Shown: positions 1-64,000 of the stretch, one piece after another | How positions within the stretch are numbered: position 1 is the stretch's first letter | How the letters are laid out: every line of letters begins with the position of its first letter | From: Escherichia coli | GTDB lineage: Bacteria; Pseudomonadota; Gammaproteobacteria; Enterobacterales; Enterobacteriaceae | Reading direction: 5' to 3' (one strand) | Assembly (NCBI RefSeq): GCF_003790525.1 | Contig: NZ_CP033635.1 | Length of the DNA: 64,000 nucleotides | Translations under genes and position numbers: made by a program | Notes under the pieces: model-generated | What the model saw: only the letters and a program-made list of their open reading frames with translations | What the model was told of the DNA's origin: nothing | Database searches by the model: none

Positions 1-2226
1 GCCTTTTTTGATCCCGTCAGTCACCACCGCGCCTGTCAGAATCTGACCACGTTTGTTCCAGACACGCACCAGATCGCCATTCGCAATACCAAAGCGAGCA
101 GCATCTTCGGTGTGAATAGTGATCGGTTCACGATCGGCAACCGCATATTTTTTACGCAGTTCCGCATAGTTAAGCTGACTGTGTAAACGGTGTGCCGGAT
201 GCGCGGTCAAAAGCTGCAACTGCTTCTCATCGGCGGTACCTTTCCACTCATCAGGCGCAAGCCAGGTTGGGTGTGCCGGGCAATCTTTATAGCCAAATTT
301 TTCCAGCGTTTTGGAGTAAATCTCAATTTTGCCGCTTGGCGTACCCAGCGCATTTTTCACCGGATCGGCGCGGAAATCACCATAACGAACGTACTGTTCG
401 TTCTTCTCGCTGCGGCGCATTTCGATCAGTTTATTTTGCTGCCAGAAAGCATTAAACATCGGCATAGTCACGCGTTGCGCACGCGCACCTTTCTGAGCGG
501 CATCATAGAAAAATTTCAGCCACGCCATTTCATCTTTACCTTCGGTATAGATCTCTTTTCCGCCAGGTTTGAGTAATTCAGCAAGATCGGCAAACACATC
601 AAAATCGTTACGCGCTTCAAATTGCGGAGCCACAGCCTGCTTCATCGGCACAATATGCTGGTTGCTGTAATCACCGGTCATCGTTAAGTCATTTCGCTCA
701 AACGATGTGGTGATCGGTAATACGATATCTGCATGTTTAGCAGCTGCGGTCCAGTAGCATTCAGAAACGACGATCATCTCCGGTTTCTGCCATGCTTTAA
801 TCAGACGATTAGTATCCTGGTGATGGGTAAAGTTACCGCCACCCGCCCACCAGATCATTTTGATATTCGGATACGTTTGTTCTTTACCGTTATGCTGATA
901 TTTGCCGCCAGGATTTTCCAGCGCATCGACGATACGGGCAACAGGAATCGCCGTCATTCCGCCATCATCAGCGGCCTCGCTGGCCTGTCCGGCAATCGCC
1001 GCAGACATTTCCGGCAGCACGCCGCCAACACGCGTCGGGTTGCCACCATTGGAGTAATGATAAGAGAAACCAAAACCGCCGCCCGGTGTACCAATCTGCC
1101 CTAACATCGCCGCCAGCGTCACCAGCATCCAGTGTTTCTGTTCACCATATTGCTGGCGCTGAATTCCCCAGCCTGCCATCAGCATTGTGCGATTCGCCGC
1201 CATCAGTTCAGCGAGTTTGACTATCTGCGCTTCCGGTACGCCAGTAATTTCCGCCGCCCAGGCCGCGCTCTTCGGCGTATTATCGCTCTTACCTATCAGA
1301 TACTCTTCAAACTGCGGGTAGCCGGTGGTGTATTTTTCCAGGAAGGCCTTATCGTGCTTACCTTGTACCATCAAGGTGTGCGCAATCCCTAACATCAACG
1401 CCACGTCGGTACCCATATTTGGGGCGATCCAGGTGGCGTTATCGCCAAAGAACTCGATTGTTTCGGAACGGATAGGGTCGATGGCAATCACAGGTTTGCC
1501 CGATTTTTTCAGCTGATGGAAGTATTCCAGCCCTTGTTCATCGGTACTGCTCCAGGCAATTTTTAAGGTATTCAGCGGGTTCATCCCCCACAGCACCACA
1601 ACCTGGCTGTTTTCCAGAATCAGCGGCCAGGAGGTCTGCTGTTCATACACCTCTACAGAACCGACCACATGCGGCATGATCACCTGTGCTGCCCCGGTTG
1701 AATAATCGCCGCTATGCCCGGAATAACCGCCCGCCAGGTTCATATAACGTTGCAGTAAGGTTTGCGCTTTATGCAACACGCCAGAAGAGCGCCAGCCGTA
1801 AGATCCGGCAAAAATGGCCGATGGTCCGTTAGCTTTACGAATACGATCGTGTTGCTCATGAATCAGTTTTAATGCTTGCTCCCAGCTCACCTGTACATAG
1901 ATATCTTCGCCACGACCTTTCGCCGGTTGCAGTGGATTATCGAGATAGCTTTTTCTCACCATCGGATGCTGAATACGCGCCGTGGTGTGTACCTGATCCG
2001 CCGCCGTAGACTGTAAGGAGTTCGGTATGGTTTTCGCCAGCGCGCCTGTCGAAGAAACAATCTTGCCGTCCTTCACTTCTACGTTCATCGCTCCCCTACG
2101 GCCCGCGGTGAGAATTTTGCCGCCCTTCTCTTCTGCCCATGCAGGTAACGGTGCAGCCGATGTCACCACCAGCGCCCCTGCCGCAATACCGCTATGTTTA
2201 ATAAATTCACGTCTTGTTAATGTCAT
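1..2226 (-). CDS. torZ: TMAO/N-oxide reductase catalytic subunit TorZ (BisZ), 3' part truncated by window edge
   Basis: Reverse-strand translation from ATG at 2224-2226 gives [31 protein letters not shown] (Tat signal) then ...[40 protein letters not shown], matching TorZ; runs off window start so absent from ORF track. Confidence 0.85.
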
Positions 2227-2250
2227 AACTTCCTCCCTGATCAACGAGGA

Positions 2251-3351
2251 TCACTGTTTCTCGGTAATATCTTTGGCGTTGTACTGGAAGTACCGCGTCA
2301 AAATGTCCAGTTCGTTTTCGCTCATGCTGGTTCGCGCACCCATTCCTTTGGCAATGGACGGCCATGTATTGACGGTGTAATGGTCGGCGGCAATAGGGGC
2401 ATGGCAGCCAGCGCAATAGGTATCGTCAAGTTTTTCAGCGTATTGCCATAGCGGTTTACGGTCCGCTAATGCGGGATCGGTAAGCGCACCCTGTAAAGAC
2501 GCCTGACGCCATTGATTGCCGTATTCGTCAGCCTGCCATTCCCCGTTTACCGCTAGCGCCTTGATACCTTCTTCACTTAATGTGGCTAGCGCCAGCCGTT
2601 GACCTGCCGCCCGGTAGAGCGTGTTTTCACTGCCCTGCATTTGATAACCCTGCAACCGAACAATTGGCTGTTTGCCACTGGCATCAACGACGGTGAGATC
2701 GGTACCAGGAGTCACGGTAGCCAGTTCGCCTATGCGAGAAGTTTTGAAAGGATAAATATGTGCGCCATTAGTCACTGAAGTAGCGGCCTGACTTTCCAGC
2801 TCATGCGCCGCGTTGTCATCCATTTTTATTTCTGGCGGGAAATGGGCAATGCCTTTATGGCAATCGATACAAGTTTCGCCGTCCTTTTGCGCTTTATTAT
2901 GCATTTTCTGCGCAGATTCACTTTGCGAAGCAATATCCATGGCATCAAAAGAATGGCAACTACGGCAGGTTGCAGAGTCAGTTGCTTTTAATTCTTTCCA
3001 TACTGTTTCGGCCATTTCCTGGCGATGAGCTTCGAACTTATCGTCACTGTCTATTTTGCCGCTAACAAATTCATGATAAATATCTTTAGATGCTTTTAAT
3101 TTAGCAAATAAATAATCCATCCCTGACTTTGGAATATGGCAATCGGCACATTCCGCACGTATACCTTTCTGGTTCGAAAAGTGGGCAGTTCCCTGATATT
3201 CCTCAAAAGGTTTACTCATCGAGTGGCAGGAAAGACAAAATGCGGTATCCGACGTTTTATGTAAGGCTTTTTGCGCCAGCAATAACCCGCCGCCACCAAC
3301 CACAACCGCTATCAGCAAAAACAATAACCCAATGCGTTTTTTCCCTCGCAT
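2251..3351 (-). CDS. torY: pentahaem c-type cytochrome TorY (NapC/NirT family)
   Basis: 366-aa ORF with five CxxCH haem motifs (CLSCH, CADCH, CRSCH, CIDCH, CAGCH), immediately upstream of torZ. Confidence 0.9.
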
Positions 3352-3659
3352 AGATTCCTCTAATTAAATTCCAGGACACCGACACCATTGTATAAATAAA
3401 TATACAACGAATTGACTACTTGCTTAATTCGGCACAACACTGCCTGAAATAATCGATAAAGAATATGATTTATTACAATGTAATCATTAATTGCTAAGGA
3501 ATAACCCAGTTGTTATTTAGAATATATATTTGTCAGTTTTGGCAATTTAAATCACATAATGAATGTGAATATATAAAATATTTTTAGCACAACGCTATGC
3601 GCACTGTCACCCGCTCAACAGATCACGGCAATCGTTCGTTTTTTATACTGCTCAGGGAT

Positions 3660-4494
<835 letters not shown>

Positions 4495-4498
4495 TTAG

Positions 4499-5065
4499 TT
4501 ACGCCGACTGCTCGCTGGCAACGATCTCTTCAATGGACCACGGATGAAACTTAATGGTTGTTTTACCATCGGTGACCGCCAGCGTCGGATTCGGTAATCG
4601 TTCATGCTCACCTTTTGGCGAACTGGTTTTAACTGAGATCCCCGGCAGGCTGAGTCCTTCATCAGAAAGCAATGCCAGCGCACGGGCATTCAGCGTTTCT
4701 GGATCACCCGGCAGAACGATTTCAATATGTTCCCAACCTTCGTGCGGGTAACGTTTTTCCCCAGGCCACGGTAGCTCCACAATGGAAAACTGCCAGTGAG
4801 CAACCTGTACCGGTTCATGCAATTTAAACAGACAAATCGGTCTGCCATTGATCATATTTTCTGACAAAAGCTCGCCGCACTGTTCAAACCCGCGACGCCA
4901 GCGCTCAGCGGTGGCGTTTTGATGGCAACGCAAGGAAATGTGATCGGCAGTCAGCGGAGTGATATCCAACCCCAGACGGCGGGAAAGTTCATCTAATGCG
5001 TGGGTAAATCGCGGTAAATCCGATGCAATATCCTGCAGCTCGTCGATAGATTGCCAGTTCGCCAT
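4499..5065 (-). CDS. yecM: YecM (VOC-fold protein of unknown function)
   Basis: ORF MANWQSIDELQDIASDLPRF...; K-12 start taken at MANWQ (188 aa). Confidence 0.9.
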   Translation of the reverse strand: MANWQSIDELQDIASDLPRFTHALDELSRRLGLDITPLTADHISLRCHQNATAERWRRGFEQCGELLSENMINGRPICLFKLHEPVQVAHWQFSIVELPWPGEKRYPHEGWEHIEIVLPGDPETLNARALALLSDEGLSLPGISVKTSSPKGEHERLPNPTLAVTDGKTTIKFHPWSIEEIVASEQSA

Positions 5066-5280
5066 AATCACTCTTCGTCTTCCAGTAAAAGCGTTAATTT
5101 ACCCTGTTGCCCTGCGCCAACCAACCGCTGATTTCACGCCGCTTCTGATGCAATAGTGAAAACGACAATACGCCACGCACACGTTGCTGACGAAAACAGC
5201 CATTTGCAGTATACTCCCGCCCTAATTTCTTTAACTGGTGCGGGCAAATTTTGCTCGCTTCATCAATGTAAGGTATTCCG

Positions 5281-7014
5281 GTGAATATTCAGGCTCTTCT
5301 CTCAGAAAAAGTCCGTCAGGCCATGATTGCGGCAGGCGCGCCTGCGGATTGCGAACCGCAGGTTCGTCAGTCAGCAAAAGTTCAGTTCGGCGACTATCAG
5401 GCTAACGGCATGATGGCAGTTGCTAAAAAACTGGGTATGGCACCGCGACAATTAGCAGAGCAGGTGCTGACTCATCTGGATCTTAACGGTATCGCCAGCA
5501 AAGTTGAGATCGCGGGTCCTGGCTTTATCAACATTTTCCTTGATCCGGCATTCCTGGCTGATCATGTTCAGCAGGCGCTGGCGTCCGATCGTCTCGGTGT
5601 TGCTACGCCAGAAAAACAGACCATTGTGGTTGACTACTCTGCGCCAAACGTGGCGAAAGAGATGCATGTCGGTCACCTGCGCTCTACCATTATTGGTGAC
5701 GCAGCAGTTCGTACTCTGGAGTTCCTCGGTCACAAAGTGATTCGCGCAAACCACGTCGGCGACTGGGGCACTCAGTTCGGTATGCTGATTGCGTGGCTGG
5801 AAAAGCAGCAGCAGGAAAACGCCGGTGAAATGGAGCTGGCTGACCTTGAAGGTTTCTACCGCGATGCGAAAAAGCATTACGACGAAGATGAAGAGTTTGC
5901 CGAGCGTGCACGTAACTACGTGGTAAAACTGCAAAGCGGTGACGAATATTTCCGCGAGATGTGGCGCAAACTGGTCGACATCACCATGACGCAGAACCAG
6001 ATCACCTACGATCGTCTCAACGTGACGCTGACCCGTGATGACGTGATGGGTGAAAGCCTCTACAACCCAATGCTGCCGGGTATCGTAGCGGACCTGAAAG
6101 CCAAAGGTCTGGCAGTAGAAAGTGAAGGCGCGACCGTCGTATTCCTTGATGAGTTCAAAAACAAGGAAGGCGAACCGATGGGCGTGATCATTCAGAAGAA
6201 AGATGGTGGCTATCTCTACACCACCACTGATATCGCCTGTGCGAAATATCGTTATGAAACACTGCATGCCGATCGCGTGCTGTATTACATCGACTCCCGT
6301 CAGCATCAACACCTGATGCAGGCGTGGGCTATCGTCCGCAAAGCAGGCTATGTACCGGAATCCGTACCGCTGGAACACCACATGTTCGGCATGATGCTGG
6401 GTAAAGACGGCAAACCGTTCAAAACCCGCGCGGGTGGTACAGTGAAACTGGCAGACCTGCTGGATGAAGCCCTGGAACGCGCACGCCGTCTGGTGGCAGA
6501 GAAGAACCCGGATATGCCAGCCGATGAGCTGGAAAAACTGGCTAATGCGGTTGGTATTGGTGCGGTTAAATACGCAGATCTCTCCAAAAACCGTACCACT
6601 GACTACATCTTCGACTGGGACAACATGCTGGCGTTTGAGGGTAATACCGCGCCATACATGCAGTATGCTTACACGCGTGTATTGTCCGTGTTCCGTAAAG
6701 CAGAAATTGACGAAGAGCAACTGGCTGCAGCTCCGGTAATCATCCGTGAAGATCGTGAAGCACAACTGGCAGCTCGCCTGCTGCAGTTTGAAGAAACCCT
6801 CACTGTGGTTGCCCGTGAAGGCACGCCGCATGTGATGTGTGCTTACCTGTACGATCTGGCCGGTCTGTTCTCTGGCTTCTACGAGCACTGCCCGATCCTC
6901 AGCGCAGAAAACGAAGAAGTGCGTAACAGCCGTCTGAAACTGGCACAACTGACGGCGAAGACGCTGAAACTGGGTCTGGATACGCTGGGTATTGAGACAG
7001 TAGAGCGTATGTAA
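5281..7014 (+). CDS. argS: arginine--tRNA ligase
   Basis: 577-aa [22 protein letters not shown]..., HVGH motif present; recognised as ArgS. Confidence 0.97.
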
Positions 7015-7028
7015 TCGCGTTATACGGC

Positions 7029-7062
7029 AAAAGCCGATGTCATGGCAGACATCGGCTTTTTT
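7029..7062. terminator. bidirectional intrinsic terminator between argS and flhE
   Basis: Hairpin gccgatgtc-atggca-gacatcggc flanked by A-run and T-run. Confidence 0.75.
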
Positions 7063-7066
7063 ATCA

Positions 7067-7459
7067 TTAACGATAATTCACAATCACTTCATTCCGTTGT
7101 ACCTTTAGCGGCGGAATTAACCGCCCACCGCCAGGCACTTCCCAGATAAAGCGCAACGGTTCTGCCGCCGGTATACCGGAAAAGGCCACGGTGGTTCCGC
7201 TCTGCCCCTCTAATTCGACACAACGAGATTGTGAACACAAGCGAACCCGCAGCCCTACGGGAGTTGGGCCGATAAGCTGATAACGCCACGCCACCAGCGT
7301 CATCAATCCTGAAGCAGGTTGTCGAGTAGAAAGAGGCGCTGACGACATCGACTCACCACGGTGATTCAGCGTAACGCCCACACTACTCGCCTGCCACATC
7401 CCCTCTCCGGCGGCTTGCACCAGCAGCGGAAACAATAATATTGCTAATAAGGTTCTCAT
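7067..7459 (-). CDS. flhE: flagellar protein FlhE
   Basis: ORF MRTLLAILLFPLLVQAAGEGMWQ... recognised as FlhE. Confidence 0.93.
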   Translation of the reverse strand: MRTLLAILLFPLLVQAAGEGMWQASSVGVTLNHRGESMSSAPLSTRQPASGLMTLVAWRYQLIGPTPVGLRVRLCSQSRCVELEGQSGTTVAFSGIPAAEPLRFIWEVPGGGRLIPPLKVQRNEVIVNYR

Positions 7460-9537
7460 CATTTACCGCCAATTGTCGCCGTCATGCGGATATGTCGGTT
7501 ATCAGACAGTTCCAGATTCGACAGCACCACTAACTGCGGCAGACTGCGGCGCAGGAAGCGAGACAATAAAGGTCGCAGCGCGTGGTTCACCAATAAAACT
7601 GGCGGCGCACCCAACATCTCCTGACGGGATAGCGCTTCCTGAGTTTGCGCCAGTAAACGATCCGCCAGCCCTGGCTCCAGTCCGCCCCCGCCCTGCAGCG
7701 CCTGTAGTAACAAACGTTCCAGCGGTGTATCGAGGCCAATAACATGGACTTCATCTTTGCCAGGAAACCACTGCTGGGTAATCGCCCGTCCCAACGCCAC
7801 GCGCACGACGGCGGTTAATTCATGTGGATCGCTTTGGATGGGCGCATGTTCCGCCAGCGTTTCGAGAATAGTGCGCATATCGCGAATCGGTACTTTTTCA
7901 TCGAGCAGATTTTGCAGCACTTTATGCAGTGTGGTGAGCGTGACGACGCCAGGAACGAGATCTTCCGTCAGCTTTGGCATCTCCTGGGCGACGCGATCCA
8001 GCAGCTGTTGCGCCTCCTGACGACCAAACAGCTCTGCGGCATGCTGGCTAATGAGGTGGTTAAGATGCGTTGCCACCACCGTGCTGGCCTCAACCACGGT
8101 GTATCCCTGAATCTGCGCCTGTTCTTTAAGCGCACTTTCAATCCAGATAGCATTCAGGCCAAATGCCGGATCGACGGTCGCCTCACCAGGTAACGTCCCG
8201 GCAGCGGTACCAGGGTTAATCGCCAACCAACGCCCCGGATAAGCATCACCACTGCCTATCTCCACGCCTTTCATCAAAATGCGATAGCGGGCAGGTTGCA
8301 GATCCATATTGTCGCGAATGTGCACCACCGGCGGCAGAAACCCCATCTCCTGGGCAAATTTCTTGCGAATACTGCGTATACGGCCCAGCAACTCACCATC
8401 CTGCTGGAAATCGACCATCGGGATCAGGCGATAACCCACTTCCATTCCCAGAGAATCTTCCAGTTGTACATCGTTCCACGTCGCTTCGACAACGGTATTA
8501 TTCTCTGCCATTTTTACCGGTTTTGGTTCGGCAGGCGCTTTTTGTTCACGTCCACGGATCCACCAGGCCAGCCCCAGCAATCCGGCAGTGAACAGCAAAA
8601 ATACCAGGTTTGGCATTCCAGGCACCAGGCCGAGTAAACCGAGCACGGCGGCGCTTAACAACATAACGCTTGGGTTACTGAAAAGCTGATTCACCATCTG
8701 CTCGCCAACATCCTGATCGGTGCTGACACGCGTAACGATGACCCCCGCGGCGGTAGAAATCACCAACGCCGGAATTTGTGCCACCAGACCGTCGCCAATG
8801 GTCAATAGCGTATAACTTTCCGCCGCGTGTCCCATGCTCATGCCATGTTGCAGCACGCCGACCAGCAACCCGCCGACAACGTTAATGACCATGATGAGGA
8901 TCCCGGCGATGGCATCGCCGCGAACAAACTTACTTGCCCCATCCATTGAGCCGTAAAAATCGGCTTCCTGAGTCACTTCGGAGCGGCGTTTTTTCGCCTC
9001 ATCTTCACCAATCAATCCAGCGTTAAGGTCGGCGTCAATCGCCATCTGCTTACCCGGCATGCCATCGAGAACAAAGCGCGCACCCACTTCTGCGATACGC
9101 CCGGCACCTTTGGTAATGACCATAAAGTTGATGATCACGAGAATGACAAACACCACGATACCGATAGCGAAATTGCCACCAACGAGGAAGTGACCGAACG
9201 CTTCGACCACCTTTCCAGCCGCCGCCGCGCCGGTATGCCCTTCCATCAAAATGATACGGGTTGAAGCCACGTTAAGTGCCAGACGCAACAGCGTGGTAAA
9301 CAACAGGATGGTCGGAAACGCAGCAAACTCAAGCGTGCGCTGGGTAAACATCGCCACCAGCAACACCATGATCGACAAGGCAATATTGAAGGTAAACAGC
9401 AGGTCGAGTATGAATGCGGGCAGTGGCAGTACCATCATCGACAAGATCAACAGGATCAAAATCGGTCCGGCAAGGATCTGCCATTGTGTCGATTTCAGGT
9501 TTGCGGGCAGGCGCAGCATCGCGGCCAGATTACTCAT
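7459..9537 (-). CDS. flhA: flagellar export apparatus protein FlhA
   Basis: 692-aa ORF MSNLAAMLRLPANLKSTQWQILAGPILILL... Confidence 0.97.
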   Translation of the reverse strand: MSNLAAMLRLPANLKSTQWQILAGPILILLILSMMVLPLPAFILDLLFTFNIALSIMVLLVAMFTQRTLEFAAFPTILLFTTLLRLALNVASTRIILMEGHTGAAAAGKVVEAFGHFLVGGNFAIGIVVFVILVIINFMVITKGAGRIAEVGARFVLDGMPGKQMAIDADLNAGLIGEDEAKKRRSEVTQEADFYGSMDGASKFVRGDAIAGILIMVINVVGGLLVGVLQHGMSMGHAAESYTLLTIGDGLVAQIPALVISTAAGVIVTRVSTDQDVGEQMVNQLFSNPSVMLLSAAVLGLLGLVPGMPNLVFLLFTAGLLGLAWWIRGREQKAPAEPKPVKMAENNTVVEATWNDVQLEDSLGMEVGYRLIPMVDFQQDGELLGRIRSIRKKFAQEMGFLPPVVHIRDNMDLQPARYRILMKGVEIGSGDAYPGRWLAINPGTAAGTLPGEATVDPAFGLNAIWIESALKEQAQIQGYTVVEASTVVATHLNHLISQHAAELFGRQEAQQLLDRVAQEMPKLTEDLVPGVVTLTTLHKVLQNLLDEKVPIRDMRTILETLAEHAPIQSDPHELTAVVRVALGRAITQQWFPGKDEVHVIGLDTPLERLLLQALQGGGGLEPGLADRLLAQTQEALSRQEMLGAPPVLLVNHALRPLLSRFLRRSLPQLVVLSNLELSDNRHIRMTATIGGK

Positions 9538-10678
9538 GGGACGGTTTCTCGTTAATAAAATCCAGGGCTTCCGGCACCGGAAGATGAGTAGGTTGTACAG
9601 GGCGCTGTCCTCCAGCCAGACGCCAGCGTTTCAGTTGCCAGACCCAGGCCAGCACTTCCGCTACCGCGGCGTACAGTTGACCCGGGATTTGTTGACCGAT
9701 CTCCGCATGTCGATACAGCGCTCGCGCCAGCGGCGGCGCTTCAAGCGTAGGGACGTTATTTTCAGCACCAATTTCACGAATGCGCAGCGCGACCAGTCCT
9801 GCACCTTTAGCGACCACTTTCGGTGCGCTCATTTTGTTTTCGTCATACTGCAACGCTACCGAATAGTGGGTTGGGTTATTGACAATGACATCCGCTTTCG
9901 GCACATCGGCCATCATCCGACGCCGCGCGGCAGCTCGCTGCATCTGACGTATCCGCCCTTTAACATGGGGGTCGCCTTCGCTTTGTTTGAACTCATCACG
10001 AATATCCTGCCGCGACATTCGCAGCTTTTTCAGGTGGCTGAAGATTTGGAAAAAGACGTCAAATCCCACCATCGGAATAACACCAAGCACCACCAGCAGT
10101 GCGCATAGCCCTACCAGATCCATCGCATTACCCATGGCGGTAATCGGAGACTCGGCCATTAAGCGCATCATCTGCGGCCAGTGATGCCAGAGAAAAAACC
10201 CCGTCACGCTGCCAACCAGGATGGTTTTCAAAATTGCCTTAAGCAACTCCGCGCCAGTCTGTGCCGAGAACATCCGTTTAATGCCCGGTAGCGGGTTGAG
10301 TTTGGAAAACTTCGGCTGCAAGGATTTGCCGCTAAATACCAGCCCCCCCAGCATAACCGGAGAAATAATCGCCACCAGCACCACGCCGCTAATCAGCGGT
10401 AGCAGCGCCAGCATGGCTTCTCTGATCAGCAGAATAATCTGCCCGAGGATCAAATTCGGGTCATTGATAATACTGTGATCAAAATGCAGCCCAGCGGAGA
10501 GCATGCCCGACAATCGACGGGCCAGCGACACACCGCCAAACCAGATAACACACACGCCCACTAACAAAATCAGCAGCGAGGTCAGTTCACGGGAACGCGG
10601 GATTTGCCCCTCTTCCCGCGCTTTTTCTAGTCGGTGAGGTGTGGGGGCTTCTGTTTTGTCGTCGCTCTCGTCAGACAC
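9530..10678 (-). CDS. flhB: flagellar export apparatus switch protein FlhB
   Basis: 382-aa ORF with NPTH autocleavage motif (VIVNNPTHYSVAL). Confidence 0.97.
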   Translation of the reverse strand: MSDESDDKTEAPTPHRLEKAREEGQIPRSRELTSLLILLVGVCVIWFGGVSLARRLSGMLSAGLHFDHSIINDPNLILGQIILLIREAMLALLPLISGVVLVAIISPVMLGGLVFSGKSLQPKFSKLNPLPGIKRMFSAQTGAELLKAILKTILVGSVTGFFLWHHWPQMMRLMAESPITAMGNAMDLVGLCALLVVLGVIPMVGFDVFFQIFSHLKKLRMSRQDIRDEFKQSEGDPHVKGRIRQMQRAAARRRMMADVPKADVIVNNPTHYSVALQYDENKMSAPKVVAKGAGLVALRIREIGAENNVPTLEAPPLARALYRHAEIGQQIPGQLYAAVAEVLAWVWQLKRWRLAGGQRPVQPTHLPVPEALDFINEKPSHE

Positions 10679-10914
10679 GTCGCCAATCCTGGAAAGAGTA
10701 TTAAGCGTAAATGATGCCAGATCGCAAAGCGTTCAATGGTTTGAGTAAGGGGCAAAACAGGCGGGATTTAGGGCGTTTATGCAAAAAACAGGTTCAGTTG
10801 CAGAACGTTTTGCGAACCATTTTCCAGTTCTGATATTTAGCCATTTAGCCTATAGAATCGCCCACCGCCTCTCTGTTAGTTTGCTAATAATTAAATTATT
10901 ACAAAGGCGATCAA
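10679..10914. promoter_or_regulatory. divergent intergenic region: flhBAE class-2 promoter region (minus) and putative promoter of the inserted cassette (plus)
   Basis: 236-bp gap between divergent starts; candidate sigma70-like elements ttgcga (10810-10815) and tatagaat (10851-10858); RBS aagg 9-12 nt upstream of ATG 10915. Confidence 0.4.
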
Positions 10915-12423
10915 ATGGAATGGCAACAATTGCTTAACTGCAACCGTCGGAAAGATAATCTAAAAAAAACCAGCATAGAATTTTTACATCCCCTTGCTAG
11001 CGGAAGACAAGAGATCGAGCGGGATTACGACCGATTACTTTTTGCTGCGCCAACTCGTCGGCTTGCGGATAAAACACAAGTTTTCCCGTTAGATCAAAAT
11101 GACAGTATACGGACGAGGCTGACTCATTCTCACGAAGTAGCAAACTTTGCTCGCGGAATAGGAATGAGACTCGCTTTCGAGATGAAGGAACACATCTTTG
11201 GCGAAATACCCACGGGGATTGTCGTTGAACGCGACGTTCCTGCTCTGTTAGCAGCGATCGGACTGGCACACGATCTCGGTAATCCACCATTTGGGCATCA
11301 AGGTGAAGCAGCGATGCGCGCATGGTTTAATAAAAATCTTCCAGGCCTTCTTGATAAAGAAGTAAACAGCGAAATATATAACGACTTTCTGCAATTTGAT
11401 GGAAACTCACAAACCCTACGCCTGGTTACCAAATTACAAATTATTAACGATAACTTTGGTCTGAATCTGACCTATGCCACGCTGGCTGCACTGATCAAAT
11501 ATCCCCGAGCTTCATATTCATCGGACAAACATTGGAAAAAGCACGGTTTTTTCTATTCTGAGCATGAGGTTGTCATGGATGTCTGGCAGCAAACGGGCCT
11601 TGGCGTACCAGGTAATGATGCCGGTTGCCGCCACCCATTTACCTGGATAATGGAAGCTTGCGACGATATTGCCTACTCTGTGCTTGACGCAGAAGATACC
11701 ATCAAGAAAGGATTTGCCTCATACCAGGATTTGCGTGATTTTTTGATGTCACAATCCGAGCCGAACGATGTAATTCAACATGTTATTGAAGCTGTAGAGG
11801 CCAAAAATGACGCCTGGAAAGAGCAAAGAAATGCACTTTCACCGGCGGAAATTAATGAACTCAGTATGCAAATGTTCAGAGTTTATGCCACCAGTGCATT
11901 GATTAATGCCGTAGTAGAAGCCTTTCGCGAACAATTACCCACGCTGATGCAGCGTGACTGCCCGTTCAAAGATTTAATCTCGCAAAGCAAAGGTCACGCT
12001 CTCTGCACTGCCCTGAAAATGTTCGACCGAACACGAGGCTACCTTCATCGTTCAGTCTTGCAACTGGAACTTAGGGGATCTAATTACATTACTAACTTGA
12101 TGGATATGCTCTGGATTGGCATCCATGGACACAAAACAAAGAAACAACGAGACGGAGAACGCGAGTCCGCGTCTGCAGATAACCTTTTTGTTTCTCGTGA
12201 AGAATACCTGTCGGATACTCCCTTTGGTCGCTATGCTTACGGGACAATCTCTGAAAATTATCGCCGTGTGTTTGAAGATCCCGCCAATACACTCCCTGCT
12301 CTTTATAAAGAAGCGCAGTTGCTTACCGACGCAATCTCAGGCATGACGGATAGTTATTTAATGCGCCTTCACGATGAGCTAAAATCACTGTATGAATGTG
12401 GTCTCAAACACCCAACAGCTTGA
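10915..12423 (+). CDS. dGTP triphosphohydrolase (Dgt)-family HD-domain protein, extra paralog in non-native locus
   Basis: 502-aa ORF; motifs RRLADKTQVFPL, RTRLTHSHEV, HDLGNPPFGHQGE, FDGNSQTLRL, WIMEACDDIAYSVLDAEDTI, ISGMTDSYL align with E. coli Dgt by eye; AT-rich; opposite strand to flanking flagellar genes. Confidence 0.8.
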   Translation: MEWQQLLNCNRRKDNLKKTSIEFLHPLASGRQEIERDYDRLLFAAPTRRLADKTQVFPLDQNDSIRTRLTHSHEVANFARGIGMRLAFEMKEHIFGEIPTGIVVERDVPALLAAIGLAHDLGNPPFGHQGEAAMRAWFNKNLPGLLDKEVNSEIYNDFLQFDGNSQTLRLVTKLQIINDNFGLNLTYATLAALIKYPRASYSSDKHWKKHGFFYSEHEVVMDVWQQTGLGVPGNDAGCRHPFTWIMEACDDIAYSVLDAEDTIKKGFASYQDLRDFLMSQSEPNDVIQHVIEAVEAKNDAWKEQRNALSPAEINELSMQMFRVYATSALINAVVEAFREQLPTLMQRDCPFKDLISQSKGHALCTALKMFDRTRGYLHRSVLQLELRGSNYITNLMDMLWIGIHGHKTKKQRDGERESASADNLFVSREEYLSDTPFGRYAYGTISENYRRVFEDPANTLPALYKEAQLLTDAISGMTDSYLMRLHDELKSLYECGLKHPTA

Positions 12424-13144
12424 ACAGCGTATCGCCGATTTTTTTACGCTTAGTGATGAGCATAAGAAAGCCAGAGTATTACTTGATACTCTGGCCTGTT
12501 CCTGTCCGGCCTGGATTTTTGGCGGGATGGTGCGTGACTTAGGCTTGTTTGGCGTCGAGGGATTCTCTTCAGACCTTGATATCGTCATCGGTCGCTCCCG
12601 TGAGGAACTCTTCCGGACATTGGCTGAACTGCCCGTCAAACAACTGCGTTTTAATAAGTTCGGTGGGATCCGTTTTCGTTATCACGACTTCGAATTTGAT
12701 ATCTGGAACCTCAATGAGACATGGGCATTTCGGGAAAAACTTATATTTTGTGAGGATGAATCAAGTCTGTTAAACACTACGCTGATGAGTTGGGATGCCG
12801 TGCTCTATGATCTACGTAGTGAAAAAATTATCAGTAAAGATAATTATTTGACCGACTTAAATCGCAGACATCTTGAACTTGTTCTTCATACTAACCCCAA
12901 TCCAAGCGGTTCGGTAACGAAAATTTTACGCACTATTTTTACTAAGCAGGTAAAGAGTTTAGGTCCGGAACTCTGTCATTTCTTGCACCATGAACTGACG
13001 AAAAAACGTTATGAAGTTTGGCATCATTACGATGTACTGCACTACCAGTCATCGTCATTTTCTCGTTCACAATTTAATGCGTTGATAAATTTACTGGCGC
13101 AACAATCACGCTTCGCTGATCTAAAATTATCAAATTACAAATAA
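12392..13144 (+). CDS. Pol-beta superfamily nucleotidyltransferase, CCA-adding/poly(A) polymerase head-like
   Basis: 250-aa ORF with IFGGMVRDLGLFGVEGFSSDLDIVI, matching the GGxVRD...DxD head motif of class II tRNA nucleotidyltransferases; overlaps preceding gene by 32 nt; very AT-rich. Confidence 0.55.
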   Translation: MNVVSNTQQLEQRIADFFTLSDEHKKARVLLDTLACSCPAWIFGGMVRDLGLFGVEGFSSDLDIVIGRSREELFRTLAELPVKQLRFNKFGGIRFRYHDFEFDIWNLNETWAFREKLIFCEDESSLLNTTLMSWDAVLYDLRSEKIISKDNYLTDLNRRHLELVLHTNPNPSGSVTKILRTIFTKQVKSLGPELCHFLHHELTKKRYEVWHHYDVLHYQSSSFSRSQFNALINLLAQQSRFADLKLSNYK

Positions 13145-13231
13145 CCATCCTCCACATACTTCCTGAACGATACCCGCCCCCCTGCTATCGGCCTGGCATC
13201 ATCGCGCAGGCCGAAGTTAAGGCAATACAAA

Positions 13232-13876
13232 TCAAAATCCAAGACTATCCAACAAATCGTCCACCTGATCCTGACTGGCTACCACACCGGCTTTGCTGGT
13301 ATCGACCTGAGGTCCATTAAGCAAACTCTGGTTTTCACGTTTTGGACGCGACTCCTGTTCCGGGATGTTTTCCAACAGCACCATCAGCAACTGACGTTCG
13401 ATCTCCTGAATGACATCCATCATCCGCTTAATGACCTGCCCGGTGAGATCCTGAAAATCCTGCGCCATCATGATTTCCAGCAGTTGCGCGTTAGTAAAGC
13501 TGGTATGCGCGGGGACATCTGCCAGAAATTGCCGCGTATCTGTTACCAGTTCACGGGCGTCGGCAAGGTCAATCGGATCGGCAAACCAGTCATCCCAACG
13601 TTGGGTTAACGCTTTTGCTGATTTCTCCATTTGATCCTGATGCGGTTGTGACGCCTCAACACTGTTCAGCGCCCGCTCCGCAGCCTGGGCGGTCATCTGC
13701 ACAACATAGTACAAACGATCGCGCGCATCGGGGATGGCTTCCGCCGCTTCGGCAATGGCCTGATCCAGCCCCAGCTCCCGCAAACTGTCGCGCAGCATAC
13801 GCGTCAGGCTGCCGATGCGCGCAATGATATCGCCAGCTGAATGCTCGTCAGCAGGTTTGATTGATGGTTGCATCAT
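13232..13876 (-). CDS. cheZ: CheY-P phosphatase CheZ
   Basis: [35 protein letters not shown]... (214 aa from MMQPS). Confidence 0.96.
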
Positions 13877-13886
13877 AGTCGCATCC

Positions 13887-15340
<1,454 letters not shown>

Positions 15341-15342
15341 CG

Positions 15343-16203
15343 TTAATCCTTACTTAGCGCATACACCGTCTGACCACGCAGCGTGAAGCGGCGCTCAAGG
15401 TGGCTAAAGTTTTCAGAGTGACCCGCAAACAGCAATCCGTCGGGTTTAAGGAGCGGAACAAAGCGGCGCAAAATCTCCTGCTGGGTAGTTTGATCGAAGT
15501 AGATCATGACGTTACGACAGAAGATCGCATCAAACGGCCCCGGCACGGTGTACTGTTTCGCCAGTAAATTCAGCGGGGCAAAATCAACATAGTTCGCCAG
15601 CTCCTGACGCACGCGTACCAGCCCTTCATGCGGTCCCGTCCCTCGCATGAAATACCGTTGCAGTTGCTGCGGCGTCAGGTTTTTCAACTCTTCATGGCGA
15701 TAAATACCGCTTCTGGCTTTTTCCAGCACTTCGGTGTCGATATCGCTGGCAAACACTTTCCAGCGTCCGGGCACGGTGCCCAATGTTTCAGCCAGCGTCA
15801 TCGCAATGCTGTACGGCTCTTCGCCGGTCGAAGCCGCCGCGCTCCATACGCGATACTCGCCAAAACGGCGACGTGCGTGATCCGCGAGCAGAGGGAAATG
15901 GTGTGCCTCACGGAAAAATGCCGTCAGATTCGTGGTCAGCGAATTGATAAACGCCTGCCACTCACCGCTGTGCTGATTAGATTCCAGCAAGTTCAGGTAA
16001 TGGCCGAAATCCGTCAGTCCCAGCGAACGCAAACGACGAACCAGTCGGTTGTAAACCATGTCGCGTTTATGGTCGGCCAGGACGATCCCGGCTCGTTGAT
16101 AGATCAATTGACTTATCCGCCGAAAATGCGCGTCGGAAAGCGCCAGGCGCTCGGTCATCTGTAACAATAAAGACGTTTGCCCACAGGGCAGAGATGAAGT
16201 CAT
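15343..16203 (-). CDS. cheR: chemotaxis methyltransferase CheR
   Basis: 286-aa [27 protein letters not shown]... Confidence 0.97.
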
Positions 16204-16221
16204 AGCGCCTTCTCAATCACT

Positions 16222-17823
16222 TCAGGATACCACTGGCGCAATTTGTAACTGCGCCGACTCATGTCGTGCTACTTCATGCTCTTCAAGGGTAAATACCGCC
16301 ACGCGCGACGAAAGATGGTCGGCCTGATTCGCCAGTTGTTCCGTTGCCACCGCCGCTTCTTCTACCAGGGAGGCGTTCTGCTGTGTCACCTGATCCATCT
16401 GGCTGACAGCCTGTGCAACCTGCTCAATCCCCCGCCGTTGTTCTTCCGAGGCCGAAGCAATTTCTCCCATAATGTCGTTCACGCGGGTCACCGAACTGAC
16501 AATATCGGTCATGGTCCCGGCGGCGTTATTCACCAGTTTCGAACCCTGCTGGACACGATTGACTGACTCTTCGATCAGCCCTTTGATCTCTTTTGCTGCC
16601 TGGGCGCTACGGCTGGCAAGATTGCGCACTTCACCTGCCACGACCGCAAAACCACGCCCCTGCTCTCCGGCGCGAGCCGCTTCCACTGCCGCATTCAGGG
16701 CCAGAATATTGGTCTGGAAAGCAATGCCGTCGATAACGCTGATAATGTCGCCAATTTTTTGCGAACTGGTGGCGATCTCCTGCATGGTGTGAGTCATGGT
16801 ACTGACCTGAACACCGCCCGCCTGCGCCGTTGTCGCGGCATTTTTTGCCAGTTCCGACGCCTGTCGTGCGTTATCGGCGTTTTGCCCTACCGTGGCGGTT
16901 AATTGCTCCATACTGGCGGCCGTTTGTGCCAGCGATGCCGCCTGCTGTTCGGTGCGACTTGAGAGATCGTTATTGCCTGCGACAATCTCCGCGATACCAA
17001 TGTGCATCTCCTGGCTTCCCTTACGCACATCACTTACCGTCCCACGCAAAGCCTGCTGCATGGTCTTCAGACTGGCAAAAATGGCGGTGATCTCATTGCG
17101 ACCATATACCGCAATCGGACGCGCCAGATTACCCGCAGCAATGCTGTCAAAATGGCTACCGATGATGGCCAGTGGTTGAACAATCATCTTGCGCGTCCAC
17201 CACAGCGCACTGCTGATGTAGAGCGCTGCAACAATAATCATGCTGATAAACACCAGCGCCGAAATGTGATAGTTACGCTGGCTTTGCGCACTGGCACCTT
17301 CCAGCACATGGTTGATCTCCTGCTGCCAGACCTCAAAGTTAACGTCAAACGCATTTTGTGATTCCTGCACCGGCGCTGAGAGGAAATCCGAAAGTTGATT
17401 ACTTTCAAGCCAGGTCGCCTGATGTTCGAGATCGTTGTGCCAGCGGGCAAAACTTTTCTCCGTCTCTTTTTGCAACGCCCTGACGTGCTCGTTGCCCGCA
17501 GTCATCGCCATAAAACTTTTAAACAGCGTGGTGGATTGCGTCAGACTGGCGCGCGCCGTCGTCATCAACGTTTTAATGTCATCCGCCGGATAGCTAAGCG
17601 CCGTCAGAGTGCCCGCTTTGTTCAGCGCGGTACTGGCCTGTAACATTACCGCCCGAGTTTGCGCTAAAGCCGCACGTTGCTGATTGCTCTGCTCGACCTG
17701 ATTCAGTCGTTGCACATCGTCGCGAAATGCCCAAAAAGACATGCCGTTACTGCCAATCTGCAAGATCCCGCAGAGAATCAAAATTAAAAACAGCGTGGTC
17801 GAAATTCGAATACGATTAAACAT
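16222..17823 (-). CDS. tap: methyl-accepting chemotaxis protein IV (dipeptide/pyrimidine) Tap
   Basis: ORF MFNRIRISTTLFLILILCGILQIGSNGMSFWAFRDD...; MCP signalling domain. Confidence 0.95.
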   Translation of the reverse strand: MFNRIRISTTLFLILILCGILQIGSNGMSFWAFRDDVQRLNQVEQSNQQRAALAQTRAVMLQASTALNKAGTLTALSYPADDIKTLMTTARASLTQSTTLFKSFMAMTAGNEHVRALQKETEKSFARWHNDLEHQATWLESNQLSDFLSAPVQESQNAFDVNFEVWQQEINHVLEGASAQSQRNYHISALVFISMIIVAALYISSALWWTRKMIVQPLAIIGSHFDSIAAGNLARPIAVYGRNEITAIFASLKTMQQALRGTVSDVRKGSQEMHIGIAEIVAGNNDLSSRTEQQAASLAQTAASMEQLTATVGQNADNARQASELAKNAATTAQAGGVQVSTMTHTMQEIATSSQKIGDIISVIDGIAFQTNILALNAAVEAARAGEQGRGFAVVAGEVRNLASRSAQAAKEIKGLIEESVNRVQQGSKLVNNAAGTMTDIVSSVTRVNDIMGEIASASEEQRRGIEQVAQAVSQMDQVTQQNASLVEEAAVATEQLANQADHLSSRVAVFTLEEHEVARHESAQLQIAPVVS

Positions 17824-17868
17824 CAACGCTCCCCATCAGGCGGCAATGACCGCGTTAGTAAATACTCG

Positions 17869-19530
17869 TCAAAATGTTTCCCAGTTTGGATCTTGTTCAG
17901 TAATTCGCAGTCGTGGCTGTGCCGGTGGTTGCTCACTGGCAGGACGGGATGGTGTTTGCGGTTTATTGGTGAGTGGGCTGGCTGCCAGACGGAACGCGGA
18001 AACCGCTTGCGTTAAACGACTCGCCTGTTCTTCCAGCGCAGCTGCGGCGGCAGCTGATTCCTGCACCAGCGATGCGTTCTGTTGCGTGACGCGATCCATT
18101 TCCGAAACCGCCAATGCGACTTGATCGATGCCACGGCTCTGTTCATCCGATGCCGATGCAATCTCGCCCATAATGTCAGTCACGCGAGTGACAGCATTGA
18201 CGATATTGTTCATTGTTTCCCCGGCGCTTTCGACCAGCACCGAACCGGTATCAACGCGCGAGACGGAGTCTTCAATGAGGGCTTTGATCTCTTTTGCCGC
18301 CTGGGCGCTGCGACTGGCAAGATTACGCACTTCGCCCGCCACCACGGCAAAACCACGGCCCTGTTCACCCGCTCGCGCGGCTTCAACAGCGGCATTCAGC
18401 GCGAGTATATTAGTCTGGAAGGCAATACCGTCGATAACGCTGATAATGTCGGCAATTTTCTTCGAACTATCGGCGATCTCATGCATCGTTTTCACTACGC
18501 CATCCACCACTTTGCCGCCGTGCTGGGCGGTGTCGGAGGCACTTTGCGCCAGTTGCGAGGCCTGGCGGGCGTTATCGGCGTTTTGCTTCACTGTCGCGGT
18601 GAGCTGCTCCATGCTGGCGGCAGTTTCTTCCAGCGCGGATGCCTGCTGTTCCGTACGGGAGGAAAGATCGGTGTTGCCCGCCGCAATTTCACGGGTACCG
18701 GCATAGATGGCATCTGAACCTTCACGCACATGAGTGACGGTGTCAGTCAAAGAGCGTTGCATATGTGAAACGCTCTGCGCCAGGTCGCCCATTTCACTGC
18801 GCCCGTCAATGGTCAGGGTATTCGCCAGGTTACCACCGGCGATTTCGCGAATGTGAGCAATAATTTTTGCCAGCGGTGTAAGCAACATACGGCGAATGCC
18901 GTACCACGCCACCAGCAGAATCAATATCACCACCAGCGCGATAACCGCCAGTTGCCACTGGGCAAATCGGTAATCATCTGCGTTGTCAGTGACGATATCG
19001 CGATACAGTTTTTCACTGCTGAGGGCGTACTGAGCAAACGCTTCGCCCATTGCATTTTGCATTCCCTGGGTTGGCTGAGCGAAATAAGCTCCAGTATTGC
19101 CATAATCAAGATAATCAATCAGTTCAGTTAACGCTGTGTGATAGTTTTTATATTTTTCATCAATATTACGACTGGTAGCGACCATTTCAGGTAACGGTGC
19201 CATGCTTTTGAATTTTTTATAATGCGTCGCGGCCTGGGCCAATGTTTTCCTGGCGCTATCGAGCAATTCAACTTTGGCATTACTTTGCTGATTGGATGAA
19301 TCCATCATCATCCGCACCGCTGAACGACTCAGGTTAATGCGCGTTTGCAGCATTAAATCCCAGGTTGACGTCAGCTCGCCCTGCTGTTCCCGTAATTGAT
19401 TGGAAACCACAAAGCTCTTCTGGCTATGGTGAAGGGAAGAAAAAAACAGACTGCCGGAAATAAGCTGTAACAGTGCAAATACCCCCAGCACCATTACCAA
19501 CAGCGTGACTACGCGGATACGGTTAATCAT
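17869..19530 (-). CDS. tar: methyl-accepting chemotaxis protein II (aspartate/maltose) Tar
   Basis: [29 protein letters not shown]... ending NWETF pentapeptide. Confidence 0.96.
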
Positions 19531-19561
19531 AAGGCACCTTCCTGAAAACAAGTTGATCTCG

Positions 19562-19588
19562 TTATCGGCAAGGAAGGGGGAAACTTTA
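19562..19588 (-). promoter_or_regulatory. sigma28 (FliA) class-3 promoter of tar-tap-cheRBYZ operon
   Basis: Minus-strand TAAAGTTT-N11-GCCGATAA, perfect consensus. Confidence 0.9.
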
Positions 19589-19616
19589 TTGCTGATGCCA
19601 CCCGCCGCGAAATTGA

Positions 19617-19647
19617 AATAAAAAACCCGATGCGCAGATCATCGGGT
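19617..19647 (-). terminator. intrinsic terminator of motAB-cheAW (mocha) operon
   Basis: Hairpin cccgatg/catcggg followed on minus strand by a long T-run. Confidence 0.75.
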
Positions 19648-19674
19648 TCATTTCAATTGAGGAAATCGGGAGAA

Positions 19675-20178
19675 TTACGCCACTTCTGACGCCGCGCTAT
19701 CTAACAGCGCCATCTCTTCGCTGTTCAGCAGTTTTTCGATGTTCACCAGAATCAACATCCGGTCGCCCAGTGCGCCCAGTCCTGTGAGATATTCGGTTGA
19801 AAGCGTCACGGCAAATTCCGGTGCCGGACGAATTTGCTCCGCCGTCAATGAAAGCACGTCTGAGACGCCGTCAACCACGATGCCGACCACCCGCTGTCCG
19901 AGATTCAGGACGATAACTACCGTGTTGTCGTTATAGTCCACATCCACCTGGCTGAACTTAATTCGTAAGTCAACAATCGGCACAATAACGCCGCGCAGAT
20001 TCGTGACGCCTTTGATAAACGCTGGCGTGTTCGCAATCCGTGTCACCTGATCGTAGCCACGGATCTCCTGCACTTTCAGAATATCAATACCGTACTCTTC
20101 ATCACCAAGGGTAAATACCAGAAATTCCTGGCCTGACGGCTCGCTGGCCAGCTTTGTTACATTCGTCATACCGGTCAT
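19675..20178 (-). CDS. cheW: chemotaxis coupling protein CheW
   Basis: 167-aa [37 protein letters not shown]... Confidence 0.97.
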
Positions 20179-20198
20179 ATTGTTACCTTTTTACTCAT

Positions 20199-23090
<2,892 letters not shown>

Positions 23091-23094
<4 letters not shown>

Positions 23095-23978
23095 GCTTCC
23101 TCGGTTGTCGTCTGTTGTTGCGGATTTTTCACCGCACGCACATGCTCTTCCAGTTCAATAAACGACGGACGTTCGCTGGAATAGAGCGTTTTGCGACCAA
23201 ACTCAACGGCGATAGGCGGTGCGTAACCGTTCAGATTAGAAAGCAGAGTGACTTTGACGCACTGCATCATTTTGCTGGTTTCGGCGCTTTTCTGACGTAA
23301 AACACTCGCTAATGGGGAAATAAATCCGTAAGCCAATAAAATGCCGAGGAAAGTCCCCACCATCGCATGTGCGATAAGCGCACCCAGCTCGGCGGCAGGA
23401 CGATCGGCTGAACCTAACGCGTGAACGACCCCCATTACAGCCGCGACAATACCAAACGCCGGAAGTGAGTCCCCGACCAGCGCCAGACTGTTCGCCGGGA
23501 CTTCTGCCTCGCTTTCGTGCGTCTCAATCTCTTCATCCATCAGGGCTTCGATTTCGAAGGTGTTCATATGACCGCTGATAATCAGACGCAGATAATCGAC
23601 GATAAAATCAAGCATGACGCTATCCGCGAGGATGCGTGGGTAGCTGGCGAAGATCTCGCTCTCACGGGGATTTTCAATATCACGTTCCAGCGAAAACATC
23701 CCCATCTGCCGCGATTTCGCCATCAACCGATAAAGCAGAGCCAGCAGATCCATATACATTGCTTTGGTGTATTTGGAGCGACGAAACAGCAACGGCAGCG
23801 CCTTCAGCGTGCCTTTAATCGCTTTGCCATTATTGCCGACGATAAACGACCCAATCCCTGCACCGGCAATAATCACCAGTTCAGCGGGTTGATAGAGTGC
23901 TCCAAGGCTTCCACCGGTCATCAAATAACCGCCGAAAACTGTACCGAGAACAACCAGGTAACCTAATAAGATAAGCAC
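23091..23978 (-). CDS. motA: flagellar motor stator protein MotA (GTG start)
   Basis: 295-aa [26 protein letters not shown]...; overlaps motB by 4 nt. Confidence 0.97.
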
Positions 23979-24046
23979 GACATCATCCTTCCACTGTTGA
24001 CCATGACAGGATGTTCAGTCGTCAGGCGTTAACGCGCGATTGGGGC

Positions 24047-24078
24047 AAAAAAAAGCAGCGGTACGTCGTTACCGCTGC
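24047..24078 (-). terminator. intrinsic terminator of flhDC operon
   Basis: Hairpin gcagcggta/taccgctgc followed on minus strand by T8. Confidence 0.8.
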
Positions 24079-24104
24079 TGGAATGTTGCGCCTCACCGTA
24101 TCAG

Positions 24105-24683
24105 TTAAACAGCCTGTACTCTCTGTTCATCCAGCAGTTGTGGGATAATATCGGCAGGATTCTGGGAAAGTTTACGTCTTTTTACTGCCCGGGATGGCGG
24201 TTGACATAAGCTGCAGGCAAAGCTGCCAACAGGCTGGTGAGCGTGGGTAATAAAATTGCCGCCGCAGCAGTTGCAGCTGGAAAGTTGCAGTAATCCACTT
24301 TCAACAAACCGCACCAATGTCCAGGCACGGGTTAATGCCAGCAGTGGTCCTTCTTCTGCTTGTGGGCACTGTTCAAGGTATAAACGGTAGGCTTTGATCA
24401 CCGCATCGACGCCATTACACAAACCGGTTTTCAGTAAAAACTGCCATGCATTACAGAACATCGAAGCATGAACGTTTTGTTCCCAGGTCATAAACCAGTC
24501 GGTTGAGAATGGCAGCATGCCTTTCGGCGGTGGGCTTCCGCGCAGTTCTTTATAAAGTTTTATCAGGCGTCCGCGACTTAACTGTGTTTCGCTTTCCAGC
24601 ATCTGCAAACGAGCGCCCAGGGTGATCAATTCCATTGCCAGCTGAATATCCCGCGCTTCCTGAACAATGCTTTTTTCACTCAT
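24105..24683 (-). CDS. flhC: flagellar master regulator FlhC
   Basis: 192-aa [30 protein letters not shown]... Confidence 0.97.
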
Positions 24684-24685
24684 GA

Positions 24686-25036
24686 TCAGGCCCTTTTCTT
24701 GCGCAGCGCTTCTTCAGGCTGATTAACATCATTCAGCAAGCGTGTTGAGAGCATGATGCCGGTATGAATTTGCTGGAGATCGTCAACGCGGGAATCTTGC
24801 GTCAACTGAGTAATCGTCTGGTGGCTGTCAAAACGGAAGTGACAAACCAGTTGATTGGTTTCTGCCAGCTTAACCATTTGCGGAAGAGTCAGTGCCGCTA
24901 ACGTTGTCGCCATTTCTTCATTTATGCCGAGACGAAACATAGCGGACGCTTTGTCCTGAACAATCAAACGCTGTGCAAGTAGTAAATATGACAAGTTGAT
25001 GTCATAAATGTGTTTCAGCAACTCGGAGGTATGCAT
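24686..25036 (-). CDS. flhD: flagellar master regulator FlhD
   Basis: [32 protein letters not shown]... (116 aa). Confidence 0.97.
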
Positions 25037-25815
25037 TATTCCCACCCAGAATAACCAACTTTATTTTTATGCGGTTTCACCGCACCCCGTGATGTCGCCG
25101 GGAAGCCCCGGTAAAAAATAATTAGCATTAGAATAGTTGCGATAAGCTGCAATAAGCAGAACCACCTTTTTGGTTTAATATGTCCTTACAAATAGAAATG
25201 GGTCTTTACACTTATCTAAGATTTTTCCTAAATCGACGCAACTGTACTCGTCACTACACGCACATACAACGGAGGGGGGCTGCGATTTTCAATAATGTGT
25301 GATGCAGATCACACAAAACACTCAATTACTTAACATAAATGTATAAGTCATACTTTTGTTTTGGGTGTATTTCAATCTGTTAAAAAGTTTTTCGCTACGC
25401 TAGCAAGCAAAAATGAAACAGGAATAATCGAAATGGGATGTTGCGCACAGTTAAAATAACTCACCGTAAATAATCATCTGCTATAAATAATCACTTTCAT
25501 GCAATACCAGATAAGCTATTTTTAAACAGACACTTACCGCACAACAAACTAATTAAATACAAAGAAAGGCAACAATCAACTTAATGTTAATGAAATGTTT
25601 TACATATATTAACCACTTGTTTAATGCGGAGAATCAGTACACTATTTTCTTATAATTACATTTGAAATTATATGATCACCGGGAGTGATTGATTAATTGT
25701 CTTTACTAATAATCAGACTAATATTTACCTGTTTGACCGAGTTGGGATTGCGTCGTTTCTCCATTAGGAGTAAAGCTTTAATGTCACCTGAAGTTCACAG
25801 AATAAGGAACAGGTT
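25037..25815. promoter_or_regulatory. flhDC promoter/long 5' UTR and divergent uspC promoter region; no IS element present
   Basis: About 780-bp AT-rich intergenic region between divergent flhD and uspC, uninterrupted by any transposase ORF. Confidence 0.6.
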
Positions 25816-26244
25816 ATGAGCTATAGCAATATTCTTGTCGCTGTTGCGGTTACACCGGAAAGTCAGCAACTGCTGGCAAAAGCGGTATCTATCGCCAGGC
25901 CAGTAAAGGGACACATCAGTTTAATTACTCTCGCTTCCGACCCGGAAATGTACAATCAATTAGCCGCGCCGATGCTTGAAGATTTACGCAGCGTGATGCA
26001 GGAAGAAACGCAAAGCTTTCTTGATAAGTTAATTCAGGATGCGGGGTATCCCGTTGACAAGACGTTTATTGCCTACGGTGAGTTAAGCGAACATATTCTG
26101 GAAGTATGTCACAAACATCATTTCGATTTGGTGATTTGCGGTAATCACAATCACAGTTTCTTTTCGCGAGCATCCTGCTCGGCGAAAAGAGTGATTGCCT
26201 CAAGTGAGGTCGATGTGCTGTTAGTTCCACTTACGGGTGATTAA
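25816..26244 (+). CDS. uspC: universal stress protein C
   Basis: 142-aa ORF MSYSNILVAVAVTPESQQLLAKAVSIARP... Confidence 0.95.
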   Translation: MSYSNILVAVAVTPESQQLLAKAVSIARPVKGHISLITLASDPEMYNQLAAPMLEDLRSVMQEETQSFLDKLIQDAGYPVDKTFIAYGELSEHILEVCHKHHFDLVICGNHNHSFFSRASCSAKRVIASSEVDVLLVPLTGD

Positions 26245-26250
26245 CCGCTC

Positions 26251-29606
<3,356 letters not shown>

Positions 29607-29617
29607 ACTCTCCTTAC

Positions 29618-31132
29618 TCAGGCAACTGCCTGGCTGACTTTAGGCATCGCAAGGCTCAGTGCCTGACGCTCATCTGCCTGCTCGTGTAACAATTCACCGG
29701 CGATTTCACCTTCCCGCATCACCACAATCCGGTCGGCAACGCCGAGGACTTCAGGTAAGTCGCTGGAGGCAAACAGCACCGCCACACCCTGCGCCGCCAG
29801 CGCATAAATCACGTTGTAAATTTCATGCTTAGCACCAACATCAATGCCGCGCGTAGGTTCATCCAGCAAAATGACCTTCATCTCTTCCGATAACCAGCGG
29901 CCCAGAATGGCTTTTTGCTGATTTCCGCCTGAGAGATTCATGATCAGTTGCTCAGCGCCCGGCGTTTTGATGTTGAGCGAACGAATGTGGTGATCGGCAT
30001 TGTTTTCTTCCCAACCGTTGTTGATTACACAACCGCCGAGCACATGTTTACGTCTGGCACTGATGTTGATATTGTCGCGAACGGAGTGCACGGGAATAAT
30101 GCCTTCCGCTTTGCGATCTTCCGGGCAGAGCATCATGCCTGCGGCAATGGCGTGGCTCGGTTTACGAATATCGATCGGCTGTTGGTCGATATAAACCTGA
30201 CCGGCGGTGATTTGCGTCCCGCCAAACAAGCCTTTCATTAATTCGCTACGCCCCGCTCCTACCAGACCAAACAGACCGACAATTTCACCACTGCGAACCG
30301 CCAGACTTATTGGCGTACGCACGCCTGGTGCTTTCACAGCATCAAGACGCAGGCGCTCCTCGCCATAACTACGAGGTTGCCAGCCGTAGATATCGCCAAT
30401 GTCGCGCCCGACCATCGCCTGCACCAGCGCGTCGTGGTCAACCTGCTGCATATCGGTAAAGGTTTTGACATAACGTCCATCTTTAAAGACGGTGATGGCA
30501 TCGCTGAGGGCAAATATTTCTTCCATACGGTGAGAAACGTATAAGATCACCCGCCCCTCTTTTCGCAGTTCACGAATAACGCGGAAAAGATTGTCGATTT
30601 CGCGGGCAGAAAGGGAGCTGGTTGGCTCATCAAAGGCGATAATTTTGGCGTTACGCGCCAGCGCCTTGGCGATTTCAACCATCTGCCACTGACCAATGGA
30701 GAGATATTTCAGCGGCGTGTCCGGGTCAATATCCATACCAAGATGTTTAAGTTGTAAACCCGCCTCATAATTCAGCAATGAGCGATTCACAATGCCGCCT
30801 TTATGCGGCAGCTGGCCGAGATAGATGTTTTCCGCGACGGTCATTTCCGGCACGAGATGCAGTTCCTGGTAAATAATCGCCACACCCGCATTAAGTGCTG
30901 CGGTCGTGTCGGAAAAGGACATTTCCTGCCCATTAATCACTACAGAACCCGTGGTTGGCGCATAGTTGCCGCTGAGGATTTTTAAGAGAGTTGATTTTCC
31001 TGCGCCATTTTCACCCATCAACGCATGAACCTGACCGGCATAGCAATCAAAACTAATATCCGTCAGCGCCTTAACGCCGGGAAATGTTTTACCGATGCCG
31101 CGAAATGAGAGATACGGGGTAGACTGTTGCAT
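29618..31132 (-). CDS. araG: L-arabinose ABC transporter ATP-binding protein AraG
   Basis: [36 protein letters not shown]..., two Walker A motifs. Confidence 0.96.
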
Positions 31133-31201
31133 AACGTCTCCGTGAATCACTGGTCGTTCACACCCCCTCTGCATCATGCAGAGGGGAATTTTTCCGGCAA
31201 A

Positions 31202-32191
31202 TTACTTACCGCCTAAACCTTTTTTCTCCAGTTCTTCTTTAAAGTTGTCACGCGTGATCAGTACCACGTCGGTAACTTCGGTAAATTTTGGCGGTTCAAC
31301 GTCTTTTGCTACCCAGTTGTAAAGCATTTCGCTGGATTTATAGCCATGTACGTCCGGGCTTGGCAGCAGGGAACCGTAGAAGCCGGTTGCCTGTGCTTTA
31401 GACAGTTCGCTCACCGCATCCACACCGTTAATGCCAATGCCGATGATATCGGCCGCTTTAAAGCCCTGACCTTCCGTCGCGCGTACGCCGCCCAGCACGG
31501 TGCTGTCGTTCATACCGACGATCAGCCAATGTTTAACTTCCGGATGTTGAACCAGCATTGAGTTGGCAGCGTCAAATGCCCCCGGGATGTCGTTAGATTT
31601 GGTAGGTACCTGATAAATTTGTTTTTCCGGGAATCCGGCCGCTTTCAGCGCATCCATAGATCCCGTAGTACGGCGGCGGGCGGTATCCAGTTCGTTGGCG
31701 GTAATCGCCATCACCGCGCTTTCTTTGACATCCCAGCCACGTTTCTGCATCTCTTTATACAGTTCCTGGCCCTGACGTTCGCCAATTTTAGTCGCCGCCA
31801 TCATCACCAGCGGAACGGTATCCATTGGCTTACCTTTGGCGTTAACAAACTGGTCATCCACGGCAATGACTTTCATATCGTAGCCACGCGCTTTCGCGAC
31901 GATGGCAGAGCCGAGTTTGGGGTCCGGAGTACAAATAACGAAACCTTTTGCGCCACTGGCAGCCAGGCTGTCGATCGCGTTCAATGTTTTTTCGCCATCC
32001 GGCACGGCAATCTTAATAACCTCAAACCCTAAATCCTTCCCGGCTTTATCGGCAAACTTCCATTCGGTCTGGAACCACGGCTCTTCCGGTTGCTTCACCA
32101 GAAAACCGAGCTTCAGGTTCTCCGCCATAGCGGATTGTGACATAACGGCTGCCAGACCAATGGCTGCCAGGGCTTTAGTAAATTTGTGCAT
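31202..32191 (-). CDS. araF: L-arabinose-binding periplasmic protein AraF
   Basis: ORF MHKFTKALAAIGLAAVMSQSAMAENLKLGFLVKQ... Confidence 0.96.
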   Translation of the reverse strand: MHKFTKALAAIGLAAVMSQSAMAENLKLGFLVKQPEEPWFQTEWKFADKAGKDLGFEVIKIAVPDGEKTLNAIDSLAASGAKGFVICTPDPKLGSAIVAKARGYDMKVIAVDDQFVNAKGKPMDTVPLVMMAATKIGERQGQELYKEMQKRGWDVKESAVMAITANELDTARRRTTGSMDALKAAGFPEKQIYQVPTKSNDIPGAFDAANSMLVQHPEVKHWLIVGMNDSTVLGGVRATEGQGFKAADIIGIGINGVDAVSELSKAQATGFYGSLLPSPDVHGYKSSEMLYNWVAKDVEPPKFTEVTDVVLITRDNFKEELEKKGLGGK

Positions 32192-32986
32192 GGTTCTCTC
32201 CAGCTTTAGTGTCGTTTTGTGTAGGGCAAAAACGAATGACATTCGTTAAATTAATCGGAAAACAAAGCATTACCTTTTAACTAAAAGATAAGTGACCGTG
32301 TTGACATAGTTTTAGCGAGAAATTAATTCTCCATAGGAGAGCAATATCACATCGCAGAATTACAGTGAGAACGTGCATAAATTTAGCGGGAAAAGACATA
32401 AGGAAAAGCCAATTTGTCTGACAAATTGTCTAGTGCACAGCAGATTAATCCATAAGATTAGCCTGGAAATCCTTGTTGTCTTTGGTACCCAGCGGGATGT
32501 CTTTTTTTTAACCAGTCAATAGGCCACATTACCTGGCGTTGAGTTTTTGCAATGGTGTAATAACCGCAACTCAAAGATGTGGAAAAAGCGCGTCATTCAT
32601 TTCGCCATTAATTATCACCGTGTTCATTAATTAACAGAACACGTATACTGAGAGCCATATCGCAAAAATGAAAAAACGTTTTAAAAAATCATTGCTTCAT
32701 CATGAATTCAAATTCACCGATTAATATCAACAAGATACAAAAAGCACTATCATTAAAATTCATTGCAGTTACATTGATTTCATCAATGAAATGTAAAAAT
32801 ATATAAACTTGATGATTTAAGCATTTTCTTATACCCATTCAGACGTTATTCTTATTTCAGATCATCGTCAGAATTGACTCCACGATCACATTTCGGACCG
32901 GCAGAAAGGAATTATTCTGCAAACAGTAATTATGGTGTTTTGATTTATCTTGCACCTCTCCACTTCTGGATATAAGGATATTAGGT

Positions 32987-33490
32987 ATGGCAACCGCTGG
33001 AATGCTTCTCAAACTCAACTCTCAAATGAACCGCGAGTTTTACGCATCCAATCTCTACCTTCACCTAAGTAACTGGTGTTCTGAACAGAGTCTGAACGGC
33101 ACCGCCACTTTCCTTCGCGCCCAGGCACAGAGTAACGTGACCCAAATGATGCGCATGTTTAACTTTATGAAGAGTGTCGGCGCTACTCCCATCGTTAAAG
33201 CCATTGATGTTCCCGGTGAAAAACTGAACTCACTGGAAGAACTTTTCCAAAAAACGATGGAAGAATACGAGCAACGTTCAAGCACGCTGGCACAGTTAGC
33301 CGATGAAGCTAAAGAACTGAATGATGATTCAACCGTCAATTTCCTGCGCGATCTGGAAAAAGAACAGCAGCATGATGGCCTGTTGCTGCAAACCATTCTT
33401 GATGAAGTGCGCAGTGCGAAACTTGCTGGTATGTGCCCTGTGCAGACTGACCAACATGTTCTGAATGTCGTGTCGCATCAGCTGCATTGA
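32987..33490 (+). CDS. ftnB: ferritin-like protein FtnB
   Basis: 167-aa [34 protein letters not shown]... Confidence 0.93.
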
Positions 33491-33568
33491 TCGTCATCGG
33501 CGCTAATGCAATTGCGCCGATGAAGTTTTTGAGAAACCGCTGCCTCATCTTTTTGAAGCAGCGGTTTT

Positions 33569-33820
33569 TTAATGGGATTCGCCCTGTGGGGTAAACTTGA
33601 GTTCAATCAGCGCGATGGCTTTTTGGATTGCCCGCATGGTGACCGGGTCTGCGGCGGCGGGATGGTGAGTAAAGTCGATATTCTTCAGCTGGCTGGACAT
33701 TTTTTCGCGAACTTCAACGGGCGCGATTACATCGAGAACATCCTGAATTTGTTTGATAACAAACTGGCAAGCAACCACATCAGAAACCAGTTCCTGATCG
33801 GCATTCAGCGGCTGGGACAT
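33569..33820 (-). CDS. yecJ: DUF2766 protein YecJ
   Basis: 83-aa [32 protein letters not shown]... Confidence 0.88.
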
Positions 33821-33934
33821 CGTAAACTCCTGATAGCATTTTGAAAGCCGTTATAGTAGCGGCTTCACATCTTCAGCGATAGTCACATCCACCGTCACCA
33901 GGACACAAAAAAACCTGCCGGAGCAGGTTTTTTG

Positions 33935-34021
33935 TTATCGGAACATATTGCCTGGTGGTACGTCTTTGAACGTCTTGCAATAGTTATTGAACATACTTTT
34001 CAGGATCTTGCGCAGTTTCAT
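33935..34021 (-). CDS. azuC: small membrane protein AzuC (28 aa; mRNA also acts as dual-function sRNA AzuCR)
   Basis: Minus-strand translation gives MKLRKILKSMFNNYCKTFKDVPPGNMFR; below the ORF-track size cut-off. Confidence 0.85.
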   Translation of the reverse strand: MKLRKILKSMFNNYCKTFKDVPPGNMFR

Positions 34022-34283
34022 CGCGGCACTCCGACTATTTGTTATGCAGGTGTTATTGTCTTTGCACTTATAATATGACAACCATCACAAAAATCAATCT
34101 TTATGTGATGCAAATCACATAAATACCCTTTTAATGTTATAAAAATGATAATCAAAAAGCAGCACCCCCATTTCTGACACCTACAGATGGCAAGAAATAG
34201 CGCCTGCCAGGCGTCTTTTCCGGCCATTGTCGCAGCGCTGTAACGCGTAAAATAGTGCTTTCTTTTACTCTTCTGGCTGGACC

Positions 34284-34607
34284 ATGAGACTTCTGATTCT
34301 GACTCTTTCATTAATAACGCTGGCGGGGTGCACAGTTACTCGCCAGGCTCATGTGGGCGAAGTTGACACGGCAACAGGTATTGTTCGGTTGGTTTATGAT
34401 CAGGCTTTTTTGCAGCATGCCCATACCGATCGTTATGTCAGTCGCGGGATCGCCGATCGCGCATGCCAGCAGGAAGGCTATACCCACGCGATCCCCTTTG
34501 GTCAGCCAGTAGGCAACTGTAGCCTCTTTGCGGGTTCCTTATGTTTGAATACGGAATTCACTTTGTCATATCAGTGCCATCATTCCGCCTTCCCTGTCTT
34601 TCTCTAA
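34284..34607 (+). CDS. yecR: lipoprotein YecR
   Basis: 107-aa ORF MRLLILTLSLITLAGCTVTRQ... with lipobox LAGC. Confidence 0.9.
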   Translation: MRLLILTLSLITLAGCTVTRQAHVGEVDTATGIVRLVYDQAFLQHAHTDRYVSRGIADRACQQEGYTHAIPFGQPVGNCSLFAGSLCLNTEFTLSYQCHHSAFPVFL

Positions 34608-34778
34608 ACGTTTTAATCAGCGAGGGGGATCTTCGCTGATTAAATAAATAGCGGTAATGCGTTTTATTCCCATTCGTATTTTTAATAAATGATGTTTATA
34701 TTTTACCTTTTGCAAATAATAAAATAACAAATTATAGTGACGCCACAGCAACAAATATAACCTTTGTGGAGCACTATC

Positions 34779-35276
34779 ATGCTGAAACCAGAAATGATTG
34801 AAAAACTTAATGAGCAGATGAACCTGGAACTGTACTCTTCACTGCTTTATCAGCAAATGAGCGCCTGGTGCAGCTATCATACCTTCGAAGGTGCTGCCAC
34901 GTTCCTGCGCCGCCACGCCCAGGAAGAGATGACGCATATGCAGCGTCTGTTTGATTATCTGACTGATACCGGCAACTTACCGCGTATTAATACCGTTGAA
35001 TCTCCGTTTGCTGAATATTCCTCACTTGATGAATTATTCCAGGAAACCTATAAACACGAACAATTAATCACGCAGAAAATTAACGAACTGGCTCATGCTG
35101 CAATGACCAATCAGGACTACCCAACATTTAATTTCCTGCAATGGTATGTTTCTGAGCAGCATGAAGAAGAGAAACTGTTCAAATCGATTATTGATAAATT
35201 AAGCCTGGCAGGCAAAAGCGGCGAAGGTCTGTATTTTATCGACAAAGAACTCTCTACCCTCGACACACAAAACTAA
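34779..35276 (+). CDS. ftnA: ferritin FtnA
   Basis: [34 protein letters not shown]... (165 aa). Confidence 0.96.
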
Positions 35277-35313
35277 TGCTCTCCGGCGGCAGGTTTACTG
35301 CCGCCGTTTCAAA

Positions 35314-35553
35314 TCAGTGACGGCAAATCTTACTCTGATCGGTCGAAAAACCGTCTTCCGAAGGTATAAATTTGCCTTTTGCTGCCAGAAACGCTACCAG
35401 CTCTCCCGCAGTCATCCCTTCTGCCGAGCAGGTGTGAAAACGTGCCTGTTCACCAAAACGCGCTTTAATCGCAGCTTCCAGACTGGCATGCGTATATTGC
35501 TCGCCTGATTCAATCATCATATTTAACACTTCATGACCGTGAATAGAGTCCAT
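35314..35553 (-). CDS. yecH: DUF2492 protein YecH
   Basis: 79-aa ORF MDSIHGHEVLNMMIESGEQYTHASLEAAIK... Confidence 0.88.
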   Translation of the reverse strand: MDSIHGHEVLNMMIESGEQYTHASLEAAIKARFGEQARFHTCSAEGMTAGELVAFLAAKGKFIPSEDGFSTDQSKICRH

Positions 35554-35743
35554 CGTTCCTCCTCAAAAAAAAGCCTAGCGTAGCGATTACCGCTTATGAA
35601 GACTTTGCGCCAGCGCAGGACTGAATGCTTTTATTGTACATTTATATTTACACCATATGTAACGTCGGTTTGACGAAGCAGCCGTTATGCCTTAACCTGC
35701 GCCGCAGATATCACTCATAAAGATCGTCAGGACAGAAGAAAGC

Positions 35744-36955
35744 GTGAAAAACAGAACCCTGGGAAGTGTTTTTATCGTGGCGGGAACCACAATTGGCGCA
35801 GGCATGCTGGCAATGCCGCTGGCTGCGGCAGGTGTTGGTTTTAGCGTCACGTTAATCTTGTTGATTGGGCTTTGGGCGTTGATGTGCTACACGGCGCTAT
35901 TACTGCTGGAGGTGTACCAGCATGTTCCGGCAGATACCGGTCTTGGCACGCTGGCAAAACGCTATCTGGGACGCTACGGTCAATGGCTGACGGGCTTCAG
36001 TATGATGTTCTTAATGTATGCTCTGACTGCGGCATACATCAGCGGTGCCGGTGAATTGTTGGCCTCCAGCATCAGCGACTGGACAGGTATTTCTATGTCG
36101 GCAACCGCTGGCGTGCTGTTGTTCACTTTTGTTGCCGGTGGCGTGGTTTGTGTCGGAACTTCACTGGTCGATTTATTTAACCGTTTTCTGTTCAGCGCCA
36201 AGATTATTTTTCTGGTGGTAATGCTGGTACTACTGCTGCCGCATATTCACAAAGTGAATCTTTTAACCCTGCCGTTGCAACAGGGGCTGGCTCTGTCTGC
36301 AATCCCGGTGATTTTTACGTCGTTTGGTTTTCACGGTAGCGTGCCGAGTATTGTCAGCTATATGGATGGCAACATTCGTAAGCTACGCTGGGTGTTTATA
36401 ATCGGTAGTGCGATCCCCCTGGTGGCATATATTTTCTGGCAGGTGGCGACGCTTGGCAGCATTGATTCAACAACCTTTATGGGATTGCTGGCTAATCATG
36501 CTGGATTAAACGGGCTGTTACAGGCGTTACGCGAAATGGTGGCCTCTCCGCATGTTGAGCTGGCAGTGCATTTATTTGCTGATTTAGCCCTCGCCACGTC
36601 ATTTCTCGGCGTTGCGTTAGGCTTATTTGATTATCTGGCTGATTTATTTCAGCGTTCAAATACCGTTGGTGGACGGTTGCAAACTGGTGCAATTACGTTT
36701 CTGCCGCCGTTGGCGTTTGCACTGTTTTATCCACGAGGATTTGTGATGGCGCTGGGTTACGCCGGTGTGGCGCTGGCGGTACTGGCATTGATTATCCCTT
36801 CGCTGTTGACCTGGCAAAGCAGAAAGCACAATCCTCAGGCGGGTTACCGGGTCAAAGGTGGTCGTCCGGCGCTGGTGGTGGTGTTTCTCTGTGGTATTGC
36901 TGTGATTGGCGTGCAATTTTTGATTGCGGCAGGGTTGTTACCAGAAGTGGGGTGA
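35744..36955 (+). CDS. tyrP: tyrosine-specific transporter TyrP
   Basis: 403-aa [33 protein letters not shown]... Confidence 0.96.
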
Positions 36956-37016
36956 TCAGATAGCCTCAAATTCCTTATTGGGTGCCAGAATTAACGCTGA
37001 CACCCAATTTGGCCTC

Positions 37017-37682
37017 TTAATGCAGGCAGCACTGCTTAAATTTCTTACCACTACCGCACGGGCAAGGATCGTTACGCCCCGGTTTCTCTTCTGCTTTGAT
37101 CGGTTGCTGAACAGCTTTTTCCTGCGGATGCGCCATCCAGTACGCATGTAGATCAAGCGCCGCCAGTCGAATGGCATCTACGCTCTCTTCAAACGCTTCT
37201 GGCGACATCTTTTCTACCCGCTCGAAGTTTTCCTCAGTACCGTGCAGCGCAATCGCCTCCAGCGCTGGTTTTAACGAATCGGGCAACGTTGACCAGTCAG
37301 AAAGTGCCACGCCCCGCATATAACCAAAGCACCACTCCTCAACAATCGTCAGCTCGCTGCCATCAACTTCTCGCAAGCCGAATAACGGCTCAAACTGCTC
37401 CGGGAATTCGTTCAGACGCTCTGCGGTATCGGCCATATGTTGAAAAGCCAGATTCATAAAGCGCGTCATCTCTTTCTCTGACGCCCAGCGCGGCACATAG
37501 TCAGCCCCACCCCACACGGCAACCAGCCACTGTTCCGGTTCAATCTCTTGCGGAGAACTCAACACCGCCGTCAATAAACCGTCCAGCTCCGCCACATCAA
37601 GGATGGCGTGGTCAGTGTTGTATTTGGTCAGAATATCGTCCAGCCATTCCAACTCACTTTCGTTTAACGGTCCCGTTTTCAT
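37017..37682 (-). CDS. yecA: UPF0149 family protein YecA (C-terminal SEC-C zinc motif)
   Basis: 221-aa ORF ending [20 protein letters not shown]. Confidence 0.93.
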
Positions 37683-37810
37683 ACGCTTTTCCTTGTGGAT
37701 CTCAACTCGCCAGCACCTATCTTACATGCCGGTCCGTATCAGAGATACTTTTTGAGTGGCTTTGCTGGTGATTAAAAATTAAGGAGGGTGTAACGACAAG
37801 TTGCAGGCAC

Positions 37811-37833
37811 AAAAAAACCACCCGAAGGTGGTT
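37811..37833 (-). terminator. intrinsic terminator of glyW-cysT-leuZ operon
   Basis: Hairpin aaccacc/ggtggtt followed on minus strand by T7. Confidence 0.75.
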
Positions 37834-37877
37834 TCACGACACTGCTTATTGCTTTGATTTTATTCTTATCTTTCCCA

Positions 37878-37964
37878 TGGTACCCGGAGCGGGACTTGAA
37901 CCCGCACAGCGCGAACGCCGAGGGATTTTAAATCCCTTGTGTCTACCGATTCCACCATCCGGGC
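37878..37964 (-). tRNA. leuZ: tRNA-Leu (anticodon UAA)
   Basis: Reverse complement reads GCCCGGATGGTGGAATCGGTAGACACAAGGGATTTAAAATCCC...GGGTACCA with CCA end. Confidence 0.93.
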
Positions 37965-37976
37965 TCGGGAAGAAAG

Positions 37977-38050
37977 TGGAGGCGCGTTCCGGAGTCGAAC
38001 CGGACTAGACGGATTTGCAATCCGCTACATAACCGCTTTGTTAACGCGCC
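37977..38050 (-). tRNA. cysT: tRNA-Cys (anticodon GCA)
   Basis: Reverse complement reads GGCGCGTTAACAAAGCGGTTATGTAGCGGATTGCAAATCCGTC...CTCCA. Confidence 0.93.
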
Positions 38051-38104
38051 AAATTCTTCAGGCCTTTCAGCCAGACATCCGCTTGACGCCGATGTCTTTT
38101 AAAC

Positions 38105-38180
<76 letters not shown>

Positions 38181-38331
38181 ATTCATCAAGCAATCAGTTA
38201 ATCACTTGATTTTATTATCGTCTGGCAATCAGTGCCGCCGTTCGATGCGTTGCATTCTACTTACCTGGCGCGATGAGTCAACGATATTTTTCACCACTTT
38301 TGATCGTTTGCTGAAAATTACGCCGAAACGA

Positions 38332-38880
38332 TCACTGATCAAGCAAATCTGCACGCGCAGCGCTCAAATATTGCAACATTGACCACAGAGTCAGTACCGC
38401 AGCCACAAAGAAAAGTGCAATACCGGCGTACTCAACCCAAATGTTCGGACGCCACAGCAGCCATGCCAACGCCACCATCTGGGCCGTAGTTTTCACTTTC
38501 CCAATCCAGGAGACGGCCACGCTACTGCGTTTACCCAACTCCGCCATCCATTCGCGTAGCGCAGAAATAATAATTTCACGGGCGATCATCGTTGCCGCCG
38601 GTAATGTCACCCACCAGCTGTGATAATGCTCGGTTACCAGCACCATGGCGATAGCCACGAGAACTTTATCTGCCACAGGGTCAAGGAAAGCACCAAACCG
38701 GGTACTCTGGTTCCAGCGGCGTGCCAGAAAACCATCGAACCAGTCAGTCACCGCCGCGACGCAGAAAATGAGCGCGGCGGCAAACGGCGACCAGGTGACA
38801 GGCAGATAAAAGACCAATACAAAGAATGGGATAAGGATGACACGGAACAGTGTAAGCAACGTAGGGATATTAAATTGCAT
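38332..38880 (-). CDS. pgsA: CDP-diacylglycerol--glycerol-3-phosphate 3-phosphatidyltransferase
   Basis: 182-aa [30 protein letters not shown]... Confidence 0.96.
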
Positions 38881-38936
38881 AATGACGGGTAACTATCTGT
38901 TGTCAGTAAGATTACCCCTATGTTGCTACAGAGACA

Positions 38937-40769
38937 TCAATGTTTCAACGACCAGAAGATCTTTTCTGCCAGACCTTGCGAAATACCCGGCACTTTTGCA
39001 ATTTCCTCGACGCTGGCGTTACGTAAACCTTGCAAACCGCCCATATATTTCAACAACATTTGCCGACGTTTTGGCCCGACGCCTTCAATGGTTTCCAGGG
39101 AACTGGTATTTTTGACCTTCGCCCGTTTTTTACGGTGCCCGCCAATCGCGTGATCATGTGATTCATCGCGAATATGCTGGATAACATGCAGCGCGGGAGA
39201 ATCTGGCGGCAAACTAAATCCCTCACCTTCCGGCTCAAAGAACAGCGTTTCCAGCCCAGCCTTACGATCTGCTCCTTTGGCAACGCCAAGTAGCAGCGGA
39301 TGATTTTTATCCCATGAGACATCCAGTTCGGCGAAGACATTTTTCGCCTGCGCAAGCTGGCCTTTGCCGCCGTCGATAAGGATCACATCAGGGATCTTAC
39401 TGTCGTCAATGGCTTTACCATAACGCCGACGCAGCACCTGATTCATCGCCGCATAATCATCGCCCGGCCTGATGCCTGTAATGTTATAGCGCCGATACTC
39501 CGCACGCAGCGGGCCGTTAGCATCAAACACCACACAGGAAGCGACGGTTTGTTCACCCATGGTATGGCTGATGTCAAAGCACTCCATCCGCTTCACTTCC
39601 GGCAATTTCAACACGCTGGCAAGCGCGGTCAGTCGCTGGTGAACGGTAGATTGCTGCGAAAGTTTGCTGGTTAAGGCCGTCGCCGCATTGGTGCGCGCGA
39701 GTTTCAGATAACGCGCCCTATCGCCGCGAGGTTTGGTTTGAACATTAATCTTGCGTCCCGCCAGTTCTGAAAGGGAATCGGCGAGCAGCGTTTTATCGCT
39801 AAGATTAAAATCGAGCAGGATCTCACCCGGTAAGGTGCGCATCTGGCTGCCTTGTAAATAGAACTGTCCTACGAAGGTTTCCACCACCTCGCTCAGTTCC
39901 GTACCGCAAGGCACTTTCGGGAAATAGCTGCGGCTGCCAAGCACTTTGCCCTGACGAATGAACAATACGTGGACACAAGCCATGCCCGCATCGAACGCCA
40001 CACCAATAACGTCGAGGTCGTCGCCGGTATTGGACACAAACTGTTTTTCGGTGACGCGTCGCACCGCCTGAATTTGGTCGCGAATACGTGCCGCTTCTTC
40101 AAACTCCAGATTCTGGCTGGCAGTTTCCATACGGCTAATCAGTTGCGTAAGCACCTGATCATCTTTGCCAGACAAAAACAGGCGCACATACTCGACCTGC
40201 TGAGCGTATTCTTCTTCACTCACCAGTCCTTCAACGCACGGCCCCAGACAACGTCCTATCTGATATTGCAGACACGGACGCGAGCGATTGCGATAAACAC
40301 TGTTTTCGCACTGGCGAATGGGGAAAATCTTTTGCAGTAGCGCCAGTGTTTCACGTACGGCATAGCCATTCGGGAACGGGCCGAAATATTCACCTTTGGC
40401 ATGCTTTGCACCACGATGCATCGCCAGACGCGGGTGGGTATCGCCACTCAGGAAGATAAAAGGATATGATTTATCATCGCGTAGCAAAACGTTGTAACGC
40501 GGCTGATAGAGTTTGATGTAGTTGTGTTCCAGCAACAGCGCTTCGGTTTCTGTATGAGTAACCGTTACATCAATTTGCTGGATCTGGGCGACCAGCGCTT
40601 CGGTTTTGCGCGAAGCGAGGTTGCTACGGAAATAGCTGGAAAGCCGTTTTTTCAGGTCTTTCGCTTTGCCGACATAGATAACCGTACCACCAGCATCGTA
40701 CATGCGATAAACGCCTGGCTGGCTGGTTACGGTTTTTAAAAACGCTTTTGCGTCAAACTGATCACTCAC
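38937..40769 (-). CDS. uvrC: excinuclease ABC subunit C
   Basis: 610-aa [45 protein letters not shown]... (GIY-YIG). Confidence 0.97.
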
Positions 40770-41422
40770 TGACTTGATAATGTCTCCGCATTACACAGAC
40801 CATGGCGAATTGCCAGGTGAGTCAGCTCAACATCGCCATGAATGTTTAGTTTACTGAACATACGATAGCGGTAGCTGTTCACCGTTTTCGGACTGAGATT
40901 GAGCTGTTCTGAGATCTCATTGACCTTCTGGCCCTTGGTGATCATCAGCATAATCTGCAATTCACGTTCAGACAAACTGGCAAATGGGCTTTCTGTTTTT
41001 TCTGGTTCGATCTGGCTTAACGCCATTTGTTGAGCGATGTCAGAAGCAATGTAACGCTGCCCTGAATAGACAGAACGAATCGCACTCACGACTTCCTGCG
41101 GAGCCGCGCCTTTGCTGAGGTAGCCCGCAGCACCGGCCTGCATGACTTTCGCTGGTAAAGGGTTTTCTGTATGGACGGTAAGCATGATGATTTTGACATC
41201 AGCTGTGGAACGCGCGATTTTACGCGTCGCCTCAAGACCGCCAATGCCCGGCATACTCATGTCCATTAGCACCACGTCAACGGCATTTGTCCGGCACCAC
41301 TTAACGGCGTCTTCACCGCACGATGCCTCACCGACGACTTTTATACCCTTTATATCTTCCAGAATGCGTCGTATCCCTGCGCGCACCAGTTCGTGGTCAT
41401 CAACAAGTAGAACGTTGATCAA
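40766..41422 (-). CDS. uvrY: BarA-associated response regulator UvrY
   Basis: 218-aa [26 protein letters not shown]... Confidence 0.97.
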
Positions 41423-41880
41423 AGGAATATCTCCAGAAATAGGGATAACGCTACTGATAGTTAGTCATTCGTATATTAGCGGTTTTTATTGCAACTTTGA
41501 AACGTTAAAAATGGTGGGTATTCGATTTTTCTCTCGTTTTTGTCAATTCGATTGTCCACAGTTATGGTCACGCCCGTCACCAACGGCTTACCGGATCGTT
41601 TCACAGTAAGCCCTACGATGAAATGTGACAAAAATTGACTTTATTCAGCAAAAATGAAAATCAGCCCGCTGAATATGTAACATTAATTAACCCGAACAAT
41701 ACGGGCAAAAAACATTCATGATAAAAATATTTATTGGTCATTATATTAACGTATTTTATAGCACTGCCGATATCACGCTCAAAAAACAACCACTGCTATT
41801 TTTAGCAAAGCTTATGGTATACTCCGCCGCCTTAACATTTTTCACCGCAAATTTTCATTGCAACATGACGAGGAAAATAA

Positions 41881-42105
41881 ATGAGTACGCCTGATTTTTC
41901 TACTGCCGAGAATAATCAAGAACTGGCAAATGAAGTCTCCTGCCTGAAAGCGATGCTGACGCTGATGCTGCAGGCGATGGGACAAGCTGACGCGGGCCGC
42001 GTGATGTTAAAGATGGAAAAACAGCTTGCGCTGATCGAAGACGAAACCCAGGCTGCAGTATTTTCCAAAACGGTTAAGCAAATTAAACAAGCCTACCGTC
42101 AGTAA
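41881..42105 (+). CDS. yecF: DUF2594 protein YecF
   Basis: 74-aa [34 protein letters not shown]... Confidence 0.85.
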
Positions 42106-42171
42106 TATAAAACCGGCTGAGAGCGTGCCTTTCAGCCGGTTTTTGCATCTGGCACGCAGAAAGAAAAGCGA

Positions 42172-42894
42172 TCAAATTAAGCCAGTAGCGGCCGCGTAAC
42201 AGGCCACCTGGGTCTTATTTGGTGCATTGATTTTTTTCTGCATGTTTTTCTGATGGAAATTGACCGTATTCTCAGAGATTGACAAAATCATCGCTATCTC
42301 TGCTGATGTCTTCCCTTCCGCCGTCCATTTCAGAATTTCTTTTTCGCGCTTGCTGAAATTCATCTCTGGCGTCATCACTATTTCATCATTTAAACGCATC
42401 AGAGCCATCAGACTTTCGCGCACCAGTAACTGCATTTTTAATTGCAGTTCATCACTAAGAATGGGTATTTCGCGAGCGCTGCAACGGGAAAAGGACAAAA
42501 AGCCCAACGCCCGATTTGGCAGCATTAAATACTGAGTGACACCGCGGCGTAAACCATGTGCGCGCGCGGCTTCCCATAACGGCTGTGCTTCGCTGAATAA
42601 GTCATCATTCCACATTAAATGGCCCTGACTAAAGTTTTCAGGGTTCAGCACCGGATCAATTGCGAGAAAATTTTTTGCCTGATAATAACTAACCCACGAC
42701 TCAGGGTAATTGGTGTAGAAAGCCACTTTAGGTCGCGTGAATGGTACCGGGTGGCGAACACATAACGAATAGTAATCGTACTCCAGCTGCTGAGCCTGAA
42801 GCTCTATTTCATGGTAGACCTCTTCTGCGGCCTCCATCCTCTGAAAACGCAACAGCATCGTGCGACGCCAGCTGAAAAAATCCGTATCCTGCAT
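42172..42894 (-). CDS. sdiA: LuxR-family quorum-sensing regulator SdiA
   Basis: ORF MQDTDFFSWRRTMLLRFQRMEAAEEVYHEIELQ... (240 aa). Confidence 0.96.
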   Translation of the reverse strand: MQDTDFFSWRRTMLLRFQRMEAAEEVYHEIELQAQQLEYDYYSLCVRHPVPFTRPKVAFYTNYPESWVSYYQAKNFLAIDPVLNPENFSQGHLMWNDDLFSEAQPLWEAARAHGLRRGVTQYLMLPNRALGFLSFSRCSAREIPILSDELQLKMQLLVRESLMALMRLNDEIVMTPEMNFSKREKEILKWTAEGKTSAEIAMILSISENTVNFHQKNMQKKINAPNKTQVACYAAATGLI

Positions 42895-43123
42895 AGTAAA
42901 CCGCAACGCCCCTGAGAGTGAGTATCATTTATAATGATAATTCAAACTATCACATAAATAAGATTTATATATAATTTATATTATTCAGGCAATGAATTAC
43001 TTTTGCAAGCCATCGCATTCTCTTATGTTATTAATGAGTTATGCTGATTTGTTAAGCAGTTTTATCAGGCTTGAAATGGCGTCCCGCCCCGACAGGTGAA
43101 TCGTCGGGGCTGATTTTTTCTTA

Positions 43124-43876
43124 TTATTGCAGCAGAAACTTCTCGAGGAACTGGCGGGTGCGAGGCTGCTTGGGATCGGCAAATAACGCTTTTGCGGCCC
43201 CCTGCTCGACTATCCGCCCCTGGTCCATAAAAATCGCCCGGTCCGCAACATCCCGGGCAAAGCTCATTTCGTGCGTCACAATCACCATCGTGCGCTTTTC
43301 CTGTGCCAGCTGACGGATGGTGTTCAGGACTTCGCCCACCAGCTCTGGATCCAGCGCCGACGTTGGCTCGTCAAACAAAATCACCTCAGGACGCATTGCC
43401 AGTGCACGCGCAATCGCAACACGCTGCTGTTGACCGCCAGACAAACGACGTGGATAGCTGGTTTCTTTACCGGCCAGCCCAACTTTCGCCAGTAGCTCGC
43501 GAGCGCGCTCCGTGGCCTCTTCTTTCGGTTCGCCTTTGACGATCACCGGCCCTTCAATAATGTTTTCCAGTACCGTACGATGCGGAAACAAATTAAAGTT
43601 CTGGAAGACAAACCCGACGTGCTGACGCAACTGGCGAATCAGCGATTTTTGCTGACTTAATGAACGTGCAGTATCAATAGTGATATCGCCAACGGTGATA
43701 GTTCCCGCTTCCGGTTGTTCCAGCAGATTTATGCTGCGTAGCAACGTGGTTTTGCCGGAACCACTCGGACCGATAATTGCCACAACTTCGCCAGGCTTTA
43801 CCTCAAGGTCGATACCGTGCAGCACCGTCTGACCGTGAAATTTTTTCACCAGGTTCTTAACTTCAATGGCACTCAT
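43124..43876 (-). CDS. tcyN: L-cystine ABC transporter ATP-binding protein TcyN (YecC)
   Basis: 250-aa ORF MSAIEVKNLVKKFHGQTVLHGIDLEVKPGEVVAIIGPSGSGKTT... Confidence 0.95.
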   Translation of the reverse strand: MSAIEVKNLVKKFHGQTVLHGIDLEVKPGEVVAIIGPSGSGKTTLLRSINLLEQPEAGTITVGDITIDTARSLSQQKSLIRQLRQHVGFVFQNFNLFPHRTVLENIIEGPVIVKGEPKEEATERARELLAKVGLAGKETSYPRRLSGGQQQRVAIARALAMRPEVILFDEPTSALDPELVGEVLNTIRQLAQEKRTMVIVTHEMSFARDVADRAIFMDQGRIVEQGAAKALFADPKQPRTRQFLEKFLLQ

Positions 43877-44541
43877 TTTGGTTCTCTCTCCTGGCGATTA
43901 AGTTGATTCTCAAAATGGTTCTGCAACGTCGATAATACTGTCGCCATGATCCAGTAGATGAGCGAAGCCGCCAGGTACATGGTGAACACCTCCAGCGTGC
44001 GCGAGGTAATCAACTGCGCCTGACGGAACAGCTCCGGCACCTGGATTGTCGCGGCCAGCGACGTATCTTTTACCAGACTGATAAAGCTGTTCGACAGCGG
44101 CGGCAACGCCACCCGCGCCGCCTGTGGCAAAATCGCGCGACGCATAGTCTGCCATGGCGTCATACCAATACTGGCAGCTGCTTCCCACTGACCTTTATCA
44201 ATAGAAGAAATGGCGGCGCGAAGCGTTTCGGCGGCATAGGCGGCAGTGTTCAGCGACAGACCAATCATTGCTGACGGAATGGGATCTAATTCGATACCAA
44301 ACTGCGGCAGGCCGTAATAGATCATAAACAGTTGTGCGATGAGCGGCGTACCACGAAAAATAGAGATATAAAAACGCGCCAGCCAGCGCACGGGCCAGAT
44401 CGGCGACAGGCGCATCAGCGCGAGAATAAACCCGAGCAGTAAGCCAAAAAACATGCCGCCGATACTGAGTTGCAGCGTATACCCAGCCCCTTTCAGCAGG
44501 AACGGCAAGGAATCAATAACCAGTTGTATACTTTCTTGCAT
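43873..44541 (-). CDS. tcyL: L-cystine ABC transporter permease TcyL (YecS)
   Basis: 222-aa ORF MQESIQLVIDSLPFLLKGAGYTLQLSIGGMFFG... Confidence 0.95.
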   Translation of the reverse strand: MQESIQLVIDSLPFLLKGAGYTLQLSIGGMFFGLLLGFILALMRLSPIWPVRWLARFYISIFRGTPLIAQLFMIYYGLPQFGIELDPIPSAMIGLSLNTAAYAAETLRAAISSIDKGQWEAAASIGMTPWQTMRRAILPQAARVALPPLSNSFISLVKDTSLAATIQVPELFRQAQLITSRTLEVFTMYLAASLIYWIMATVLSTLQNHFENQLNRQEREPK

Positions 44542-44555
44542 GAGCGTTTCCGGAG

Positions 44556-46447
<1,892 letters not shown>

Positions 46448-46534
46448 ATTCACCCCGAATGTTGTTATGTCTGTTTGCAGTGTAGAGCCATTGTTTGTAA
46501 ACACAAAAACAACTCCGCTACATCTTATTCTTAT

Positions 46535-47086
46535 TTAATATATATCAGAAGCAGGCAGGCTGGAGGATTTCTGCACAAGTCCGGTACACGTTTGACGCTG
46601 ATAGTGTTGATACTTCCGTAATGCGATGCGGTAATTGTTGGTGCTGGTGGTGGGCAGCCACGGAGCGAGGATTTCATCAAGGAAACCGTCCTGCAGCTGA
46701 TCGAGGGAAATATTTTGCTCATGTAGATGATTCCCCAAACGGCGCAAACGAACGACATATTCACGCACCGTACCTGGGCTCATTTCAGTTTGCTCAAAAA
46801 GAAATTGCTTAAAGCCGATAATATCGAAAAAATCACTCTGCGTTTTGCAGTGTAAATCACCGCAAAATCGGCACAATGCCGCCCATGATTGTTGTTCCAC
46901 TTGCCAGCCATTTTCATCAAGCAGCGTGTCCAGGCGGGAAATCTCGATTTTATTCACTATTTTGCCGTCGCGAACTAAGGTAATGCGATCGAGTAATTTA
47001 CGGCAATGCGCGCAATGGGTCTGGCTGTGTTTAAAGTCTTTAAGATAGCGGCTTAATGGCCGTCTTTTCAGGTGCTGCACCATCAT
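46535..47086 (-). CDS. fliZ: flagellar regulator FliZ
   Basis: ORF MMVQHLKRRPLSRYLKDFKHSQTHCAHCRKLLDR... (183 aa). Confidence 0.95.
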   Translation of the reverse strand: MMVQHLKRRPLSRYLKDFKHSQTHCAHCRKLLDRITLVRDGKIVNKIEISRLDTLLDENGWQVEQQSWAALCRFCGDLHCKTQSDFFDIIGFKQFLFEQTEMSPGTVREYVVRLRRLGNHLHEQNISLDQLQDGFLDEILAPWLPTTSTNNYRIALRKYQHYQRQTCTGLVQKSSSLPASDIY

Positions 47087-47131
47087 TAAGAACTCCTGGT
47101 AGTCAAAGTTAAAGTGCGGCATTTACTGACG

Positions 47132-47851
47132 TTATAACTTCCCCAGTTTAGTGCGTAACCGTTTAATAGCCTGGCTGTGTAACTGACTGACCCGCGATTC
47201 CCCGACCTCCAGCACTGCACCAATCTCTTTGAGATTCAGCTCTTCCTGGTAATAGAGGGTTAATACCAGTTTTTCGCGCTCCGGCAACGTTTCGATGGCT
47301 TCCATCACCCGCTGGCGCAGATTACTGTCCAGCAGTTGTTGTAGCGGGTTTTCTCGCTGATGATCATCAGTAACCAGTTCGATGCTATCGCCGTGCTCTT
47401 CGCGCCACTCATCGTAGGAGAAGAGCTGGCTGTTATTGGTGTCGAGCAACATTTGGCGATAATCGGCAATATCGATCCCTAAACGTTCCGCTACCTCAGT
47501 TTCCGTGGCGTTGCGGCCAAGTTCCTGCTCCAGTTGCCCTATTGCCTGTGCCACTTCACGCGCGTTGCGTCGCACGCTGCGCGGCACCCAGTCACGGCTG
47601 CGAAGTTCATCCAGCATAGCGCCACGGATACGCTGCACTGCGTAAGTTGTAAATGCCGTTCCTTGTAGGGCGTCATAGCGTTCGACGGCATTAAGTAACC
47701 CAATGCCGCCCGCCTGTAGCAGATCGTCAAGTTCCACGCTCGCGGGCAGTCGAACCTGCAGGCGCAATGCTTCGTGACGCACCAGCGGGACATAACGCTG
47801 CCACAGCGAGTGTTTATCCATTACACCTTCAGCGGTATAGAGTGAATTCAC
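47132..47851 (-). CDS. fliA: flagellar sigma factor sigma28 FliA
   Basis: 239-aa ORF MNSLYTAEGVMDKHSLWQRYVPLVRHEALRLQ... Confidence 0.97.
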   Translation of the reverse strand: MNSLYTAEGVMDKHSLWQRYVPLVRHEALRLQVRLPASVELDDLLQAGGIGLLNAVERYDALQGTAFTTYAVQRIRGAMLDELRSRDWVPRSVRRNAREVAQAIGQLEQELGRNATETEVAERLGIDIADYRQMLLDTNNSQLFSYDEWREEHGDSIELVTDDHQRENPLQQLLDSNLRQRVMEAIETLPEREKLVLTLYYQEELNLKEIGAVLEVGESRVSQLHSQAIKRLRTKLGKL

Positions 47852-47973
47852 GATAAACAGCCCTGCGTTATATGAGTTATCGGCATGATTATCCGTTTCT
47901 GCAGGGTTTTTAATCGGACGATTAGTGGGTGAAATGAGGGGTTATTTGAGGTTTACCGGTAAATTCCAGGCAG
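47852..47973 (-). promoter_or_regulatory. fliAZ promoter region (class-2 plus sigma28 autoregulation); GCCGATAA -10-like element at 47877-47884
   Basis: Minus-strand GCCGATAA upstream of fliA start; exact -35 not resolved by eye. Confidence 0.45.
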
Positions 47974-47997
47974 AAAAAACCCCGCCGGTGGCGGGGA
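47974..47997 (-). terminator. intrinsic terminator of fliC
   Basis: Hairpin ccccgcc/ggcgggg followed on minus strand by T6. Confidence 0.7.
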
Positions 47998-48028
47998 TGT
48001 ACGTTGCTGACAAATTACGCTTCATGTT

Positions 48029-48128
<100 letters not shown>

Positions 48129-48170
48129 ATTTGGCGTTGCCGTCAGTCTCAGTTAATCAGGTTACGACGA

Positions 48171-49808
48171 TTAACCCTGCAGCAGAGACAGAACCTGCTG
48201 TGGTACCTGGTTAGCTTTTGCCAGCACGGAGTTACCGGCCTGCTGGATGATCTGCGCTTTCGACATGTTGGACACTTCGGTCGCATAGTCGGCGTCCTGA
48301 ATACGGGACTGCGCTTCGGACAGGTTGGTAGTGGTGTTGTTCAGGTTGGTGACCGCGGAATCCAGACGGTTCTGGATAGCACCCAGGGATGAACGGAATT
48401 TGTCGATGGAGCTGATTGCGTCGTCAAGCGCAGCCAATGGATCGGACGTCTTCGATGTTTTATTCTCTGTGCTGTAGACACCATCAGCGTCTTTATAGAT
48501 TTCTTTGCCTGCGCTATTCGTGACCGTGCCATCGGCTTGCGAGTAGTAGGTTGAAACAGTTTGAGCATCCTGGGTTAAGGCATCCCCCGCCAGGAAACCA
48601 TTTGTAGTATTATTTGCGGCAACAGCATAAGTATTCCCACCGGTGTTGGCGGAATATGCAATGCCCGTAAATGCAGATGCTGAAACAGTAGCACCTTCAA
48701 TTTTTACAGTACCTGTATTACCTTCAGCTGTAACTGTTACACCAGCCTCTGTCTTGATGGTTGTTTTAACAGCAGTACCTTTCGCATCCGTATTTCCGAG
48801 AAGCCCAGAAACGGTTGCTTTGTTCGGGTTGCCGGCCTGGTTTTTAGTCAGGTTACCTGTTGAATCCAGATAAAGTTGATCGCCATCACTTGAAGTAATA
48901 TTGCCCGAATCATCAATATTTACATTCTGTGCTGTCCCACCAATAGTAACTGATGCAGCTGTCGTTTTCCCTGCTGCAGGTATGAGATTTGCTGCAGCAT
49001 TCGTTTGGTTTACACCGTCAGCCGTATAGGAGAAGGTATTGCTGGTTGCATTATAAGTATAAGTTGTCGATGTCGCATTATCAGCAAGGCTATTTGCACC
49101 TGTTGCGGTAATTTTATCGCCAGTCTTAAGCGCCGCAAGAATATCAGATCCTTTTGCTGCAGTATTTGCTGTAGTTTTAGTATATGCAGTGCTGCCGTCA
49201 GATGAAGTTAACCCTTTGATATATCCGTCTTTAACCATTCCGTCAGCTGTCGCCGCGACACTTGCCTTATCTGCGCTACCATTCACATTAAACCCACTCA
49301 GCCCCAGCGTATCAGAGTCAATTTTCTTCAGATCAATAGTGATAGTCTGGCCGTCATTCGCACCAACCTGAATTTTCATTGAACCGTCTTTCGCCAGTAC
49401 GTTCACGCCGTTGAACTGGGTCTGGCCAGATACGCGGTCAATTTCGTCCAGACGGGATTTGATTTCGTCCTGAATGGAGTCCAGATCCGAATCGGAGTTA
49501 GTCCCGGTAGAAGCCTGAACCGTCAGTTCACGGATACGCTGTAAGTTGTTGTTGATTTCGGACAGCGCGCCTTCAGTGGTCTGCGCAACGGAGATACCGT
49601 CGTTGGCGTTACGGGCCGCCTGAGTCAGGCCTTTAATGTTAGAAGTAAAACGGTTAGCAATCGCCTGACCCGCTGCGTCATCCTTCGCGCTGTTAATACG
49701 CAAGCCAGAAGACAGACGCTCGATAGAACTCGACAGCGCAGACTGGTTCTTGTTGATATTATTTTGAGTGATCAGCGAGAGGCTGTTGGTATTAATGACT
49801 TGTGCCAT
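48171..49808 (-). CDS. fliC: flagellin FliC, 545-aa non-K-12 H-antigen variant
   Basis: Conserved N-terminus [54 protein letters not shown] and C-terminus ...[12 protein letters not shown] flanking a T/S/N/G-rich variable central region. Confidence 0.96.
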
Positions 49809-49884
49809 GATTCGTTATCCTATATTGCAAGTCGTTGATTACGTTTTGGGTTTCCACCCGTCGGCTCAATCGCCGTCAACCCTG

Positions 49885-49911
49885 TTATCGTCTGTCGTAA
49901 AACAACCTTTA
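49885..49911 (-). promoter_or_regulatory. sigma28 promoter of fliC
   Basis: Minus-strand TAAAGGTT-N11-GACGATAA. Confidence 0.85.
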
Positions 49912-50003
49912 GAATTTTTTTCACAAACAGCCATTTTTTGTTAGTCGACGAAATACTCTTTTCTCTGCCCCTTATTCCCGCTATTAAAAAAAACAATTAA
50001 ACG

Positions 50004-50030
50004 TAAACTTTGCGCAATTCAGGCCGATAA
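50004..50030 (+). promoter_or_regulatory. sigma28 promoter of fliDST
   Basis: Plus-strand TAAACTTT-N11-GCCGATAA. Confidence 0.85.
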
Positions 50031-50073
50031 CCCCGGTATTCGTTTTACGTGTCGAAAGATAAAAGGAAATCGC

Positions 50074-51480
50074 ATGGCAAGTATTTCATCGCTGGGAGTC
50101 GGGTCAGGTCTGGATTTAAGTTCAATCCTTGATAGCCTCACCGCCGCGCAAAAAGCGACGCTAACCCCTATTTCAAATCAGCAATCGTCGTTTACCGCTA
50201 AACTTAGCGCCTACGGTACGCTGAAAAGCGCGCTGACGACTTTCCAGACCGCCAATACTGCATTGTCTAAAGCCGATCTTTTTTCCGCCACCAGCACTAC
50301 CAGCAGCACCACCGCGTTCAGTGCCACCACCGCGGGTAACGCCATCGCCGGGAAATACACCATCAGTGTCACCCATCTGGCGCAGGCGCAAACCCTGACC
50401 ACGCGCACCACCAGAGACGATACGAAAACGGCGATCGCCACCAGCGACAGTAAACTCACCATTCAACAAGGCGGCGACAAAGATCCGATTACCATTGATA
50501 TCAGCGCGGCTAACTCGTCGTTAAGCGGGATCCGTGATGCCATCAACAATGCAAAAGCAGGCGTAAGCGCAAGCATCATTAACGTGGGTAACGGTGAATA
50601 TCGTCTGTCAGTCACATCAAATGACACCGGCCTTGATAATGCGATGACACTCTCGGTCAGCGGTGATGATGCGCTACAAAGTTTTATGGGCTATGACGCC
50701 AGTGCCAGCAGCAACGGTATGGAAGTCTCGGTCGCCGCCCAGAATGCGCAGCTGACGGTCAACAACGTCGCCATTGAGAACAGCAGCAACACCATCAGCG
50801 ACGCGCTGGAAAACATCACCCTGAACCTGAACGATGTCACCACGGGCAACCAGACGCTAACCATCACTCAGGACACCTCCAAAGCGCAAACAGCGATTAA
50901 AGACTGGGTGAATGCCTATAACTCGCTAATAGATACCTTCAGCAGCCTGACCAAATACACCGCCGTAGATGCGGGAGCTGATAGCCAGAGTTCTAGCAAT
51001 GGCGCACTGCTCGGCGACTCCACGTTGCGGACGATTCAGACGCAGTTGAAGTCGATGCTGAGTAATACCGTCAGTTCTTCCAACTATAAAACGCTGGCGC
51101 AGATTGGTATCACGACCGATCCCAGCGATGGCAAACTGGAACTGGATGCCGACAAACTCACCGCTGCACTGAAAAAAGATGCCAGCGGCGTAGGTGCATT
51201 GATTGTTGGCGATGGTAAAAAAACCGGCATCACGACCACCATCGGCAGCAACCTGACCAGTTGGCTTTCGACAACGGGCATTATTAAAGCCGCTACCGAT
51301 GGCGTTAGTAAGACCCTGAATAAATTAACTAAAGACTACAACGCCGCCAGCGATCGCATTGATGCGCAGGTCGCGCGCTATAAAGAACAATTTACCCAAC
51401 TGGACGTTTTAATGACCTCGTTAAACAGCACCAGCAGCTACTTAACGCAGCAGTTCGAAAACAACAGTAATTCCAAGTAA
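50074..51480 (+). CDS. fliD: flagellar filament cap protein FliD
   Basis: 468-aa ORF MASISSLGVGSGLDLSSILDSLTAAQKATL... Confidence 0.96.
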   Translation: MASISSLGVGSGLDLSSILDSLTAAQKATLTPISNQQSSFTAKLSAYGTLKSALTTFQTANTALSKADLFSATSTTSSTTAFSATTAGNAIAGKYTISVTHLAQAQTLTTRTTRDDTKTAIATSDSKLTIQQGGDKDPITIDISAANSSLSGIRDAINNAKAGVSASIINVGNGEYRLSVTSNDTGLDNAMTLSVSGDDALQSFMGYDASASSNGMEVSVAAQNAQLTVNNVAIENSSNTISDALENITLNLNDVTTGNQTLTITQDTSKAQTAIKDWVNAYNSLIDTFSSLTKYTAVDAGADSQSSSNGALLGDSTLRTIQTQLKSMLSNTVSSSNYKTLAQIGITTDPSDGKLELDADKLTAALKKDASGVGALIVGDGKKTGITTTIGSNLTSWLSTTGIIKAATDGVSKTLNKLTKDYNAASDRIDAQVARYKEQFTQLDVLMTSLNSTSSYLTQQFENNSNSK

Positions 51481-51504
51481 TCAATATTCATCGGGAGACA
51501 GGTC

Positions 51505-51915
51505 ATGTACGCGGCAAAAGGCACCCAGGCCTATGCACAAATTGGCGTCGAAAGCGCCGTAATGAGCGCCAGCCAGCAGCAGCTGGTCACCATGCTATTT
51601 GATGGAGTGCTAAGCGCACTGGTTAGAGCGCGCCTGTTTATGCAGGACAACAATCAGCAAGGCAAAGGCGTCTCTTTGTCAAAAGCGATCAACATCATTG
51701 AGAACGGACTGCGGGTGAGTCTTGATGAAGAGAGCAAAGACGAATTAACCCAAAACTTGATTGCTCTTTATAGCTATATGGTCAGGCGTTTGCTGCAAGC
51801 CAATTTACGCAACGATGTCTCCGCAGTCGAAGAAGTGGAAACATTAATGCGCAATATTGCCGATGCCTGGAAAGAGTCGTTACTCTCCCCTTCTTTGATT
51901 CAGGACCCAGTCTGA
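51505..51915 (+). CDS. fliS: flagellin export chaperone FliS
   Basis: 136-aa [37 protein letters not shown]... Confidence 0.96.
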
Positions 51916-52280
51916 TGAACCATGCACCGCATTTGTATTTCGCCTGGCAACAACTCGTCGAAAAAAGCCAGCTCATGTTACGCCTGGCAACGGAAGAACA
52001 ATGGGACGAACTCATCGCCAGCGAAATGGCGTATGTTAATGCGGTGCAGGAGATTGCACATTTGACTGAAGAGATTGACCCGTCCACCACGATGCAGGAG
52101 CAGCTCCGCCCGATGCTGCGCCTGATTCTCGACAACGAAAGCAAGGTAAAGCAGTTATTACAGATTCGGATGGATGAACTGGCGAAACTGGTCGGTCAGT
52201 CATCGGTGCAAAAATCGGTGTTAAGTGCCTATGGCGATCAGGGCGGCTTTGTGCTGGCTCCGCAAGATAACTTATCGTGA
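51915..52280 (+). CDS. fliT: FliD chaperone / anti-FlhDC factor FliT
   Basis: 121-aa [36 protein letters not shown]... Confidence 0.95.
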
Positions 52281-52357
52281 ATCTTAACGAGCTAATGGCT
52301 CGCGAATAATCCGATTACGGCTACGCTTCAAATGTTCCCCTTGAATGGAGTCGAAGA

Positions 52358-53845
52358 ATGCGTAATCCCACGCTGTTACAATGTTTTCACTGGTATTACC
52401 CGGAAGGCGGTAAGCTCTGGCCTGAACTGGCCGAGCGCGCCGACGGTTTTAATGATATTGGTATCAATATGGTCTGGTTGCCGCCCGCCTATAAAGGCGC
52501 ATCGGGCGGGTATTCGGTCGGCTACGACTCCTATGATTTATTTGATTTAGGCGAGTTTGATCAGAAAGGCAGCATCCCTACTAAATATGGCGATAAAGCA
52601 CAACTGCTGGCCGCCATTGACGCCCTGAAACGTAATGACATTGCGGTGCTGTTGGACGTGGTAGTCAACCACAAAATGGGCGCGGATGAAAAAGAAGCTA
52701 TTCGCGTGCAGCGTGTAAATGCTGACGACCGTACGCAAATTGATGAAGAAATCATTGAGTGCGAAGGCTGGACGCGTTACACCTTCCCCGCCCGTGCCGG
52801 GCAATACTCACAGTTTATCTGGGATTTCAAATGTTTTAGCGGTATCGACCATATCGAAAACCCTGATGAAGATGGCATATTTAAAATTGTTAACGACTAC
52901 ACCGGCGAAGGCTGGAACGATCAGGTTGATGATGAATTAGGTAATTTCGATTATCTGATGGGCGAGAATATCGATTTTCGCAATCATGCCGTGACGGAAG
53001 AGATTAAATACTGGGCGCGCTGGGTGATGGAACAAACGCAATGCGACGGTTTTCGTCTTGATGCGGTCAAACATATTCCGGCGTGGTTTTATAAAGAGTG
53101 GATCGAACACGTACAGGAAGTTGCGCCAAAGCCGCTGTTTATTGTGGCGGAGTACTGGTCGCATGAAGTTGATAAGCTGCAAACGTATATTGATCAGGTG
53201 GAAGGCAAAACCATGCTGTTCGATGCGCCGCTGCAGATGAAATTCCATGAAGCATCGCGCATGGGACGCGACTACGACATGACGCAGATTTTCACTGGGA
53301 CGCTGGTGGAAGCCGATCCTTTTCACGCCGTAACCCTCGTTGCCAACCATGACACCCAACCGTTGCAAGCCCTCGAAGCGCCAGTCGAACCGTGGTTTAA
53401 ACCGCTGGCGTATGCTCTAATTTTGTTGCGGGAAAATGGCGTTCCTTCGGTATTCTATCCGGACCTCTACGGTGCGCATTACGAAGATGTCGGTGGTGAC
53501 GGGCAAACCTATCCGATAGATATGCCAATAATCGAACAGCTTGATGAGTTAATTCTCGCCCGTCAGCGTTTCGCCCACGGTGTACAGACGTTATTTTTCG
53601 ACCATCCGAACTGCATTGCCTTTAGCCGCAGTGGCACTGACGAATATCCCGGCTGCGTGGTGGTCATGTCGAACGGGGATGATGGCGAAAAAACCATTCA
53701 CCTGGGAGAGAATTACGGCAATAAAACCTGGCGTGATTTTCTTGGGAACCGGCAAGAGAGTGTAGTAACCGACGAAAACGGCGAAGCGACCTTCTTTTGC
53801 AACGGCGGCAGCGTTAGCGTGTGGGTTATCGAAGAGGTGATTTAA
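52358..53845 (+). CDS. amyA: cytoplasmic alpha-amylase
   Basis: 495-aa [50 protein letters not shown]... (GH13). Confidence 0.96.
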
Positions 53846-53878
53846 ATTCATCCCCGGCGGCAAGCCGGGGAGATTTCA

Positions 53879-54295
53879 TTACGGCAATGGCGTCGGTAAC
53901 GGCGCTTTATCCAGCGCAGCGGCACACTCTGCCGTCGGGCGATCCACACGCTCCATCGTCATACCATCGTACTCAATGGTGTTACCGTCACGCTCAACCT
54001 CGTACAGCTCACGTTTTACGGTAACGTTAGTGAGATCATCAGACATCAATGTCAACTTGCCCGGCACAGCAATCACCCGCTGCCACTGACGGCAATCCAG
54101 AGTATCGCCCTCTTTAATGACAATCAGGCTGCCTATCGCTTCCGGACTGACCAGCGCACGTTGCGGCCCTTTGGTCTGCCAGTAGCCCGCCAGCCAGTCC
54201 GGCGCGGGGGTTTTCACGACATTGTTATAGTTTTCGACTTCGGCACAGCCCGCCAGCAACATGAGCGCGCCTGCAATTGCGAGTTTTTTCATCAT
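53879..54295 (-). CDS. yedD: lipoprotein YedD
   Basis: ORF MKKLAIAGALMLLAGCAEVENYNNVVKTPAPDW... with lipobox. Confidence 0.9.
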   Translation of the reverse strand: MMKKLAIAGALMLLAGCAEVENYNNVVKTPAPDWLAGYWQTKGPQRALVSPEAIGSLIVIKEGDTLDCRQWQRVIAVPGKLTLMSDDLTNVTVKRELYEVERDGNTIEYDGMTMERVDRPTAECAAALDKAPLPTPLP

Positions 54296-54478
54296 TCGTC
54301 CTGCATGAGAAGAAAAGAGGATTGTGGCATTAAAGCCCTGATGTCGCCAGCCTTTCCAGGTTCAGAGAGAAATTTGATCTAACTATTATTTTTGTGAATT
54401 ATTACCCCGAAAATAAATTTGCATGGTGTATGATTCGCGACTCTTGTTTCAAACCTTCTGAGTTCAGAGGCTACATTC

Positions 54479-64000: not shown

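Follow-up and report, generated by a model that had tools for sequence, protein, structure and literature searches.

The DNA analysed here, referred to as the window, is a stretch of 64 000 nt from Escherichia coli in which argS on the plus strand and flhE on the minus strand converge on a short intergenic spacer (all coordinates are collected in Table 1). A sequence-only reading of this DNA had described the gap as 52 bp long with one hairpin and with the gene yecT absent, and the coordinates, the folding and a tblastn search (see below) all agree with this description. We observed that the hairpin is the only structured element in the spacer. Its stem consists of 13 pairs, 6 of them G–C, it begins 15 nt past the argS stop codon and no plus-strand gene follows it. 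When a 71-nt region was folded as RNA, a minimum free energy of about −25 kcal/mol was obtained for either strand, corresponding to z-scores of −4.4 and −4.3 for the two strands compared to dinucleotide shuffles, and none of 200 shuffled sequences was as stable.

Applying a consensus terminator scan (at least 5 T within 8 nt for the U-tract and a permitted loop of 3–8 nt), we found that the hairpin was called on the plus strand only, where the T6 run lies directly 3′ of the stem and gives the layout of an intrinsic terminator. On the minus strand the stem is equally stable, but the RNA continues past it with U4 and then G, which falls short of the U-tract that the scan demands. As regards the bidirectional terminator proposed earlier from the letters alone, the stem is stable on both strands and the call is confined to the argS strand. 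A promoter scan revealed no promoter-like site between positions 6500 and 7600. In a scan of the whole window against Rfam 15 no family reached its gathering score at 7015–7066, and the only matches anywhere in the window were MicL, C0465 and three tRNAs. A 35-aa open reading frame at 7042–7149 on the plus strand, with its start in the loop of the hairpin and an antisense orientation to flhE, was judged to be spurious as it had no other support.

Table 1. Features of the argS–flhE junction, its counterparts in other genomes and further loci of the window (window coordinates unless another locus is named)
Feature	Position	Strand	Remarks
argS (arginine--tRNA ligase)	5281-7014	+	Stop TAA 7012-7014; ORF list and SMS-3-5 RefSeq annotation
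argS–flhE intergenic spacer	7015-7066	none	Short, yecT-less allele; exactly 52 bp, the whole gap
Hairpin	7029-7060	+	Arms AAAAGCCGATGTC (7029-7041) and GACATCGGCTTTT (7048-7060), loop ATGGCA (7042-7047); folding, terminator scan
G+C core of hairpin	7033-7041 / 7048-7056		
T6 run	7057-7062	+	U-tract in argS direction; right-hand K-12 homology restarts here
A4 run	7029-7032	-	Weaker U4 tract on minus-strand RNA, flhBAE direction; from the sequence
flhE (last gene of flhBAE)	7067-7459	-	Stop TAA 7067-7069, then in-frame TGA; RefSeq
yecV (K-12)	b4778	-	14 aa
yecT (K-12)	b1877	+	162 aa
MFS_2–GH88 examples	L022 4149-6885; L013 4157-7222		Within loci L012-L087
cheZ–flhB insert	~10783-13220		~2.4 kb, 87 bp in K-12; within flagellar region II
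Insert gene, HD-domain protein	10915-12423	+	502 aa; PADLOC dGTPase anti-phage defence model, 6e-71
Insert gene overlapping the 502-aa gene	12392-13144	+	250 aa; no Pfam or PADLOC match
espR3	57419-58558	-	Intact gene for a leucine-rich-repeat T3SS effector (379 aa); K-12 counterpart is the yedN pseudogene
intG remnant	58709-58989		93% identity to K-12; integrase fragment annotated in SMS-3-5 at 58744-58884
MicL sRNA	3660-3967	-	Inside cutC as in K-12; Rfam gathering score
C0465 RNA	19578-19655	+	Rfam gathering score
Three tRNAs	37881-38180		Rfam

The two junction alleles of E. coli

Positions 6700–7400 of the window match E. coli SMS-3-5 (NC_010498.1) at 100% identity, and its record annotates only argS and flhE at the junction. 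In K-12 MG1655 the argS–flhE spacer measures 784 bp and contains yecV and yecT (interval b1876–b1878, b4778), so that the earlier statement on a yecT gene at this place in K-12 proved correct. The K-12 YecT protein matches the Pfam family LprI (PF07007) with an E-value of 1e-17. Searching the 64-kb window with this protein by tblastn we found no YecT-like coding sequence (best E = 3.8), and blastn searches for remnants of yecT or yecV or for the K-12 spacer gave chance matches of 14–18 nt only.

The genes on both sides are well conserved between the two strains: argS shows 97.6% nucleotide identity to K-12 and flhE about 93–96%, with 127 of 130 residues of FlhE identical. Homology between SMS-3-5 and K-12 extends 3 nt past the argS stop codon (window position 7017) and resumes inside the T-run at window position 7057 (K-12 locus position 4570). 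The extra DNA of K-12, about 0.73 kb, begins after its argS hairpin and extends to the stop codon of flhE, so that the K-12 allele reads hairpin, T-run, yecV, yecT, T-run and flhE and the short allele hairpin, T-run and flhE. The second T-run, a T7, closes the K-12 segment immediately before the flhE stop codon, at the point from which K-12 and the short allele are homologous again. With a GC content of 39% the K-12 spacer is AT-rich compared to argS and flhE (53%), and the yecV–yecT segment carries no terminal inverted repeats. The argS-proximal hairpin ends in GGCTTTTTTAT in both alleles, whereas the K-12 stem (AAGCCTGATC/GATCAGGCTT, with a 10-nt loop) differs from that of SMS-3-5, as does the stretch of 14–20 nt leading from the argS stop codon to the hairpin. 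The K-12 hairpin folds as stably as that of SMS-3-5; the terminator scan made no call in the K-12 spacer, probably because the 10-nt loop exceeds the 3–8 nt that the scan allows. The flhE stop codon also differs and is TGA in K-12 and TAA in SMS-3-5.

Two further observations concern the immediate surroundings. An exact direct repeat of 11 bp, GATAATTCACA, is shared by the 3′ ends of the K-12 genes yecT and flhE (locus positions 4457–4467 and 4586–4596); about 0.08 occurrences are expected by chance, and the repeat may be a microhomology scar of the joining of the yecT segment. Moreover, identity between SMS-3-5 and K-12 is 92–95% per 100 nt in flhE, compared to 96–100% in the adjacent flhA (7460–8460) and 97–99% in argS near the junction. 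This divergence of flhE could reflect relaxed constraint or an old divergence linked to the junction allele.

For an estimate of how common the two forms are, we analyzed 5426 complete E. coli genomes. The yecV–yecT segment was present in 3640 of them and a short junction of the SMS-3-5 type in 1782 (5422 in sum). The query for the short junction comprised 106 bp (window 6990–7095) and matched a single place per genome in almost all cases (median 1, highest 2). Among the matches listed for positions 6700–7400, those in a single piece, which represent the short allele, have flanks that are 96–100% identical to SMS-3-5, and for those split into two pieces, which represent the yecT allele, the value is 94.7–95.8%. 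Since the identity of the flanks separates the two kinds of match, the alleles are linked to lineage. Among the matches listed, an O25b:H4-ST131 strain and APEC IMT5155 are examples of the short allele, and K-12, ATCC 8739, O157:H7, O104:H4 and O111:H8 of the yecT allele; broadly, the former would fall into phylogroups B2 and F and the latter into A, B1 and E. One genome with a short junction stands apart from all others of its class: in E. coli HS-02 (NZ_CP172818.1, 1917249–1917355) the 3′ arm of the hairpin is replaced or degenerate (AGCCGATGTCATGGAGACCGCTTTTTATTTTTTT), and this hairpin may be a natural terminator-defective variant.

Taken together, we assign a probability of roughly 0.85 to the reading that the 52-bp spacer makes up all of the intergenic DNA in the short allele, that SMS-3-5 carries the empty form of a lineage-linked polymorphism and that the hairpin is a terminator. 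The yecT-less junction is in itself an ordinary, common and already catalogued presence/absence difference, and it is known biology that is contained in the published and annotated SMS-3-5 genome. yecT is an accessory gene without known function, and any pan-genome table will show which strains have it. Its absence had been taken as a mark of a non-MG1655 background. That background is confirmed by the 100% match to SMS-3-5, but the lack of yecT is no distinctive mark of a strain, because it is common to one-third of the complete E. coli genomes and to E. albertii.

The junction in other Enterobacteriaceae and the direction of change

We compared 80 Enterobacteriaceae loci obtained by a scan for FlhE with one genome per species. 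E. albertii NBRC 107761 and a second genome, L008, have a spacer of 55 bp without yecT and share with SMS-3-5 the stem GCCGATGTC/GACATCGGC and the T6 run. Their arms read AAA(A/G)GCCGATGTC and GACATCGGCTTTT, and their loop has 9 nt (GCGGTTACG or GCAGTTACG) in place of ATGGCA in SMS-3-5. The core of the stem is invariant among the short alleles of E. coli, E. albertii and L008, although the flanking genes of the latter two are only 89–94% identical to SMS-3-5. L008 is labelled as E. coli, yet it shows 91–93% identity to SMS-3-5 in argS and in flhE–flhA, and judged by these values it is a non-coli Escherichia lineage. The yecT allele with a hairpin of the K-12 type (AAGCCTGATCAG) was found in E. 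whittamii and in Escherichia sp. E1V33. The flanks cluster mostly by species and not by allele class; in one 250-nt bin of flhE K-12 is nearer to E1V33 (94.0%) than to SMS-3-5 (92.0%), a bin with too few sites to interpret. A small difference was also seen at the end of flhE itself: FlhE terminates in NYRQ* in E. albertii and L008 and in NYR* in E. coli. The TAA of SMS-3-5 flhE (window 7067–7072, including the codon that follows) corresponds to CAA (Gln) in the former two, where the next in-frame TGA serves as the stop codon, and flhE alleles of the K-12 type stop at a different TGA.

Outside Escherichia the junction is usually filled. At least 67 of the 76 non-Escherichia loci contain genes for an MFS_2 transporter and/or a GH88 hydrolase (Pfam) between flhE and argS, and in Salmonella and many Citrobacter a PBP2-like transpeptidase gene is found there in addition. 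All sampled Escherichia loci are without the MFS_2–GH88 pair. In most non-Escherichia genera in which argS was in reach, a conserved hairpin (AAACCCGGC...GCCGGGTTTTTT) follows argS, and in many of them, above all in Enterobacter and its close relatives, it adjoins the 3′ end of the convergent GH88 gene. Four species, Enterobacter sichuanensis, E. asburiae, E. vonholyi and Lelliottia nimipressuralis, resemble SMS-3-5 in that argS and flhE converge at a distance of 54–57 bp with one hairpin of A-tract, stem and T-tract between them, although the stems (AAACCCGGC...GCCGGGTTT) are unrelated to that of SMS-3-5. These junctions keep, beside flhE, the very hairpin that parts argS from GH88 in sister species, and for this reason they look like clean losses of the MFS_2–GH88 pair. 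On the scale of the family the compact junction is a derived state, as judged from the large majority of loci with MFS_2 and/or GH88, and this counts against the reading preferred below.

Within Escherichia, we consider the short allele to be probably the older, empty site and the yecT allele to be most likely a horizontally acquired insertion or replacement. The short form is favored as the older one by the AT-richness of the yecT segment given above, and the hairpin common to SMS-3-5 and E. albertii points in the same direction; E. albertii is the earliest-branching species of the genus. It has been reported that yecT is activated by BglJ–RcsB from its own promoter and that its expression rises when hns and stpA are mutated (PMC3950696). 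Such an H-NS/StpA effect together with AT-richness is typical of acquired DNA. On the other side of the balance, two further Escherichia species also have the yecT allele. Since the hairpins differ, a single clean indel cannot convert one allele into the other.

A vehicle for the acquisition was sought in two collections. The phage collection gave no matches to yecT, and the yecT segment bears no mobile-element signature. The plasmid collection contained no convincing vector either: the yecT matches of 96–99% identity lie on records of 0.44–4.8 Mb or on a 5-kb Klebsiella oxytoca record, which probably represent mislabelled contigs or parts of chromosomes and not true plasmids, and the other five matches are distant (<60%) members of the LprI family in Sinorhizobium and Variovorax.

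The converse direction, in which the short junction arose by deletion of yecV–yecT from a K-12-like ancestor, for instance by recombination between the flanking T-runs, is possible but in our view doubtful. In its favor, GGCTTTTTTAT follows the argS hairpin body in both alleles, the K-12 segment ends in T7 exactly where homology restarts, and the two other Escherichia species have yecT alleles. Deletions at this place do occur, since large spontaneous deletions, [yecT-flhD] and [flhE-flhD], with an endpoint at yecT or flhE have been described for K-12 in the gut of mice (bioRxiv 10.1101/2020.12.04.412072). However, the hairpin and the 14–20 nt before it differ between the alleles, and a simple deletion in K-12 therefore cannot yield the SMS-3-5 sequence. 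The short-allele hairpin in E. albertii, the character of the segment as AT-rich and H-NS/StpA-affected DNA, and the lack of any yecT remnant in the 64-kb window likewise argue against a deletion.

It is also conceivable, though we regard it as unlikely, that the boundary between the argS terminator and flhE is an old hotspot of cargo exchange, at which the empty and the yecV–yecT classes persist across Escherichia species or move between them. The hairpin and the T-runs would then serve as recombination anchor, and the divergence of flhE would be a linked footprint. If true, this would amount to a trans-species polymorphism or to repeated recombination between species.

Putative termination at the shared hairpin

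With the short allele as the probable older form, we return to the hairpin that it carries. The sequence suggests that it is a probable intrinsic (Rho-independent) terminator of argS, in which the stem–loop followed by U6 would end argS transcription without Rho. Read from the other strand, this stem is followed by U4 and G and may stop convergent flhBAE transcription or position its termination, with lower efficiency. Bidirectional action is accordingly plausible but would be asymmetric, with six U residues behind the stem for argS and four for flhE. In single-molecule work on convergent gene pairs of E. coli, a stem–loop was needed for collisions and termination at defined positions between the gene boundaries (bioRxiv 10.1101/2022.10.23.513370). 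Given this requirement, a shared element fits even with one weak U-tract. Bidirectional terminators of convergent E. coli genes likewise consist of a single stem–loop between the stop codons with an A-tract on the 5′ side and a T-tract on the 3′ side; the SMS-3-5 junction departs from this layout in that its U-tract in the flhE direction has only 4 nt.

The comparison of species points to the same function. In about 45 other species a hairpin and a T-run lie right after argS and are common to it and the next convergent gene, be it GH88 or flhE, and altogether three unrelated stem sequences share one layout of A-tract, G+C stem and T-tract. From this we infer that the hairpin is kept for termination, and the layout shared by unrelated stems is the best comparative evidence for it.

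We consider it very improbable that the hairpin is mainly something other than a terminator, be it a repeat of the REP type, a small RNA gene, or a site of integration or recombination at which cargo is captured. The cargo at the junction does vary by lineage and is in every case found between the argS hairpin and flhE, and the 11-bp direct repeat at the yecT and flhE ends in K-12 could be read in the same sense. A dispersed repeat is excluded, though, by the single place that the junction query matches in almost every genome, and neither an Rfam match at 7015–7066 nor a promoter-like site in or near the spacer was found. The K-12 segment is without terminal inverted repeats, and the SMS-3-5 and K-12 annotations place no integrase gene beside the junction. 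Finally, an A-tract, a G+C stem and a T-tract straight after a stop codon are the classical layout of a terminator. An artefact of assembly or sequencing can be dismissed, as 1782 complete genomes, each assembled independently, share the short junction and two further Escherichia species have it too.

The argS–flhBAE junction is a place where the cargo varies across the Enterobacteriaceae and the terminator hairpin shared with the convergent gene is always kept, which makes it a tidy example of operon boundaries that tolerate the gain and loss of genes.

Other variable loci in the window

The sequence-only reading had further suggested that the boundaries of the flagellar region are hotspots of insertions and deletions. 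This is in line with the cargo that varies across the 80 Enterobacteriaceae species and with the deletions of K-12 in the mouse gut, and an additional case is provided by the insert between cheZ and flhB (Table 1), which we detected in 107 of the 5426 complete E. coli genomes.

Two other loci had been cited along with it. The region upstream of flhD had been described as free of IS1, and this holds: the IS1H element of MG1655 (768 bp, between flhD and uspC) appears as a clean gap in the alignment with an 8-bp overlap at 25334–25341, and the window aligns to MG1655 on both sides of it at more than 99.6% identity. The claim that yedM and intG are missing, on the other hand, did not hold. The yedL–fliE interval spans 1627 bp in the window against 1620 bp in K-12, it is collinear with K-12 and aligns from end to end (1755-bp alignment), and a remnant of intG is kept; in the current MG1655 record yedM has no annotation in this interval. 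In the same part of the window the espR3 block is 84% identical to K-12, with spacers on either side of 98–99% identity, and by this measure espR3 is a locally very divergent allele.

Follow-up and report, generated by a model that had tools for sequence, protein, structure and literature searches.

A predicted divergent Clover anti-phage operon in the flhB–cheZ spacer of Escherichia coli SMS-3-5

The accessory block between flhB and cheZ in Escherichia coli SMS-3-5 very likely encodes a Clover anti-phage operon, cloA–cloB, whose mechanism has been seen in homologues and is predicted here for the SMS-3-5 allele from sequence and structural models. Judged by its sequence, the pair is a divergent Clover copy: CloA is 60–62% identical to the tested proteins, and CloB only 35%. 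We analyzed the locus within a 64,000-nucleotide stretch of E. coli DNA (contig NZ_CP033635.1), referred to as the window, and compared the two genes and their insertion site with those of other genomes.

Clover (CloA/CloB) was described by Yamaguchi et al. in a bioRxiv preprint of July 2025 (PMC12265719; CloA structures PDB 9p8s–9p8v), with Salmonella enterica SA20044414 and E. coli H5 providing the tested systems. CloA is a dGTPase turned on by dTTP, which goes up in T5-like phage infection, and CloB is a nucleotidyltransferase whose dinucleotide product, p3diT, holds CloA inactive; CloA assembles as an octameric "four-leaf" (PMC12265719). The tested homologues protect more than 10,000-fold against T5-like phages, for which the CloA HD motif is needed (PMC12265719). 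The pairing had also been mentioned on bioinformatic grounds by Nicastro et al. (2023). The preprint prints the CloA codes as 8P9S–8P9V, apparently a transposition, given that entries 9p8s–9p8v are titled "Structure of CloA..." in the PDB. An earlier note on this DNA, made without database searches, had taken the combination of a Dgt-like hydrolase and a nucleotidyltransferase to be undescribed; that claim falls, as the pair is already known as Clover and CloA structures are in the PDB (PMC12265719).

Results

The genes flhB (9530–10678) and cheZ (13232–13906) both lie on the minus strand, and the two genes between them, cloA (ORF1; 10915–12423) and cloB (ORF2; 12392–13144), lie on the plus strand. 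RefSeq names them "dgt" (WP_012311981.1) and hypothetical protein (WP_001103661.1) in SMS-3-5. The flhB–cheZ spacer measures 2,553 bp here versus 201 bp in an empty-site strain. Aligned with the empty allele, the match ends near 10775 and restarts near 13222, which delimits a block of ~2.45 kb (10776–13221) in place of the ~95 bp REP-like spacer of empty-site strains. GC content is 0.44 in the block (ORF1 0.45, ORF2 0.42), compared with 0.55 in flhB, 0.54 in cheZ and 0.50 in the remaining window. Two overlapping plus-strand genes, more AT-rich than their flanks and inserted relative to a short spacer, are what the earlier note had described, and all three observations hold. Comparison of the interval across E. 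coli bore out its status as accessory rather than core: the block was found in 106 of 5,426 complete genomes (~2%), a short empty site was present in ~5,279 others, and the cloA gene was missing, at flhB–cheZ or any other site, from 98% of genomes.

Within the window, the block is flanked by core genes for flagella and chemotaxis. Neither the block nor its flanks contain an integrase or transposase, and a search for flanking direct or inverted repeats returned only short, chance-level matches, in agreement with the earlier note. The SMS-3-5 operon probably entered, or was swapped, via recombination of the flanking core genes. A promoter-like site, CTGATA-17-TAGAAT (10830–10858, plus strand), lies 57 bp upstream of cloA as a putative native promoter; it came from a consensus scan whose match numbers by themselves are not above chance. 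It falls in a sequence block, TTCCAGTT..ATTTAGCCAT..CCTATAGAA, that is conserved 5′ of the homologous pair in another locus (L012) and that Enterobacter retains in part. RNA folding detected a GC-rich hairpin in the gap where cloB and cheZ converge (13184–13217; −24.3 kcal/mol and z = −3.1 on the plus strand, z = −1.5 on the minus strand). The hairpin lacks a T-tract and differs from a canonical intrinsic terminator, and a terminator scan reported none between cloB and cheZ; it may serve as a transcript-end structure. An Rfam scan of 10500–13400 gave a single sub-threshold snoRNA match, which we regard as noise.

The 502-aa product of cloA is a predicted dTTP-activated, p3diT-inhibited dGTP triphosphohydrolase, an assignment built on homology to PDB 9p8s–9p8v, an AlphaFold2 (AF2) model and mapped ligand-site residues. 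Salmonella CloA (9p8s–9p8v) was the top sequence match (phmmer E=5.6e-191; 62% identity by BLASTP, 60–62% across both tested CloA proteins), and 9p8u the top fold match of the model (Foldseek E=1.6e-40, TMt 0.90), with Dgt far behind at ~1e-19. The HD metal site is intact (H71/H119/D120/D250, equivalent to H69/H117/D118/D242 in Salmonella), as is the HE dyad (H128/E131, equivalent to H126/E129). These catalytic residues are invariant across 121 homologues save for one D-to-N change, and the earlier reading of gene 1 as an intact Dgt-family dGTPase, with predicted activity, stands.

Both predicted ligand sites are conserved in SMS-3-5 CloA. All nine dTTP-pocket residues (R49, D63, Q175, K264, S446, N448, A473, T478 and Y481) are identical to their Salmonella counterparts (R47, D61, Q172, K256, S418, N420, A444, T449 and Y452). 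In the p3diT pocket, nine of ten residues are identical (R31, R36, D39, R40, F43, N77, N184, Q319 and R322, matching Salmonella R29, R34, D37, R38, F41, N75, N181, Q311 and R314); the single contact change, T25 to L27, is at a position that also varies across the clade. Alignment of the 121 homologues showed the positions of both pockets to be near-invariant. The tetramer-stacking residue H263 of the tested CloA is Q271 here. The AF2 monomer model has low confidence at residues 46–67 and 177–179, and these are the two loops called ligand-switched in PMC12265719.

Family models placed ORF1 in the wider dGTPase family and outside its named subgroups. It matched the PADLOC dGTPase model (5.8e-71) and scored above the cutoff of TIGR01353. 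Its scores fell below the NCBIfam cutoffs for stand-alone antiphage dGTPases (NF041026, 183 vs 400 bits; NF003701, 153.5 vs 383) and for housekeeping Dgt (NF003429, 270.9 vs 405; NF002205, 358.3 vs 439).

The second gene, cloB, encodes a 250-aa Pol-beta-fold nucleotidyltransferase and predicted p3diT synthase, as indicated by full-length CloB homology, its motifs and an AF2 model (pLDDT 92). It is 35% identical over its full length to the tested CloB proteins (E=3e-55 for Salmonella, 1e-54 for E. coli H5), and its D61/D63 align with their catalytic D71/D73. The motifs G44-G45-M-V-R48-D49, D61-L-D63 and F-D103-I are invariant in 32 homologues and conform to the Pol-beta nucleotidyltransferase motif [D/E]h[D/E]...h[D/E]h of Clover CloB. 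The GGxVRD...DxD signature and Pol-beta fold recognized in the earlier note are thus present, and the best solved folds for the model were class II CCA-adding and A-adding enzymes (Foldseek E=5e-8, TMq 0.5–0.6). From sequence-profile libraries alone ORF2 would stay "unknown": it had no match in the PADLOC 2.0 and NCBIfam 20 scans, its Pfam hit to PolyA_pol (PF01743) was not significant (E=0.099), and its profile gave marginal CCA-enzyme matches among PDB sequences (E about 0.06) in the head motif only. The PADLOC run proposed in the earlier note for both proteins hit ORF1 and returned nothing for ORF2.

The last 32 nt of cloA (12392–12423, plus strand, from the ORF coordinates) are also the first of cloB, from which we infer translational coupling or co-expression. 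Overlapping layouts also occur in Salmonella (L013), E. coli H5 (L014), Pseudomonas (L017) and Vibrio (L019). Conservation of the pair, raised earlier as a test, extends well beyond E. coli: cloA and cloB were linked in every genome examined, across five recurring genera (Enterobacter, Atlantibacter, Salmonella, Vibrio and Pseudomonas). The Enterobacter pair occupies the same flhB–cheZ site, type I R-M and DarTG share an island with the Atlantibacter pair, and a distant metagenomic pair adjoins GmrSD. The Salmonella and E. coli H5 pairs sit in islands with a tyrosine integrase, that of H5 abutting tRNA-Sec, and these tested loci also carry a QueC/PfkB module. The defence-island association of Clover is thus seen in relatives, whereas the SMS-3-5 neighbours are core genes. 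One E. hormaechei genome has its cloA interrupted by an IS element next to an intact cloB, consistent with the toxicity reported for loss of CloB by itself. A Shigella flexneri cloB fragment (P0010), considered as a natural case of CloB loss, is cut off by a contig end. A 2,200-bp operon of the L012 type was considered as the E. coli H5 system for its matching length and rejected, the H5 system being a separate 471+276-aa pair beside tRNA-Sec.

Alignment of the 121 CloA homologues also exposed a charged, hypervariable insertion in the C-terminal helical bundle (CloA residues 404–433; 12124–12213, plus strand). The loop has 30 residues here vs 10 in the tested Salmonella and E. coli H5 proteins, and ranges from 10 to 32 residues across the alignment. 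The 20–30-residue charged insertion is specific to the flhB–cheZ clade, whose members are E. coli SMS-3-5, Enterobacter, Cronobacter and Pseudescherichia. The AF2 model predicts a helix at residues 409–421 (pLDDT about 83–89). In the tested systems, the C-terminal bundle forms the dTTP pocket and determines how CloA oligomerizes (PMC12265719). Together with the 35%-identical CloB, the insertion might alter the threshold for activation, the state of assembly or the range of phages countered and so make the subclade a functionally distinct variant, a prospect that we rate as rather unlikely. Alternatively, it could be a fast-evolving surface that phage inhibitors target. One such inhibitor, T7 Gp1.2, targets Dgt.

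Discussion

We propose that the SMS-3-5 operon works as its homologues do. CloB would constitutively couple two dTTP molecules into p3diT (pppdT-3′-5′-dT), which would occupy a pocket at the CloA dimer interface and lock the dGTPase off, so that uninfected cells would be spared dGTP starvation. A phage that remodels dNTP pools would raise dTTP, as T5-like phages do via Dmp and NrdAB. The raised dTTP would then fill a pocket adjacent to that of p3diT, the two being mutually exclusive, and order the α3–α4 loop to complete the active site. Active CloA would hydrolyse dGTP, deplete the pool and block phage DNA replication. Nucleotidyltransferase-regulated dNTP depletion, one of two roles put forward in the earlier note, has been demonstrated experimentally for homologous pairs (PMC12265719).

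The closest competitor keeps the Clover architecture and alters its signalling, with the inhibitory nucleotide, the activating cue or its threshold, the oligomeric state or the phage range changed in this subclade. The distance of CloB from the tested enzymes (just 35% identity), the clade-specific insertion of 20–30 residues in the bundle of the dTTP pocket and oligomer interface, and the changes from H263 to Q271 and T25 to L27 would suit such a shift. However, the residues that read the bases are all kept, both for p3diT (D39, N77 and Q319) and for dTTP (D63, T478, Y481 and R49), and a distant Xanthomonas CloB likewise yields p3diT (PMC12265719). We consider this altered signalling distinctly improbable.

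A persistence function would cast CloA as a toxin and the CloB product as its antidote, such that the pair would persist in the flhB–cheZ spacer because loss of CloB would be lethal, with phage defence secondary or absent for this allele. Such an addiction module shares its biochemistry with the Clover mechanism proposed above and differs from it in biological role only. It would account for the high toxicity of CloB active-site mutants in the tested systems (PMC12265719), for the overlap of the two genes, and for the one Enterobacter genome in which cloA is inactivated and cloB retained. Against it stand the strong, HD-dependent protection of the tested homologues against T5-like phages (PMC12265719) and the placement of relatives among defence genes, and we hold it to be very improbable.

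The second role suggested in the earlier note was tRNA 3′-end repair or tailing, in which the nucleotidyltransferase would extend tRNA or another RNA with the HD protein as phosphohydrolase partner, a pairing reminiscent of the head-plus-HD architecture of bacterial CCA-adding enzymes. Its appeal lies in the GGxVRD...DxD motif of ORF2 and in the class II CCA-adding and A-adding enzymes that are the best solved structures for its model. The C-terminal region of CCA-adding enzymes forms the tRNA-binding body and tail. At 250 aa, compared with 342–517 residues in the matched enzymes, ORF2 cannot carry that region. Moreover, the PolyA_pol match is not significant, ORF1 is a Dgt/CloA family member whose HD domain is not of the Cca type, and tested CloB homologues make p3diT, the dT-dT dinucleotide bound by CloA, instead (PMC12265719). 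tRNA repair is not supported, and we find it scarcely credible.

That ORF1 is a stand-alone dGTPase of the kind reported by Tal et al. (2022), or a spare Dgt, beside an unrelated ORF2, as its RefSeq name and its match to the single-gene PADLOC model (5.8e-71) might suggest, is refuted by the tie between ORF2 and the CloA clade in all genomes examined, in five genera, and by family scores below the antiphage_dGTPase (183 vs 400 bits) and Dgt (271 vs 405) cutoffs, and it agrees poorly with a block present in just 2% of E. coli genomes, leaving it next to no probability.

The Clover reading assigns a predicted mechanism to a gene labelled "dgt" in RefSeq and to its "hypothetical protein" neighbour, a pair present in about 2% of complete E. 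coli genomes and in many Enterobacter genomes. As CloB is missed by PADLOC 2.0, NCBIfam 20 and Pfam, Clover loci end up labelled as single-gene dGTPases. The locus belongs to a second, naturally divergent clade in which the generality of two-signal control by dTTP and p3diT could be gauged, and it could reveal whether the hypervariable CloA insertion alters sensing. It represents no new kind of biology, since a dGTPase effector restrained by a nucleotidyltransferase-made nucleotide is already published with structures.

Compared with the Clover systems of Salmonella and E. coli H5, the SMS-3-5 pair shares the order of a dNTPase gene followed by a nucleotidyltransferase gene, overlapping on the same strand (as in L013 and L014). 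Its CloA folds like theirs (TM 0.90) and retains the HD and HE residues together with the dTTP and p3diT pockets, and its CloB shares the Pol-beta triad and is homologous along the full length. Besides the sequence identities, the CloA insertion and Q271, the differences lie in CloB, which has 250 aa compared with 276–277 aa in the tested proteins and lacks an N-terminal extension of ~10 residues, and in the site, a flhB–cheZ spacer without integrase versus islands for the tested systems.

The stand-alone Sp-dGTPase of Shewanella putrefaciens (Tal et al. 2022; NF041026, PDB 9p8w) is, like CloA, an HD-domain dGTP triphosphohydrolase that defends by dGTP depletion. Its match to ORF1 is weak and confined to the N-terminal 170 residues (E=2.5e-24). 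In contrast to CloA, it forms a hexamer, lacks a nucleotidyltransferase partner, shows constitutive activity in vitro, and defends strongly against T7 but not T5 (PMC12265719). Housekeeping E. coli Dgt (PDB 4x9e and 6oiy; NF003429; ~505 aa) has the fold and catalytic residues of CloA at a structural identity of about 24–25% to ORF1; Dgt is core, whereas the SMS-3-5 block is accessory. Dgt is not known to be regulated by p3diT or dTTP.

Class II CCA-adding, A-adding and poly(A) polymerase enzymes (PF01743; PDB 3h3a, 4wby and 1vfg) have the GGxVRD helix-turn and DxD strand in common with CloB at 13–18% identity, in longer matched chains (342–517 residues). Tested CloB homologues produce a deoxy-dinucleotide signal instead of a tRNA tail. 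SAMHD1 resembles CloA as a dNTPase gated via a nucleotide at an allosteric site. The effectors and signals of SAMHD1, Hailong and Panoptes/MISS are unrelated to those of Clover; the defence systems Hailong and Panoptes/MISS resemble Clover in their logic, in that a nucleotide made by a nucleotidyltransferase holds the effector back (PMC12265719).

Results and discussion

Between flhB (9530–10678, minus strand, left flank) and cheZ (13232–13906, minus strand, right flank), the window carries an accessory block with two plus-strand genes sharing 32 nt: ORF1 (10915–12423, 502 aa; RefSeq 'dgt', WP_012311981.1) and ORF2 (12392–13144, 250 aa; RefSeq 'hypothetical protein', WP_001103661.1). The window sequence is that of E. 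coli SMS-3-5 (NC_010498.1, reverse strand), in which the flhB–cheZ spacer spans 2,553 bp, compared with 201 bp in one empty-site strain. Alignment of filled and empty alleles placed the block junctions near 10775 and 13222, where ~2.45 kb replaces a REP-like spacer of ~95 bp, and detected no target-site duplication at either. GC content was lower in the block (0.44) than in flhB (0.55) and cheZ (0.54), and neither annotation nor a repeat search of the block and its flanks revealed an integrase or transposase gene or any meaningful repeat on either side. The block was detected in 106/5,426 complete E. coli genomes (98.3–100% identity) and a short empty flhB–cheZ site in ~5,279 others, identifying it as accessory in the presence/absence comparison that the earlier note had proposed. 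That note's observation, an AT-rich insert of ~2.3 kb with two overlapping genes and without integrase, transposase, or flanking repeats, is confirmed in every respect, and its structural interpretation was correct.

Despite the insertion, ~97 bp directly preceding the flhB start codon (10679–10775) were kept unchanged, including an imperfect palindrome (~10705–10735) similar to an FlhDC box; therefore, the flhBAE promoter is probably intact. A promoter-like site at 10830–10858, the putative native promoter of the cloA–cloB operon, falls within sequence that is also conserved ahead of a homologue on a metagenomic enterobacterial contig (L012). A GC-rich hairpin without a T-tract separates the convergent cloB and cheZ (13184–13217; −24.3 kcal/mol, z = −3.1, RNA fold), and an Rfam scan of the block region returned no family match. 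Elsewhere in the flagellar region, a second small accessory islet (~56600–59040) between fliE and yedL contains an integrase gene fragment and espR3, a T3SS leucine-rich-repeat effector, and has the lowest GC content in the window (0.40).

ORF1 encodes an intact, full-length Dgt-family HD phosphohydrolase, as the earlier note had proposed. It scored above the TIGR01353 cutoff and matched the PADLOC dGTPase model (5.8e-71), yet fell below the NCBIfam cutoffs for housekeeping Dgt (271 vs 405 bits) and the curated cutoff for the stand-alone anti-phage dGTPase (183 vs 400 bits). Its best PDB sequence matches were four 2025 entries, 9p8s–9p8v (E = 5.6e-191), all other PDB dGTPases scoring 1e-53 or weaker. 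The AF2 model (pLDDT 85) again retrieved 9p8s–9p8v in Foldseek (TMt 0.90, 60–62% identity), with E. coli Dgt at ~1e-19. All four are titled as structures of CloA, covering the apo form, the protein co-expressed with CloB, and complexes with dGTP plus p3diT or dGTP plus dTTP. The Data Availability section of the corresponding preprint (PMC12265719) prints the coordinates as 8P9S–8P9V, probably a transposition.

ORF2 had no significant match in Pfam, PADLOC, or NCBIfam. Its homologues share an invariant Pol-beta nucleotidyltransferase signature (G44-G45...R48-D49...S60-D61-x-D63...D103), and its confident AF2 model (pLDDT 92) most resembled class II CCA-adding/A-adding enzymes among solved folds (Foldseek E = 5e-8, TMq 0.5–0.6, 13–18% identity), bearing out the CCA-head-like assignment. 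A role in tRNA repair, suggested earlier, was not supported. The C-terminal region of class II CCA-adding enzymes forms the tRNA-binding body and tail, and the matched chains comprise 342–517 residues; at only 250 aa, ORF2 therefore cannot contain this region.

The pair belongs to Clover, a system already described mechanistically and structurally, and the proposal of an undescribed system is not supported. Yamaguchi et al. 2025 (PMC12265719) gave the name to dNTPase–NTase operons, reported >650 systems, and credited a prior bioinformatic mention to Nicastro et al. 2023. In the systems of Salmonella enterica SA20044414 and E. coli H5, CloA alone is an inactive dGTPase activated specifically by dTTP (EC50 about 15 µM). 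CloB produces p3diT (5'-triphosphothymidyl-3'5'-thymidine), which occupies the CloA dimer interface, inhibits CloA (IC50 about 7.6 µM), and is mutually exclusive with dTTP. The CloB active-site mutants D71A/D73A are toxic. Protection against T5-like phages exceeds 10,000-fold and is lost in CloA HD mutants, and T5, Bas28, and Bas29 escape via mutations in dmp and nrdAB, genes raising dNTP pools (all PMC12265719). We recovered both loci, with cloA–cloB at L013:6001–8203 (Salmonella, 2,203 bp) and L014:6920–9119 (H5, 2,200 bp), matching the published operon lengths.

We mapped the published residue lists onto ORF1. All catalytic residues (6/6) and dTTP contacts (9/9) were conserved, including the dTTP base-reading residues D63, T478, Y481, and R49, as were 9/10 p3diT contacts (exception T25 to L27), among them the base-reading D39, N77, and Q319 (3/3). 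These positions were near-invariant across 121 CloA-clade homologues. Low model confidence at residues 46–67 and 177–179 coincided with the α3–α4 and α8–α9 loops, which are ligand-switched according to PMC12265719. D61/D63 of ORF2 align with D71/D73 of the tested CloB. Judged from these homologues at every biochemical step, the pair is very probably a functional cloAB operon, in which p3diT made by CloB would hold the CloA dGTPase off and dTTP would activate it.

CloB homologues comprised 1,029 cluster representatives (E ≤ 1e-3), and the conservation check suggested earlier found a CloA-clade gene followed by an overlapping cloB in every genome examined. Their surroundings varied. The Enterobacter hormaechei pair occupies the flhB–cheZ site as in the window, the L012 pair adjoins cheZ, and the Atlantibacter hermannii pair adjoins a type I R-M system and DarTG. 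A distant pair (CloB identity 32%) adjoins GmrSD and transposases. The Salmonella and H5 pairs lie in islands with a tyrosine integrase (the latter beside tRNA-Sec), and the Vibrio harveyi pair in an island that adjoins smpB and carries an integrase-domain fragment. In Pseudomonas (L017/L018:4001–9401), the pair directly adjoins nrdB and nrdA, which encode the host's class Ia ribonucleotide reductase, an enzyme family whose phage versions yield Clover escape mutants; this may be coincidence. In a single case (E. hormaechei, L003:3365–6038), cloA is broken by an IS3-family element into pieces of 396 and 87 aa and cloB is left intact, the direction expected if CloB loss alone is lethal, which fits the reported asymmetry between toxic loss of CloB and tolerated loss of CloA. 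In Shigella flexneri (L020:1–483), a cloB fragment by cheZ (C-terminal 137 residues, 91% identical) stops at the contig end, where an IS element may have interrupted assembly.

A further module adjoins Clover in Salmonella (L013:1489–5671), H5 (L014:2353–6535), and Atlantibacter (L006:80–4259), encoding a small hypothetical protein, a PfkB-kinase/nucleoside 2-deoxyribosyltransferase fusion, QueC, a ~224-aa hypothetical protein, an Ogg-HhH glycosylase, and a Dam-like methylase. PADLOC identified only QueC and the methylase. A kinase-less core in different gene order adjoins Clover in V. harveyi (L019:6325–9317). These genes may travel with Clover, a system that depletes dGTP, as a modification or defence module of the 7-deazaguanine type.

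Compared with the tested systems, the window pair falls in a distinct subclade represented in E. coli, Enterobacter, Cronobacter, and Pseudescherichia. It occupies the flhB–cheZ spacer without mobility genes, whereas the H5-type system, present in only ~8–9 complete E. coli genomes, occupies another locus. Window CloA is 62% and 60% identical to Salmonella and H5 CloA, and CloB of the window aligns with each tested CloB along its entire length at 35% identity (E = 3e-55 for Salmonella, 1e-54 for H5) but lacks their ~10-residue N-terminal extension. H263 of tested CloA, which stacks between tetramer-forming protomers (PMC12265719), corresponds to Q271. A charged insertion in the C-terminal bundle (residues 404–433; 12124–12213, plus strand), with an extra helix predicted at 409–421 (AF2 model), spans 30 aa instead of 10 aa. 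In the 121-homologue alignment, it ranged from 10 to 32 aa and was hypervariable in length and sequence among CloA proteins otherwise 60–80% identical, as is characteristic of surfaces exposed to diversifying pressure; the same bundle forms the dTTP pocket and sets oligomeric state, octameric in the tested system (PMC12265719). What remains of interest in the window pair is the divergence of its subclade, the hypervariable insertion in its CloA, and a CloB so far missed by annotation resources.

What the first reader, a model, noticed from the sequence alone, without database searches (positions are those of the whole stretch)
10679..10914. Cassette promoter shares a 236-bp divergent region with the flhBAE class-2 promoter
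The Dgt-like gene starts 236 bp from the divergently oriented flhB start, so the insert's promoter must lie within or next to the FlhDC-dependent flhB control region. This opens the possibility that expression of the inserted genes is tied to the flagellar regulon, which is relevant because flagellotropic phages infect motile cells. It could also perturb flhBAE expression.
Basis: inference. Interest (0 to 1): 0.4.

Follow-up and report, generated by a model that had tools for sequence, protein, structure and literature searches.

The report
Clover defence operon beside flhB promoter
The 236-bp gap between flhB and the dGTPase gene holds two separate back-to-back control regions: the intact flagellar FlhDC site for flhB, and a promoter that belongs to a known anti-phage operon (Clover, cloA-cloB), so the layout looks ordinary and nothing in the sequence ties the defence genes to the flagellar regulon.

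Summary
flhB (GTG at 10678, minus strand) and the dGTPase-like gene (ATG at 10915, plus strand) diverge across exactly 236 bp in E. coli SMS-3-5.

- **Junction.** Homology to K-12 ends at 10774-10778. That is the distal edge of the flhB FlhDC box (10735-10777, positions -57 to -99), and the box is intact. The remaining ~136-140 bp belong to the cassette.
- **Cassette.** It is the published Clover defence system: the CloA dGTPase plus the CloB nucleotidyltransferase.
- **Promoter.** The cassette side carries an extended -10 element (TGTTAGTTT, 10874-10882) and an upstream element (10798-10815) at a fixed 63-64 bp spacing. Both are conserved in orthologous cassettes of at least eight genera. These include Atlantibacter, Pluralibacter and Erwinia, where flhB is not the neighbour.
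- **Flagellar signals.** The cassette-side DNA has no sigma-28 promoter and no second FlhDC box. The distance from the FlhDC box to the cloA elements varies between genera.

cloAB most likely has its own sigma-70 promoter, independent of FlhDC and FliA. No transcription start site or expression data were available to confirm this.

One unexpected result: this Clover clade sits between flhB and cheZ in Escherichia, Enterobacter, Cronobacter, Pseudescherichia and Buttiauxella. It is therefore an old resident of this locus, not a recent E. coli insert.

The parts
9530..10678 (-). flhB coding sequence (GTG start at 10678), first gene of the class-2 flhBAE operon
   Evidence: ORF list; Pfam Bac_export_2 E=4e-128; RefSeq annotation
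10679..10734 (-). Native flhB core promoter and 5' leader (positions -1 to -56). It differs from K-12 at two bases. The -10 element and start site are inferred, not mapped.
   Evidence: Alignments A1 and A2. The position downstream of the FlhDC box is inferred from the usual class-2 promoter layout.
10735..10777 (-). FlhDC box of flhB. Distal half-site AACGCCCTAAATCCCG (10762-10777), 11-bp spacer, proximal half-site CCTTACTCAAACCATT (10735-10750); positions -57 to -99 from the GTG.
   Evidence: Weighted scan with the consensus AAYGSSNNAAATAGCG-N10-12-CGCTATTTNNSSCRTT (consensus from PMC9962212). Score is 34 against 25.8 +/- 1.7 for the best hit in shuffles. The same -99..-57 position is the best hit in 8 of the 11 spacers scanned, and the other three lie within 2-8 bp of it. 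The K-12 FlhDC ChIP-seq peak centre falls at about -65 (PMC4183435; coordinate conversion is inferred).
10774..10779 (.). Left boundary between K-12-homologous DNA and cassette-specific DNA. It sits at the distal edge of the FlhDC box.
   Evidence: Alignments A1 and A2; identical in five E. coli cassette alleles
10798..10815 (+). Conserved upstream element ('block A', TTGCAGAACGTTTTGCGA). The TTGCGA core lies 63-64 bp upstream of the extended -10 element. The factor that binds it is unknown.
   Evidence: Alignment A4 has invariant T-G-x-G columns. The spacing is fixed in 11 of the 13 loci of that alignment, including Atlantibacter and Pluralibacter, which lack flhB next door; the core is degenerate in the two Erwinia loci. 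The only other match in the 64-kb window is at 20840.
10830..10858 (+). Second sigma-70-like site (CTGATA-17-TAGAAT). Possible secondary promoter, only partly conserved.
   Evidence: Consensus scan, 9 of 12 matches. The TAG of the -10 hexamer is kept in 8 of 13 loci, but the final T often is not.
10874..10882 (+). Extended -10 promoter element TGTTAGTTT (TG-n-TAGTTT). Predicted main cloA promoter, with a predicted start site near 10889.
   Evidence: The motif TGNTANNNT occurs exactly once per 160-bp upstream region, always at -36 to -50 from the ATG, in 17 of 18 loci. Chance is about 0.03 per sequence. The columns are invariant in alignment A4. The start site is inferred.
10904..10907 (+). Shine-Dalgarno-like AAGG, 7 nt before the cloA ATG
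   Evidence: Read from the sequence; an A-rich AGG/GGA block is present in the orthologues
10915..12423 (+). cloA: Clover dGTPase (HD-domain dNTP triphosphohydrolase), 502 aa
   Evidence: PADLOC dGTPase E=5.8e-71; Pfam HD. Full-length match to the Salmonella CloA structures 9P8S-9P8V, E=5.6e-191, with the HD, HE and metal-binding residues conserved.
12392..13144 (+). cloB: Clover Pol-beta-type nucleotidyltransferase, 250 aa; overlaps cloA by 32 bp
   Evidence: Invariant GG-x2-RD and SD-x-D-x-V motifs in 22 homologues. It lies immediately downstream of a CloA homologue in 41 of 43 species-level loci, and a further locus retains a CloA remnant. No Pfam, PADLOC or PDB sequence hit.
13189..13213 (.). 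G+C-rich hairpin between the convergent cloB and cheZ genes. Likely a transcript end or insulator; it has no U-tract in E. coli.
   Evidence: RNA fold -24.3 kcal/mol, z = -3.3. A comparable hairpin is present in every genus examined, and several of them have U-tracts on both strands.
13232..13906 (-). cheZ, last gene of the sigma-28-driven tar-tap-cheRBYZ operon; convergent with cloAB
   Evidence: Pfam CheZ E=7.4e-77. A perfect sigma-28 consensus for the tar promoter lies at 19588 on the minus strand.

Best explanation
The 236-bp spacer is two independent control regions placed back to back. The flhB-proximal 96-100 bp (10679-10778) is the native class-2 flhB promoter, and its FlhDC box (10735-10777) is complete. 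The other ~136-140 bp belong to the Clover anti-phage operon (cloA dGTPase, cloB nucleotidyltransferase). That side carries the operon's own sigma-70 promoter of the extended -10 type (TGTTAGTTT, 10874-10882; predicted start near 10889; leader about 26 nt). It also carries a conserved upstream element (10798-10815) that probably binds an unidentified regulator. A hairpin next to cheZ closes the unit at its 3' end. cloAB is therefore most likely transcribed autonomously and not as part of the FlhDC or FliA regulon, and flhBAE control is left intact.

Shown directly: the coordinates, the junctions, the position and conservation of the FlhDC box, the conservation of the promoter motifs, and the identity of the genes. 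Inferred: the start sites, promoter use, and independence from FlhDC and FliA.
For: - Junction at 10774-10778, identical in five E. coli alleles.
- The best FlhDC-box hit is at -99..-57 from the flhB start in 8 of 11 spacers scanned, and within 2-8 bp of that in the other three. It scores 34 against 25.8 +/- 1.7 in shuffles and agrees with the K-12 ChIP-seq peak.
- A single TGNTANNNT motif lies at -36 to -50 from the cloA ATG in 17 of 18 orthologous upstream regions; chance is about 0.03 each. Its columns are invariant in otherwise ~48% identical DNA.
- Block A keeps a fixed 63-64 bp spacing to that motif, also in Atlantibacter and Pluralibacter, where the upstream neighbours are fimbrial or LysR genes.
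- The IGR has no sigma-28 promoter: the best candidate has 6 of 16 mismatches, whereas the tar promoter control is a perfect match.
- The cassette-derived DNA has no FlhDC-like box; scores are at shuffle level.
- The distance from the FlhDC box to block A varies between genera (33, 33, 36, 46 and 50 bp), so nothing constrains their relative position.
- A terminator-like hairpin lies between cloB and cheZ in every genus.
- Cassette identity.
Against: - No start-site or expression data exist for this locus. The Clover study expressed the operon from pBAD and does not mention native promoters or flagella.
- The promoter rests on conservation and consensus only.
- The gene pair is kept beside flagellar and chemotaxis genes in at least seven genera. 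That could reflect a functional link rather than history.
- Divergent promoters about 185 bp apart can be coupled through DNA supercoiling without any shared binding site (established from other systems, not tested here).
- The E. coli cloB-cheZ hairpin has no U-tract, so read-through from the strong sigma-28 tar operon into the antisense strand of cloAB is not excluded.
- The factor that binds block A is unknown, and it could be a motility-related regulator.
Confidence: 0.7

Rival explanations
1. FlhDC coupling. FlhDC bound at the flhB box, or the negative supercoiling produced by active flhB transcription, also stimulates the divergent cloA promoter. Clover levels would then rise in cells that are building flagella.
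For: The FlhDC box edge lies only 21 bp from block A and about 112 bp from the predicted cloA start site. The flhB-cloA arrangement, with a spacer of about 234-261 bp, is kept in Escherichia, Enterobacter, Pseudescherichia, Cronobacter and Buttiauxella. Other flagellar class-2 operons come as divergent pairs with a single FlhDC ChIP peak (flgA/flgB and fliE/fliF; PMC4183435).
Against: Relative to the predicted cloA start site the box spans -112 to -154. That is outside the -30 to -80 range in which FlhDC contacts RNA polymerase at class-2 promoters (general knowledge of FlhDC boxes; alpha-CTD contact noted in PMC9962212). The box-to-block A distance varies by 0-17 bp between genera, with no helical phasing. 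The same cloA promoter elements persist without flhB in Atlantibacter, Pluralibacter and Erwinia. One relative (L008) has a 472-bp spacer.
Confidence: 0.13
2. Antisense coupling from the chemotaxis operon. In motile cells, sigma-28-driven tar-tap-cheRBYZ transcripts read past cheZ into the antisense strand of cloB and cloA. This would lower Clover expression or change the CloA:CloB ratio.
For: A perfect sigma-28 consensus tar promoter points towards cloB. The E. coli hairpin after cheZ has no U-tract on either strand. In the cassette-bearing allele the REP-like hairpins that follow cheZ in K-12 are replaced. Convergent adjacency to cheZ is the most widely conserved feature of the locus, kept even where flhB is absent.
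Against: Every genus has a strong G+C hairpin in the short cloB-cheZ spacer. In Cronobacter, Enterobacter hormaechei and E. quasihormaechei, and Atlantibacter subterranea it has the form of a two-way intrinsic terminator, which argues for insulation. In K-12 almost no read-through past cheZ was detected (PMC4183435), although K-12 has a different spacer.
Confidence: 0.08
3. The main E. coli cloA promoter is the CTGATA-17-TAGAAT site (10830-10858), not the extended -10 element. It would still be autonomous and still inside cassette DNA.
For: It is the only plus-strand hit of the sigma-70 consensus scan in the IGR, with 9 of 12 matches. TAGAAT is close to TATAAT. The T-A-G is conserved in 8 of 13 orthologues.
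Against: The scan found fewer sites than expected by chance (3 against 4.7). The -35 hexamer is not conserved, and one E. coli allele changes it to CTGAGA. The critical last T of the -10 hexamer is missing in most orthologues. The extended -10 motif at 10874-10882 is far better conserved.
Confidence: 0.2

Closest known systems
Clover anti-phage system (CloA dGTPase + CloB nucleotidyltransferase; Yamaguchi et al., bioRxiv 2025, PMC12265719)
   Same: Same two-gene order with overlapping reading frames. CloA aligns full-length to the Salmonella CloA structures (E=5.6e-191) with the catalytic HD, HE and metal-binding residues intact. CloB has the Pol-beta GG...D-x-D motif.
   Different: This is a distinct clade, about 60% identical to the Salmonella CloA. 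Its CloA is longer (502 aa against 471-473), with about 20 extra residues near positions 406-430. It sits at a fixed chromosomal site between flhB and cheZ instead of in a mobile defence island. By operon length, the experimentally tested systems appear to be of the defence-island type (inference). Native regulation has not been described for any Clover system.
Divergent class-2 flagellar promoter pairs (flgAMN/flgBCDEFGHIJ and fliE/fliFGHIJK)
   Same: Back-to-back operons with an FlhDC site in the shared spacer (PMC4183435).
   Different: Here only flhB has an FlhDC box at class-2 distance. The cloA side has its own extended -10 promoter more than 110 bp from the box, and it keeps that promoter in genomes where flhB is not adjacent.
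Stand-alone defensive dGTPase (Shewanella Sp-dGTPase; Tal et al. 2022, preprint 10.1101/2021.04.26.441389)
   Same: HD-domain dGTPase that depletes dGTP during infection. The PADLOC dGTPase model hits the window protein.
   Different: Sp-dGTPase is a single gene with no CloB partner. It matches only a short region of the window protein (E=2.5e-24 to 9P8W). The Clover paper reports that it forms a hexamer and is constitutively active.
Housekeeping E. coli Dgt
   Same: Same HD-domain dGTP triphosphohydrolase fold family (4X9E, E=1.2e-37). RefSeq labels the window gene 'dgt'.
   Different: The similarity is distant. The window gene is an accessory gene, present in 106 of 5426 complete E. coli genomes, and it is paired with CloB.

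Membership tests
Clover defence system | CloA: HD-domain dNTPase with an HD motif, an HE catalytic dyad and metal-binding His/Asp residues | tested here: met
   The alignment to 9P8S shows HSHEV, AHD-x-GNPPFGHQGE and CDDIAY conserved over the full length, E=5.6e-191.
Clover defence system | CloB: Pol-beta-superfamily nucleotidyltransferase with a [D/E]h[D/E] active-site motif, encoded directly downstream of cloA | tested here: met
   Invariant G44 G45, R48 D49, S60 D61 and D63 in 22 homologues. It overlaps cloA by 32 bp. The pairing holds in 41 of 43 species-level loci. No profile or solved structure was available for an independent check.
Clover defence system | Function: phage defence by dGTP depletion, activated by dTTP and restrained by the CloB product p3diT | not testable with these tools
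   Known only from experiments on the Salmonella and E. coli H5 systems. This clade has not been tested.
FlhDC (class-2) regulon member | An FlhDC box placed about 30-80 bp upstream of the gene's own start site | tested here: not met
   The only significant box (10735-10777) is positioned for flhB. It lies -112 to -154 from the predicted cloA start site. The cassette-derived DNA has no box.
FlhDC (class-2) regulon member | Transcription lost in flhDC mutants | not testable with these tools
   No expression data were found for this locus.
FliA (class-3) regulon member | A sigma-28 promoter, TAAAGTTT-N11-GCCGATAA, upstream of the gene | tested here: not met
   The best IGR candidate has 6 of 16 mismatches. 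Known class-3 promoters in the same window score 0-2.
Mobile-element insertion (transposon, integron cassette or island) | Terminal inverted repeats, target-site duplication, or an integrase or transposase | tested here: not met
   No repeats at the junctions. Only two genes lie between flhB and cheZ. The CloA identity pattern follows that of FlhB across genera.

The most novel reading that the evidence does not exclude
The conserved position of this Clover clade between flhB and cheZ reflects selection for coupling a nucleotide-depleting antiviral enzyme to the motile state. The position holds in Escherichia, Enterobacter, Cronobacter, Pseudescherichia and Buttiauxella, and the link to cheZ persists in Atlantibacter and Pluralibacter. 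The coupling could work through divergent FlhDC-driven flhB transcription (supercoiling or long-range activation), through convergent sigma-28-driven tar-cheZ transcription, or through a motility-linked factor that binds the conserved block A element.
Probability: 0.1. Interest if true: 0.6.

Novelty: new member of a known kind. Interest (0 to 1): 0.25.

Why it matters
In practical terms this clarifies an annotation. The 'dgt + hypothetical protein' pair next to flhB in SMS-3-5, ST648 and about 2% of complete E. coli genomes is a Clover defence operon with its own promoter, and it leaves the flhB FlhDC box intact.

The analysis also gives testable coordinates for the native Clover promoter and for a conserved upstream element. 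Published work expressed Clover only from an inducible plasmid.

The wider point is modest. This defence system is not in a mobile island. It has stayed at one core-genome site next to flagellar genes across several genera. If that position turned out to be functional, it would link phage defence to motility state, but the sequence evidence here argues against direct FlhDC or FliA control.

Tried and rejected
- **Sigma-28 promoter in the spacer.** Rejected: best candidate has 6 of 16 mismatches, while the window's own tar, motA and fliC-region promoters score 0-2.
- **Second FlhDC box serving cloA.** Rejected: scores are at shuffle level in cassette-derived DNA and in orthologues without flhB. 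One of seven (Erwinia persicina) reached p of about 0.01, which I take as chance. The second-best hit in the spacer overlaps block A but misses the key A9-A13 positions.
- **Known RNA element in the spacer or leader.** None: Rfam has no hit below E=0.1, and the leader fold is not unusual.
- **Transposon-like borders.** No terminal repeats or target duplications.
- **A general defence hotspot at cheZ-flhB.** Not supported. In the rows listed, cassette-free E. coli genomes span only 836-849 bp across the site, i.e. it is empty, and the genome-wide place counts leave little room for other cargo. One odd case (ST2747) is a deletion. The E. coli defence-island survey does not mention flhB or cheZ.
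- **Identity of block A.** I compared it by eye with the CRP, NrdR, sigma-54, ArcA and TyrR consensus sequences as I remember them. None fits across the orthologues. The motif is not repeated upstream of other flagellar operons in the window.
- **Mapped flhB start site or DNase footprints.** The key J. Bacteriol. papers are not held in the library, so the flhB -10 element and start site remain inferred.
- **Technical failures.** Two searches were rejected for input format and so was one pattern search. One over-strict pattern returned nothing.

Full report
**1. What is in the window**

The window is the E. coli SMS-3-5 chromosome (100% identity to NC_010498.1). The local gene order is:

- flhE, 7067-7462, minus strand
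- flhA, 7459-9537, minus strand
- flhB, 9530-10678, minus strand, GTG start
- a 236-bp gap, 10679-10914
- a 502-aa HD-domain gene, 10915-12423, plus strand
- a 250-aa gene that overlaps it by 32 bp, 12392-13144, plus strand
- cheZ, 13232-13906, minus strand, followed by the rest of the tar-tap-cheRBYZ operon

The two extra genes have lower G+C (0.40-0.47) than their flanks (0.52-0.58). The cloA start codon is supported by a conserved N-terminus (M-E/Q/K-W-x-x-L-L-N) in 17 orthologues.

**2. Where the junctions are**

In K-12/DH1, cheZ and flhB are separated by 201 bp that contain REP-like palindromes (fold; I recognise the REP character from the consensus as I remember it). Alignment shows that the window matches K-12 from the flhB start out to 10774 (position -96). 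Three more matching A's extend this to 10778 (position -100). On the other side, homology resumes at 13220, 12 bp beyond the cheZ stop codon.

About 2.44 kb therefore replaces about 90 bp of K-12 spacer. Five E. coli cassette alleles, 98.3-100% identical, share exactly the same junction. No terminal repeats or target duplications flank the segment.

**3. The flhB side**

I scanned the spacer with the published FlhDC consensus AAYGSSNNAAATAGCG-N10-12-CGCTATTTNNSSCRTT, weighting its most conserved positions (PMC9962212). The best hit lies at -99 to -57 from the flhB start, which is window 10735-10777. It scores 34, against 25.8 +/- 1.7 for the best hit in shuffled sequence.

The same -99..-57 position is the best hit in K-12, three Enterobacter species, Cronobacter and Buttiauxella. 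It is -98..-56 in one Pseudescherichia locus, and within 2-8 bp of that in the remaining loci. This positional conservation supports the box independently of the score.

The FlhDC ChIP-seq peak for flhBAE in K-12 is centred at 1964280 in NC_000913.2 coordinates (PMC4183435). I converted that coordinate using the tar promoter motif listed in the same paper and the NC_000913.3 annotation. It comes out at about -65, inside the predicted box. The conversion is an inference.

The cassette boundary therefore sits at the outer edge of the FlhDC box and leaves it complete. The one difference inside the box is an A-to-C change at -97, which improves the match to the consensus (AAYG). Nothing in the sequence suggests that flhBAE control is damaged. 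The flhB -10 element and start site are inferred, because the primary footprinting papers were not available.

**4. What the two extra genes are**

The 502-aa protein matches the PADLOC dGTPase model (E=5.8e-71). It also aligns over its full length with PDB entries 9P8S-9P8V (E=5.6e-191), and the catalytic motifs HSHEV, HD-x-GNPPFGHQGE and CDDIAY are conserved. Those entries are the Salmonella CloA protein of the Clover defence system (PMC12265719).

In Clover, CloA is a dGTPase that is switched on by the rise in dTTP caused by phage. CloB is a nucleotidyltransferase that makes an inhibitory dinucleotide, p3diT, which keeps CloA off in uninfected cells.

The 250-aa partner has no Pfam, PADLOC or PDB sequence hit. 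It does carry the invariant GG-x2-RD ... SD-x-D-x-V signature of Pol-beta nucleotidyltransferases. It follows a CloA homologue in 41 of 43 species-level genomes found by a pattern scan, and one more locus retains a CloA remnant. These genomes range from Gammaproteobacteria to Bacillota.

The cassette is therefore a Clover operon, which is a known kind of system. It belongs to a distinct clade, about 60% identical to the Salmonella CloA, with about 20 extra residues near positions 406-430. The Clover study expressed its operons from pBAD. The words 'promoter' and 'flagell-' do not occur in its text.

**5. The cloA side of the spacer**

I collected the 160 bp upstream of cloA from 18 loci. These DNAs are only about 48% identical on average. 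Two small islands stand out.

- **Extended -10 element.** The motif TGNTANNNT occurs exactly once per sequence in 17 of 18 loci, always 36-50 bp before the ATG. The chance of this is about 0.03 per sequence. The T, G, T, A and T columns are invariant in alignment A4. In the window this is TGTTAGTTT at 10874-10882. It predicts a start site near 10889, a leader of about 26 nt, and an AAGG ribosome-binding site at 10904-10907.
- **Block A.** A bipartite element, TTGCAGAACGTTTTGCGA in the window (10798-10815), has its TTGCGA core 63-64 bp upstream of the extended -10 motif in 11 of the 13 loci of alignment A4. I could not assign it to a known regulator.

A further consensus hit, CTGATA-17-TAGAAT at 10830-10858, is only partly conserved. 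It may be a secondary promoter.

Both conserved elements lie entirely in cassette-derived DNA.

**6.

The same Clover clade occurs in several different neighbourhoods:

- **Between flhB and cheZ:** Enterobacter, Cronobacter, Pseudescherichia, 'Escherichia sp. ESNIH1', Buttiauxella and an unnamed assembly.
- **Next to cheZ only:** Atlantibacter subterranea, A. hermannii and Pluralibacter gergoviae. Here the tar-cheZ operon is still convergent on the right. The upstream neighbours are fimbrial genes in A. subterranea and a LysR-family gene in Pluralibacter, and flhBAE is absent from the left flank in all three.
- **No flagellar operon adjacent:** Erwinia; E. rhapontici has only a chemoreceptor-like gene upstream.
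- **Classical defence islands:** more distant pairs, next to type I restriction genes, GmrSD and transposases.

The extended -10 motif is kept in all of these. Block A with its fixed spacing is kept in Atlantibacter and Pluralibacter, so the promoter does not depend on an adjacent FlhDC box.

Among the flhB-linked genera, the distance from the FlhDC box to block A is 33, 33, 36, 46 and 50 bp, and one relative has a 472-bp spacer. No spacing or helical phase is conserved between the two control regions. By contrast, each region keeps a strict spacing to its own gene.

Relative to the predicted cloA start site, the FlhDC box spans -112 to -154. That is outside the usual activation range for class-2 promoters.

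The spacer has no sigma-28 promoter: the best candidate has 6 of 16 mismatches, while the window's class-3 promoters score 0-2. The cassette-side DNA has no FlhDC-like box. No known RNA family matches.

**7. The 3' end of the cassette**

The short cloB-cheZ spacer holds a G+C-rich hairpin in every genus. In Cronobacter, two Enterobacter species and Atlantibacter subterranea it looks like a two-way intrinsic terminator with U-tracts on both strands.

In E. coli the hairpin (13189-13213; -24.3 kcal/mol, z = -3.3) has no U-tract. Antisense read-through from the sigma-28-driven tar operon therefore cannot be excluded, and I keep it as a minor rival explanation. In K-12, read-through past cheZ was barely detectable (PMC4183435), but K-12 has a different spacer.

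**8. History of the locus**

The cassette is present at this one site in 106 of 5426 complete E. coli genomes. In the cassette-free genomes listed the site is empty, and the place counts leave little room for other cargo. The E. coli alleles differ by up to 1.7%.

Across genera, CloA identities cluster in the same way as FlhB identities:

| Comparison | FlhB identity | CloA identity |
|---|---|---|
| Within Enterobacter | 93-99% | 83-95% |
| Within Pseudescherichia | 98-99% | 85-89% |
| Between genera | 73-85% | 66-70% |

One exception is E. coli against the unnamed assembly L008, where CloA is 80% identical but FlhB only 82%. The overall pattern fits long residence at this site, with loss in most E. 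coli lineages or exchange through the conserved flanking genes. It does not fit a recent insertion. This conserved position next to flagellar genes is the one unexpected result. I did not find it described.

**9. Verdict**

However, every sequence-level test points to two independent, non-overlapping control regions and to autonomous sigma-70 transcription of cloAB.

Direct FlhDC or FliA control is unlikely but not experimentally excluded. Supercoiling coupling and antisense read-through remain low-probability alternatives.

The system is a new member, in a distinct chromosomally fixed clade, of a known defence family, and its promoter layout is ordinary. Interest is low to moderate and rests mainly on the conserved synteny with flagellar genes.

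Noticed in passing
window 10915-13144; loci L008, L010-L012, L016, L017, L023-L028, L031, L032, L058: This Clover clade sits between flhB and cheZ in Escherichia, Enterobacter, Cronobacter, Pseudescherichia and Buttiauxella. It stays convergent with cheZ in Atlantibacter and Pluralibacter, where flhBAE is not adjacent. The CloA identity pattern follows that of FlhB. This is a defence system fixed at a core flagellar locus rather than in a mobile island.
   Followed up: yes
window 10798-10815 (block A): A conserved bipartite element (TTrCA-N6-7-TTGCGA) lies a fixed 63-64 bp upstream of the cloA extended -10 motif across genera. I could not match it to any regulator consensus, and no binding factor is known.
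   Followed up: partly
window 10760-10775 (flhB positions -82 to -97): A published study places the binding site of the sRNA EsrF in the 'flhB 5' UTR' at -82 to -97 (PMC8092317). These are the same bases as the distal FlhDC half-site, which should lie upstream of the class-2 start site. The two claims are hard to reconcile unless transcripts from further upstream exist.
   Followed up: no
L015 2365-5038 (Enterobacter hormaechei); hit H40 (E. coli 1532MA): In some strains the cassette is interrupted by an insertion sequence. An IS3-family transposase splits cloA in one E. hormaechei genome, and an IS1 lies within the E. coli 1532MA copy. Loss of CloA alone is tolerated; loss of CloB is reported to be toxic.
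   Followed up: no
L003 1-504 (E. coli FDAARGOS_944): flhB is annotated as a pseudogene with an internal stop in one cassette-bearing strain. This is a single case and says nothing about any effect of the cassette.
   Followed up: no
L008 3079-3550: In the closest non-E. coli relative (CloA 79-80% identical) the flhB-cloA spacer is 472 bp, not about 236 bp. About 236 extra bases of unknown origin lie between the FlhDC box and the cloA elements.
   Followed up: no
L058 3482-4542 and L032 2763-4561 (Buttiauxella): Buttiauxella izardii retains only fragments of cloA and cloB between flhB and cheZ. B. massiliensis has a 220-bp structured spacer after cloB. The cassette appears to be decaying in this genus.
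   Followed up: no
L013/L014 3632-5831 (Atlantibacter hermannii): A. hermannii carries a second, distant Clover pair (CloB 36% identical) in a defence island with type I restriction genes, QueC-like genes and a macro-domain gene. Its 2200-bp operon length equals that reported for the experimentally tested E. coli H5 Clover, which suggests the tested systems are of this mobile type.
   Followed up: partly
window 19561-19588 (-): A perfect sigma-28 consensus (TAAAGTTT-N11-GCCGATAA) lies at the tar promoter. I used it as the positive control. Other class-3-like sites lie at 24174(-), 49911(-) and 50004(+).
   Followed up: partly

Follow-up and report, generated by a model that had tools for sequence, protein, structure and literature searches.

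The window analysed here, a stretch of 64,000 nucleotides of Escherichia coli DNA, carries between flhB and cheZ a gene for an HD-domain dGTPase, and this raises the question of whether the gene is another Dgt, a defensive enzyme acting by itself or part of a larger unit. RefSeq labels it 'dgt' and labels the open reading frame that follows it 'hypothetical protein'. The preliminary description of this DNA had given the exact coordinates of the dGTPase gene; it had covered only half of the functional unit and missed the overlapping partner gene (Table 1). The two genes very probably form a Clover-family anti-phage operon, cloA-cloB, with the same mechanism as in Salmonella and E. coli H5, judging from homology, residue conservation and synteny. 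The pair represents no new mechanism but a divergent member of a family already known. That a dNTPase can be paired with an NTase was reportedly first noted by Nicastro et al. 2023. Clover (CloA/CloB) has been characterised in Salmonella enterica SA20044414 and E. coli H5, and more than 650 such systems have been reported, in a preprint (Yamaguchi et al. 2025, bioRxiv 10.1101/2025.07.09.663793).

Table 1. Coordinates of the features at the flhB-cheZ locus, numbered from the first letter of the window
Feature	Position	Strand	Evidence
Accessory block, 2,437 bp, ~45% GC	10783..13219	.	Empty-site BLAST and GC profile
Upstream region of cloA, cassette-borne	10783..10914	+	Promoter scan, intergenic alignment
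cloA, 502-aa HD-superfamily dGTP triphosphohydrolase, putative effector	10915..12423	+	ORF, PDB match, residue maps, PADLOC, NCBIfam
Insertion in CloA, ~22 charged residues (~408-431)	12120..12200 (approximate)	+	HMMER gap, family alignment
cloA/cloB overlap, 32 nt	12392..12423	+	ORF coordinates
cloB, 250-aa Pol-beta-superfamily nucleotidyltransferase, putative regulator	12392..13144	+	ORF, homology, fold

The dGTPase gene and its relation to housekeeping dgt

The cloA reading frame is intact from its ATG to its stop codon, and all the motif blocks quoted in the preliminary description are found in the translation (RLTHSHEV, GLAHDLGNPPFGH, EACDDIAYSVLDAED, TRRLADKTQVFPL and AISGMTDSYL). The catalytic HD motifs are intact as well, as had been stated: the metal ligands H71, H119, D120 and D250, together with the catalytic dyad H128/E131, align with H69, H117, D118, D242 and H126/E129 of Salmonella CloA. 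These columns are invariant in a family alignment of 121 sequences, except that of Salmonella D118 (120/121). With 284.9 bits on TIGR01353 (dGTP_triPase) against a cut-off of 152.35, over model positions 2-388 of 389, CloA is a member of the dGTPase subfamily, and the PADLOC dGTPase model matches it at 5.8e-71; matches of this strength are well outside what chance would give. Its best match in the PDB is Salmonella CloA (9p8s-9p8v, four solved entries with eight chains each; E = 5.6e-191, 639 bits, residues 1-495), followed by a structure at 184 bits, with E. coli Dgt at 133 and SpdGTPase (9p8w) at 89. The preprint prints these accessions as 8P9S-8P9V, which we read as a transposition of the matching PDB entries 9P8S-9P8V because 9P8W is contiguous with the latter and the residue numbering fits. 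In alignment, CloA shares 65% identity with Salmonella CloA and 64% with CloA of E. coli H5.

The housekeeping dgt gene is present in the same genome about 1.1 Mb away, between mtnN and degP (record positions 189432-190949), and its product shares 29% (BLASTP) or 30.5% (MAFFT) identity with CloA. On the housekeeping model NF003429 (PRK04926), whose cut-off is 405 bits, CloA reaches 270.9. With the true dgt elsewhere, the earlier reading of the gene as a divergent Dgt paralogue holds. An identity with housekeeping Dgt is rejected on three grounds: the score lies below that cut-off, the gene is carried by a small minority of E. coli genomes (see below), and it does not lie at mtnN-dgt-degP. E. 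coli Dgt (PDB 4X9E/6OIY) shares with CloA the TIGR01353 subfamily, the metal ligands, the HE dyad and most dGTP contacts, but it is a core gene whereas cloA is accessory.

An overlapping nucleotidyltransferase gene

The overlap between cloA and cloB is consistent with an operon arrangement and coupled translation. Overlaps of 38 nt are found in Enterobacter and Cronobacter and of 47 nt in E. coli H5 and Atlantibacter. The CloB of the window is 35% identical with the experimentally validated CloB of E. coli H5 (E = 1e-54) and 26 aa shorter (250 vs 276 aa). It has a GG-x2-RD motif (G44, G45, R48 and D49) and an aspartate triad (D61/D63/D103), of which D61-L-D63 and D103 are invariant in 22 CloB homologues and fit the [D/E]h[D/E]...h[D/E]h active site. 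The AlphaFold2 model of CloB has a pLDDT of 91.5. The top matches of this model in a fold search are class II CCA-adding enzymes and the head-neck domains of PcnB (E = 1.7e-8 to 1e-5), with the CCA-adding enzymes best at 1.7e-8. CloB has their GG-x2-RD...DxD motif and, like them, would add nucleotides at a 3' end without a template; they differ from it in sequence (13-20% identity), in length (~400 vs 250 aa) and in their tRNA-binding body and tail domains, which CloB lacks, and their primer is an RNA 3' end, whereas that of CloB would be free dTTP. The family assignment of CloB was made from the pairwise comparison with H5 CloB, the family invariants and the fold search. Pfam gave only a sub-threshold PolyA_pol match (E = 0.099), NCBIfam and PADLOC 2023, neither of which holds a model for CloB, gave no match, and a sequence search of the PDB, which holds no CloB structure, returned nothing.

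The two genes are also strictly syntenic. In every context examined, a dNTPase gene lies directly 5' of the CloB homologue. The comparison covered the window locus itself (E. coli SMS-3-5) and those of a close relative (L014), Enterobacter, Cronobacter, Atlantibacter and E. coli H5, as well as a distant metagenome contig, a conjugative plasmid of Phaeobacter and a Bacillus megaplasmid. The independent contexts of the pair were counted as eight, plasmids and defence islands among them. The Atlantibacter pair adjoins a type I R-M HsdR gene and DarT/DarG-type (Macro) genes, and the pair of E. coli H5 lies within a tRNA-Sec integrase island. The pairs of E. coli, Enterobacter and Cronobacter are found among core flagellar and chemotaxis genes, without mobile or defence neighbours. 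In one Enterobacter genome (L003) an IS3 insertion breaks cloA, and the gene is therefore dispensable.

Ligand pockets of CloA

Both allosteric pockets described for Salmonella CloA can be traced in the window protein, one for the activator dTTP and one for the inhibitor p3diT (pppdTpdT). All 8 dGTP-contact residues, mapped from the published ones, are kept. The dTTP pocket is identical at 9/9 positions (R49, D63, Q175, K264, S446, N448, A473, T478 and Y481, corresponding to R47, D61, Q172, K256, S418, N420, A444, T449 and Y452 in Salmonella). Likewise, the p3diT pocket is identical at 9/10 positions (R31, R36, D39, R40, F43, N77, N184, Q319 and R322; the Salmonella reference residues are T25, R29, R34, D37, R38, F41, N75, N181, Q311 and R314). 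Its sole change, T25 to L27, affects a variable column, where the 121 homologues have T, L, S, I or K. Mutating three arginines of this pocket abolishes the inhibition of CloA (Yamaguchi et al. 2025), and all three are present in the window CloA. The residues that read the bases are also kept, namely Q319, D39 and N77 for p3diT and D63 and T478, with the stacking pair R49/Y481, for dTTP. Among the 121 homologues these columns are invariant or changed in a single sequence, with the exception of N77 (N in 93/121, otherwise T or A). By comparison, most of the p3diT pocket is missing from E. coli Dgt (E25, S34, G37, N41 and M334 there), and its dTTP pocket is incomplete (A61, M197, E282 and R450 there).

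The window CloA is 31 aa longer than the characterised CloA, and it carries a lineage-specific charged insertion of about 22 residues, seen in the HMMER alignment as a gap opposite Salmonella CloA. The insertion site, a loop of variable length in the family alignment, belongs to the C-terminal helical bundle and closely precedes the dTTP-binding residues S446 and N448. The tetramer-stacking residue H263 is Q271 in the window protein (Y, H or Q across the family), and the dimer-interface residue R46 is kept as R48. The characterised CloA forms an octamer likened to a 'four-leaf clover', in which the C-terminal bundle sets the interlock angle (Yamaguchi et al. 2025). Because the insertion lies near the dTTP-binding segment and H263 is replaced, the oligomeric state and the activation threshold of the window CloA may differ from those of the characterised enzyme.

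The accessory block between flhB and cheZ

In a BLAST comparison with an empty site (L002), homology stops at position 10782 and restarts at 13220, such that a block of 2.4 kb stands in place of 84 bp of the spacer that normally separates flhB from cheZ. This block has a GC content of about 45%, against about 54% in its flanks, and is carried by 106 of the 5,426 complete E. coli genomes (~2%). The description of the gene as horizontally acquired is in line with these observations. The same spot between flhB and cheZ holds the Clover pair in E. coli, Enterobacter, Cronobacter and the close relative; in E. coli H5, as opposed to the window, the pair occupies the tRNA-Sec island. We found neither an integrase or transposase nor flanking direct repeats or a target-site duplication at the block junctions, and a classical mobile-element insertion is unsupported. 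Since the junctions are without such marks, arrival of the block by recombination through the flanks is our fallback explanation. A prophage or phage-borne origin is likewise without support, because a search of phage genomes gave no CloB homologues. No mobility or defence genes adjoin the insertion site in E. coli. The possibility that flhB-cheZ is a fixed defence hotspot in this species was rejected, as the empty site (~350 bp) was present in each of 29 genomes without the block that were drawn from across the ranking.

Upstream of cloA lies a region, divergent from the flhB promoter region, with a weak sigma-70-like match at 10830-10858 and, by intergenic alignment, short blocks that are conserved with the Enterobacter cassette and that of the close relative. 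A scan of the cassette for promoters and terminators showed no excess over shuffled sequences (3 promoter sites vs 4.0 expected), and an Rfam search of 10600-13300 returned no match.

Alternative explanations

The PADLOC match noted above, and the catalytic and dGTP-contact residues that CloA has in common with SpdGTPase-type enzymes (Yamaguchi et al. 2025), would suit a stand-alone defensive dGTPase of the type of Tal et al. 2022, either constitutive or regulated by the shut-off of transcription by phage, with the downstream reading frame an unrelated hitch-hiker. We accord this explanation very little probability. CloA scores 182.9 bits on the curated anti-phage dGTPase model NF041026 against a cut-off of 400 and 153.5 bits on NF003701 (PRK05318) against a cut-off of 383, the better of the two matched stretches spans residues 30-203 only, and the 89-bit match to the SpdGTPase structure is confined to the N-terminal third. 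Moreover, the partner frame overlaps cloA and is syntenic in all eight independent contexts, and both CloA-specific allosteric pockets are conserved. A housekeeping paralogue that adjusts dNTP pools for homeostasis or mutation-rate control, with no immune role, seems extremely improbable. The top NCBIfam match of CloA is indeed the generic dGTPase equivalog PRK01096, and the neighbours in E. coli, Enterobacter and Cronobacter are flagellar and chemotaxis genes, none of them mobile or defensive; yet the score (358 bits) is under the cut-off of 439, the gene is rare in E. coli and of atypical GC content, and it has been disrupted by an IS3 insertion in one Enterobacter genome. The same family also occurs on plasmids and in defence islands, and close homologues of CloA protect more than 10,000-fold against T5-like phages (Yamaguchi et al. 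2025).

Two further explanations concern the kind of Clover that is present. The pair might be Clover-like with different chemistry, CloB making another inhibitory nucleotide or CloA using another activator or dNTP substrate. The divergence of CloB, the insertion by the activator pocket and the differences at L27 and Q271 could be taken in this direction, but every residue that reads the bases of p3diT and dTTP is kept, and even the distant CloB of Xanthomonas still makes p3diT (Yamaguchi et al. 2025). We consider such a change of chemistry very unlikely. It is also conceivable, if unlikely, that the flhB-cheZ sublineage is functionally distinct, with the insertion, the altered tetramer contact and the divergent CloB giving another threshold, oligomer or phage range, and with its fixed place beside the FlhDC-dependent flhB promoter, in back-to-back orientation, linking its expression to the flagellar regulon. 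Against these alternatives, a Clover operon with the characterised mechanism is the explanation that we prefer.

Proposed mechanism

The Salmonella and E. coli H5 proteins are known to hydrolyse dGTP specifically, with dTTP as activator and p3diT as inhibitor, inactivation of CloB is toxic in characterised Clover, and protection is directed mainly against T5-like phages and weakly against T7 (Yamaguchi et al. 2025). The window pair agrees with these systems in its layout, with an HD dGTPase gene that overlaps the Pol-beta NTase gene downstream of it on the same strand, and in the conserved catalytic, dGTP, dTTP and p3diT residues of CloA and the aspartate triad of CloB. From this agreement we infer the activity, ligands, oligomeric state and phage specificity of the window allele. 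By itself CloA, a triphosphohydrolase predicted to be specific for dGTP, would be inactive. When a T5-like phage remodels the dNTP pool, rising dTTP would switch CloA on allosterically, and the active enzyme would drain dGTP and block phage DNA replication. CloB, as a template-independent nucleotidyltransferase, would join two dTTP-derived units into p3diT, which would sit in the adjacent pocket of CloA, compete with dTTP and raise the activation threshold. Uninfected cells would thereby be spared self-inflicted dGTP depletion. A defensive function, as was proposed in the preliminary description, thus appears to be borne out by the close homology to an experimentally validated Clover system.

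Comparison with other systems

Human SAMHD1, like CloA, is an HD-domain dNTP triphosphohydrolase with nucleotide-activated allostery and restricts viruses by depleting dNTPs. It is a distant homologue that differs from CloA in its broad dNTP specificity, its tetramerisation driven by GTP and dNTPs, and its lack of a dedicated inhibitory dinucleotide. SAMHD1 has also been cited as an analogue (Yamaguchi et al. 2025). Stand-alone anti-phage dGTPases such as SpdGTPase of Shewanella putrefaciens (PDB 9P8W) have the HD fold and the logic of dGTP depletion in common with CloA, but SpdGTPase, a constitutively active hexamer, has no NTase partner, and its action is directed mainly against T7 and not T5 (Yamaguchi et al. 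2025). In Hailong and Panoptes/MISS, as in Clover, a constitutive nucleotide signal keeps the effector off (Yamaguchi et al. 2025). These systems, likened to Clover by description, differ in their signals (oligodeoxyadenylate and 2'3'-c-di-AMP), their membrane-protein effectors and their synthases.

Implications

The locus raises no new mechanistic question. Correct annotation has practical value, as PADLOC 2023 would call a single-gene dGTPase system here. If the pair is Clover, as is very probable, this identity would explain how a potentially toxic dGTPase is stably carried, and it predicts a T5-like target range. The site between flhB and cheZ, constant across genera and without a mobility gene, is a modest instance of a defence cassette whose spread probably proceeds by recombination through flanking core genes. 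As a natural divergent allele (CloA 65%, CloB 35%, with a loop insertion), the pair could serve as a probe of how general the control by dTTP and p3diT is within the family.

The cloA gene and its overlapping partner

The window matches the E. coli SMS-3-5 chromosome (NC_010498.1) at 100% identity. The preliminary description took cloA to encode a second, divergent Dgt paralog with intact HD motifs and a defensive role. All five sequence blocks that it quoted are present in the translation, and its placement of the housekeeping gene elsewhere is borne out: the true dgt lies in the mtnN-degP interval of the same genome, ∼1.1 Mb from cloA, and the two products share 29–30% identity. The cloA product passes the TIGR01353 dGTP triphosphohydrolase subfamily model (285 bits vs. 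a cut-off of 152) and falls below the cut-off of every equivalog-level model; it scores 271 vs. 405 for the housekeeping Dgt model NF003429, 358 vs. 439 for PRK01096, and 183 vs. 400 for the curated anti-phage dGTPase model NF041026. The generic dGTPase model of PADLOC matches it (5.8e-71), and Pfam detects only a partial HD domain.

The preliminary interpretation is supported but was incomplete, as it missed the overlapping ORF cloB, annotated in RefSeq as a hypothetical protein. Its product shares 35% identity (E 1e-54) with the E. coli H5 CloB expressed by Yamaguchi et al. (2025). Neither the motif G44-G45-x2-R48-D49 nor the acidic triad D61/D63/D103 varies among 22 CloB homologs, and in H5 CloB the counterpart of D61/D63 is the DxD pair (D71/D73 by our own count); D71A/D73A are the mutations made in a CloB by Yamaguchi et al. 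(PMC12265719). The AlphaFold2 model of CloB is confident (pLDDT 91.5, pTM 0.88), and in structure it most resembles class II CCA-adding enzymes (E 1.7e-8 and weaker), which is compatible with template-independent addition of a single nucleotide to a 3′-OH.

Features of the locus and of the loci compared (unprefixed positions, window; L-numbers, comparison loci; A2, intergenic alignment upstream of cloA)
Feature	Position	Strand	Remarks
Inserted block	10783-13219		flhB-cheZ spacer
Conserved upstream blocks, E. coli	10783-10914		aligned in A2
Conserved upstream blocks, Enterobacter	L004:4354-4589		aligned in A2
Conserved upstream blocks, close relative	L014:3079-3550		aligned in A2
cloA	10915-12423	+	502 aa
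cloB	12392-13144	+	250 aa; starts 32 nt before the cloA stop codon
Low-GC segment	25037-25815		uspC-flhD intergenic region
espR3 and integrase fragment	57419-58884		fliE-yedL interval
Split cloA, Enterobacter CP056155.1	L003:3365-6753		flhB-cheZ site
Cluster preceding Clover, E. coli H5	L010:1353-5535
Cluster preceding Clover, Atlantibacter hermannii	L008:80-4259
Clover-like pair, Phaeobacter piscinae pP14_b	L018:493-4780

Relationship to the Clover defense system

In a PDB sequence search, CloA matches 9p8s–9p8v (“DNTP triphosphohydrolase”, eight chains each) over its full length (E 5.6e-191), whereas the remaining dGTPase structures reach at most 184 bits. These entries belong to the preprint describing the Clover defense system (PMC12265719). 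The preprint prints the codes as 8P9S–8P9V, which we take to be a transposition, because the entries are contiguous with 9P8W (its code for SpdGTPase), their chain sequence corresponds to a protein of Salmonella enterica, and the residue numbering agrees with the paper's throughout. The preprint also lists “Q377” among the guanine contacts, whereas position 377 is occupied by Glu both in Salmonella CloA and in each of the 121 aligned homologs.

CloA is a dGTP-specific HD hydrolase, octameric and inactive alone, whose activator is dTTP, a nucleotide that increases during remodeling of the dNTP pool by T5-like phages; the nucleotidyltransferase CloB, of the Pol-beta superfamily, makes p3diT (pppdTpdT), which binds a pocket adjoining the dTTP site and suppresses activation, and inactivation of CloB is toxic (PMC12265719). 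Salmonella and E. coli H5 Clover give >10,000-fold protection against T5-like phages and weak protection against T7 (PMC12265719). Judged from sequence, the SMS-3-5 locus is a divergent member of this family, whose mechanism has already been described in the 2025 preprint, and homology to Clover CloA supports the defensive reading.

SMS-3-5 CloA (65% identical to Salmonella CloA and 64% to H5 CloA) was aligned with both proteins, the latter taken from the H5 genome, and with housekeeping Dgt, and every residue named in the paper was mapped. All six catalytic and metal residues are conserved, as are 8/8 dGTP contacts, 9/9 residues of the dTTP-activator pocket, and 9 of the 10 of the p3diT pocket; in housekeeping Dgt, by contrast, the greater part of the p3diT pocket is missing, as is some of the dTTP pocket. 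The retained p3diT residues include the base-reading Q319, D39, and N77 and the three arginines, mutation of which abolishes inhibition (PMC12265719). The sole difference in this pocket is T25 to L27 (Salmonella to SMS-3-5), and the switch and interface differ at Q427 (D455), L174 (I177), and H263 (Q271). All four columns are variable among the 121 CloA-clade homologs, and at position 427 the Salmonella residue is the minority state.

The locus differs from the characterized systems in three respects. CloB is far more divergent than CloA; CloA carries in its C-terminal bundle a charged insertion of ∼22 aa that closely precedes S446/N448, a variable-length loop common to the Cronobacter, Pseudescherichia, and Cedecea versions; and the flhB-cheZ spacer is the site of the sublineage in several genera, with no mobility gene alongside.

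The inserted block and its distribution

When the window is compared with an unoccupied site, ordinary E. coli homology stops at 10782 and restarts at 13220; the block between these points, 2,437 bp long, stands in place of 84 bp of the normal flhB-cheZ spacer. Its GC content is ∼45%, vs. ∼54% in the flanks, and no integrase, transposase, or terminal repeats were found in it or at its junctions. The block is carried by 106 of 5,426 complete E. coli genomes, all at ≥98.3% identity, and eight further genomes have a divergent version at other sites. Short blocks upstream of cloA (e.g., TTTTGCGAACCATTTTCCAGTT and CTCTGTTAG) are conserved across the E. coli, close-relative, and Enterobacter cassettes despite 50–73% CloB protein identity, which suggests a candidate cassette-borne promoter/operator, back-to-back with the flhB promoter region; a consensus promoter scan of the cassette did not rise above background.

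Elsewhere in the flagellar region, RefSeq annotates espR3, a gene for a leucine-rich-repeat T3SS effector, together with a 141-bp fragment of an integrase pseudogene, and the two form a second small accessory insertion. Over the first 30 kb, for which GC was profiled, the minimum (∼0.38) falls in the long intergenic region between uspC and flhD, adjoining the flagellar master operon on its upstream side; this segment resembles normal AT-rich regulatory sequence more than foreign cargo.

CloB homologs are found throughout Enterobacteriaceae; a search of phage genomes found none. In every context examined, the CloB homolog lies directly downstream of a Dgt-like gene, indicating that the functional unit is a two-gene operon, and at enterobacterial loci the genes overlap by 32–47 nt. 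The pair occupies the flhB-cheZ position in Enterobacter, Cronobacter, and the close relative, as in E. coli. In Atlantibacter hermannii it shares an island with the HsdR gene of a type I R-M system and DarT/DarG-type (Macro) genes, and in E. coli H5 it lies at tRNA-Sec in an island with an integrase. It is also found amid transposases and a GmrSD-like gene on a distant metagenomic contig, and on two plasmids, a conjugative one of Phaeobacter and a megaplasmid of Bacillus thuringiensis. In one Enterobacter genome, an IS3-family element (HTH_Tnp_1/rve, 373 aa) splits cloA into 396-aa and 87-aa fragments and cloB is intact; the gene lost is the effector, i.e., the toxic partner, and the one kept is protective.

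The H5-type operon is always preceded by the same 5–6-gene cluster, comprising a small ORF, a PfkB kinase fused to a nucleoside 2-deoxyribosyltransferase-like domain, a QueC-like 7-cyano-7-deazaguanine synthase, a hypothetical protein, an Ogg/HhH glycosylase-like protein, and a Dam-like methylase. It resembles a module for DNA modification or defense, directed at guanine or deazaguanine, next to a dGTP-depleting system. On the conjugative plasmid pP14_b, the Clover-like pair (34.5% CloB identity) is immediately preceded by genes annotated “phage Gp37/Gp68 family” and “three-Cys-motif partner protein TcmP”, and the whole may be a small defense cluster.

Alternative explanations and proposed mechanism

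A stand-alone Tal-type dGTPase is disfavored by the NF041026 score, by the low similarity to SpdGTPase, and by the presence of an obligatory partner gene. Nor does a metabolic paralog agree well with the 2% prevalence, the atypical GC content, the defense and plasmid contexts in other genomes, and the disruption of cloA by IS3 in one Enterobacter genome. The divergence of SMS-3-5 CloB makes a Clover-like system with different ligands possible; however, the contacts that confer base specificity show little or no variation (N77 in 93/121), and a distant Xanthomonas CloB also makes p3diT (PMC12265719).

It is a Clover operon, working as described in the preprint, that we consider very probable, from the gene structure, accessory status, homology, pocket conservation, CloB fold, and synteny observed here; for the SMS-3-5 allele we infer the ligand identities, activity, oligomer, and phage range. 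CloB would continuously make p3diT from dTTP, and p3diT bound at the interface of the CloA dimer, in the R31/R36/R40 pocket, would keep the enzyme inactive. When a phage drives dTTP up, this rise would displace p3diT through the adjacent R49/Y481 pocket and order the active-site loop, and the activated CloA would hydrolyze dGTP and starve phage DNA synthesis.

Follow-up and report, generated by a model that had tools for sequence, protein, structure and literature searches.

A probable Clover anti-phage operon between flhB and cheZ of Escherichia coli, with a predicted cut-down class II nucleotidyltransferase

Clover is a two-gene dNTPase-nucleotidyltransferase (NTase) anti-phage system, which was described in a preprint by Yamaguchi, Fernandez, Wassarman, Luders, Schwede, and Kranzusch (Yamaguchi et al., bioRxiv 2025.07.09.663793; PMC12265719); the preprint cites Nicastro et al. 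(2023) for having first spotted the gene pair by bioinformatics. The NTases (CloB) of Salmonella and E. coli H5, and also the distant CloB of Xanthomonas, are reported to make 5'-triphosphothymidyl-3'5'-thymidine (p3diT), and the dinucleotide was found bound to the dNTPase CloA, an octamer with a "four-leaf clover" assembly for which cryo-EM structures are available (PDB 9p8s-9p8v; PMC12265719). For CloB the active-site motif [D/E]h[D/E]..h[D/E]h was reported, and a D-to-A change at D71/D73 of Salmonella CloB abolishes p3diT synthesis (PMC12265719). In the tested orthologs p3diT inhibits CloA with an IC50 of ~7.6 uM and inactivation of CloB leads to CloA-dependent toxicity; the SeCloA 3RA mutant is insensitive to p3diT, and orthologous operons, tested from Salmonella and E. 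coli H5, confer a >10,000-fold protection against T5-like phages (PMC12265719).

Two groups of described systems are close to Clover in mechanism or in fold. Hailong (oligodeoxyadenylate) and Panoptes/MISS (2'3'-c-di-AMP), which were named as inhibitory-signal analogues (PMC12265719), resemble Clover in that the nucleotide of a constitutive NTase keeps a toxic effector off until infection, but they differ from it in NTase lineage, signal, and effector. The trigger of Clover is a metabolite (dTTP) that competes with the signal, and not the loss of the signal. The stand-alone anti-phage dGTPases (Tal et al., 2022; Shewanella SpdGTPase, PDB 9p8w; NF041026), like Clover, defend through dGTP depletion. 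They and the housekeeping enzyme Dgt share the HD fold and catalytic residues, but work without the NTase partner that the CloA homolog described here possesses.

In a window of 64,000 nucleotides from E. coli (assembly GCF_003790525.1, contig NZ_CP033635.1), two consecutive genes very probably form a Clover operon, as judged from homology and gene arrangement: the 250-aa protein would be CloB, and the preceding gene would encode the CloA dGTPase effector (Table 1). The locus has in common with the published system the gene order (dNTPase followed by NTase on one strand), the overlap of the genes, and the location on an accessory island, but this island occupies the flhB-cheZ intergenic region, whereas Salmonella Clover lies in an integrase/IS island. 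The cloA/cloB overlap suggests a single transcript and translational coupling; the ends of the two genes also overlap or abut in nearly all other loci examined, and the overlap in Salmonella amounts to 47 nt. With a CloB of 35% identity and an additional loop of ~20 aa in CloA, the locus represents a distinct Clover ortholog. Its operon spans 2230 bp, compared to 2200 bp in the tested E. coli H5 system, and may be a different allele. A JGI contig (L008; P0003) with an operon of exactly 2200 bp was considered as the E. coli H5 system, but this assignment is unproven, its FlhB and CheZ being 83-85% identical to those of E. coli.

Table 1. Features of the predicted cloAB locus; positions refer to the 64,000-nucleotide window.
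Feature	Position	Strand	Description
Accessory insert vs E. coli K-12	10775..13219	.	~2.4 kb; delimited by comparison with the flhB-cheZ intergenic region of K-12
Candidate sigma-70 promoter of cloAB	10830..10858	+	CTGATA-17-TAGAAT; consensus scan, 9/12 matches; weak, putative
cloA homolog	10915..12423	+	502 aa; predicted HD-domain dGTP triphosphohydrolase, effector
CloA R31...R36...D39-R40	11005..11034	+	Arginine-rich half of predicted p3diT pocket; Salmonella R29/R34/D37/R38
CloA H119-D120	11269..11274	+	HD metal-binding motif; maps to Salmonella H117/D118; conserved in 41-42 of 44
CloA H128/E131	11296-11307	+	HE dyad; maps to Salmonella H126/E129; conserved in 41-42 of 44
cloA 3' end / cloB 5' end overlap	12392..12423	+	32 nt, from ORF coordinates
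cloB homolog	12392..13144	+	250 aa, ATG start; predicted Pol-beta-superfamily nucleotidyltransferase with a head of class II (CCA/PAP) type
CloB motif A region, residues 42-66	12515..12589	+	IFGGMVRDLGLFGVEGFSSDLDIVI; invariant or near-invariant in three family alignments
CloB D103	12698..12700	+	Predicted third catalytic carboxylate; strand 100-106 of AF2 model; invariant 102/102 and 44/44
CloB T129-T130-L-M-S-W134-D135	12776..12796	+	Family-specific conserved segment; tentatively at the position of class II motif B (RRD-F-T-I-N)

Alignment to the flhB-cheZ intergenic region of E. coli K-12 placed the left edge of the insert near position 10775 and its right edge within 13190-13219. The insert thus lies between position 10678, where flhB starts, and position 13232, where cheZ stops. 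The G + C content is 0.475-0.478 across 10-14 kb, as opposed to 0.53-0.55 in the flanks. Of 5426 complete E. coli genomes, 106 (~2%) carry the full insert and 5385 the flanks. A scan of the region for promoters and terminators revealed nothing beyond the shuffled background, with a count of sigma-70-like sites at or below the shuffled expectation. The fixed place between two flagellar/chemotaxis operons in several genera might also, though this appears unlikely, tie Clover expression to the motility regulon.

The HD hydrolase that the sequence-only reading had seen beside the NTase was confirmed as an HD-domain dGTP triphosphohydrolase homolog by PADLOC (dGTPase model, 5.8e-71), by NCBIfam, where it passes the subfamily model TIGR01353 (284.9 bits, cutoff 152.35), and by matches in the PDB, among them Salmonella CloA (eight-chain entries 9p8s-9p8v; E = 5.6e-191) and Shewanella SpdGTPase (9p8w; E = 2.5e-24). 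It scored below the cutoffs of the NCBIfam equivalog/exception models NF003429 (270.9 vs 405), NF002205 (358.3 vs 439), and NF041026 (182.9 vs 400). The identity to Salmonella CloA is 62% (BLASTP), or 67% over the aligned columns, and all six catalytic residues (H71, H119, D120, H128, E131, and D250; Salmonella H69, H117, D118, H126, E129, and D242) as well as the five dGTP-contact residues are identical. The same applies to 9 of the 10 residues of the p3diT pocket (Salmonella T25, R29, R34, D37, R38, F41, N75, N181, Q311, and R314) and to the complete dTTP pocket (9/9; Salmonella R47, D61, Q172, K256, S418, N420, A444, T449, and Y452). The sole difference in the p3diT pocket, L27 instead of Salmonella T25, affects a position at which family members carry T, S, L, or A. 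Of 44 aligned CloB-linked CloA sequences, 40-43 share the residues of the regulatory pockets. Three of the 44 are truncated, and R31, R36, D39, and R40 are conserved in 40-41 of the 41 that extend over these columns. Other differences from Salmonella CloA are found in the switch region (L174 to I177, Q427 to D455), at a reported inter-dimer (oligomer) contact residue (H263 to Q271), and in the extra loop at roughly residues 413-432, which is missing in the Salmonella protein. K-12 Dgt is just 29% identical to the CloA homolog and keeps 3/10 residues of the p3diT pocket and 4/9 of the dTTP pocket, R40 being the only one retained of R31, R36, D39, and R40. The name "dgt" that RefSeq gives to the cloA homolog is misleading.

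The CloB homolog yielded nothing usable in single-sequence searches of PADLOC, NCBIfam, PHROGs, and PDB sequences; its identification came via the adjacent gene and the literature. The 250-aa protein and the motif singled out in the sequence-only reading are real; the quoted peptide corresponds to residues 42-66, and its catalytic residues are invariant in 102 relatives. In this region G44-G45-M-V-R48-D49 forms a helix-turn motif followed by D61-L-D63, and D61 and D63 are the two predicted metal-binding carboxylates. An alignment of 102 divergent family members showed G45, R48, D61, D63, D103, W105, and W111 to be invariant, and G44, G45, R48, D49, D61, D63, and D103 are retained in 42-44 of 44 genomic homologs. 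With such conservation, the motif cannot be put down to chance. In the segment further downstream T130, W134, and D135 are kept in all 44 sequences and T129 in 42. Salmonella CloB (L050:7370-8203) aligned end to end with the homolog (35% identity over 249 aa, E = 3e-55), and the published catalytic residues D71/D73 came to lie opposite D61/D63. The Salmonella sequence used was the 277-aa ORF after the 99%-identical Salmonella CloA (P0202, L050), which was taken as CloB because the D71/D73 numbering and the operon span of 2203 bp match the published data (PMC12265719). The Pfam model of the PolyA_pol head matched the CloB homolog below Pfam significance (E = 0.099, 13.4 bits) and reached E <= 1e-3 in 8/102 and E <= 0.1 in 45/102 of its relatives; the CloB family profile matched the CCA-adding enzyme of T. 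maritima (3h37) over motif A with E = 0.0025. At the sequence level, the support for a class II head in CloB is weak but consistent.

The AlphaFold2 model of CloB is confident (mean pLDDT 92.4, pTM 0.89). In a Foldseek search of the PDB, its 46 best matches had E-values of 4e-8 to 9e-5 and a probability of 1.00, and both the Pol-beta fold and the class II NTase head proposed earlier were borne out. All of these matches bear the title of a CCA-adding enzyme, a tRNA nucleotidyltransferase, or a tRNA-processing enzyme, apart from 3aqk, 3aql, and 3aqm, which represent E. coli poly(A) polymerase I; among the 50 best PDB matches listed, there was no entry with CD-NTase or cGAS in its title. CloB shares with the CCA-, CC-, and A-adding enzymes and PcnB the Pol-beta head fold and the class II motif A (GG-x-x-RD...D-x-D). 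These class II enzymes are its best structural matches, with a TM-score normalized to the query of 0.46-0.62, and the helical segment that follows the head of CloB aligns collinearly with their neck region. Unlike them, CloB carries an extra N-terminal two-helix segment (residues 7-37), and with 250 aa versus 342-517 aa in the matched targets it is without the RNA-binding body and tail. The model stops after four helices past the head, and the comparison with the ~370-520 aa of the matched enzymes leaves no room for these domains, in agreement with the earlier description of a head without body and tail. Going by the model, CloB represents a reduced form of the class II (CCA-adding/poly(A) polymerase-type) nucleotidyltransferases that has kept the head and a helical neck-like region. 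In class II enzymes motif B (RRD) and motif D (EDxxR) select ribose and base. Alignments with hhalign against single Cca and PcnB sequences were collinear at a probability of just 9.7-12%. At these low probabilities, T129-T130-L131 was placed opposite the R-R-D of PcnB (9.7%) and N-P-N-P-S-G...ILR of CloB opposite EDPxRxLR of motif D, a tentative indication that both motifs may have been replaced by other conserved residues. The CloB orthologs use the deoxynucleotide dTTP and release a free dinucleotide, whereas the class II enzymes extend tRNA or RNA. CloB looks like a class II CCA/PAP-type enzyme turned deoxy-dinucleotide synthase, tentatively via replacement of motifs B and D, an aspect that is absent from the discussion in PMC12265719.

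Gene neighborhoods agree with a function of the two proteins as a pair. In a search for related loci with an alignment of eight CloB sequences, a CloA-like gene was located directly upstream of the CloB homolog and on the same strand in all 38 loci from species-representative genomes, which sustains the suggestion that the NTase head acts as partner of the adjacent HD enzyme. A metagenomic CloB homolog of ~30% identity likewise has a CloA-like gene directly upstream. The flhB-cheZ site houses the cloAB pair in several enterobacterial genera, and homologs at other sites are neighbors of transposases, GmrSD, or integrases. Decayed loci have lost cloA or both genes, and cloA disrupted by an IS next to an intact cloB occurs; the opposite combination, an intact cloA with a broken cloB, was not seen among the loci examined, which included a small number of decayed ones. 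This pattern fits with the loss of CloA being tolerated.

If the Salmonella and E. coli H5 orthologs are taken as a guide and their mechanism is carried to this locus by homology, CloB, with its Pol-beta triad D61, D63, and D103, would link two dTTP to give p3diT, a linear dinucleotide. The latter would bind to the dimer-interface pocket of CloA (R31, R36, D39, R40, F43, N77, N184, Q319, and R322) and hold the dGTPase inactive, so that uninfected cells would be spared from poisoning. Infection by a T5-like phage would raise the cellular dTTP level, and dTTP would then occupy an adjacent, mutually exclusive pocket of CloA (R49, D63, Q175, K264, S446, N448, T478, and Y481). Its binding is expected to complete the CloA active site, with hydrolysis of dGTP and starvation of phage DNA replication as the consequence.

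A functional divergence of the flhB-cheZ Clover lineage from the Salmonella system, be it in the inhibitory nucleotide, the activation threshold, or the trigger, appears unlikely. We consider it quite unlikely that the Clover architecture operates here with a CloB nucleotide other than p3diT or a CloA cue other than dTTP. The low identity of the CloB proteins (just 35%), the CloA loop insertion, and the exchanges at L27, I177, and D455 would agree with such a change, but the near-identical p3diT pocket retains the base-reading residues D39, N77, and Q319, the identical dTTP pocket includes D63 and T478, which read the base, along with the stacking residue Y481, and even the distant Xanthomonas CloB is reported to make p3diT (PMC12265719). 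The sequence-only reading had proposed the synthesis of a signalling nucleotide, which agrees with the p3diT made by the Salmonella, E. coli H5, and Xanthomonas enzymes (PMC12265719). This proposal is also compatible with a product that activates the HD enzyme in the manner of CBASS/CD-NTase systems, the usual mode of most defence pairs of an NTase and an effector. That the product of CloB is an activating messenger is nevertheless very improbable, as CloB inactivation was toxic via CloA and p3diT was inhibitory in the tested orthologs (PMC12265719), the inhibitor pocket is conserved in the CloA homolog, the few decayed loci included none with an intact cloA and a broken cloB, and no PADLOC family, those of CD-NTases included, matched the CloB homolog at E <= 0.1.

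An action of CloB on nucleic-acid ends, as a minimal NTase of tRNA/RNA 3' ends or a MenT-like toxin, or on a protein is extremely improbable. It would agree with the intact class II motif A and with the closest solved folds, which are those of tRNA CCA-/A-adding enzymes and poly(A) polymerase, but CloB is without the tRNA-binding body and tail, the weak alignments place other conserved residues at the RRD and EDxxR positions, and the dinucleotide was found bound to CloA (PMC12265719). The invariable association with CloA in the loci examined and the conservation of the CloA ligand pocket argue for a small-molecule product and hence also disfavor the nucleotidylation of a target that had been put forward earlier. 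The third earlier suggestion, template-independent addition to nucleic-acid ends, finds no support as far as tRNA, RNA, or DNA ends are concerned; in chemical terms, p3diT formation is itself a template-independent addition, in which dTMP is transferred in one step to the 3'-OH of a dTTP. There is scarcely any likelihood, finally, of a role outside immunity, in which a second dGTPase of the housekeeping type and its regulatory partner would adjust dNTP pools, e.g., in transitions of motility or growth. The RefSeq name and the recurrence of the flhB-cheZ site inside the flagellar/chemotaxis region of several enterobacterial genera might be read in this way. Such a role is contradicted by the presence of the pair in just 106/5426 complete E. 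coli genomes, by the 29% identity to Dgt and scores below all NCBIfam Dgt equivalog cutoffs, by homologs elsewhere located beside transposases, GmrSD, or integrases, and by the protection that orthologs provide against T5-like phages (PMC12265719). An anti-phage Clover operon with CloB as p3diT synthase and CloA as effector remains the preferred interpretation.

The novelty implied by the sequence-only reading does not hold, since the CloA/CloB pair is an already known kind of system, published in 2025 as Clover. The anti-phage context, the inhibitory nature of the signal (a brake on a toxic dGTPase, not an activator), and the existing description of the system had gone unrecognized in that reading. 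In Clover, an immune effector reads a metabolite (dTTP) as infection cue and a partner enzyme supplies the competing inhibitory nucleotide, a logic that makes it understandable how cells can harbor a toxic dNTP-depleting enzyme without harm. Among the matches seen for the CloA and CloB homologs, none in sequence or structure was to Hailong or Panoptes/MISS. PADLOC 2.0.0, NCBIfam 20.0, PHROGs v4, and Pfam contain no model that recognizes CloB, and pipelines using them would therefore report at most a lone dGTPase. The practical value of the present analysis lies in annotation: in RefSeq, the CloB homolog of E. coli SMS-3-5 with identical coordinates (WP_001103661.1) is a "hypothetical protein", and the effector is a "dgt". 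Minor additions are the finding that the closest structural relatives of CloB are poly(A) polymerases and CCA-adding enzymes of class II, of possible use in studies of its specificity, and, with regard to defence-island hotspots, the flhB-cheZ region as a recurrent Clover site in the Enterobacteriaceae.

The 250-aa nucleotidyltransferase and the 502-aa protein encoded upstream of it are homologs of CloB and CloA, the two proteins of the anti-phage system Clover; this homology is established here together with the ORFs, motifs, and fold. Clover was defined by Yamaguchi et al. (bioRxiv 2025.07.09.663793, PMC12265719), who reported more than 650 systems and tested the operons of Salmonella enterica SA20044414 and E. 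coli H5. CloB is a Pol-beta-superfamily nucleotidyltransferase producing p3diT (5'-triphosphothymidyl-3'5'-thymidine), which binds at the CloA dimer interface and inhibits the enzyme (IC50 ~7.6 uM); in the characterised orthologs, dTTP activates CloA and defence proceeds by dGTP depletion. CloB active-site mutants caused toxicity, and CloA HD mutants lost defence (PMC12265719).

Coordinates of the Clover locus, of comparison loci, and of further features (window positions unless a contig or locus is named)
Feature	Position	Strand	Remarks
CloA homolog ORF	10915-12423	+	502 aa, between flhB and cheZ
CloB homolog ORF	12392-13144	+	250 aa; 32-nt overlap with the 502-aa ORF
One flank	flhB start 10678	-	argS, flhE, flhA, flhB
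Other flank	cheZ stop 13232	-	cheZ, cheY, cheB, cheR, tap, tar
flhB-cheZ site	10679-10914 and 13145-13231		comparison loci L002, L008, L009, L015-L018, L025, L048
Extra CloA segment	about 12151-12210		residues ~413-432
Inverted repeat	13190-13212		GGCCTG-(11 nt)-CAGGCC
RNA matches	3660-3967 (-), 19578-19655 (+), 37881-38180 (-)		Rfam
Salmonella CloA	L050 6001-7416		
Salmonella CloB ORF	L050 7370-8203		277 aa, overlaps CloA
Salmonella island with Clover operon	L050 1-11245		JAMTVR010000004.1
Enterobacter hormaechei locus	L001, L004 3365-6753		cloA split
Distant CloB homolog P0052	L005/L006 496-6699		metagenome contigs

The peptide IFGGMVRDLGLFGVEGFSSDLDIVI, from which a class II nucleotidyltransferase head had been proposed, corresponds to residues 42-66 of the CloB homolog. 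G44, G45, R48, D49, S60, D61, D63, and D103 are invariant in 35 close homologs, and G45, R48, D61, D63, N88, G92, D103, W105, and W111 in 102 sequences with identities down to ~25%; because of this invariance the GG-x-x-RD/D-x-D motif is, as judged from the alignments, under selection rather than a chance match. An AlphaFold2 model based on the 35-sequence alignment was confident (mean pLDDT 92.4, pTM 0.89, all segments >=50), and a Foldseek search against the PDB gave 46 matches with E<=1e-3 (probability 1.00, E 4e-8 to 9e-5). The matches comprised CCA-adding enzymes (T. maritima, B. stearothermophilus, human, Arabidopsis, psychrophilic), entries titled tRNA nucleotidyltransferase or 'tRNA-processing enzyme' (1vfg, 4wby-4wc2, 3wfo-3wfs), and 3aqk/3aql/3aqm, which we take to be E. 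coli poly(A) polymerase I; TUT7, LinB, and FAM46 of other Pol-beta families matched only at E>2e-3. The structure prediction and search suggested by the sequence-only reading thus uphold its class II head, and 250 aa leave no room for body and tail domains. Sequence-level evidence is weaker than the structural evidence and points the same way. The Pfam PolyA_pol head model reached E=0.099 for CloB and, among the 102 relatives, E<=1e-3 in 8 and E<=0.1 in 45; the CloB family profile matched motif A of the CCA-adding enzyme from T. maritima (E=0.0025), and hhalign alignments with E. coli PcnB and Cca were collinear, with low probability. Tentatively, the class II motifs B ('RRD') and D ('EDxxR') appear to be replaced in CloB by a conserved T129-T130-L and by N-P-N-P-x-G...ILR, respectively.

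Since CloB has no PDB entry, the Salmonella protein was sought by means of the deposited CloA sequence, which retrieved a 99%-identical S. enterica protein (P0202) on contig L050. The span from CloA start to CloB stop on this contig measures 2203 bp, the very length stated for the operon in the published methods, and the D-x-D aspartates of the 277-aa ORF are D71 and D73, as numbered in the paper (PMC12265719). The window CloB aligned to this ORF over 249 residues (35% identity, E=3e-55), with D61/D63 matching D71/D73. The paper is not consistent throughout: its text and its Fig. 1 name the CloB mutant D71A/D73A and its Fig. 3 legend D61A/D63A, the latter coinciding with the numbering of the window-type CloB; the CloB IMG ID is 2897288308 in one methods section and 2897288306 in another, and its PDB codes 8P9S-8P9V, printed before 9P8W, are evidently a transposition of 9p8s-9p8v, the matching entries.

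These four eight-chain entries ('DNTP triphosphohydrolase', 471-473 aa) matched the 502-aa protein with E~1e-191, and the Shewanella dGTPase 9p8w matched it with 2.5e-24. The protein was recognised by the PADLOC dGTPase model (5.8e-71) and by TIGR01353 (285 bits vs a cutoff of 152), and reached neither the cutoff of any NCBIfam Dgt equivalog model nor that for stand-alone anti-phage dGTPases. It is 67% identical to Salmonella CloA over aligned columns (62% by BLASTP). Numbering from the deposited CloA sequence reproduced the published residues with the sole exception of Q377, which is E377 in that sequence and E385 in the window. The catalytic and both allosteric sites are conserved: identical to Salmonella CloA are 6/6 catalytic/metal residues, 9/10 residues of the p3diT pocket (T25 is L27), 9/9 of the dTTP pocket, and 5/5 dGTP contacts, other mapped differences being limited to L174->I177, Q427->D455, and H263->Q271. 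The K-12 housekeeping Dgt (29% identical), in contrast, retains the catalytic residues (6/6) but just 3/10 and 4/9 residues of the p3diT and dTTP pockets, so that by sequence comparison the two pockets discriminate CloA from Dgt. An extra segment of ~20 aa in the C-terminal helical bundle of the window CloA (DGERESASADNLFVSREEYL), shortly preceding the dTTP-pocket residues S446 and N448, is missing from Salmonella and Enterobacter CloA; Erwinia rhapontici CloA (L012) carries one of similar length at the same place.

Homologs of CloB formed 52 enterobacterial clusters in a first search and 1029 representative clusters (E<=1e-3) in a wider one, with lengths of 195-375 aa in nearly all of the best 150 of these. 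Scanning a single genome for each species yielded 38 loci; these came from Erwinia, Aeromonas, Photobacterium, Catenovulum, Lysobacter, Pseudomonas, methylotrophs, and a variety of MAGs. The suspected partnership with the adjacent HD hydrolase was borne out. The upstream gene encodes an HD-domain dGTPase homolog, and linkage is strict: in 38/38 loci the gene immediately before the cloB homolog, in the same orientation, is CloA-like (45-68% identical). Among 44 aligned CloB-linked CloA sequences, in nearly all of whose loci cloA and cloB overlap or abut, 41 have a residue at the positions of R31, R36, D39, R40, and F43, and 40-41 of these conserve it; across all 44, Q319 and R322 are conserved in 42-43 and dTTP-pocket residues in 38-43, except A473 (31/44). 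CloA-type pairing extends to the most distant CloB homolog of the first search (P0052, ~30% identity), which is preceded by an HD-type gene, surrounded by several transposases, and adjoined by a gene with a GmrSD_N domain, as is typical of defence islands. Three of the 38 loci (L013, L025, L048) are visibly decayed. An IS3-type element splits cloA in Enterobacter hormaechei, where cloB is intact; cloA is broken in Erwinia persicina NBRC 102418, and both genes are remnants in Buttiauxella. None of the loci examined, of which few are decayed, combined a broken cloB with an intact cloA; this asymmetry agrees with the published finding that CloA is toxic when CloB is lacking.

Very probably, the E. 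coli pair acts as the characterised orthologs do: CloB would make p3diT, which would hold CloA inhibited, dTTP would activate CloA and thereby cause defensive dGTP depletion, and loss of CloB would be toxic. What chiefly competes with this reading is a signal or trigger that differs from the published one.

Clover has already been described and the window locus is an ordinary member; what remains of value is annotation, alongside two modest observations, namely CloB's class II ancestry and the hotspot between flhB and cheZ. RefSeq/PGAP, with ORF coordinates identical to ours, labels the CloA homolog 'dgt: dGTP triphosphohydrolase' despite its distance from K-12 Dgt (window 10915-13144; locus L054, 20236-22465) and CloB (WP_001103661.1) 'hypothetical protein'. 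As no model in PADLOC 2.0.0, NCBIfam 20.0, PHROGs v4, or Pfam recognises CloB, any pipeline drawing on these libraries would at best annotate a solitary dGTPase.

The queried segment of this E. coli chromosome is 100% identical to strain SMS-3-5. Relative to K-12, homology is lost near 10775 and regained between 13190 and 13219, an insert of ~2.4 kb replacing ~95 bp of REP-like sequence, with a GC content of ~0.475 vs 0.53-0.55 in the flanks. The pair is accessory: of 5426 complete E. coli genomes, 106 carry the full insert, always chromosomal, single-copy, and >=95% identical, and these genomes hold no further DNA-level relatives of cloB. The flhB-cheZ site is occupied by Clover in Escherichia, Enterobacter, Pseudescherichia, Buttiauxella, and further enterobacteria, and in Atlantibacter and Pluralibacter the pair lies next to cheZ. 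Occupancy of the site may reflect either long-standing vertical inheritance interrupted by repeated losses or a hotspot of recombination. Locus L008 carries a rhamnosidase, an MFS transporter, and an AraC regulator between flhB and cloA. The inverted repeat at the right insert junction, between the cloB and cheZ stop codons, may be a bidirectional terminator or a REP remnant; a terminator scan did not flag it. The Salmonella operon resides on a mobile island that encodes a tyrosine integrase and two transposases of the IS3 family and also carries a cluster of QueC, a PfkB kinase-nucleoside 2-deoxyribosyltransferase fusion, a D12-class methyltransferase, and an Ogg-HhH protein. This cluster may serve DNA modification or constitute another defence module. 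Rfam matches in the window were MicL sRNA, C0465 RNA, and three tRNA genes, and the remainder is ordinary E. coli core genome by SMS-3-5 annotation (torY, cutC, yecM, argS, flh/che/mot genes, flhDC, uspC, otsBA, and araFGH checked).

Follow-up and report, generated by a model that had tools for sequence, protein, structure and literature searches.

A predicted Clover anti-phage operon in the cheZ-flhB interval of a minority of Escherichia coli, with overlapping cloA and cloB genes and a probable hairpin-based 3' end shared with the chemotaxis operon

A two-gene cassette that separates cheZ from flhB in a 64,000-nucleotide stretch of an Escherichia coli chromosome (contig NZ_CP033635.1; the window) is best read, with a probability of about 0.7, as a Clover operon that has been acquired at this site, in which translation of cloB is coupled to that of cloA and the short gap facing cheZ forms a non-canonical two-way 3' end. 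Clover is composed of the dGTPase CloA and the nucleotidyltransferase CloB, with structures of CloA deposited as PDB 9P8S-9P8V (Yamaguchi et al., bioRxiv 2025; PMC12265719). CloA is switched on by the surge of dTTP during phage infection, is held off in uninfected cells by p3diT made by CloB, and is highly toxic when active CloB is missing (PMC12265719). Seen as a whole, the arrangement is mostly ordinary operon design, and current knowledge is not overturned by any of the results described below.

Genomic location and distribution of the cassette

The site and its flanking genes are as follows.

9530-10678, minus strand: flhB, first gene of flhBAE, divergent from cloA
10779-13219, no strand assigned: cassette-specific DNA, 2.44 kb, in place of some 87 bp of the cheZ-flhB spacer in K-12, a REP-like pair of hairpins
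13232-13876, minus strand: cheZ, last gene of the tar-tap-cheRBYZ operon

The edges of the cassette were placed by alignment with the empty sites of K-12 (L001) and HS-02 (L050). Of 5426 complete E. coli genomes, 106 carried the cassette, while 98% of the genomes of this species lacked it and retained the che and flh genes at the site; a minority of E. coli has gained the Clover operon in this interval. The two junctions (10778/10779 and 13219/13220) show neither a target-site duplication nor terminal inverted repeats, and a 10-nt inverted match between 10711-10720 and 13193-13202 did not exceed chance level. Relatives of CloB were absent from 50,697 phage records and were found in only eight of 72,556 plasmids, none of which was enterobacterial. 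The address itself is more widely used: Clover also lies convergent to cheZ at this position in no fewer than six further genera or lineages of Enterobacteriaceae, always with one hairpin in the gap.

Identity of CloA and CloB

Two genes, both read towards cheZ, make up the cassette.

10915-12423, plus strand: cloA, HD-domain dGTPase of 502 aa, the predicted Clover effector by homology to Salmonella CloA
12392-13144, plus strand: cloB, Pol-beta-type nucleotidyltransferase of 250 aa, presumed to be the p3diT synthase that restrains CloA

The same two coding sequences are annotated by RefSeq in NC_010498.1 (E. coli SMS-3-5), where the labels are "dgt" and "hypothetical protein"; PADLOC 2.0 detects nothing here beyond a lone dGTPase. 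CloA matches the PADLOC dGTPase model and TIGR01353, and is 67% identical to the Salmonella CloA of the PDB entries above (E = 5.6e-191). All residues of the HD metal site (H69, H117, D118, and D242 in Salmonella numbering; H71, H119, D120, and D250 here) and of the catalytic HE dyad (H126 plus E129; H128 and E131 here) are identical, and the nine substrate contacts are all conserved. The same holds for the nine residues of the dTTP activator pocket (R47, D61, Q172, K256, S418, N420, A444, T449, and Y452), and nine of the ten residues of the p3diT inhibitor pocket (T25, R29, R34, D37, R38, F41, N75, N181, Q311, and R314) are identical, the exception being T25, which is replaced by L27. On this homology the cassette is assigned to the Clover anti-phage system, with CloA as its predicted dGTPase effector.

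CloB is identified through homology with its counterpart in EcPF16, which is encoded by a 2200-bp operon (E = 1e-54, 35% identical residues across 249 aa). Curated libraries give just a weak match to PolyA_pol in Pfam (E = 0.099); neither PADLOC nor NCBIfam contains a family for it, and no solved relative was found in the PDB. The length of 2200 bp and the D71/D73 residue numbering suggest that the EcPF16 operon corresponds to the tested E. coli H5 type. The [D/E]h[D/E]...h[D/E]h motif of Pol-beta nucleotidyltransferases is present (D61-L-D63 and F-D103-I), its first two acidic residues aligned with D71/D73 of EcPF16 CloB, and G44, G45, R48, D49, D61, D63, and D103 are invariant among 20 CloB homologues. 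CloB is therefore presumed, from these motifs and from the homology, to synthesize p3diT and to act as the brake on CloA.

Several features are shared with the tested type, including a two-gene operon in the order cloA-cloB, the catalytic, activator, and inhibitor sites of CloA, the acidic triad of CloB, and an overlap between the genes (32 nt here and 47 nt in the 2200-bp E. coli operon). However, the low identity and shorter length of CloB (250 aa versus 276 aa) mark a distinct subtype, CloA contains roughly 20 inserted residues around positions 406-430, and the locus lies between cheZ and flhB whereas the other operon resides in an integrase-bearing island; moreover, the cassette is known from sequence homology, whereas the tested type is known from experiment. 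Anti-phage dGTPases of the single-gene kind (Tal et al. 2022; NCBIfam NF041026; Shewanella SpdGTPase, PDB 9P8W) share the HD-domain dGTP triphosphohydrolase fold and the logic of nucleotide depletion, but they have neither the partner nucleotidyltransferase that accompanies CloA here nor the allosteric control attributed to it by homology. CloA scored 183 bits against the NF041026 family, far below its cut-off of 400, and matched PDB 9P8W with E = 2.5e-24.

The convergent gap between cloB and cheZ

The stop codons of cloB and cheZ (the latter at 13232-13234, minus strand) face each other across a short gap.

13145-13231, no strand assigned: convergent gap between the cloB and cheZ stop codons, 87 nt by the ORF calls, with no canonical terminator
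13145-13189, plus strand: untranslated tract rich in C (22 of 45 nt) and poor in G (4 of 45 nt), a candidate rut site
13188-13214, no strand assigned: GC-rich hairpin of 8+2 pairs with a 6-nt loop, -17.5 kcal/mol on either strand, no U-tract

The initial annotation had described an 87-bp gap that contains a ggcctg...caggcc hairpin and no T-run on either strand, and all of this was reproduced, the arms lying at 13190-13195 and 13207-13212. Its description of the hairpin as weak was not, given the folding energy of the extended stem on both strands. The absence of an obvious terminator, also proposed there, stands only in part: a scan of both strands of the gap for a hairpin followed by a T-run found none, and the 9-nt tails beyond the extended stem have only two and three T on the two strands, but a strong hairpin and a rut-like tract are present. 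The 111-nt plus-strand fold was also more stable than expected (z = -3.15). Because the hairpin has no U-tract on either strand, intrinsic termination may be inefficient.

In cassette RNA, C makes up 49% and G 9% of the tract at 13145-13189, a composition reminiscent of Rho loading sites, although just about 45 nt are untranslated before the hairpin. The C/G ratio reaches 3-4.5 in 78-nt plus-strand windows starting at 13101-13131, where part of the C-rich region is still translated. Read-through RNA of the minus strand is G-rich (C/G 0.2-0.6) over about 250 nt, which makes Rho loading on the cheZ side doubtful.

A single GC-rich stem-loop in the middle of a short gap between convergent stop codons is a design shared with two-way terminators and with REP/BIME elements. 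The hairpin stands in place of the REP-like hairpin pair of K-12, but, unlike such repeats, it occurs at one place per genome, and it was rejected as a REP-type element. The same hairpin was found in the cassette-free strain HS-02, and the E. coli allele that has diverged most keeps it intact, with five substitutions in the other 60 nt of the gap, a difference that is not statistically significant. A search of 10600-13400 against Rfam at a permissive threshold gave a single chance-level match inside cloA and no known RNA element in the gap. At ten other Clover loci convergent to cheZ, the gap measures 33-64 nt and contains one strong hairpin, in some cases a canonical two-way terminator, and in about half of the orthologous loci the hairpins have T-runs typical of such terminators; A-/T-run flanks are present at the Enterobacter and Pseudescherichia sites, whereas the hairpin here has none. 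Taken from sequence and folding, the hairpin at 13188-13214 is probably a 3'-end structure shared by both transcription units. Together with the C-rich tract, it would most likely form a two-way 3' end, non-canonical and assisted in part by Rho, that insulates the cassette from the tar-cheZ operon, and we infer that termination in the gap is efficient.

An alternative is that the gap does not terminate, so that cassette RNA runs antisense into cheZ/cheY and flagellar class-3 RNA runs antisense into cloB, leading to mutual control of motility and Clover through transcriptional interference or by antisense RNA. This would fit the absence of a hairpin with a U-tract on either strand and the G-rich minus-strand RNA, a poor substrate for Rho, which in silico leaves room for leakage from cheZ antisense into cloB; the convergent arrangement, conserved across genera, could also reflect a function. 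However, the T-run hairpins in about half of the orthologous loci argue for selection for insulation rather than coupling, a rut-like tract lies on the cassette strand, and most E. coli keep their che and flh genes here with no cassette at all. Termination past cheZ in K-12 also takes place with no canonical terminator: the cassette-free cheZ end lacks a hairpin with a T-run as well, and very little read-through was detected there by RT-PCR (PMC4183435), a result that belongs to a spacer sequence different from that of the cassette. Mutual regulation of this kind is unlikely, and antisense cross-talk between the cassette and motility is speculation.

Overlap of cloA and cloB and probable translational coupling

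The two reading frames share the following segment.

12392-12423, plus strand: cloA/cloB overlap, 32 nt by the ORF calls and RefSeq, with the cloB ATG within CloA codons Y493-E494 (tATGAa)

The start at ATG 12392, the dgt-like stop ending at 12423, and the 32-nt overlap reported in the initial annotation agree with the sequence and with the RefSeq coding sequences. Upstream, the cloB frame is closed by a TAA (12380-12382), so the earliest possible cloB start is ATG 12392; GTG 12398 is the sole alternative ahead of the catalytic GGMVRD motif and would reduce the overlap to 26 nt. Judged by length alone, the overlap is unremarkable (otsB and otsA, within the same window, overlap by 26 nt), and it is conservation across the family that raises it above chance.

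Such conservation was evident among the related loci, as cloA lies directly upstream of cloB on the same strand in 40 of 43 independent ones. In the 41 intact pairs obtained by adding the locus under study, the genes overlap in 36, abut in three, and are separated by 1 and 15 nt in the remaining two, the largest spacer thus being 15 nt across Alpha-, Beta-, and Gammaproteobacteria, Verrucomicrobia, and Bacillota. Overlaps at the gammaproteobacterial junctions examined measure 14-50 nt, all in one relative frame and with the cloB ATG always inside conserved L-Y-E/D codons of cloA; the range is 23 to 50 nt in Enterobacterales, and other lineages have overlaps of 0-4 nt. Compared with locus L047, the overlap has two substitutions, each of them silent for cloB but amino-acid-changing for cloA. 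Judged against the related loci, the 32-nt overlap is a local instance of a stop/start overlap that characterises the whole family.

The cloB gene also lacks a Shine-Dalgarno sequence, its anti-SD duplex (-1.9 kcal/mol) being close to the mean of random positions (-1.94), compared with -4.2 kcal/mol for cloA. Across 15 loci, the values were -2.4 to +0.7 kcal/mol for cloB in 14 and -3.2 to -9.2 kcal/mol for cloA. RNA structure around the cloB start showed no excess over shuffled sequence (z = +0.51), and coupling gated by local structure was dropped as a candidate on this value. Translational coupling, as suggested at the outset, is well supported by the rarity and shortness of spacers and by the missing Shine-Dalgarno sequence, and we infer that it does occur. 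Most likely, cloB would be translated mainly by ribosomes fresh from cloA, through coupling or termination-reinitiation, so that the brake enzyme would be produced whenever the toxic effector is; the toxicity of CloA in the absence of active CloB provides a selective reason for this. On this reading the length of the overlap is incidental, the unconstrained tail of CloA continuing in its own frame until the first stop. A fixed stoichiometry, which had been proposed together with coupling, is not required because CloB acts as an enzyme that makes a small inhibitor and not as a stoichiometric partner of CloA (PMC12265719).

Some points speak against coupling, since 32 nt is a long way back for termination-reinitiation and ribosomes on cloA could occlude the cloB start. 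The overlap might then be functionally meaningless, a by-product of a drifting cloA stop, with cloB initiating independently (SD-independent or from a standby site) at ATG 12392 or GTG 12398; the variable overlap in Enterobacterales, the unconstrained CloA tail, and a cloB start sequestered by no structure would all suit this. Nevertheless, it is quite improbable, as overlap or abutment is nearly universal across all five lineages, the Shine-Dalgarno sequence is systematically missing from cloB whereas cloA has one, and the toxicity that follows loss of CloB (PMC12265719) gives a strong reason for co-expression. Although the overlapping frames and the missing Shine-Dalgarno sequence could also suggest a programmed frameshift that yields a CloA-CloB fusion, this extremely improbable reading was rejected, as the upstream TAA shuts the cloB frame, there is no slippery motif, the 52 CloB homologues all stand alone as proteins of 151-276 aa, the overlap shrinks to 0-4 nt in other lineages, and the solved Salmonella chain is CloA alone (471-473 aa).

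The cloA-cloB pair resembles overlapping gene pairs with coupled translation and toxin-antitoxin-like operons, with which it shares the stop/start overlap, a downstream gene that has no Shine-Dalgarno sequence, and a protector that accompanies a toxic component. However, the effector comes first and the protector second here, protection in Clover is provided by an enzymatically made small molecule rather than by protein-protein neutralisation, and the overlaps of 14-50 nt in gammaproteobacterial Clover exceed the usual 1 or 4 nt of coupled pairs.

Upstream region and possible flagellar control

Upstream of cloA, two candidate elements were considered.

10735-10777, no strand assigned: putative flhB FlhDC operator, a lead only, with inverted half-sites at 10735-10750 (plus) and 10762-10777 (minus) and an 11-nt spacer
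10810-10858, plus strand: candidate cloA promoter block with two overlapping sigma-70-like candidates

The first promoter candidate combines TTGCGA (10810-10815) with TGaTATTTA (10831-10839), and the second CTGATA (10830-10835) with TAGAAT (10853-10858). The number of matches in the promoter scan was at chance level, and other genera retain a TTGCGA-like block at the corresponding position. The flhB promoter is FlhDC-dependent, and the tar-cheZ operon depends on FliA. Inspection by eye of the region upstream of cloA revealed no FliA (sigma-28) promoter. The putative FlhDC operator ends one base short of the left junction of the cassette, but the half-site pattern, whose consensus is reportedly that of Stafford et al. 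2005, is degenerate (175 matches versus 113 expected) and proves nothing alone.

It is conceivable that the fixed address of Clover between the flhB promoter and the 3' end of tar-cheZ, in E. coli and in the other enterobacterial genera and lineages, reflects integration into the flagellar regulon, with convergent class-3 transcription or FlhDC bound near the cloA promoter shifting the balance of CloB to CloA. This is very doubtful; if true, the dGTPase threshold would be tuned in cells that bear flagella and encounter phages.

Implications

With the preferred reading of a coupled Clover operon ending at a two-way hairpin, a gene pair previously labelled "dgt" and "hypothetical protein" can now be named as Clover of a subtype distinct from the tested one. 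The conserved address next to cheZ, combined with the variable quality of the hairpins, makes these loci a natural setting in which to study how transcription ends between convergent operons. When Clover is cloned or re-engineered, separation of the genes or recoding of the 3' end of cloA would be expected to alter the synthesis of CloB. The analysis also provides a rationale for the design of the operon: the presumed brake, which has no ribosome-binding site of its own, starts in the last conserved codons of the gene for the toxic effector, and so would not easily be lost while that effector is made.

Identity of the cassette

The first of two plus-strand genes between flhB and cheZ encodes a protein matching the cryo-EM chains of Salmonella CloA (PDB 9P8S-9P8V; E = 5.6e-191, 67% identity), the effector of the Clover anti-phage operon (Yamaguchi et al., bioRxiv 2025, PMC12265719). 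CloA is a dGTPase switched on by dTTP, which rises in T5-like phage infection, and is kept off by p3diT, a dinucleotide from the partner nucleotidyltransferase CloB; inactivation of CloB makes the operon highly toxic (PMC12265719). The locus is arranged as follows:

minus strand: flhA and flhB (flhB at 9530-10678)
10915-12423, plus strand: cloA, first cassette gene
12392-13144, plus strand: cloB, second cassette gene
13232-13876, minus strand: cheZ, followed by cheY, cheB, cheR and the remaining chemotaxis operon on the same strand

Published functional residues of CloA were mapped onto the window protein, with the following conservation:

metal/HD site: 4/4
HE dyad: 2/2
dTTP pocket: 9/9
dGTP contacts: 9/9
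p3diT pocket: 9/10

RefSeq names 10915-12423 "dgt", and this housekeeping assignment was rejected on scores below the equivalog cut-offs (358 vs 439 and 271 vs 405 bits); the gene also falls under the cut-off of the anti-phage dGTPase model (183 vs 400). Relative to Salmonella CloA, an extra charged segment of ~20 aa was observed at residues ~406-430 (12120-12200; KTKKQRDGERESASADNLFVSREEYLS region), within the C-terminal helical bundle that sets oligomer geometry in the published structure (PMC12265719).

The window CloB had no match in PADLOC, NCBIfam or PDB and a weak one to Pfam PolyA_pol. It is 35% identical (E = 1e-54) to CloB of the operon in E. coli EcPF16, which is exactly 2200 bp long with catalytic D71/D73, in agreement with the published length and residues of the experimentally tested E. 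coli H5 operon (PMC12265719). All 20 homologues compared share the CloB motifs GG-x-x-RD, D61-x-D63 and D103 without change. Homology of both proteins, together with the conserved residues, identifies the cassette, at the level of sequence, as a Clover system of a subtype distinct from the tested type.

A second Clover type was observed in EcPF16 (L051 3920-6119) and seven other genomes (CloA 471 aa, CloB 276 aa, overlap 47 nt, 2200 bp), placed in an integrase-bearing island at tRNA-Sec. Its neighbours encode 7-cyano-7-deazaguanine synthase, a PfkB kinase, 8-oxoguanine glycosylase and DNA adenine methylase, and may form a further module for defence or DNA modification.

Insertion site and distribution in E. 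coli

The window is 100% identical to SMS-3-5 (NC_010498.1) over 3.3 kb. The cassette is present in 106 of 5426 complete E. coli genomes; in K-12 and 98% of the genomes, flhB directly follows cheZ across a 201-bp spacer. Alignment with the empty sites of K-12 and HS-02 placed the junctions at 10778/10779 and 13219/13220, so that ~2.44 kb stands in place of ~87 bp, which in K-12 form a REP-like hairpin pair downstream of cheZ. Neither target-site duplication, terminal repeats, integrase nor transposase was detected at the junctions or in the annotation.

The cassette-free allele of HS-02 (L050 1100-1254), the sole case of its kind among the 5426 genomes, retains the hairpin segment 13178-13231, joined via a ~45-A run to a K-12-like REP, and may have arisen by deletion or through an assembly error. 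The effector gene is broken in two further strains: in CLSC36 (L056 301-1809) cloA is split into two CDS beside an intact cloB, and in E17 (L052 4001-5329) IS1 cuts cloA at ~620 nt with a truncated otsA next, which implies that cloB and the entire che/mot/flhDC region have been lost. Among the loci inspected in detail with an intact cloA-cloB site, cloB was never seen broken beside an intact cloA, in keeping with the toxicity of CloA.

Overlapping genes and probable translational coupling

The 32-nt overlap (12392-12423) described in the initial annotation is present, with identical RefSeq boundaries. As TAA at 12380-12382 closes the cloB frame upstream, ATG 12392 is the first possible start, and GTG 12398, which would leave a 26-nt overlap, is the sole alternative ahead of the catalytic motif. 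An overlap of this length is not rare as such: otsB and otsA, also in the window, share 26 nt.

CloB relatives were surveyed at 43 loci drawn from a collection with one genome per species, to which metagenomic and E. coli loci were added. At 40 of the 43 the gene immediately preceding cloB, in the same orientation, encodes a CloA homologue; the others are two decayed remnants and one locus at a contig end. Of the 41 intact pairs, the one in the window included, 36 overlap, three abut without a spacer, and in the remaining two the genes stand 1 and 15 nt apart. The extent of the overlap varies by lineage:

Enterobacterales: 23-50 nt (EcPF16 operon 47 nt)
most other Gammaproteobacteria (Aeromonas, Photobacterium, Pseudomonas, several MAGs): mostly 14-20 nt
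Betaproteobacteria and some others: 4 nt (ATGA)
most Alphaproteobacteria: ~0-4 nt

All overlaps of 14-50 nt whose junctions were examined are congruent to 2 mod 3, which fixes the relative frame, and in these loci the codons of the conserved CloA C-terminal ...L-K-S-L-Y-E contain the cloB ATG (tATGAa). Past this motif, CloA ends in a tail of variable length and sequence (GLKHPTA, ESRQKPTAS, RSQNTLCPQAAH, RQR), unlike the conserved CloB N-terminus. Within the overlap, the window differs from its closest relative (L047) by two substitutions, each silent in the cloB frame and amino-acid-changing in that of cloA. These patterns indicate that the conserved feature is the placement of the cloB start codon at the end of functional CloA, the overlap length being incidental.

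No Shine-Dalgarno sequence precedes cloB: the strongest pairing it offers to the 3' end of 16S rRNA (-1.9 kcal/mol) equals the mean of random positions in the window (-1.94), and the same lack was seen in 14 of 15 loci tested. The cloA duplex reaches -4.2 kcal/mol in the window and down to -9.2 elsewhere. Folding revealed no outstanding local RNA structure at the cloB start. The conserved overlap, the SD-less cloB and the reported toxicity of CloA when CloB is inactive support the proposed translational coupling, by which the brake (CloB) would be made along with the effector (CloA). Fixed stoichiometry, also proposed initially, is not implied, because CloB works catalytically through a small molecule.

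Clover beside cheZ in other genera

Clover convergent with cheZ was found at the same site in Enterobacter quasihormaechei, two Atlantibacter species, Pseudescherichia vulneris, Escherichia sp. ESNIH1, an Enterobacteriaceae MAG, Pluralibacter gergoviae and two metagenomic contigs, and only as decayed remnants in two Buttiauxella species (loci L006-L011, L014, L015, L041, L046 and L047; cloB end to cheZ stop at ~4750-4830 in each). Beyond E. coli, Clover thus occupies the cheZ-flhB site in six or more genera or unnamed Enterobacteriaceae lineages. Compared with the E. coli proteins, flanking CheZ is 78-89% identical whereas CloB is just 37-73% identical, suggesting either an ancient acquisition followed by several losses or recurrent replacement at a single site. 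The Buttiauxella loci (L015 2763-4636 and L041 3740-4252) hold only cloA and cloB fragments, which look like decayed Clover, with far longer gaps to cheZ (220 and 406 nt).

All intact loci of these other hosts have a gap of 33-64 nt holding one strong hairpin (-11 to -28 kcal/mol). In Enterobacter it is a textbook two-way terminator (GAAAACACCACC...GGTGGTGTTTTTTT); T residues flank it at Pseudescherichia-group sites and, more weakly, at Atlantibacter sites, and T-runs are missing in Pluralibacter, the two metagenomic loci and E. coli. What is constant is a single shared stem-loop, which argues for selection to end both transcripts there.

The convergent gap and possible contact with motility

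The 87-nt gap between the convergent stop codons (13145-13231) contains ggcctg...caggcc, and a terminator scan detected no hairpin followed by a T-run on either strand. The hairpin, initially called weak, is substantial: 13188-13214 folds into 8+2 pairs with -17.5 kcal/mol whichever strand is taken, and the fold of the surrounding 111 nt of the plus strand is more stable than that of shuffled controls (z = -3.15). In the most diverged E. coli allele (98.3%), five substitutions fall in the gap and none in the hairpin, not significant at these numbers. Over the 45 nt of 13145-13189 the untranslated cassette-strand RNA contains 22 C against 4 G, with C/G of 3-4.5 in surrounding 78-nt windows. Such C-rich, G-poor composition is that expected for Rho loading (rut sites), making this tract a candidate loading site.

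The initial annotation had proposed that transcripts could run on across a gap without an obvious terminator, giving possible antisense cross-talk between cassette and motility genes. A canonical intrinsic terminator is indeed missing on both strands, but the run-on step is weakened by the rut-like tract on the cassette strand and by the stem-loop kept at cheZ-convergent Clover sites of other hosts. The K-12 spacer after cheZ likewise lacks a hairpin with T-run in the terminator scan, yet K-12, albeit with a different spacer sequence from the window gap, gave no RNA-seq sign that cheZ and flhB are co-transcribed, and RT-PCR across the K-12 spacer yielded very little product (Fitzgerald et al. 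2014, PMC4183435), so a missing T-run at the cheZ operon end is not evidence of read-through. On the other side, cheZ read-through RNA would be G-rich (C/G 0.2-0.6 for ~250 nt), which casts doubt on any assistance from Rho there, and transcription antisense to cloB may occur to some extent. No positive evidence for the cross-talk emerged.

For any regulatory link to motility, the 5' end would be an equal or better candidate:

10735-10777: putative FlhDC operator of flhB, its two half-sites inverted and 11 nt apart

The pattern used for the half-sites follows a published consensus and is degenerate, which makes the operator a lead only. The left junction of the cassette lies one base past it, and a conserved -35-like block, TTGCGA (10810-10815), 33 bp after it; these positions would place the candidate cloA and flhB promoters divergently and close together (10735-10858).

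Relation to previous work

The Clover family, its mechanism and its operon form are already published. The gene overlap is not mentioned in the Clover paper (PMC12265719), and in the searched literature naming both cheZ and flhB the site is not described as a defence hotspot; the family-wide SD-less overlapped cloB start and the conserved cheZ-side address thus appear not to have been described previously. The best reading is ordinary but coherent, namely a Clover operon with a coupled brake gene, which a non-canonical two-way hairpin, perhaps with Rho assistance, would bound at the 3' end. The window member represents a subtype unnamed by current annotation and PADLOC 2.0, and the SD-less overlapped start and conserved cheZ address are modest additions to the family.

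Follow-up and report, generated by a model that had tools for sequence, protein, structure and literature searches.

Homology among transducer genes was reportedly first described in the early 1980s by Krikos et al. (1983), and spontaneous tar-tap deletions are said to have been ascribed by Slocum, Halden and Parkinson (1987, J Bacteriol 169:2938) to recombination between homologous regions. The homology and the laboratory Tar-Tap hybrids have been familiar since the 1980s and belong to the textbook picture of chemoreceptor paralogy in Escherichia coli. In these receptors the nearly invariant hairpin tip carries both the trimer contacts and the determinants for CheA and CheW, CheR and CheB are bound by the pentapeptide NWETF, which is present on Tar and Tsr, and Tap is a shorter receptor of low abundance (PMC4692393). 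Functional chimeras of closely related chemoreceptors are credited to Slocum et al. 1987 and Weerasuriya et al. 1998 in a citing passage of PMC2229510.

The locus described here lies in a window of 64,000 nucleotides (the whole stretch of DNA that was analysed), which is DNA of E. coli SMS-3-5 with 100% identity to NC_010498.1. The gene tap (16222–17823, MCP IV, 533 aa) and the gene tar (17869–19530, MCP II, 553 aa) were recognized as open reading frames, by their RefSeq names and by Pfam, and they are part of an operon on the minus strand with the order cheW-tar-tap-cheR, in which RefSeq also names cheR and cheW. Both proteins show the Tar-type architecture of TarH, HAMP and MCPsignal (PF02203, PF00672 and PF00015), with MCPsignal scores of 191 bits for Tap (residues 323–480) and 212 bits for Tar (325–482) at a cutoff of 34.6. 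Their C-termini are also those of the respective orthologs, as Tar ends with EQDPNWETF and Tap with QIAPVVS, without the NWETF pentapeptide. Compared to the tar-tap pair of E. coli K-12 the genes, their order, the domain architecture and the protein sequence of the hairpin tip are the same and nothing substantive is different, the SMS-3-5 alleles being about 1.5% off typical E. coli at the nucleotide level.

The two genes contain a direct repeat that stays in register with an offset of 1701 nt throughout. Using blastn of the window against itself, 16364–16989 in tap aligned with 18065–18690 in tar (both minus strand; E 1e-111, 634 alignment columns with 74.6% identity). No other non-trivial self-match was found in the whole 64 kb. 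A repeat search found the same zone as two families, D1 and D2, with a spacing of 1701 and 73% identity each. The homologous zone of about 626 nt comprises the methylation helices and the signalling-domain hairpin and spans most of the cytoplasmic signalling domain. In sliding windows of 100 nt the similarity peaks at 0.80–0.84 between 16572 and 16771, and at its centre lies a core block of 168 nt (tap 16582–16749, tar 18283–18450, minus strand) with 85.7% nucleotide identity. This block encodes the MCP hairpin tip (Tap residues 359–414, Tar 361–416), lies within the PF00015 domain of both proteins, as a sequence-only reading of the window had proposed, and is identical in all 56 of its residues. 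The same reading had described near-identical stretches of about 200 bp, and it was right that there is a real nucleotide repeat and where its peak lies in tap. The identity is nevertheless only 83.6–85.7% and the homology extends over about 626 nt, so that “near-identical” overstates a pair with a dS of about 1.1 and a longest exact run of 24 nt, when about 95% or more including the synonymous sites and long exact matches would be needed for that term. The tar copy had also been placed at 18230–18440, which is about 20–30 nt out of register: 16560–16760 compared ungapped to 18230–18430 is 30% identical, and its true partner at +1701 is 18261–18461 with 83.6% identity.

The core block differs between the two genes at 24 positions, all of them synonymous third positions and spread along the block, a pattern that is the signature of selection acting on the protein. 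Its dN is 0 and its dS 1.08, close to the 1.13 of the flanking N-terminal arm, and the C-terminal arm reaches a dS of 3.5. We consider it very probable that the repeat reflects the ancient paralogy of the tandem chemoreceptor genes tar and tap of SMS-3-5. In this reading the hairpin tip, through which the receptors contact each other as trimers of dimers and bind CheA and CheW, is kept invariant in its protein sequence by purifying selection, and outside of this constraint the synonymous sites of both genes have diverged to near saturation. The nucleotide identity of 84–86% is then a consequence of the protein constraint, and neither a recent duplication nor gene conversion or mobility accounts for it. 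Against the refuting condition named in the sequence-only reading, a similarity at the protein level only, that reading is not supported in this point: with a dN of 0 and every difference in the block a synonymous third-position change, the DNA sequences are hardly more alike than the conserved protein requires.

Recent or ongoing gene conversion, which keeps paralogs similar by concerted evolution as in tufA/tufB or the rrn operons, might also maintain such a block in tandem genes, and tar and tap adjoin each other, have the same orientation and demonstrably recombine. Furthermore, codons are identical more often than codon usage predicts, with 32 of the 56 codons in the core block against 21.3 expected (z about 3) and 20–22 against about 12 in windows around 16687–16890. 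This excess leaves room for an old conversion event, and it is also what an old shared ancestry that is not fully saturated would give. For a recent event the evidence points the other way: the dS of the block is no lower than that of the neighbouring N-terminal arm, 24 synonymous differences have accumulated within 56 codons, and the longest exact run is no longer than the number of differences predicts (permutation P = 0.34). Moreover, the unlinked paralog aer shows 73–74% nucleotide identity across the core of the same block and shares with tap an exact run of 29 nt, longer than the 24 nt between tap and tar. The genes tufA/tufB and the rrn operons are likewise paralogs of one genome that are able to recombine, but they are near-identical at synonymous sites, whereas no conversion tract is evident in tar and tap. 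On the basis of dS, run-length permutation and the comparison with aer we rejected recent gene conversion, which we regard as very improbable.

DNA similarity could likewise be preserved by a functional element at the nucleotide level that both genes carry (a structured RNA, a promoter within the gene or a binding site, for example), and besides the slight surplus of synonymous identity the genes do contain some consensus matches that resemble promoters or terminators. The promoter-like matches are as frequent as in shuffled sequences (3 versus 3.0), six of the eight terminator-like matches (3.8 expected, sd 2.0) are on the plus strand and antisense to the genes, and no match of either type is found at corresponding positions of both copies. 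An Rfam scan (E <= 1) gave no family inside tar or tap. As the predicted signals are not common to both copies, we rejected an RNA family or regulatory element in the block and hold such an explanation, also in view of block differences that are all synonymous and dispersed, to be highly improbable. The only hit of the Rfam scan was the known C0465 sRNA in the spacer between cheW and tar. Finally, the only point in favour of a mobile or repetitive element (IS, REP/BIME or MITE) or of a chance match is that two similar copies exist. The 64 kb contain just these two, each of them in frame within a domain that is homologous between the two annotated MCP genes. Neither copy is accompanied by a transposase or by terminal inverted repeats, and chance is excluded by the E-value of 1e-111. 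Dispersed copies or a non-coding site were not found in the window either, and this explanation is hardly credible, in agreement with the sequence-only reading, which had called the repeat paralogous and not mobile.

That reading had also feared that the repeat can confound short-read assembly, a concern that fails because the longest k-mer common to tap and tar has 24 nt (4 shared at k=21, 1 at k=24, 0 at k=25 or above). Between reads of at least 100 nt from the two copies there is a difference about every six or seven bases, and the pair poses no risk to modern assemblies.

In contrast, its suggestion that the block is a substrate for tar-tap fusions was borne out in nature. Using a split DNA query we found an in-register deletion of 1701 bp that fuses tar to tap in three of 5,426 complete E. 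coli genomes (ET474, PEC389 and ETEC4088), where the fused gene adjoins cheR and is annotated as tar. With a chimeric TarN-TapC query, a protein search yielded hybrids of 535 aa from both E. coli and Shigella. The allele whose junction lies in the 24-nt run was not among the hits listed, probably owing to the clustering of the database at 90% identity, and it was found via the DNA search. As in the laboratory hybrids and chimeras, the Tar N-terminus is joined in register to the Tap C-terminus via the C-terminal homology, but the present fusions stem from wild isolates, among them isolates from pig and frog, recur clonally in many assemblies and have junctions that could be mapped to identity runs of 4–24 nt. 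Among the listed papers that use the term “tar-tap”, no title or abstract mentions natural fusions, and in those considered further this term denotes the strain genotype delta(tar-tap).

The diagnostic sites of tar and tap are stable across strains, and a single switch point from tar to tap fits 797–799 of 799 sites in every hybrid, both of which speak against ongoing gene conversion and locate the crossovers (all on the minus strand). In ET474 and PEC389 the switch lies in the longest exact run of 24 nt (tap 16727–16750, tar 18428–18451), as it does in a clonal allele present in 140 collection blocks, and in ETEC4088 and related assemblies it lies in the second-longest run of 18 nt (tap 16868–16885, tar 18569–18586). 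Two of the three crossovers in complete genomes are therefore inside the block at 16560–16760. The fusion in locus L009 has its crossover in an 11-nt run (tap 16940–16950, tar 18641–18651), and those in L007 and L008 have theirs in short runs of 8 nt (16913–16920) and 4 nt (16922–16925); these further junctions, and several of the fusion alleles, were seen in draft assemblies of short reads and are given at the assembly level. Crossover intervals are longer than under uniform placement of the junctions (P about 0.005–0.009), a preference that rests on a small sample of about four independent fusion events. All junctions are located in the hairpin tip or from there in the direction of the N-terminal arm, and none of the mapped fusions has its junction in the C-terminal arm despite the presence of 16-nt and 11-nt runs there. 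This bias to the N-terminal side could reflect selection on hybrid function and not the mechanics of recombination. The reciprocal product that unequal crossing-over would give, a duplication with a TapN-TarC hybrid, left no sign at 4,323 places in 4,321 complete genomes (of the two extra places one is plasmid-borne and the other was taken as a second place of H90, with an apparently interrupted tap), which is weak evidence because duplications are unstable.

The remaining perfect runs of 24, 18, 16 and 11 nt suffice for a rare in-register deletion of the intervening 1701 bp, which would proceed either by RecA-dependent homeologous exchange or by RecA-independent slipped misalignment. The 535-aa product keeps the ligand-binding domain of Tar and obtains from Tap a C-terminus without the NWETF tether. 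It might be that the Tar(N)-Tap(C) hybrids are recurrent alleles maintained in lineages and favoured in certain niches such as pig-associated ETEC, with the 24-nt and 18-nt runs as switch hotspots and the loss of dipeptide and pyrimidine taxis together with an NWETF-less Tar of the low-abundance type as the advantage, but we regard this as rather unlikely and propose it only tentatively. It draws on the numbers of collection blocks in which two of the alleles were found (the allele with the 24-nt junction in 140 and another one in 58) and on at least four independent junctions.

For general biology these results carry little weight, as the repeat is ordinary paralogy and Tar-Tap hybrid receptors were obtained in the laboratory decades ago. 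Fusion of the two genes is rare in wild strains. Nevertheless, natural 535-aa hybrids labelled plain “tar” mean that surveys of receptor repertoires can miss the loss of tap as well as that of the NWETF tail. In addition, the junctions form a small natural data set showing that tandem homeologous repeats at a distance of 1.7 kb can undergo deletion with as little as 4–24 nt of perfect identity within a tract of about 75% overall identity.

A different natural reduction of the tar-tap pair, there to tar alone, is known from uropathogenic (B2) E. coli, which have lost tap (Lane et al. 2006, J Bacteriol 188:5618, as cited in a passage of PMC3559539), and about 1,100 of the 5,426 complete genomes are without most of tap. 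We also considered this deletion as a product of tar-tap recombination and rejected it, since what B2/UPEC strains lack is a 1374-bp segment from within tap, deleted between the 8-nt direct repeats CCTGATTC at 16323–16330 and 17697–17704.

Across the region examined, the window matches the chromosome of E. coli SMS-3-5 (NC_010498.1) at 100% identity, and the chemotaxis genes cheY (13887–14276), cheB (14291–15340), cheR (15343–16203), tap (16222–17823, 533 aa), tar (17869–19530, 553 aa), cheW (19675–20178) and cheA (from 20199) all lie on the minus strand. Tap and Tar both possess TarH, HAMP and MCPsignal domains well over the Pfam gathering scores. Mechanical ORFs extend to TTG codons 5' of the annotated ATG, by one codon in tap (17824–17826) and by seven in tar (19531–19551); the RefSeq ATG starts (tap 17823, tar 19530) agree with the canonical N-termini MFNRIR and MINRIR. 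The cheW–tar intergenic spacer holds a full-length match to the C0465 sRNA (Rfam RF00116; 19578–19655, 111.6 bits, E 1e-21) on the plus strand, opposite to the che genes, overlapping a terminator-like hairpin (19623–19649).

The direct repeat shared by tap and tar exists and is far beyond chance. A repeat search returned it as two families with a constant spacing of 1701 nt, each 73% identical, and sensitive blastn merged both into one alignment (16364–16989 vs 18065–18690, 74.6% identity, E 1e-111), which is the sole non-trivial self-match within the 64-kb window. In 100-nt sliding windows the identity rises from ~0.3 in the periplasmic half to 0.80–0.84 at 16572–16771, and a core block of 168 nt (tap 16582–16749, tar 18283–18450) encodes 56 identical amino acids at 85.7% nucleotide identity. 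The sequence-only reading was correct in identifying tap/tar paralogy, but its description of near-identical stretches of ~200 bp was overstated, as 16560–16760 and 18261–18461 are 83.6% identical in register, the core block reaches no more than the value just given and exact runs extend to 24 nt at most; its tar coordinates (18230–18440) were off register by 20–30 nt.

To explain this similarity we looked at the substitutions themselves. The two copies of the core block differ at 24 sites, every one a synonymous third-position change (dN 0, dS 1.08), with a dS similar to that of the adjacent N-terminal arm (1.13). Identical codons are found at 32 of 56 positions vs 21.3 expected from codon usage (z ~3), an excess that old common ancestry, not fully saturated, would predict, and when the differences were permuted among third positions the longest run in the block was unremarkable (P = 0.34). 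The unlinked paralogue aer has the core of the block (39 residues) at 73–74% nucleotide identity, and tap (over 16604–16725) shares with the aer of strain TW14425 an exact run of 29 nt, longer than any run between tap and tar, which is why a megablast search with the tar–tap region matches aer in genomes without tar and tap. The hairpin tip is nearly invariant and is the site of trimer contacts and of CheA/CheW binding determinants (PMC4692393). Taken together, the all-synonymous differences, dS, codon counts, run permutation and sharing with aer indicate that purifying selection on the hairpin tip, acting across the whole family, has kept the nucleotides similar as a by-product. No RNA family or regulatory signal common to both copies was found in the core block. 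Measured against the refuting condition of the sequence-only reading, similarity at the protein level only, the outcome is intermediate: a nucleotide diagonal is present in the dot-plot, but nothing is kept beyond what the protein requires.

The expectation that the repeat might confound short-read assembly did not hold. Tap and tar have four 21-mers and one 24-mer in common but nothing at k = 25 or above, and any read of at least 100 nt has more than 10 bases separating them; the repeat is no threat to assembly or mapping. This is classical tar/tap paralogy, whose homology and fusion potential are long established and already known; our modest additions are to show such fusions arising and being maintained in wild isolates and to map their junctions to the longest identity runs.

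In order to find natural fusions we searched a large protein collection with a synthetic Tar(N)-block-Tap(C) query. The natural proteins recovered, from E. coli and Shigella, had precisely the expected length of 535 aa and fell into three junction classes at the protein level. Among 5,426 complete E. coli genomes, a split DNA query (the tap 3' end with the cheR start, plus the tar TM2/HAMP region), whose halves join as one match only when ~1.7 kb is missing between them, detected the in-register deletion in exactly three: ETEC4088 (pig, Belgium), ET474 (frog, China) and PEC389 (pig, Korea). Each has one 535-aa gene, annotated "tar", between cheW and cheR. The suggested potential for recombination and tar–tap fusion is therefore realised, in two of the three with a crossover inside the stretch first flagged. 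A single switch point fits each hybrid at all but 0–2 diagnostic sites (797–799 of 799; 799–803 sites tell tar from tap). ET474 and PEC389 switch within the longest identity run of 24 nt (16727–16750/18428–18451) and ETEC4088 within the second-longest of 18 nt (16868–16885/18569–18586). Further junctions in draft assemblies fall in an 11-nt run (16940–16950) and in 8-nt and 4-nt runs (16913–16925). Taken over all these junctions, intervals this long are unlikely under uniform placement across the zone (P about 0.005–0.009, from a small sample). A run of 24 nt is close to the shortest that supports efficient RecA-dependent exchange; the 4–11-nt junctions are more suggestive of RecA-independent slipped misalignment. 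In the indexed collection, 140 blocks contain the 24-nt allele and 58 the 18-nt allele. Loci within each junction class are clonal, differing at 0–2 sites, so that the independent events number about four, and some have been passed on through whole lineages. In one assembly with the 24-nt-junction fusion (L015, 3127–3986) cheR is frameshifted into two ORFs of 210 and 89 aa, which hints at further chemotaxis decay in part of that lineage. For the reciprocal duplication there was no clear case. The tap 5' region was present in 4,321 genomes and matched at 4,323 places; of the two extra places, one is on a plasmid and the other probably belongs to H90, the one listed record with two such places (an apparently interrupted tap).

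By sequence, the hybrid joins the ligand-binding, transmembrane and HAMP parts of Tar to the C-terminal arm and tail of Tap. Slocum, Halden and Parkinson (1987) reportedly described spontaneous Tar–Tap fusions of this kind in K-12, with signalling defects. PMC2229510 refers to that work on the subject of chemoreceptor chimeras. As its C-terminal arm and tail come from Tap, the hybrid is without the NWETF pentapeptide, which tethers CheR and CheB (PMC4692393). It should keep aspartate and maltose sensing, with efficient adaptation dependent on Tsr, and hybrid strains would lose Tap's own specificity for dipeptides (PMC3559539, PMC4692393).

Most of tap is absent in about 1,100 of the 5,426 complete genomes. 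In the one example inspected, the UTI isolate strain 2/0, a 1374-bp deletion plus a 1-nt indel leave a tap pseudogene remnant of 152 nt and remove the tap copy of the repeat; the endpoints are 8-nt direct repeats (CCTGATTC; window 16323–16330 and 17697–17704), which lengthen to 12 nt if one mismatch is allowed. This deletion is unrelated to tar–tap homology. Loss of tap in UPEC was reportedly described by Lane et al. 2006, and deletions of the strain 2/0 type are probably this known loss.

Other receptor variants were also found. An E. fergusonii-type contig (L017, 2501–4130) encodes a single tar-like gene of 519 aa (P0059), with fimbrial usher and SCPU genes upstream in place of cheW; it follows E. 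coli tar as far as ...AFRL, then the last ~5 tap codons (APVVS*) and the tap–cheR spacer, and is an out-of-register tar::tap 3' fusion with nearly all of tap and the Tar NWETF tail deleted. A 535-aa receptor (P0072; L018, 130–1737) on a contig of only 2.4 kb from an enterobacterial read set is tar-like throughout (71.8% nucleotide identity), with a C-terminal half nearer tap (76.3%) ending in ...AVPVVS, and may be an analogous Tar–Tap hybrid in another species. Out-of-register fusion proteins in E. coli assemblies (P0001, 771 aa; P0002, 688 aa; P0037, 680 aa; P0023, 656 aa), with joints such as Tar ...GIDQVALAV to Tap AVYGRNEI... and Tar ...VRNLAS to Tap LKTMQQ..., indicate illegitimate tar/tap deletions besides the in-register ones. 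Many Tar variants (P0012, P0015, P0017, P0019, P0021, P0022 and P0024) carry short internal tandem duplications of 9–26 residues, either alleles or assembly/sequencing artefacts; the 25-residue duplication of P0012, again allele or artefact, lies within the invariant hairpin tip.

Follow-up and report, generated by a model that had tools for sequence, protein, structure and literature searches.

The plus-strand hairpin and T-run between sdiA and tcyN of Escherichia coli correspond to the terminator of the small regulatory RNA SdsN

Our analyses indicate that the element at positions 43086-43119 of the window (the whole 64,000-nucleotide stretch of E. coli DNA that was analysed) is the Rho-independent terminator of the small regulatory RNA SdsN, a reading that we hold with a probability of about 95%. 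The curated record of E. coli K-12 MG1655, NC_000913.3, contains an ncRNA gene, sdsN (b4719, "small regulatory RNA SdsN"), at 1996921-1997057 (+), 4 nt from tcyN. With the local coordinate offset (window position = position in the K-12 record − 1953938), sdsN occupies 42983-43119 on the plus strand of the window, and its annotated end is the last T of a run of six. The gene lies between sdiA and tcyN (yecC), divergent from sdiA and convergent with tcyN. The window and K-12 sequences of sdsN are identical at 136 of 137 positions, the sole difference being at 43085, and both the hairpin at 43086-43110 and the U6 tract are unchanged. Thus, identity, position, strand and 3′ end all agree with sdsN, and the element is the SdsN terminator itself, which is already known, not a mere lookalike.

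The first-pass annotation had read the element as a plus-strand intrinsic terminator flanked by two minus-strand genes, sdiA and tcyN, and had named yecF as the nearest plus-strand gene. The terminator reading and the gene assignments, yecF on the plus strand included, hold, but sdsN lies nearer than yecF; the presence of this non-coding gene explains why a plus-strand terminator is found between two minus-strand genes. The same annotation had offered, as one possibility, that the terminator ends an unannotated small transcript. A small transcript does end there, but it is not unannotated, as sdsN is present in the curated K-12 record and in the literature. In all 22 pipeline-annotated E. coli records that we inspected, sdsN is unannotated and tcyN and sdiA alone are given. 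A search of 41500-44000 against Rfam 15 with E-values up to 1 matched no family, because SdsN has no Rfam model. The sdsN region was found in 5375 of 5426 complete E. coli genomes, with 100% identity to several strains; one copy sits on a plasmid. The coordinates of the features discussed here are collected in Table 1.

Table 1. Features of the yecF-sdiA-sdsN-tcyN region in window coordinates
Feature	Position	Strand	Basis or remark
yecF	41881-42105	+	flanking gene
yecF/sdiA convergent terminator	~42110-42143	both	strong hairpin, A before and T after it on each strand
sdiA	42172-42894	−	flanking gene
TATAAT, candidate −10 box of SdsN178	42930-42935	+	ends 7 nt before 42942
SdsN178 isoform	42942-43119	+	putative start, from published length and common 3′ end
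TATAAT, candidate −10 box of SdsN137	42970-42975	+	ends 8 nt before 42983
sdsN, SdsN137 form	42983-43119	+	K-12 annotation mapped, 136/137 identity
SdsN124 processed form	42996-43119	+	putative start, by arithmetic from published length
tcyN mRNA 3′ end (K-12)	43075-43085, dominant 43077	−	TRS (PMC10687069)
Polymorphic base at stem foot	43085	+	C in window, A in K-12
Hairpin arms	43086-43093 GCCCCGAC; 43103-43110 GTCGGGGC; loop 43094-43102	+	sequence and folding
Spacer TGA and T6	43111-43113 and 43114-43119	+	SdsN U-tail and 3′ end
tcyN CDS	43124-43876	−	stop codon 43126-43124, 4 nt beyond SdsN 3′ end

SdsN, for which the primary reference is Hao, Updegrove, Livingston and Storz (Nucleic Acids Res 2016; 44:6935; PMC5001591), is described in secondary sources as a set of RpoS-dependent, Hfq-dependent sRNAs adjoining sdiA, of which the isoforms SdsN137 and SdsN178 "share the same terminator". 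The targets that these sources state it to repress, by Hfq-dependent base-pairing, are nfsA, hmpA and narP; one review tags the RpoS dependence 'indirect?'. Compared with the published K-12 forms SdsN137, SdsN178 and SdsN124, the window has the same locus, strand, 3′ end, hairpin and U6, and differs at 43085. An ATG open reading frame of 35 codons, 42992-43099 (+), lies wholly inside SdsN. This is not a gene, as its reading frame is not conserved across Escherichia: its start codon is missing in one lineage, a stop follows after seven codons in two others, and its variable columns number 4, 8 and 7 by codon position, with no third-position bias.

Read directly from the plus strand, the terminator consists of the arm GCCCCGAC, the loop AGGTGAATC and the arm GTCGGGGC, followed by TGA, TTTTTT and a C at 43120. 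The stem has 8 perfect base pairs, 7 of them G-C. The 9-nt loop is rather long for an intrinsic terminator, though still within the usual range, and the 3-nt UGA spacer between the 8-bp stem and U6 in the window allele is slightly non-canonical. On the minus strand, A6 precedes the hairpin and the 9 nt that follow it, GGGACGCCA, contain no T, such that this strand lacks a U-tract; a T-run on the plus strand only, as noted in the first-pass annotation, is thus what the sequence contains. A custom scan of the window for perfect stems of at least 8 bp with at least 6 G-C pairs, a loop of 3-10 nt and T6 after 0-3 nt returned three sites, whereas 60 dinucleotide-preserving shuffles gave 0.03 on average and never more than 1. 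Therefore, the hairpin with its T-run is genuine and far beyond what chance would produce. The remaining two sites that passed, 24054-24079 (−) and 3666-3692 (−), look canonical, with T7-T8 abutting the stem. A standard terminator scan (loop of at most 8 nt, T-run at most 2 nt after the stem) did not list the 43086 hairpin, because its loop and spacer limits exclude it. When folded, the plus strand of the window allele gave −16.8 to −17.0 kcal/mol, no better than shuffled sequences (z −1.3), and the minus strand was slightly more stable (−19 kcal/mol, z −3.2).

Published 3′-end maps of K-12 place transcript ends at this hairpin on both strands. The TRS study (PMC10687069) combined RNAtag-seq with Term-seq and reports ends in NC_000913.3 coordinates, for K-12 MG1655 and not for the window strain; its own samples were taken in exponential phase in LB or minimal medium, and its Supplementary Data 2 is a reanalysis of earlier published datasets. 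On the plus strand, a terminus is listed at K-12 1997053-1997062 (dominant 1997056 or 1997058) with a signal of 0.94-0.98, the label "sdsN Primary", a 10-bp stem and U6 (PMC10687069). This corresponds to window 43115-43124, with the dominant position at 43118 or 43120. The element thus combines a GC-rich stem-loop, a U-tract after the stem, and K-12 3′ ends in or just after the U-tract. The first-pass annotation had proposed 3′-end mapping near 43120, where a lack of plus-strand ends would count against a terminator; such ends are present in K-12. The minus-strand terminus, at K-12 1997013-1997023 (dominant 1997015), has a signal of 0.81-0.85, a longest U stretch of 3 and the label "tcyN Primary" (PMC10687069). 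The curated list of Term-seq ends from Adams et al. 2021, which covers three conditions, contains no 3′ end at sdsN or tcyN. The same study calls no Rho-termination region at 43086-43120, in keeping with Rho independence.

A weaker plus-strand terminus was also reported in K-12 at 1997199-1997206 (dominant 1997204; signal 0.62; significant in two of three libraries; PMC10687069). It maps to window 43261-43268, dominant 43266, antisense within tcyN, 147 nt downstream of the SdsN terminator. Either transcripts that read through the terminator or a separate antisense RNA may end there, and the signal hints at some plus-strand transcription beyond the SdsN terminator even in K-12.

In Hfq-dependent sRNAs, the terminator hairpin and the 3′ oligo-U tail form an Hfq-binding, stabilising module, and those of SgrS and RyhB reportedly act in this way. 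The SdsN terminator resembles theirs in having a GC-rich stem, a U-run of at least 6 and a place at the 3′ terminus of an sRNA for which Hfq dependence has been reported. It differs in its rather long 9-nt loop and, in the window allele, in the 3 nt between stem and U-run; Hfq binding by the SdsN tail would follow by analogy. We propose the following sequence of events. RNA polymerase would start at either of two promoters just upstream of sdiA, which is on the opposite strand, and transcription would run 137 or 178 nt toward tcyN. As the RNA is made, the GC-rich hairpin at 43086-43110 would fold, and release of the transcript at about 43114-43120, ~4 nt before the tcyN stop codon, would follow from the weakness of the rU:dA hybrid in the U-run. 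The hairpin and oligo-U tail would probably also serve as the Hfq-binding, stabilising part of SdsN and, as a side effect, sdsN transcription would be stopped from entering tcyN antisense.

The single base that distinguishes the window from K-12 lies at the foot of the stem. In the window, C43085 forms a C·U mismatch with 43111, which creates a 1×1 internal loop below the 8-bp stem, removes the ninth pair and leaves the 3-nt spacer. In K-12, A43085 pairs with U43111, and C43084 pairs with G43112, to give a 10-bp stem followed by AUUUUUU, with a single A before U6. The predicted folding energy is −21.1 kcal/mol (z −3.5) for the K-12 allele versus −17.0 kcal/mol (z −1.3) for the window allele. 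Because the C·U mismatch puts 3 nt before the U-run and the fold has a z of only −1.3, termination in the C allele may be less efficient than in K-12. Among nine sampled E. coli sequences, seven have C at 43085 (the window and six of the eight others), and one lineage has a flipped U-A pair. Exact 64-mer matches to the K-12 form were found in 511 genomes and to the window form in 227; the identity bands of the two 64-nt searches were shifted as expected if C is the commoner base. C thus appears to be the commoner E. coli allele at 43085, and the A of K-12 the minority one.

Conservation of the terminator within the genus was assessed with an alignment of 14 Escherichia sequences, consisting of the window, K-12, seven further E. 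coli alleles picked evenly along the ranking by identity, two divergent genomes that carry the label E. coli, and one sequence each from Escherichia sp., E. whittamii and E. albertii. The SdsN promoters and the first ~90 nt of the RNA are nearly invariant, the latter as expected for a pairing region, and variation is seen in the linker that precedes the terminator. Thirteen of the 14 sequences keep T6, and E. albertii has T5. The candidate −10 box of SdsN137 is likewise invariant in 13 of 14, and that of SdsN178 varies within TAnnnT or CATAAT only. In E. coli S1-IND-01-B, a natural AA-to-TT change at the equivalent of 42973-42974 converts the SdsN137 candidate −10 box from TATAAT to TATTTT. 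The stem itself shows paired changes, such as GAC/GTC becoming GGT/ACC in E. whittamii and A-U becoming G-C in strain E69. Across the alignment, 87.5% of cells are paired, compared to 24-57% when the partners are slid, and two-sided changes are seen in 3 of 10 stem pairs, a number reached in 3 of 500 shuffles. The aligned sequences thus indicate that the SdsN terminator stem is kept by compensatory changes within Escherichia.

The hairpin also bears on the 3′ end of tcyN. Since TRS termini lie on both strands on either side of it, one hairpin marks the 3′ ends of both convergent transcripts, sdsN and tcyN. The dominant tcyN end, at 43077, is 9 nt past the 8-bp core stem and 7 nt past the extended stem of K-12. 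Bidirectional terminators, as seen by SEnd-seq, are reportedly shared by convergent genes, and the element resembles them in that a single hairpin between sdsN and tcyN has 3′ ends on both strands. It differs from terminators such as that of yecF/sdiA (Table 1) in its asymmetrical flanks, an A-run and a T-run, which give a U-tract to the plus strand alone. Thus, of the two marks of a bidirectional terminator, both convergent 3′ ends at one hairpin are found in the K-12 TRS data, and an A-tract before and a U-tract after the hairpin on both strands are not, as GGGACGCCA on the minus strand has no T. With the anatomy of an intrinsic terminator complete, U-tract included, on the SdsN side only, the hairpin in the tcyN direction is probably a weak terminator or a barrier to 3′ exonucleases. 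Weak termination, trimming from a downstream end and effects of convergent transcription are possible origins of the tcyN 3′ end.

To place the element in a wider context, the sdiA locus was collected from 80 Enterobacteriaceae genomes, and the tcyN-sdiA spacer was extracted from 76. Hairpins were detected across loci by an RNAfold-based procedure, which was noisy for three Escherichia loci, for which the alignment is the better guide. In most of the 76 loci, a hairpin lies no more than about 15 nt from the stop codon of tcyN. In most of the non-Escherichia genera, the 75 nt by that stop codon (loci L007-L081) contain a hairpin that is unrelated in sequence to the one of E. coli. Outside Escherichia, Citrobacter and Salmonella, the T-rich side, if any, is tcyN-sense, with at least 6 T in 9 nt in 7 of 52 loci and at least 5 in 16 of 52. 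A clear U-tract is missing from both strands in many non-Escherichia loci, including Salmonella and most Citrobacter. On the strand equivalent to the window plus strand, none of the 71 loci from non-Escherichia genera shows 6 or more T within the 9 nt that follow the hairpin, and the SdsN body gave no alignment in Citrobacter, Salmonella, Enterobacter and the other non-Escherichia genera sampled. These two results together argue that the plus-strand T-run and SdsN go together and, in the genomes sampled, are confined to Escherichia.

Two of the collected loci carry unexpected labels. A 503-bp contig labelled Terrisporobacter mayombei encodes a protein with 98% identity to E. coli SdiA, and a 799-kb contig labelled Chryseobacterium sp. 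18061 has an enterobacterial tcyN-sdiA locus; in both cases, the public assembly appears to be contaminated or mislabelled. The comparison also revealed short blocks upstream of sdiA that are conserved across genera (42895-43010 versus loci L007-L063): GATAATCATTATTATG, CTAACACATAAAT, AAATATCGG and AATTACTTGAG. These blocks overlap the promoters and the 5′ end of sdsN, which lie on the opposite strand, and are probably promoter or regulator sites of sdiA. If they are, sdsN and sdiA transcription overlap head to head.

The cross-genus data lend some weight to the idea that the hairpin is essentially a minus-strand terminator or 3′ stabiliser of tcyN and that the plus-strand T-run is incidental. 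The proximity of a hairpin to the tcyN stop codon in most of the 76 loci and the tcyN-sense orientation of T-rich sides outside Escherichia, Citrobacter and Salmonella fit this idea, as do the K-12 tcyN terminus just past the hairpin and the minus-strand fold (z −3.2). In Escherichia, however, the minus strand has no U-tract (0 T in 9 nt), the plus-strand T6 is conserved together with SdsN, and the sdsN terminus is strong, with a signal of 0.94-0.98 versus 0.81-0.85 for tcyN. We therefore regard this idea as very improbable: a role at the tcyN 3′ end is likely as an additional function of the SdsN terminator and not tenable as its sole one.

We give scarcely any credence to the view that the hairpin exists as an insulator, which keeps read-through from yecF or transcription antisense to sdiA from entering the tcy operon antisense, a role that had been suggested in the first-pass annotation. 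The orientation is correct for such a role, any plus-strand transcription that arrived would be stopped, and plus-strand transcription antisense to sdiA does exist, because Adams et al. 2021 called a Rho-dependent region there, at K-12 1996249 (+), equivalent to window 42311. A second Rho-dependent region in that study, at K-12 1995939 (−), is antisense to yecF and equivalent to window ~42002. The two regions together imply that transcription passes the yecF/sdiA terminator in both directions. Yet Rho terminates the plus-strand transcription antisense to sdiA at ~42311, and yecF has a strong terminator of its own, common with the convergent sdiA, whose hairpin folds at −23.3 and −21.1 kcal/mol (z −6.0 and −4.7). 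The yecF terminus was mapped to K-12 1996082/3 and that of sdiA to K-12 1996039 (PMC10687069); the former corresponds to window ~42146, ~6 bases downstream of the yecF/sdiA hairpin. Because yecF has its own terminator, a read-through explanation is not needed. Moreover, a dedicated transcript, SdsN, starts 137-178 nt upstream of the 43086 hairpin's T-run end and stops at the hairpin, which would still stop any other plus-strand transcript reaching it. Finally, a functionless chance inverted repeat beside an A/T-rich stretch, with which the shuffle-like folding energy of the window-allele plus strand (z −1.3) would agree, is refuted by the ~0.03 sites expected per window, the covariation and the 3′ ends on both strands.

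With the element identified as the SdsN terminator, the cross-genus comparison permits one evolutionary suggestion, which we put forward tentatively and consider possible though doubtful: in Escherichia, the hairpin that ends tcyN elsewhere in the Enterobacteriaceae would have been taken over to terminate a newly arisen sRNA, SdsN, with its T-run on the opposite strand. If so, tcyN would have been left with a hairpin and without a U-tract, and its 3′ end would be set by the hairpin alone, by exonuclease trimming or by collisions with sdsN transcription from the other direction. The tcyN-sdiA spacer would then be an example of a new sRNA arising beside a pre-existing hairpin and sharing it with the convergent mRNA. 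For E. coli itself, the allele that appears to be the common one has a predicted terminator stem weaker than that of the K-12 reference allele used in published work, and what looked like a terminator in the wrong orientation is part of a non-coding gene, which open reading frames alone do not reveal.
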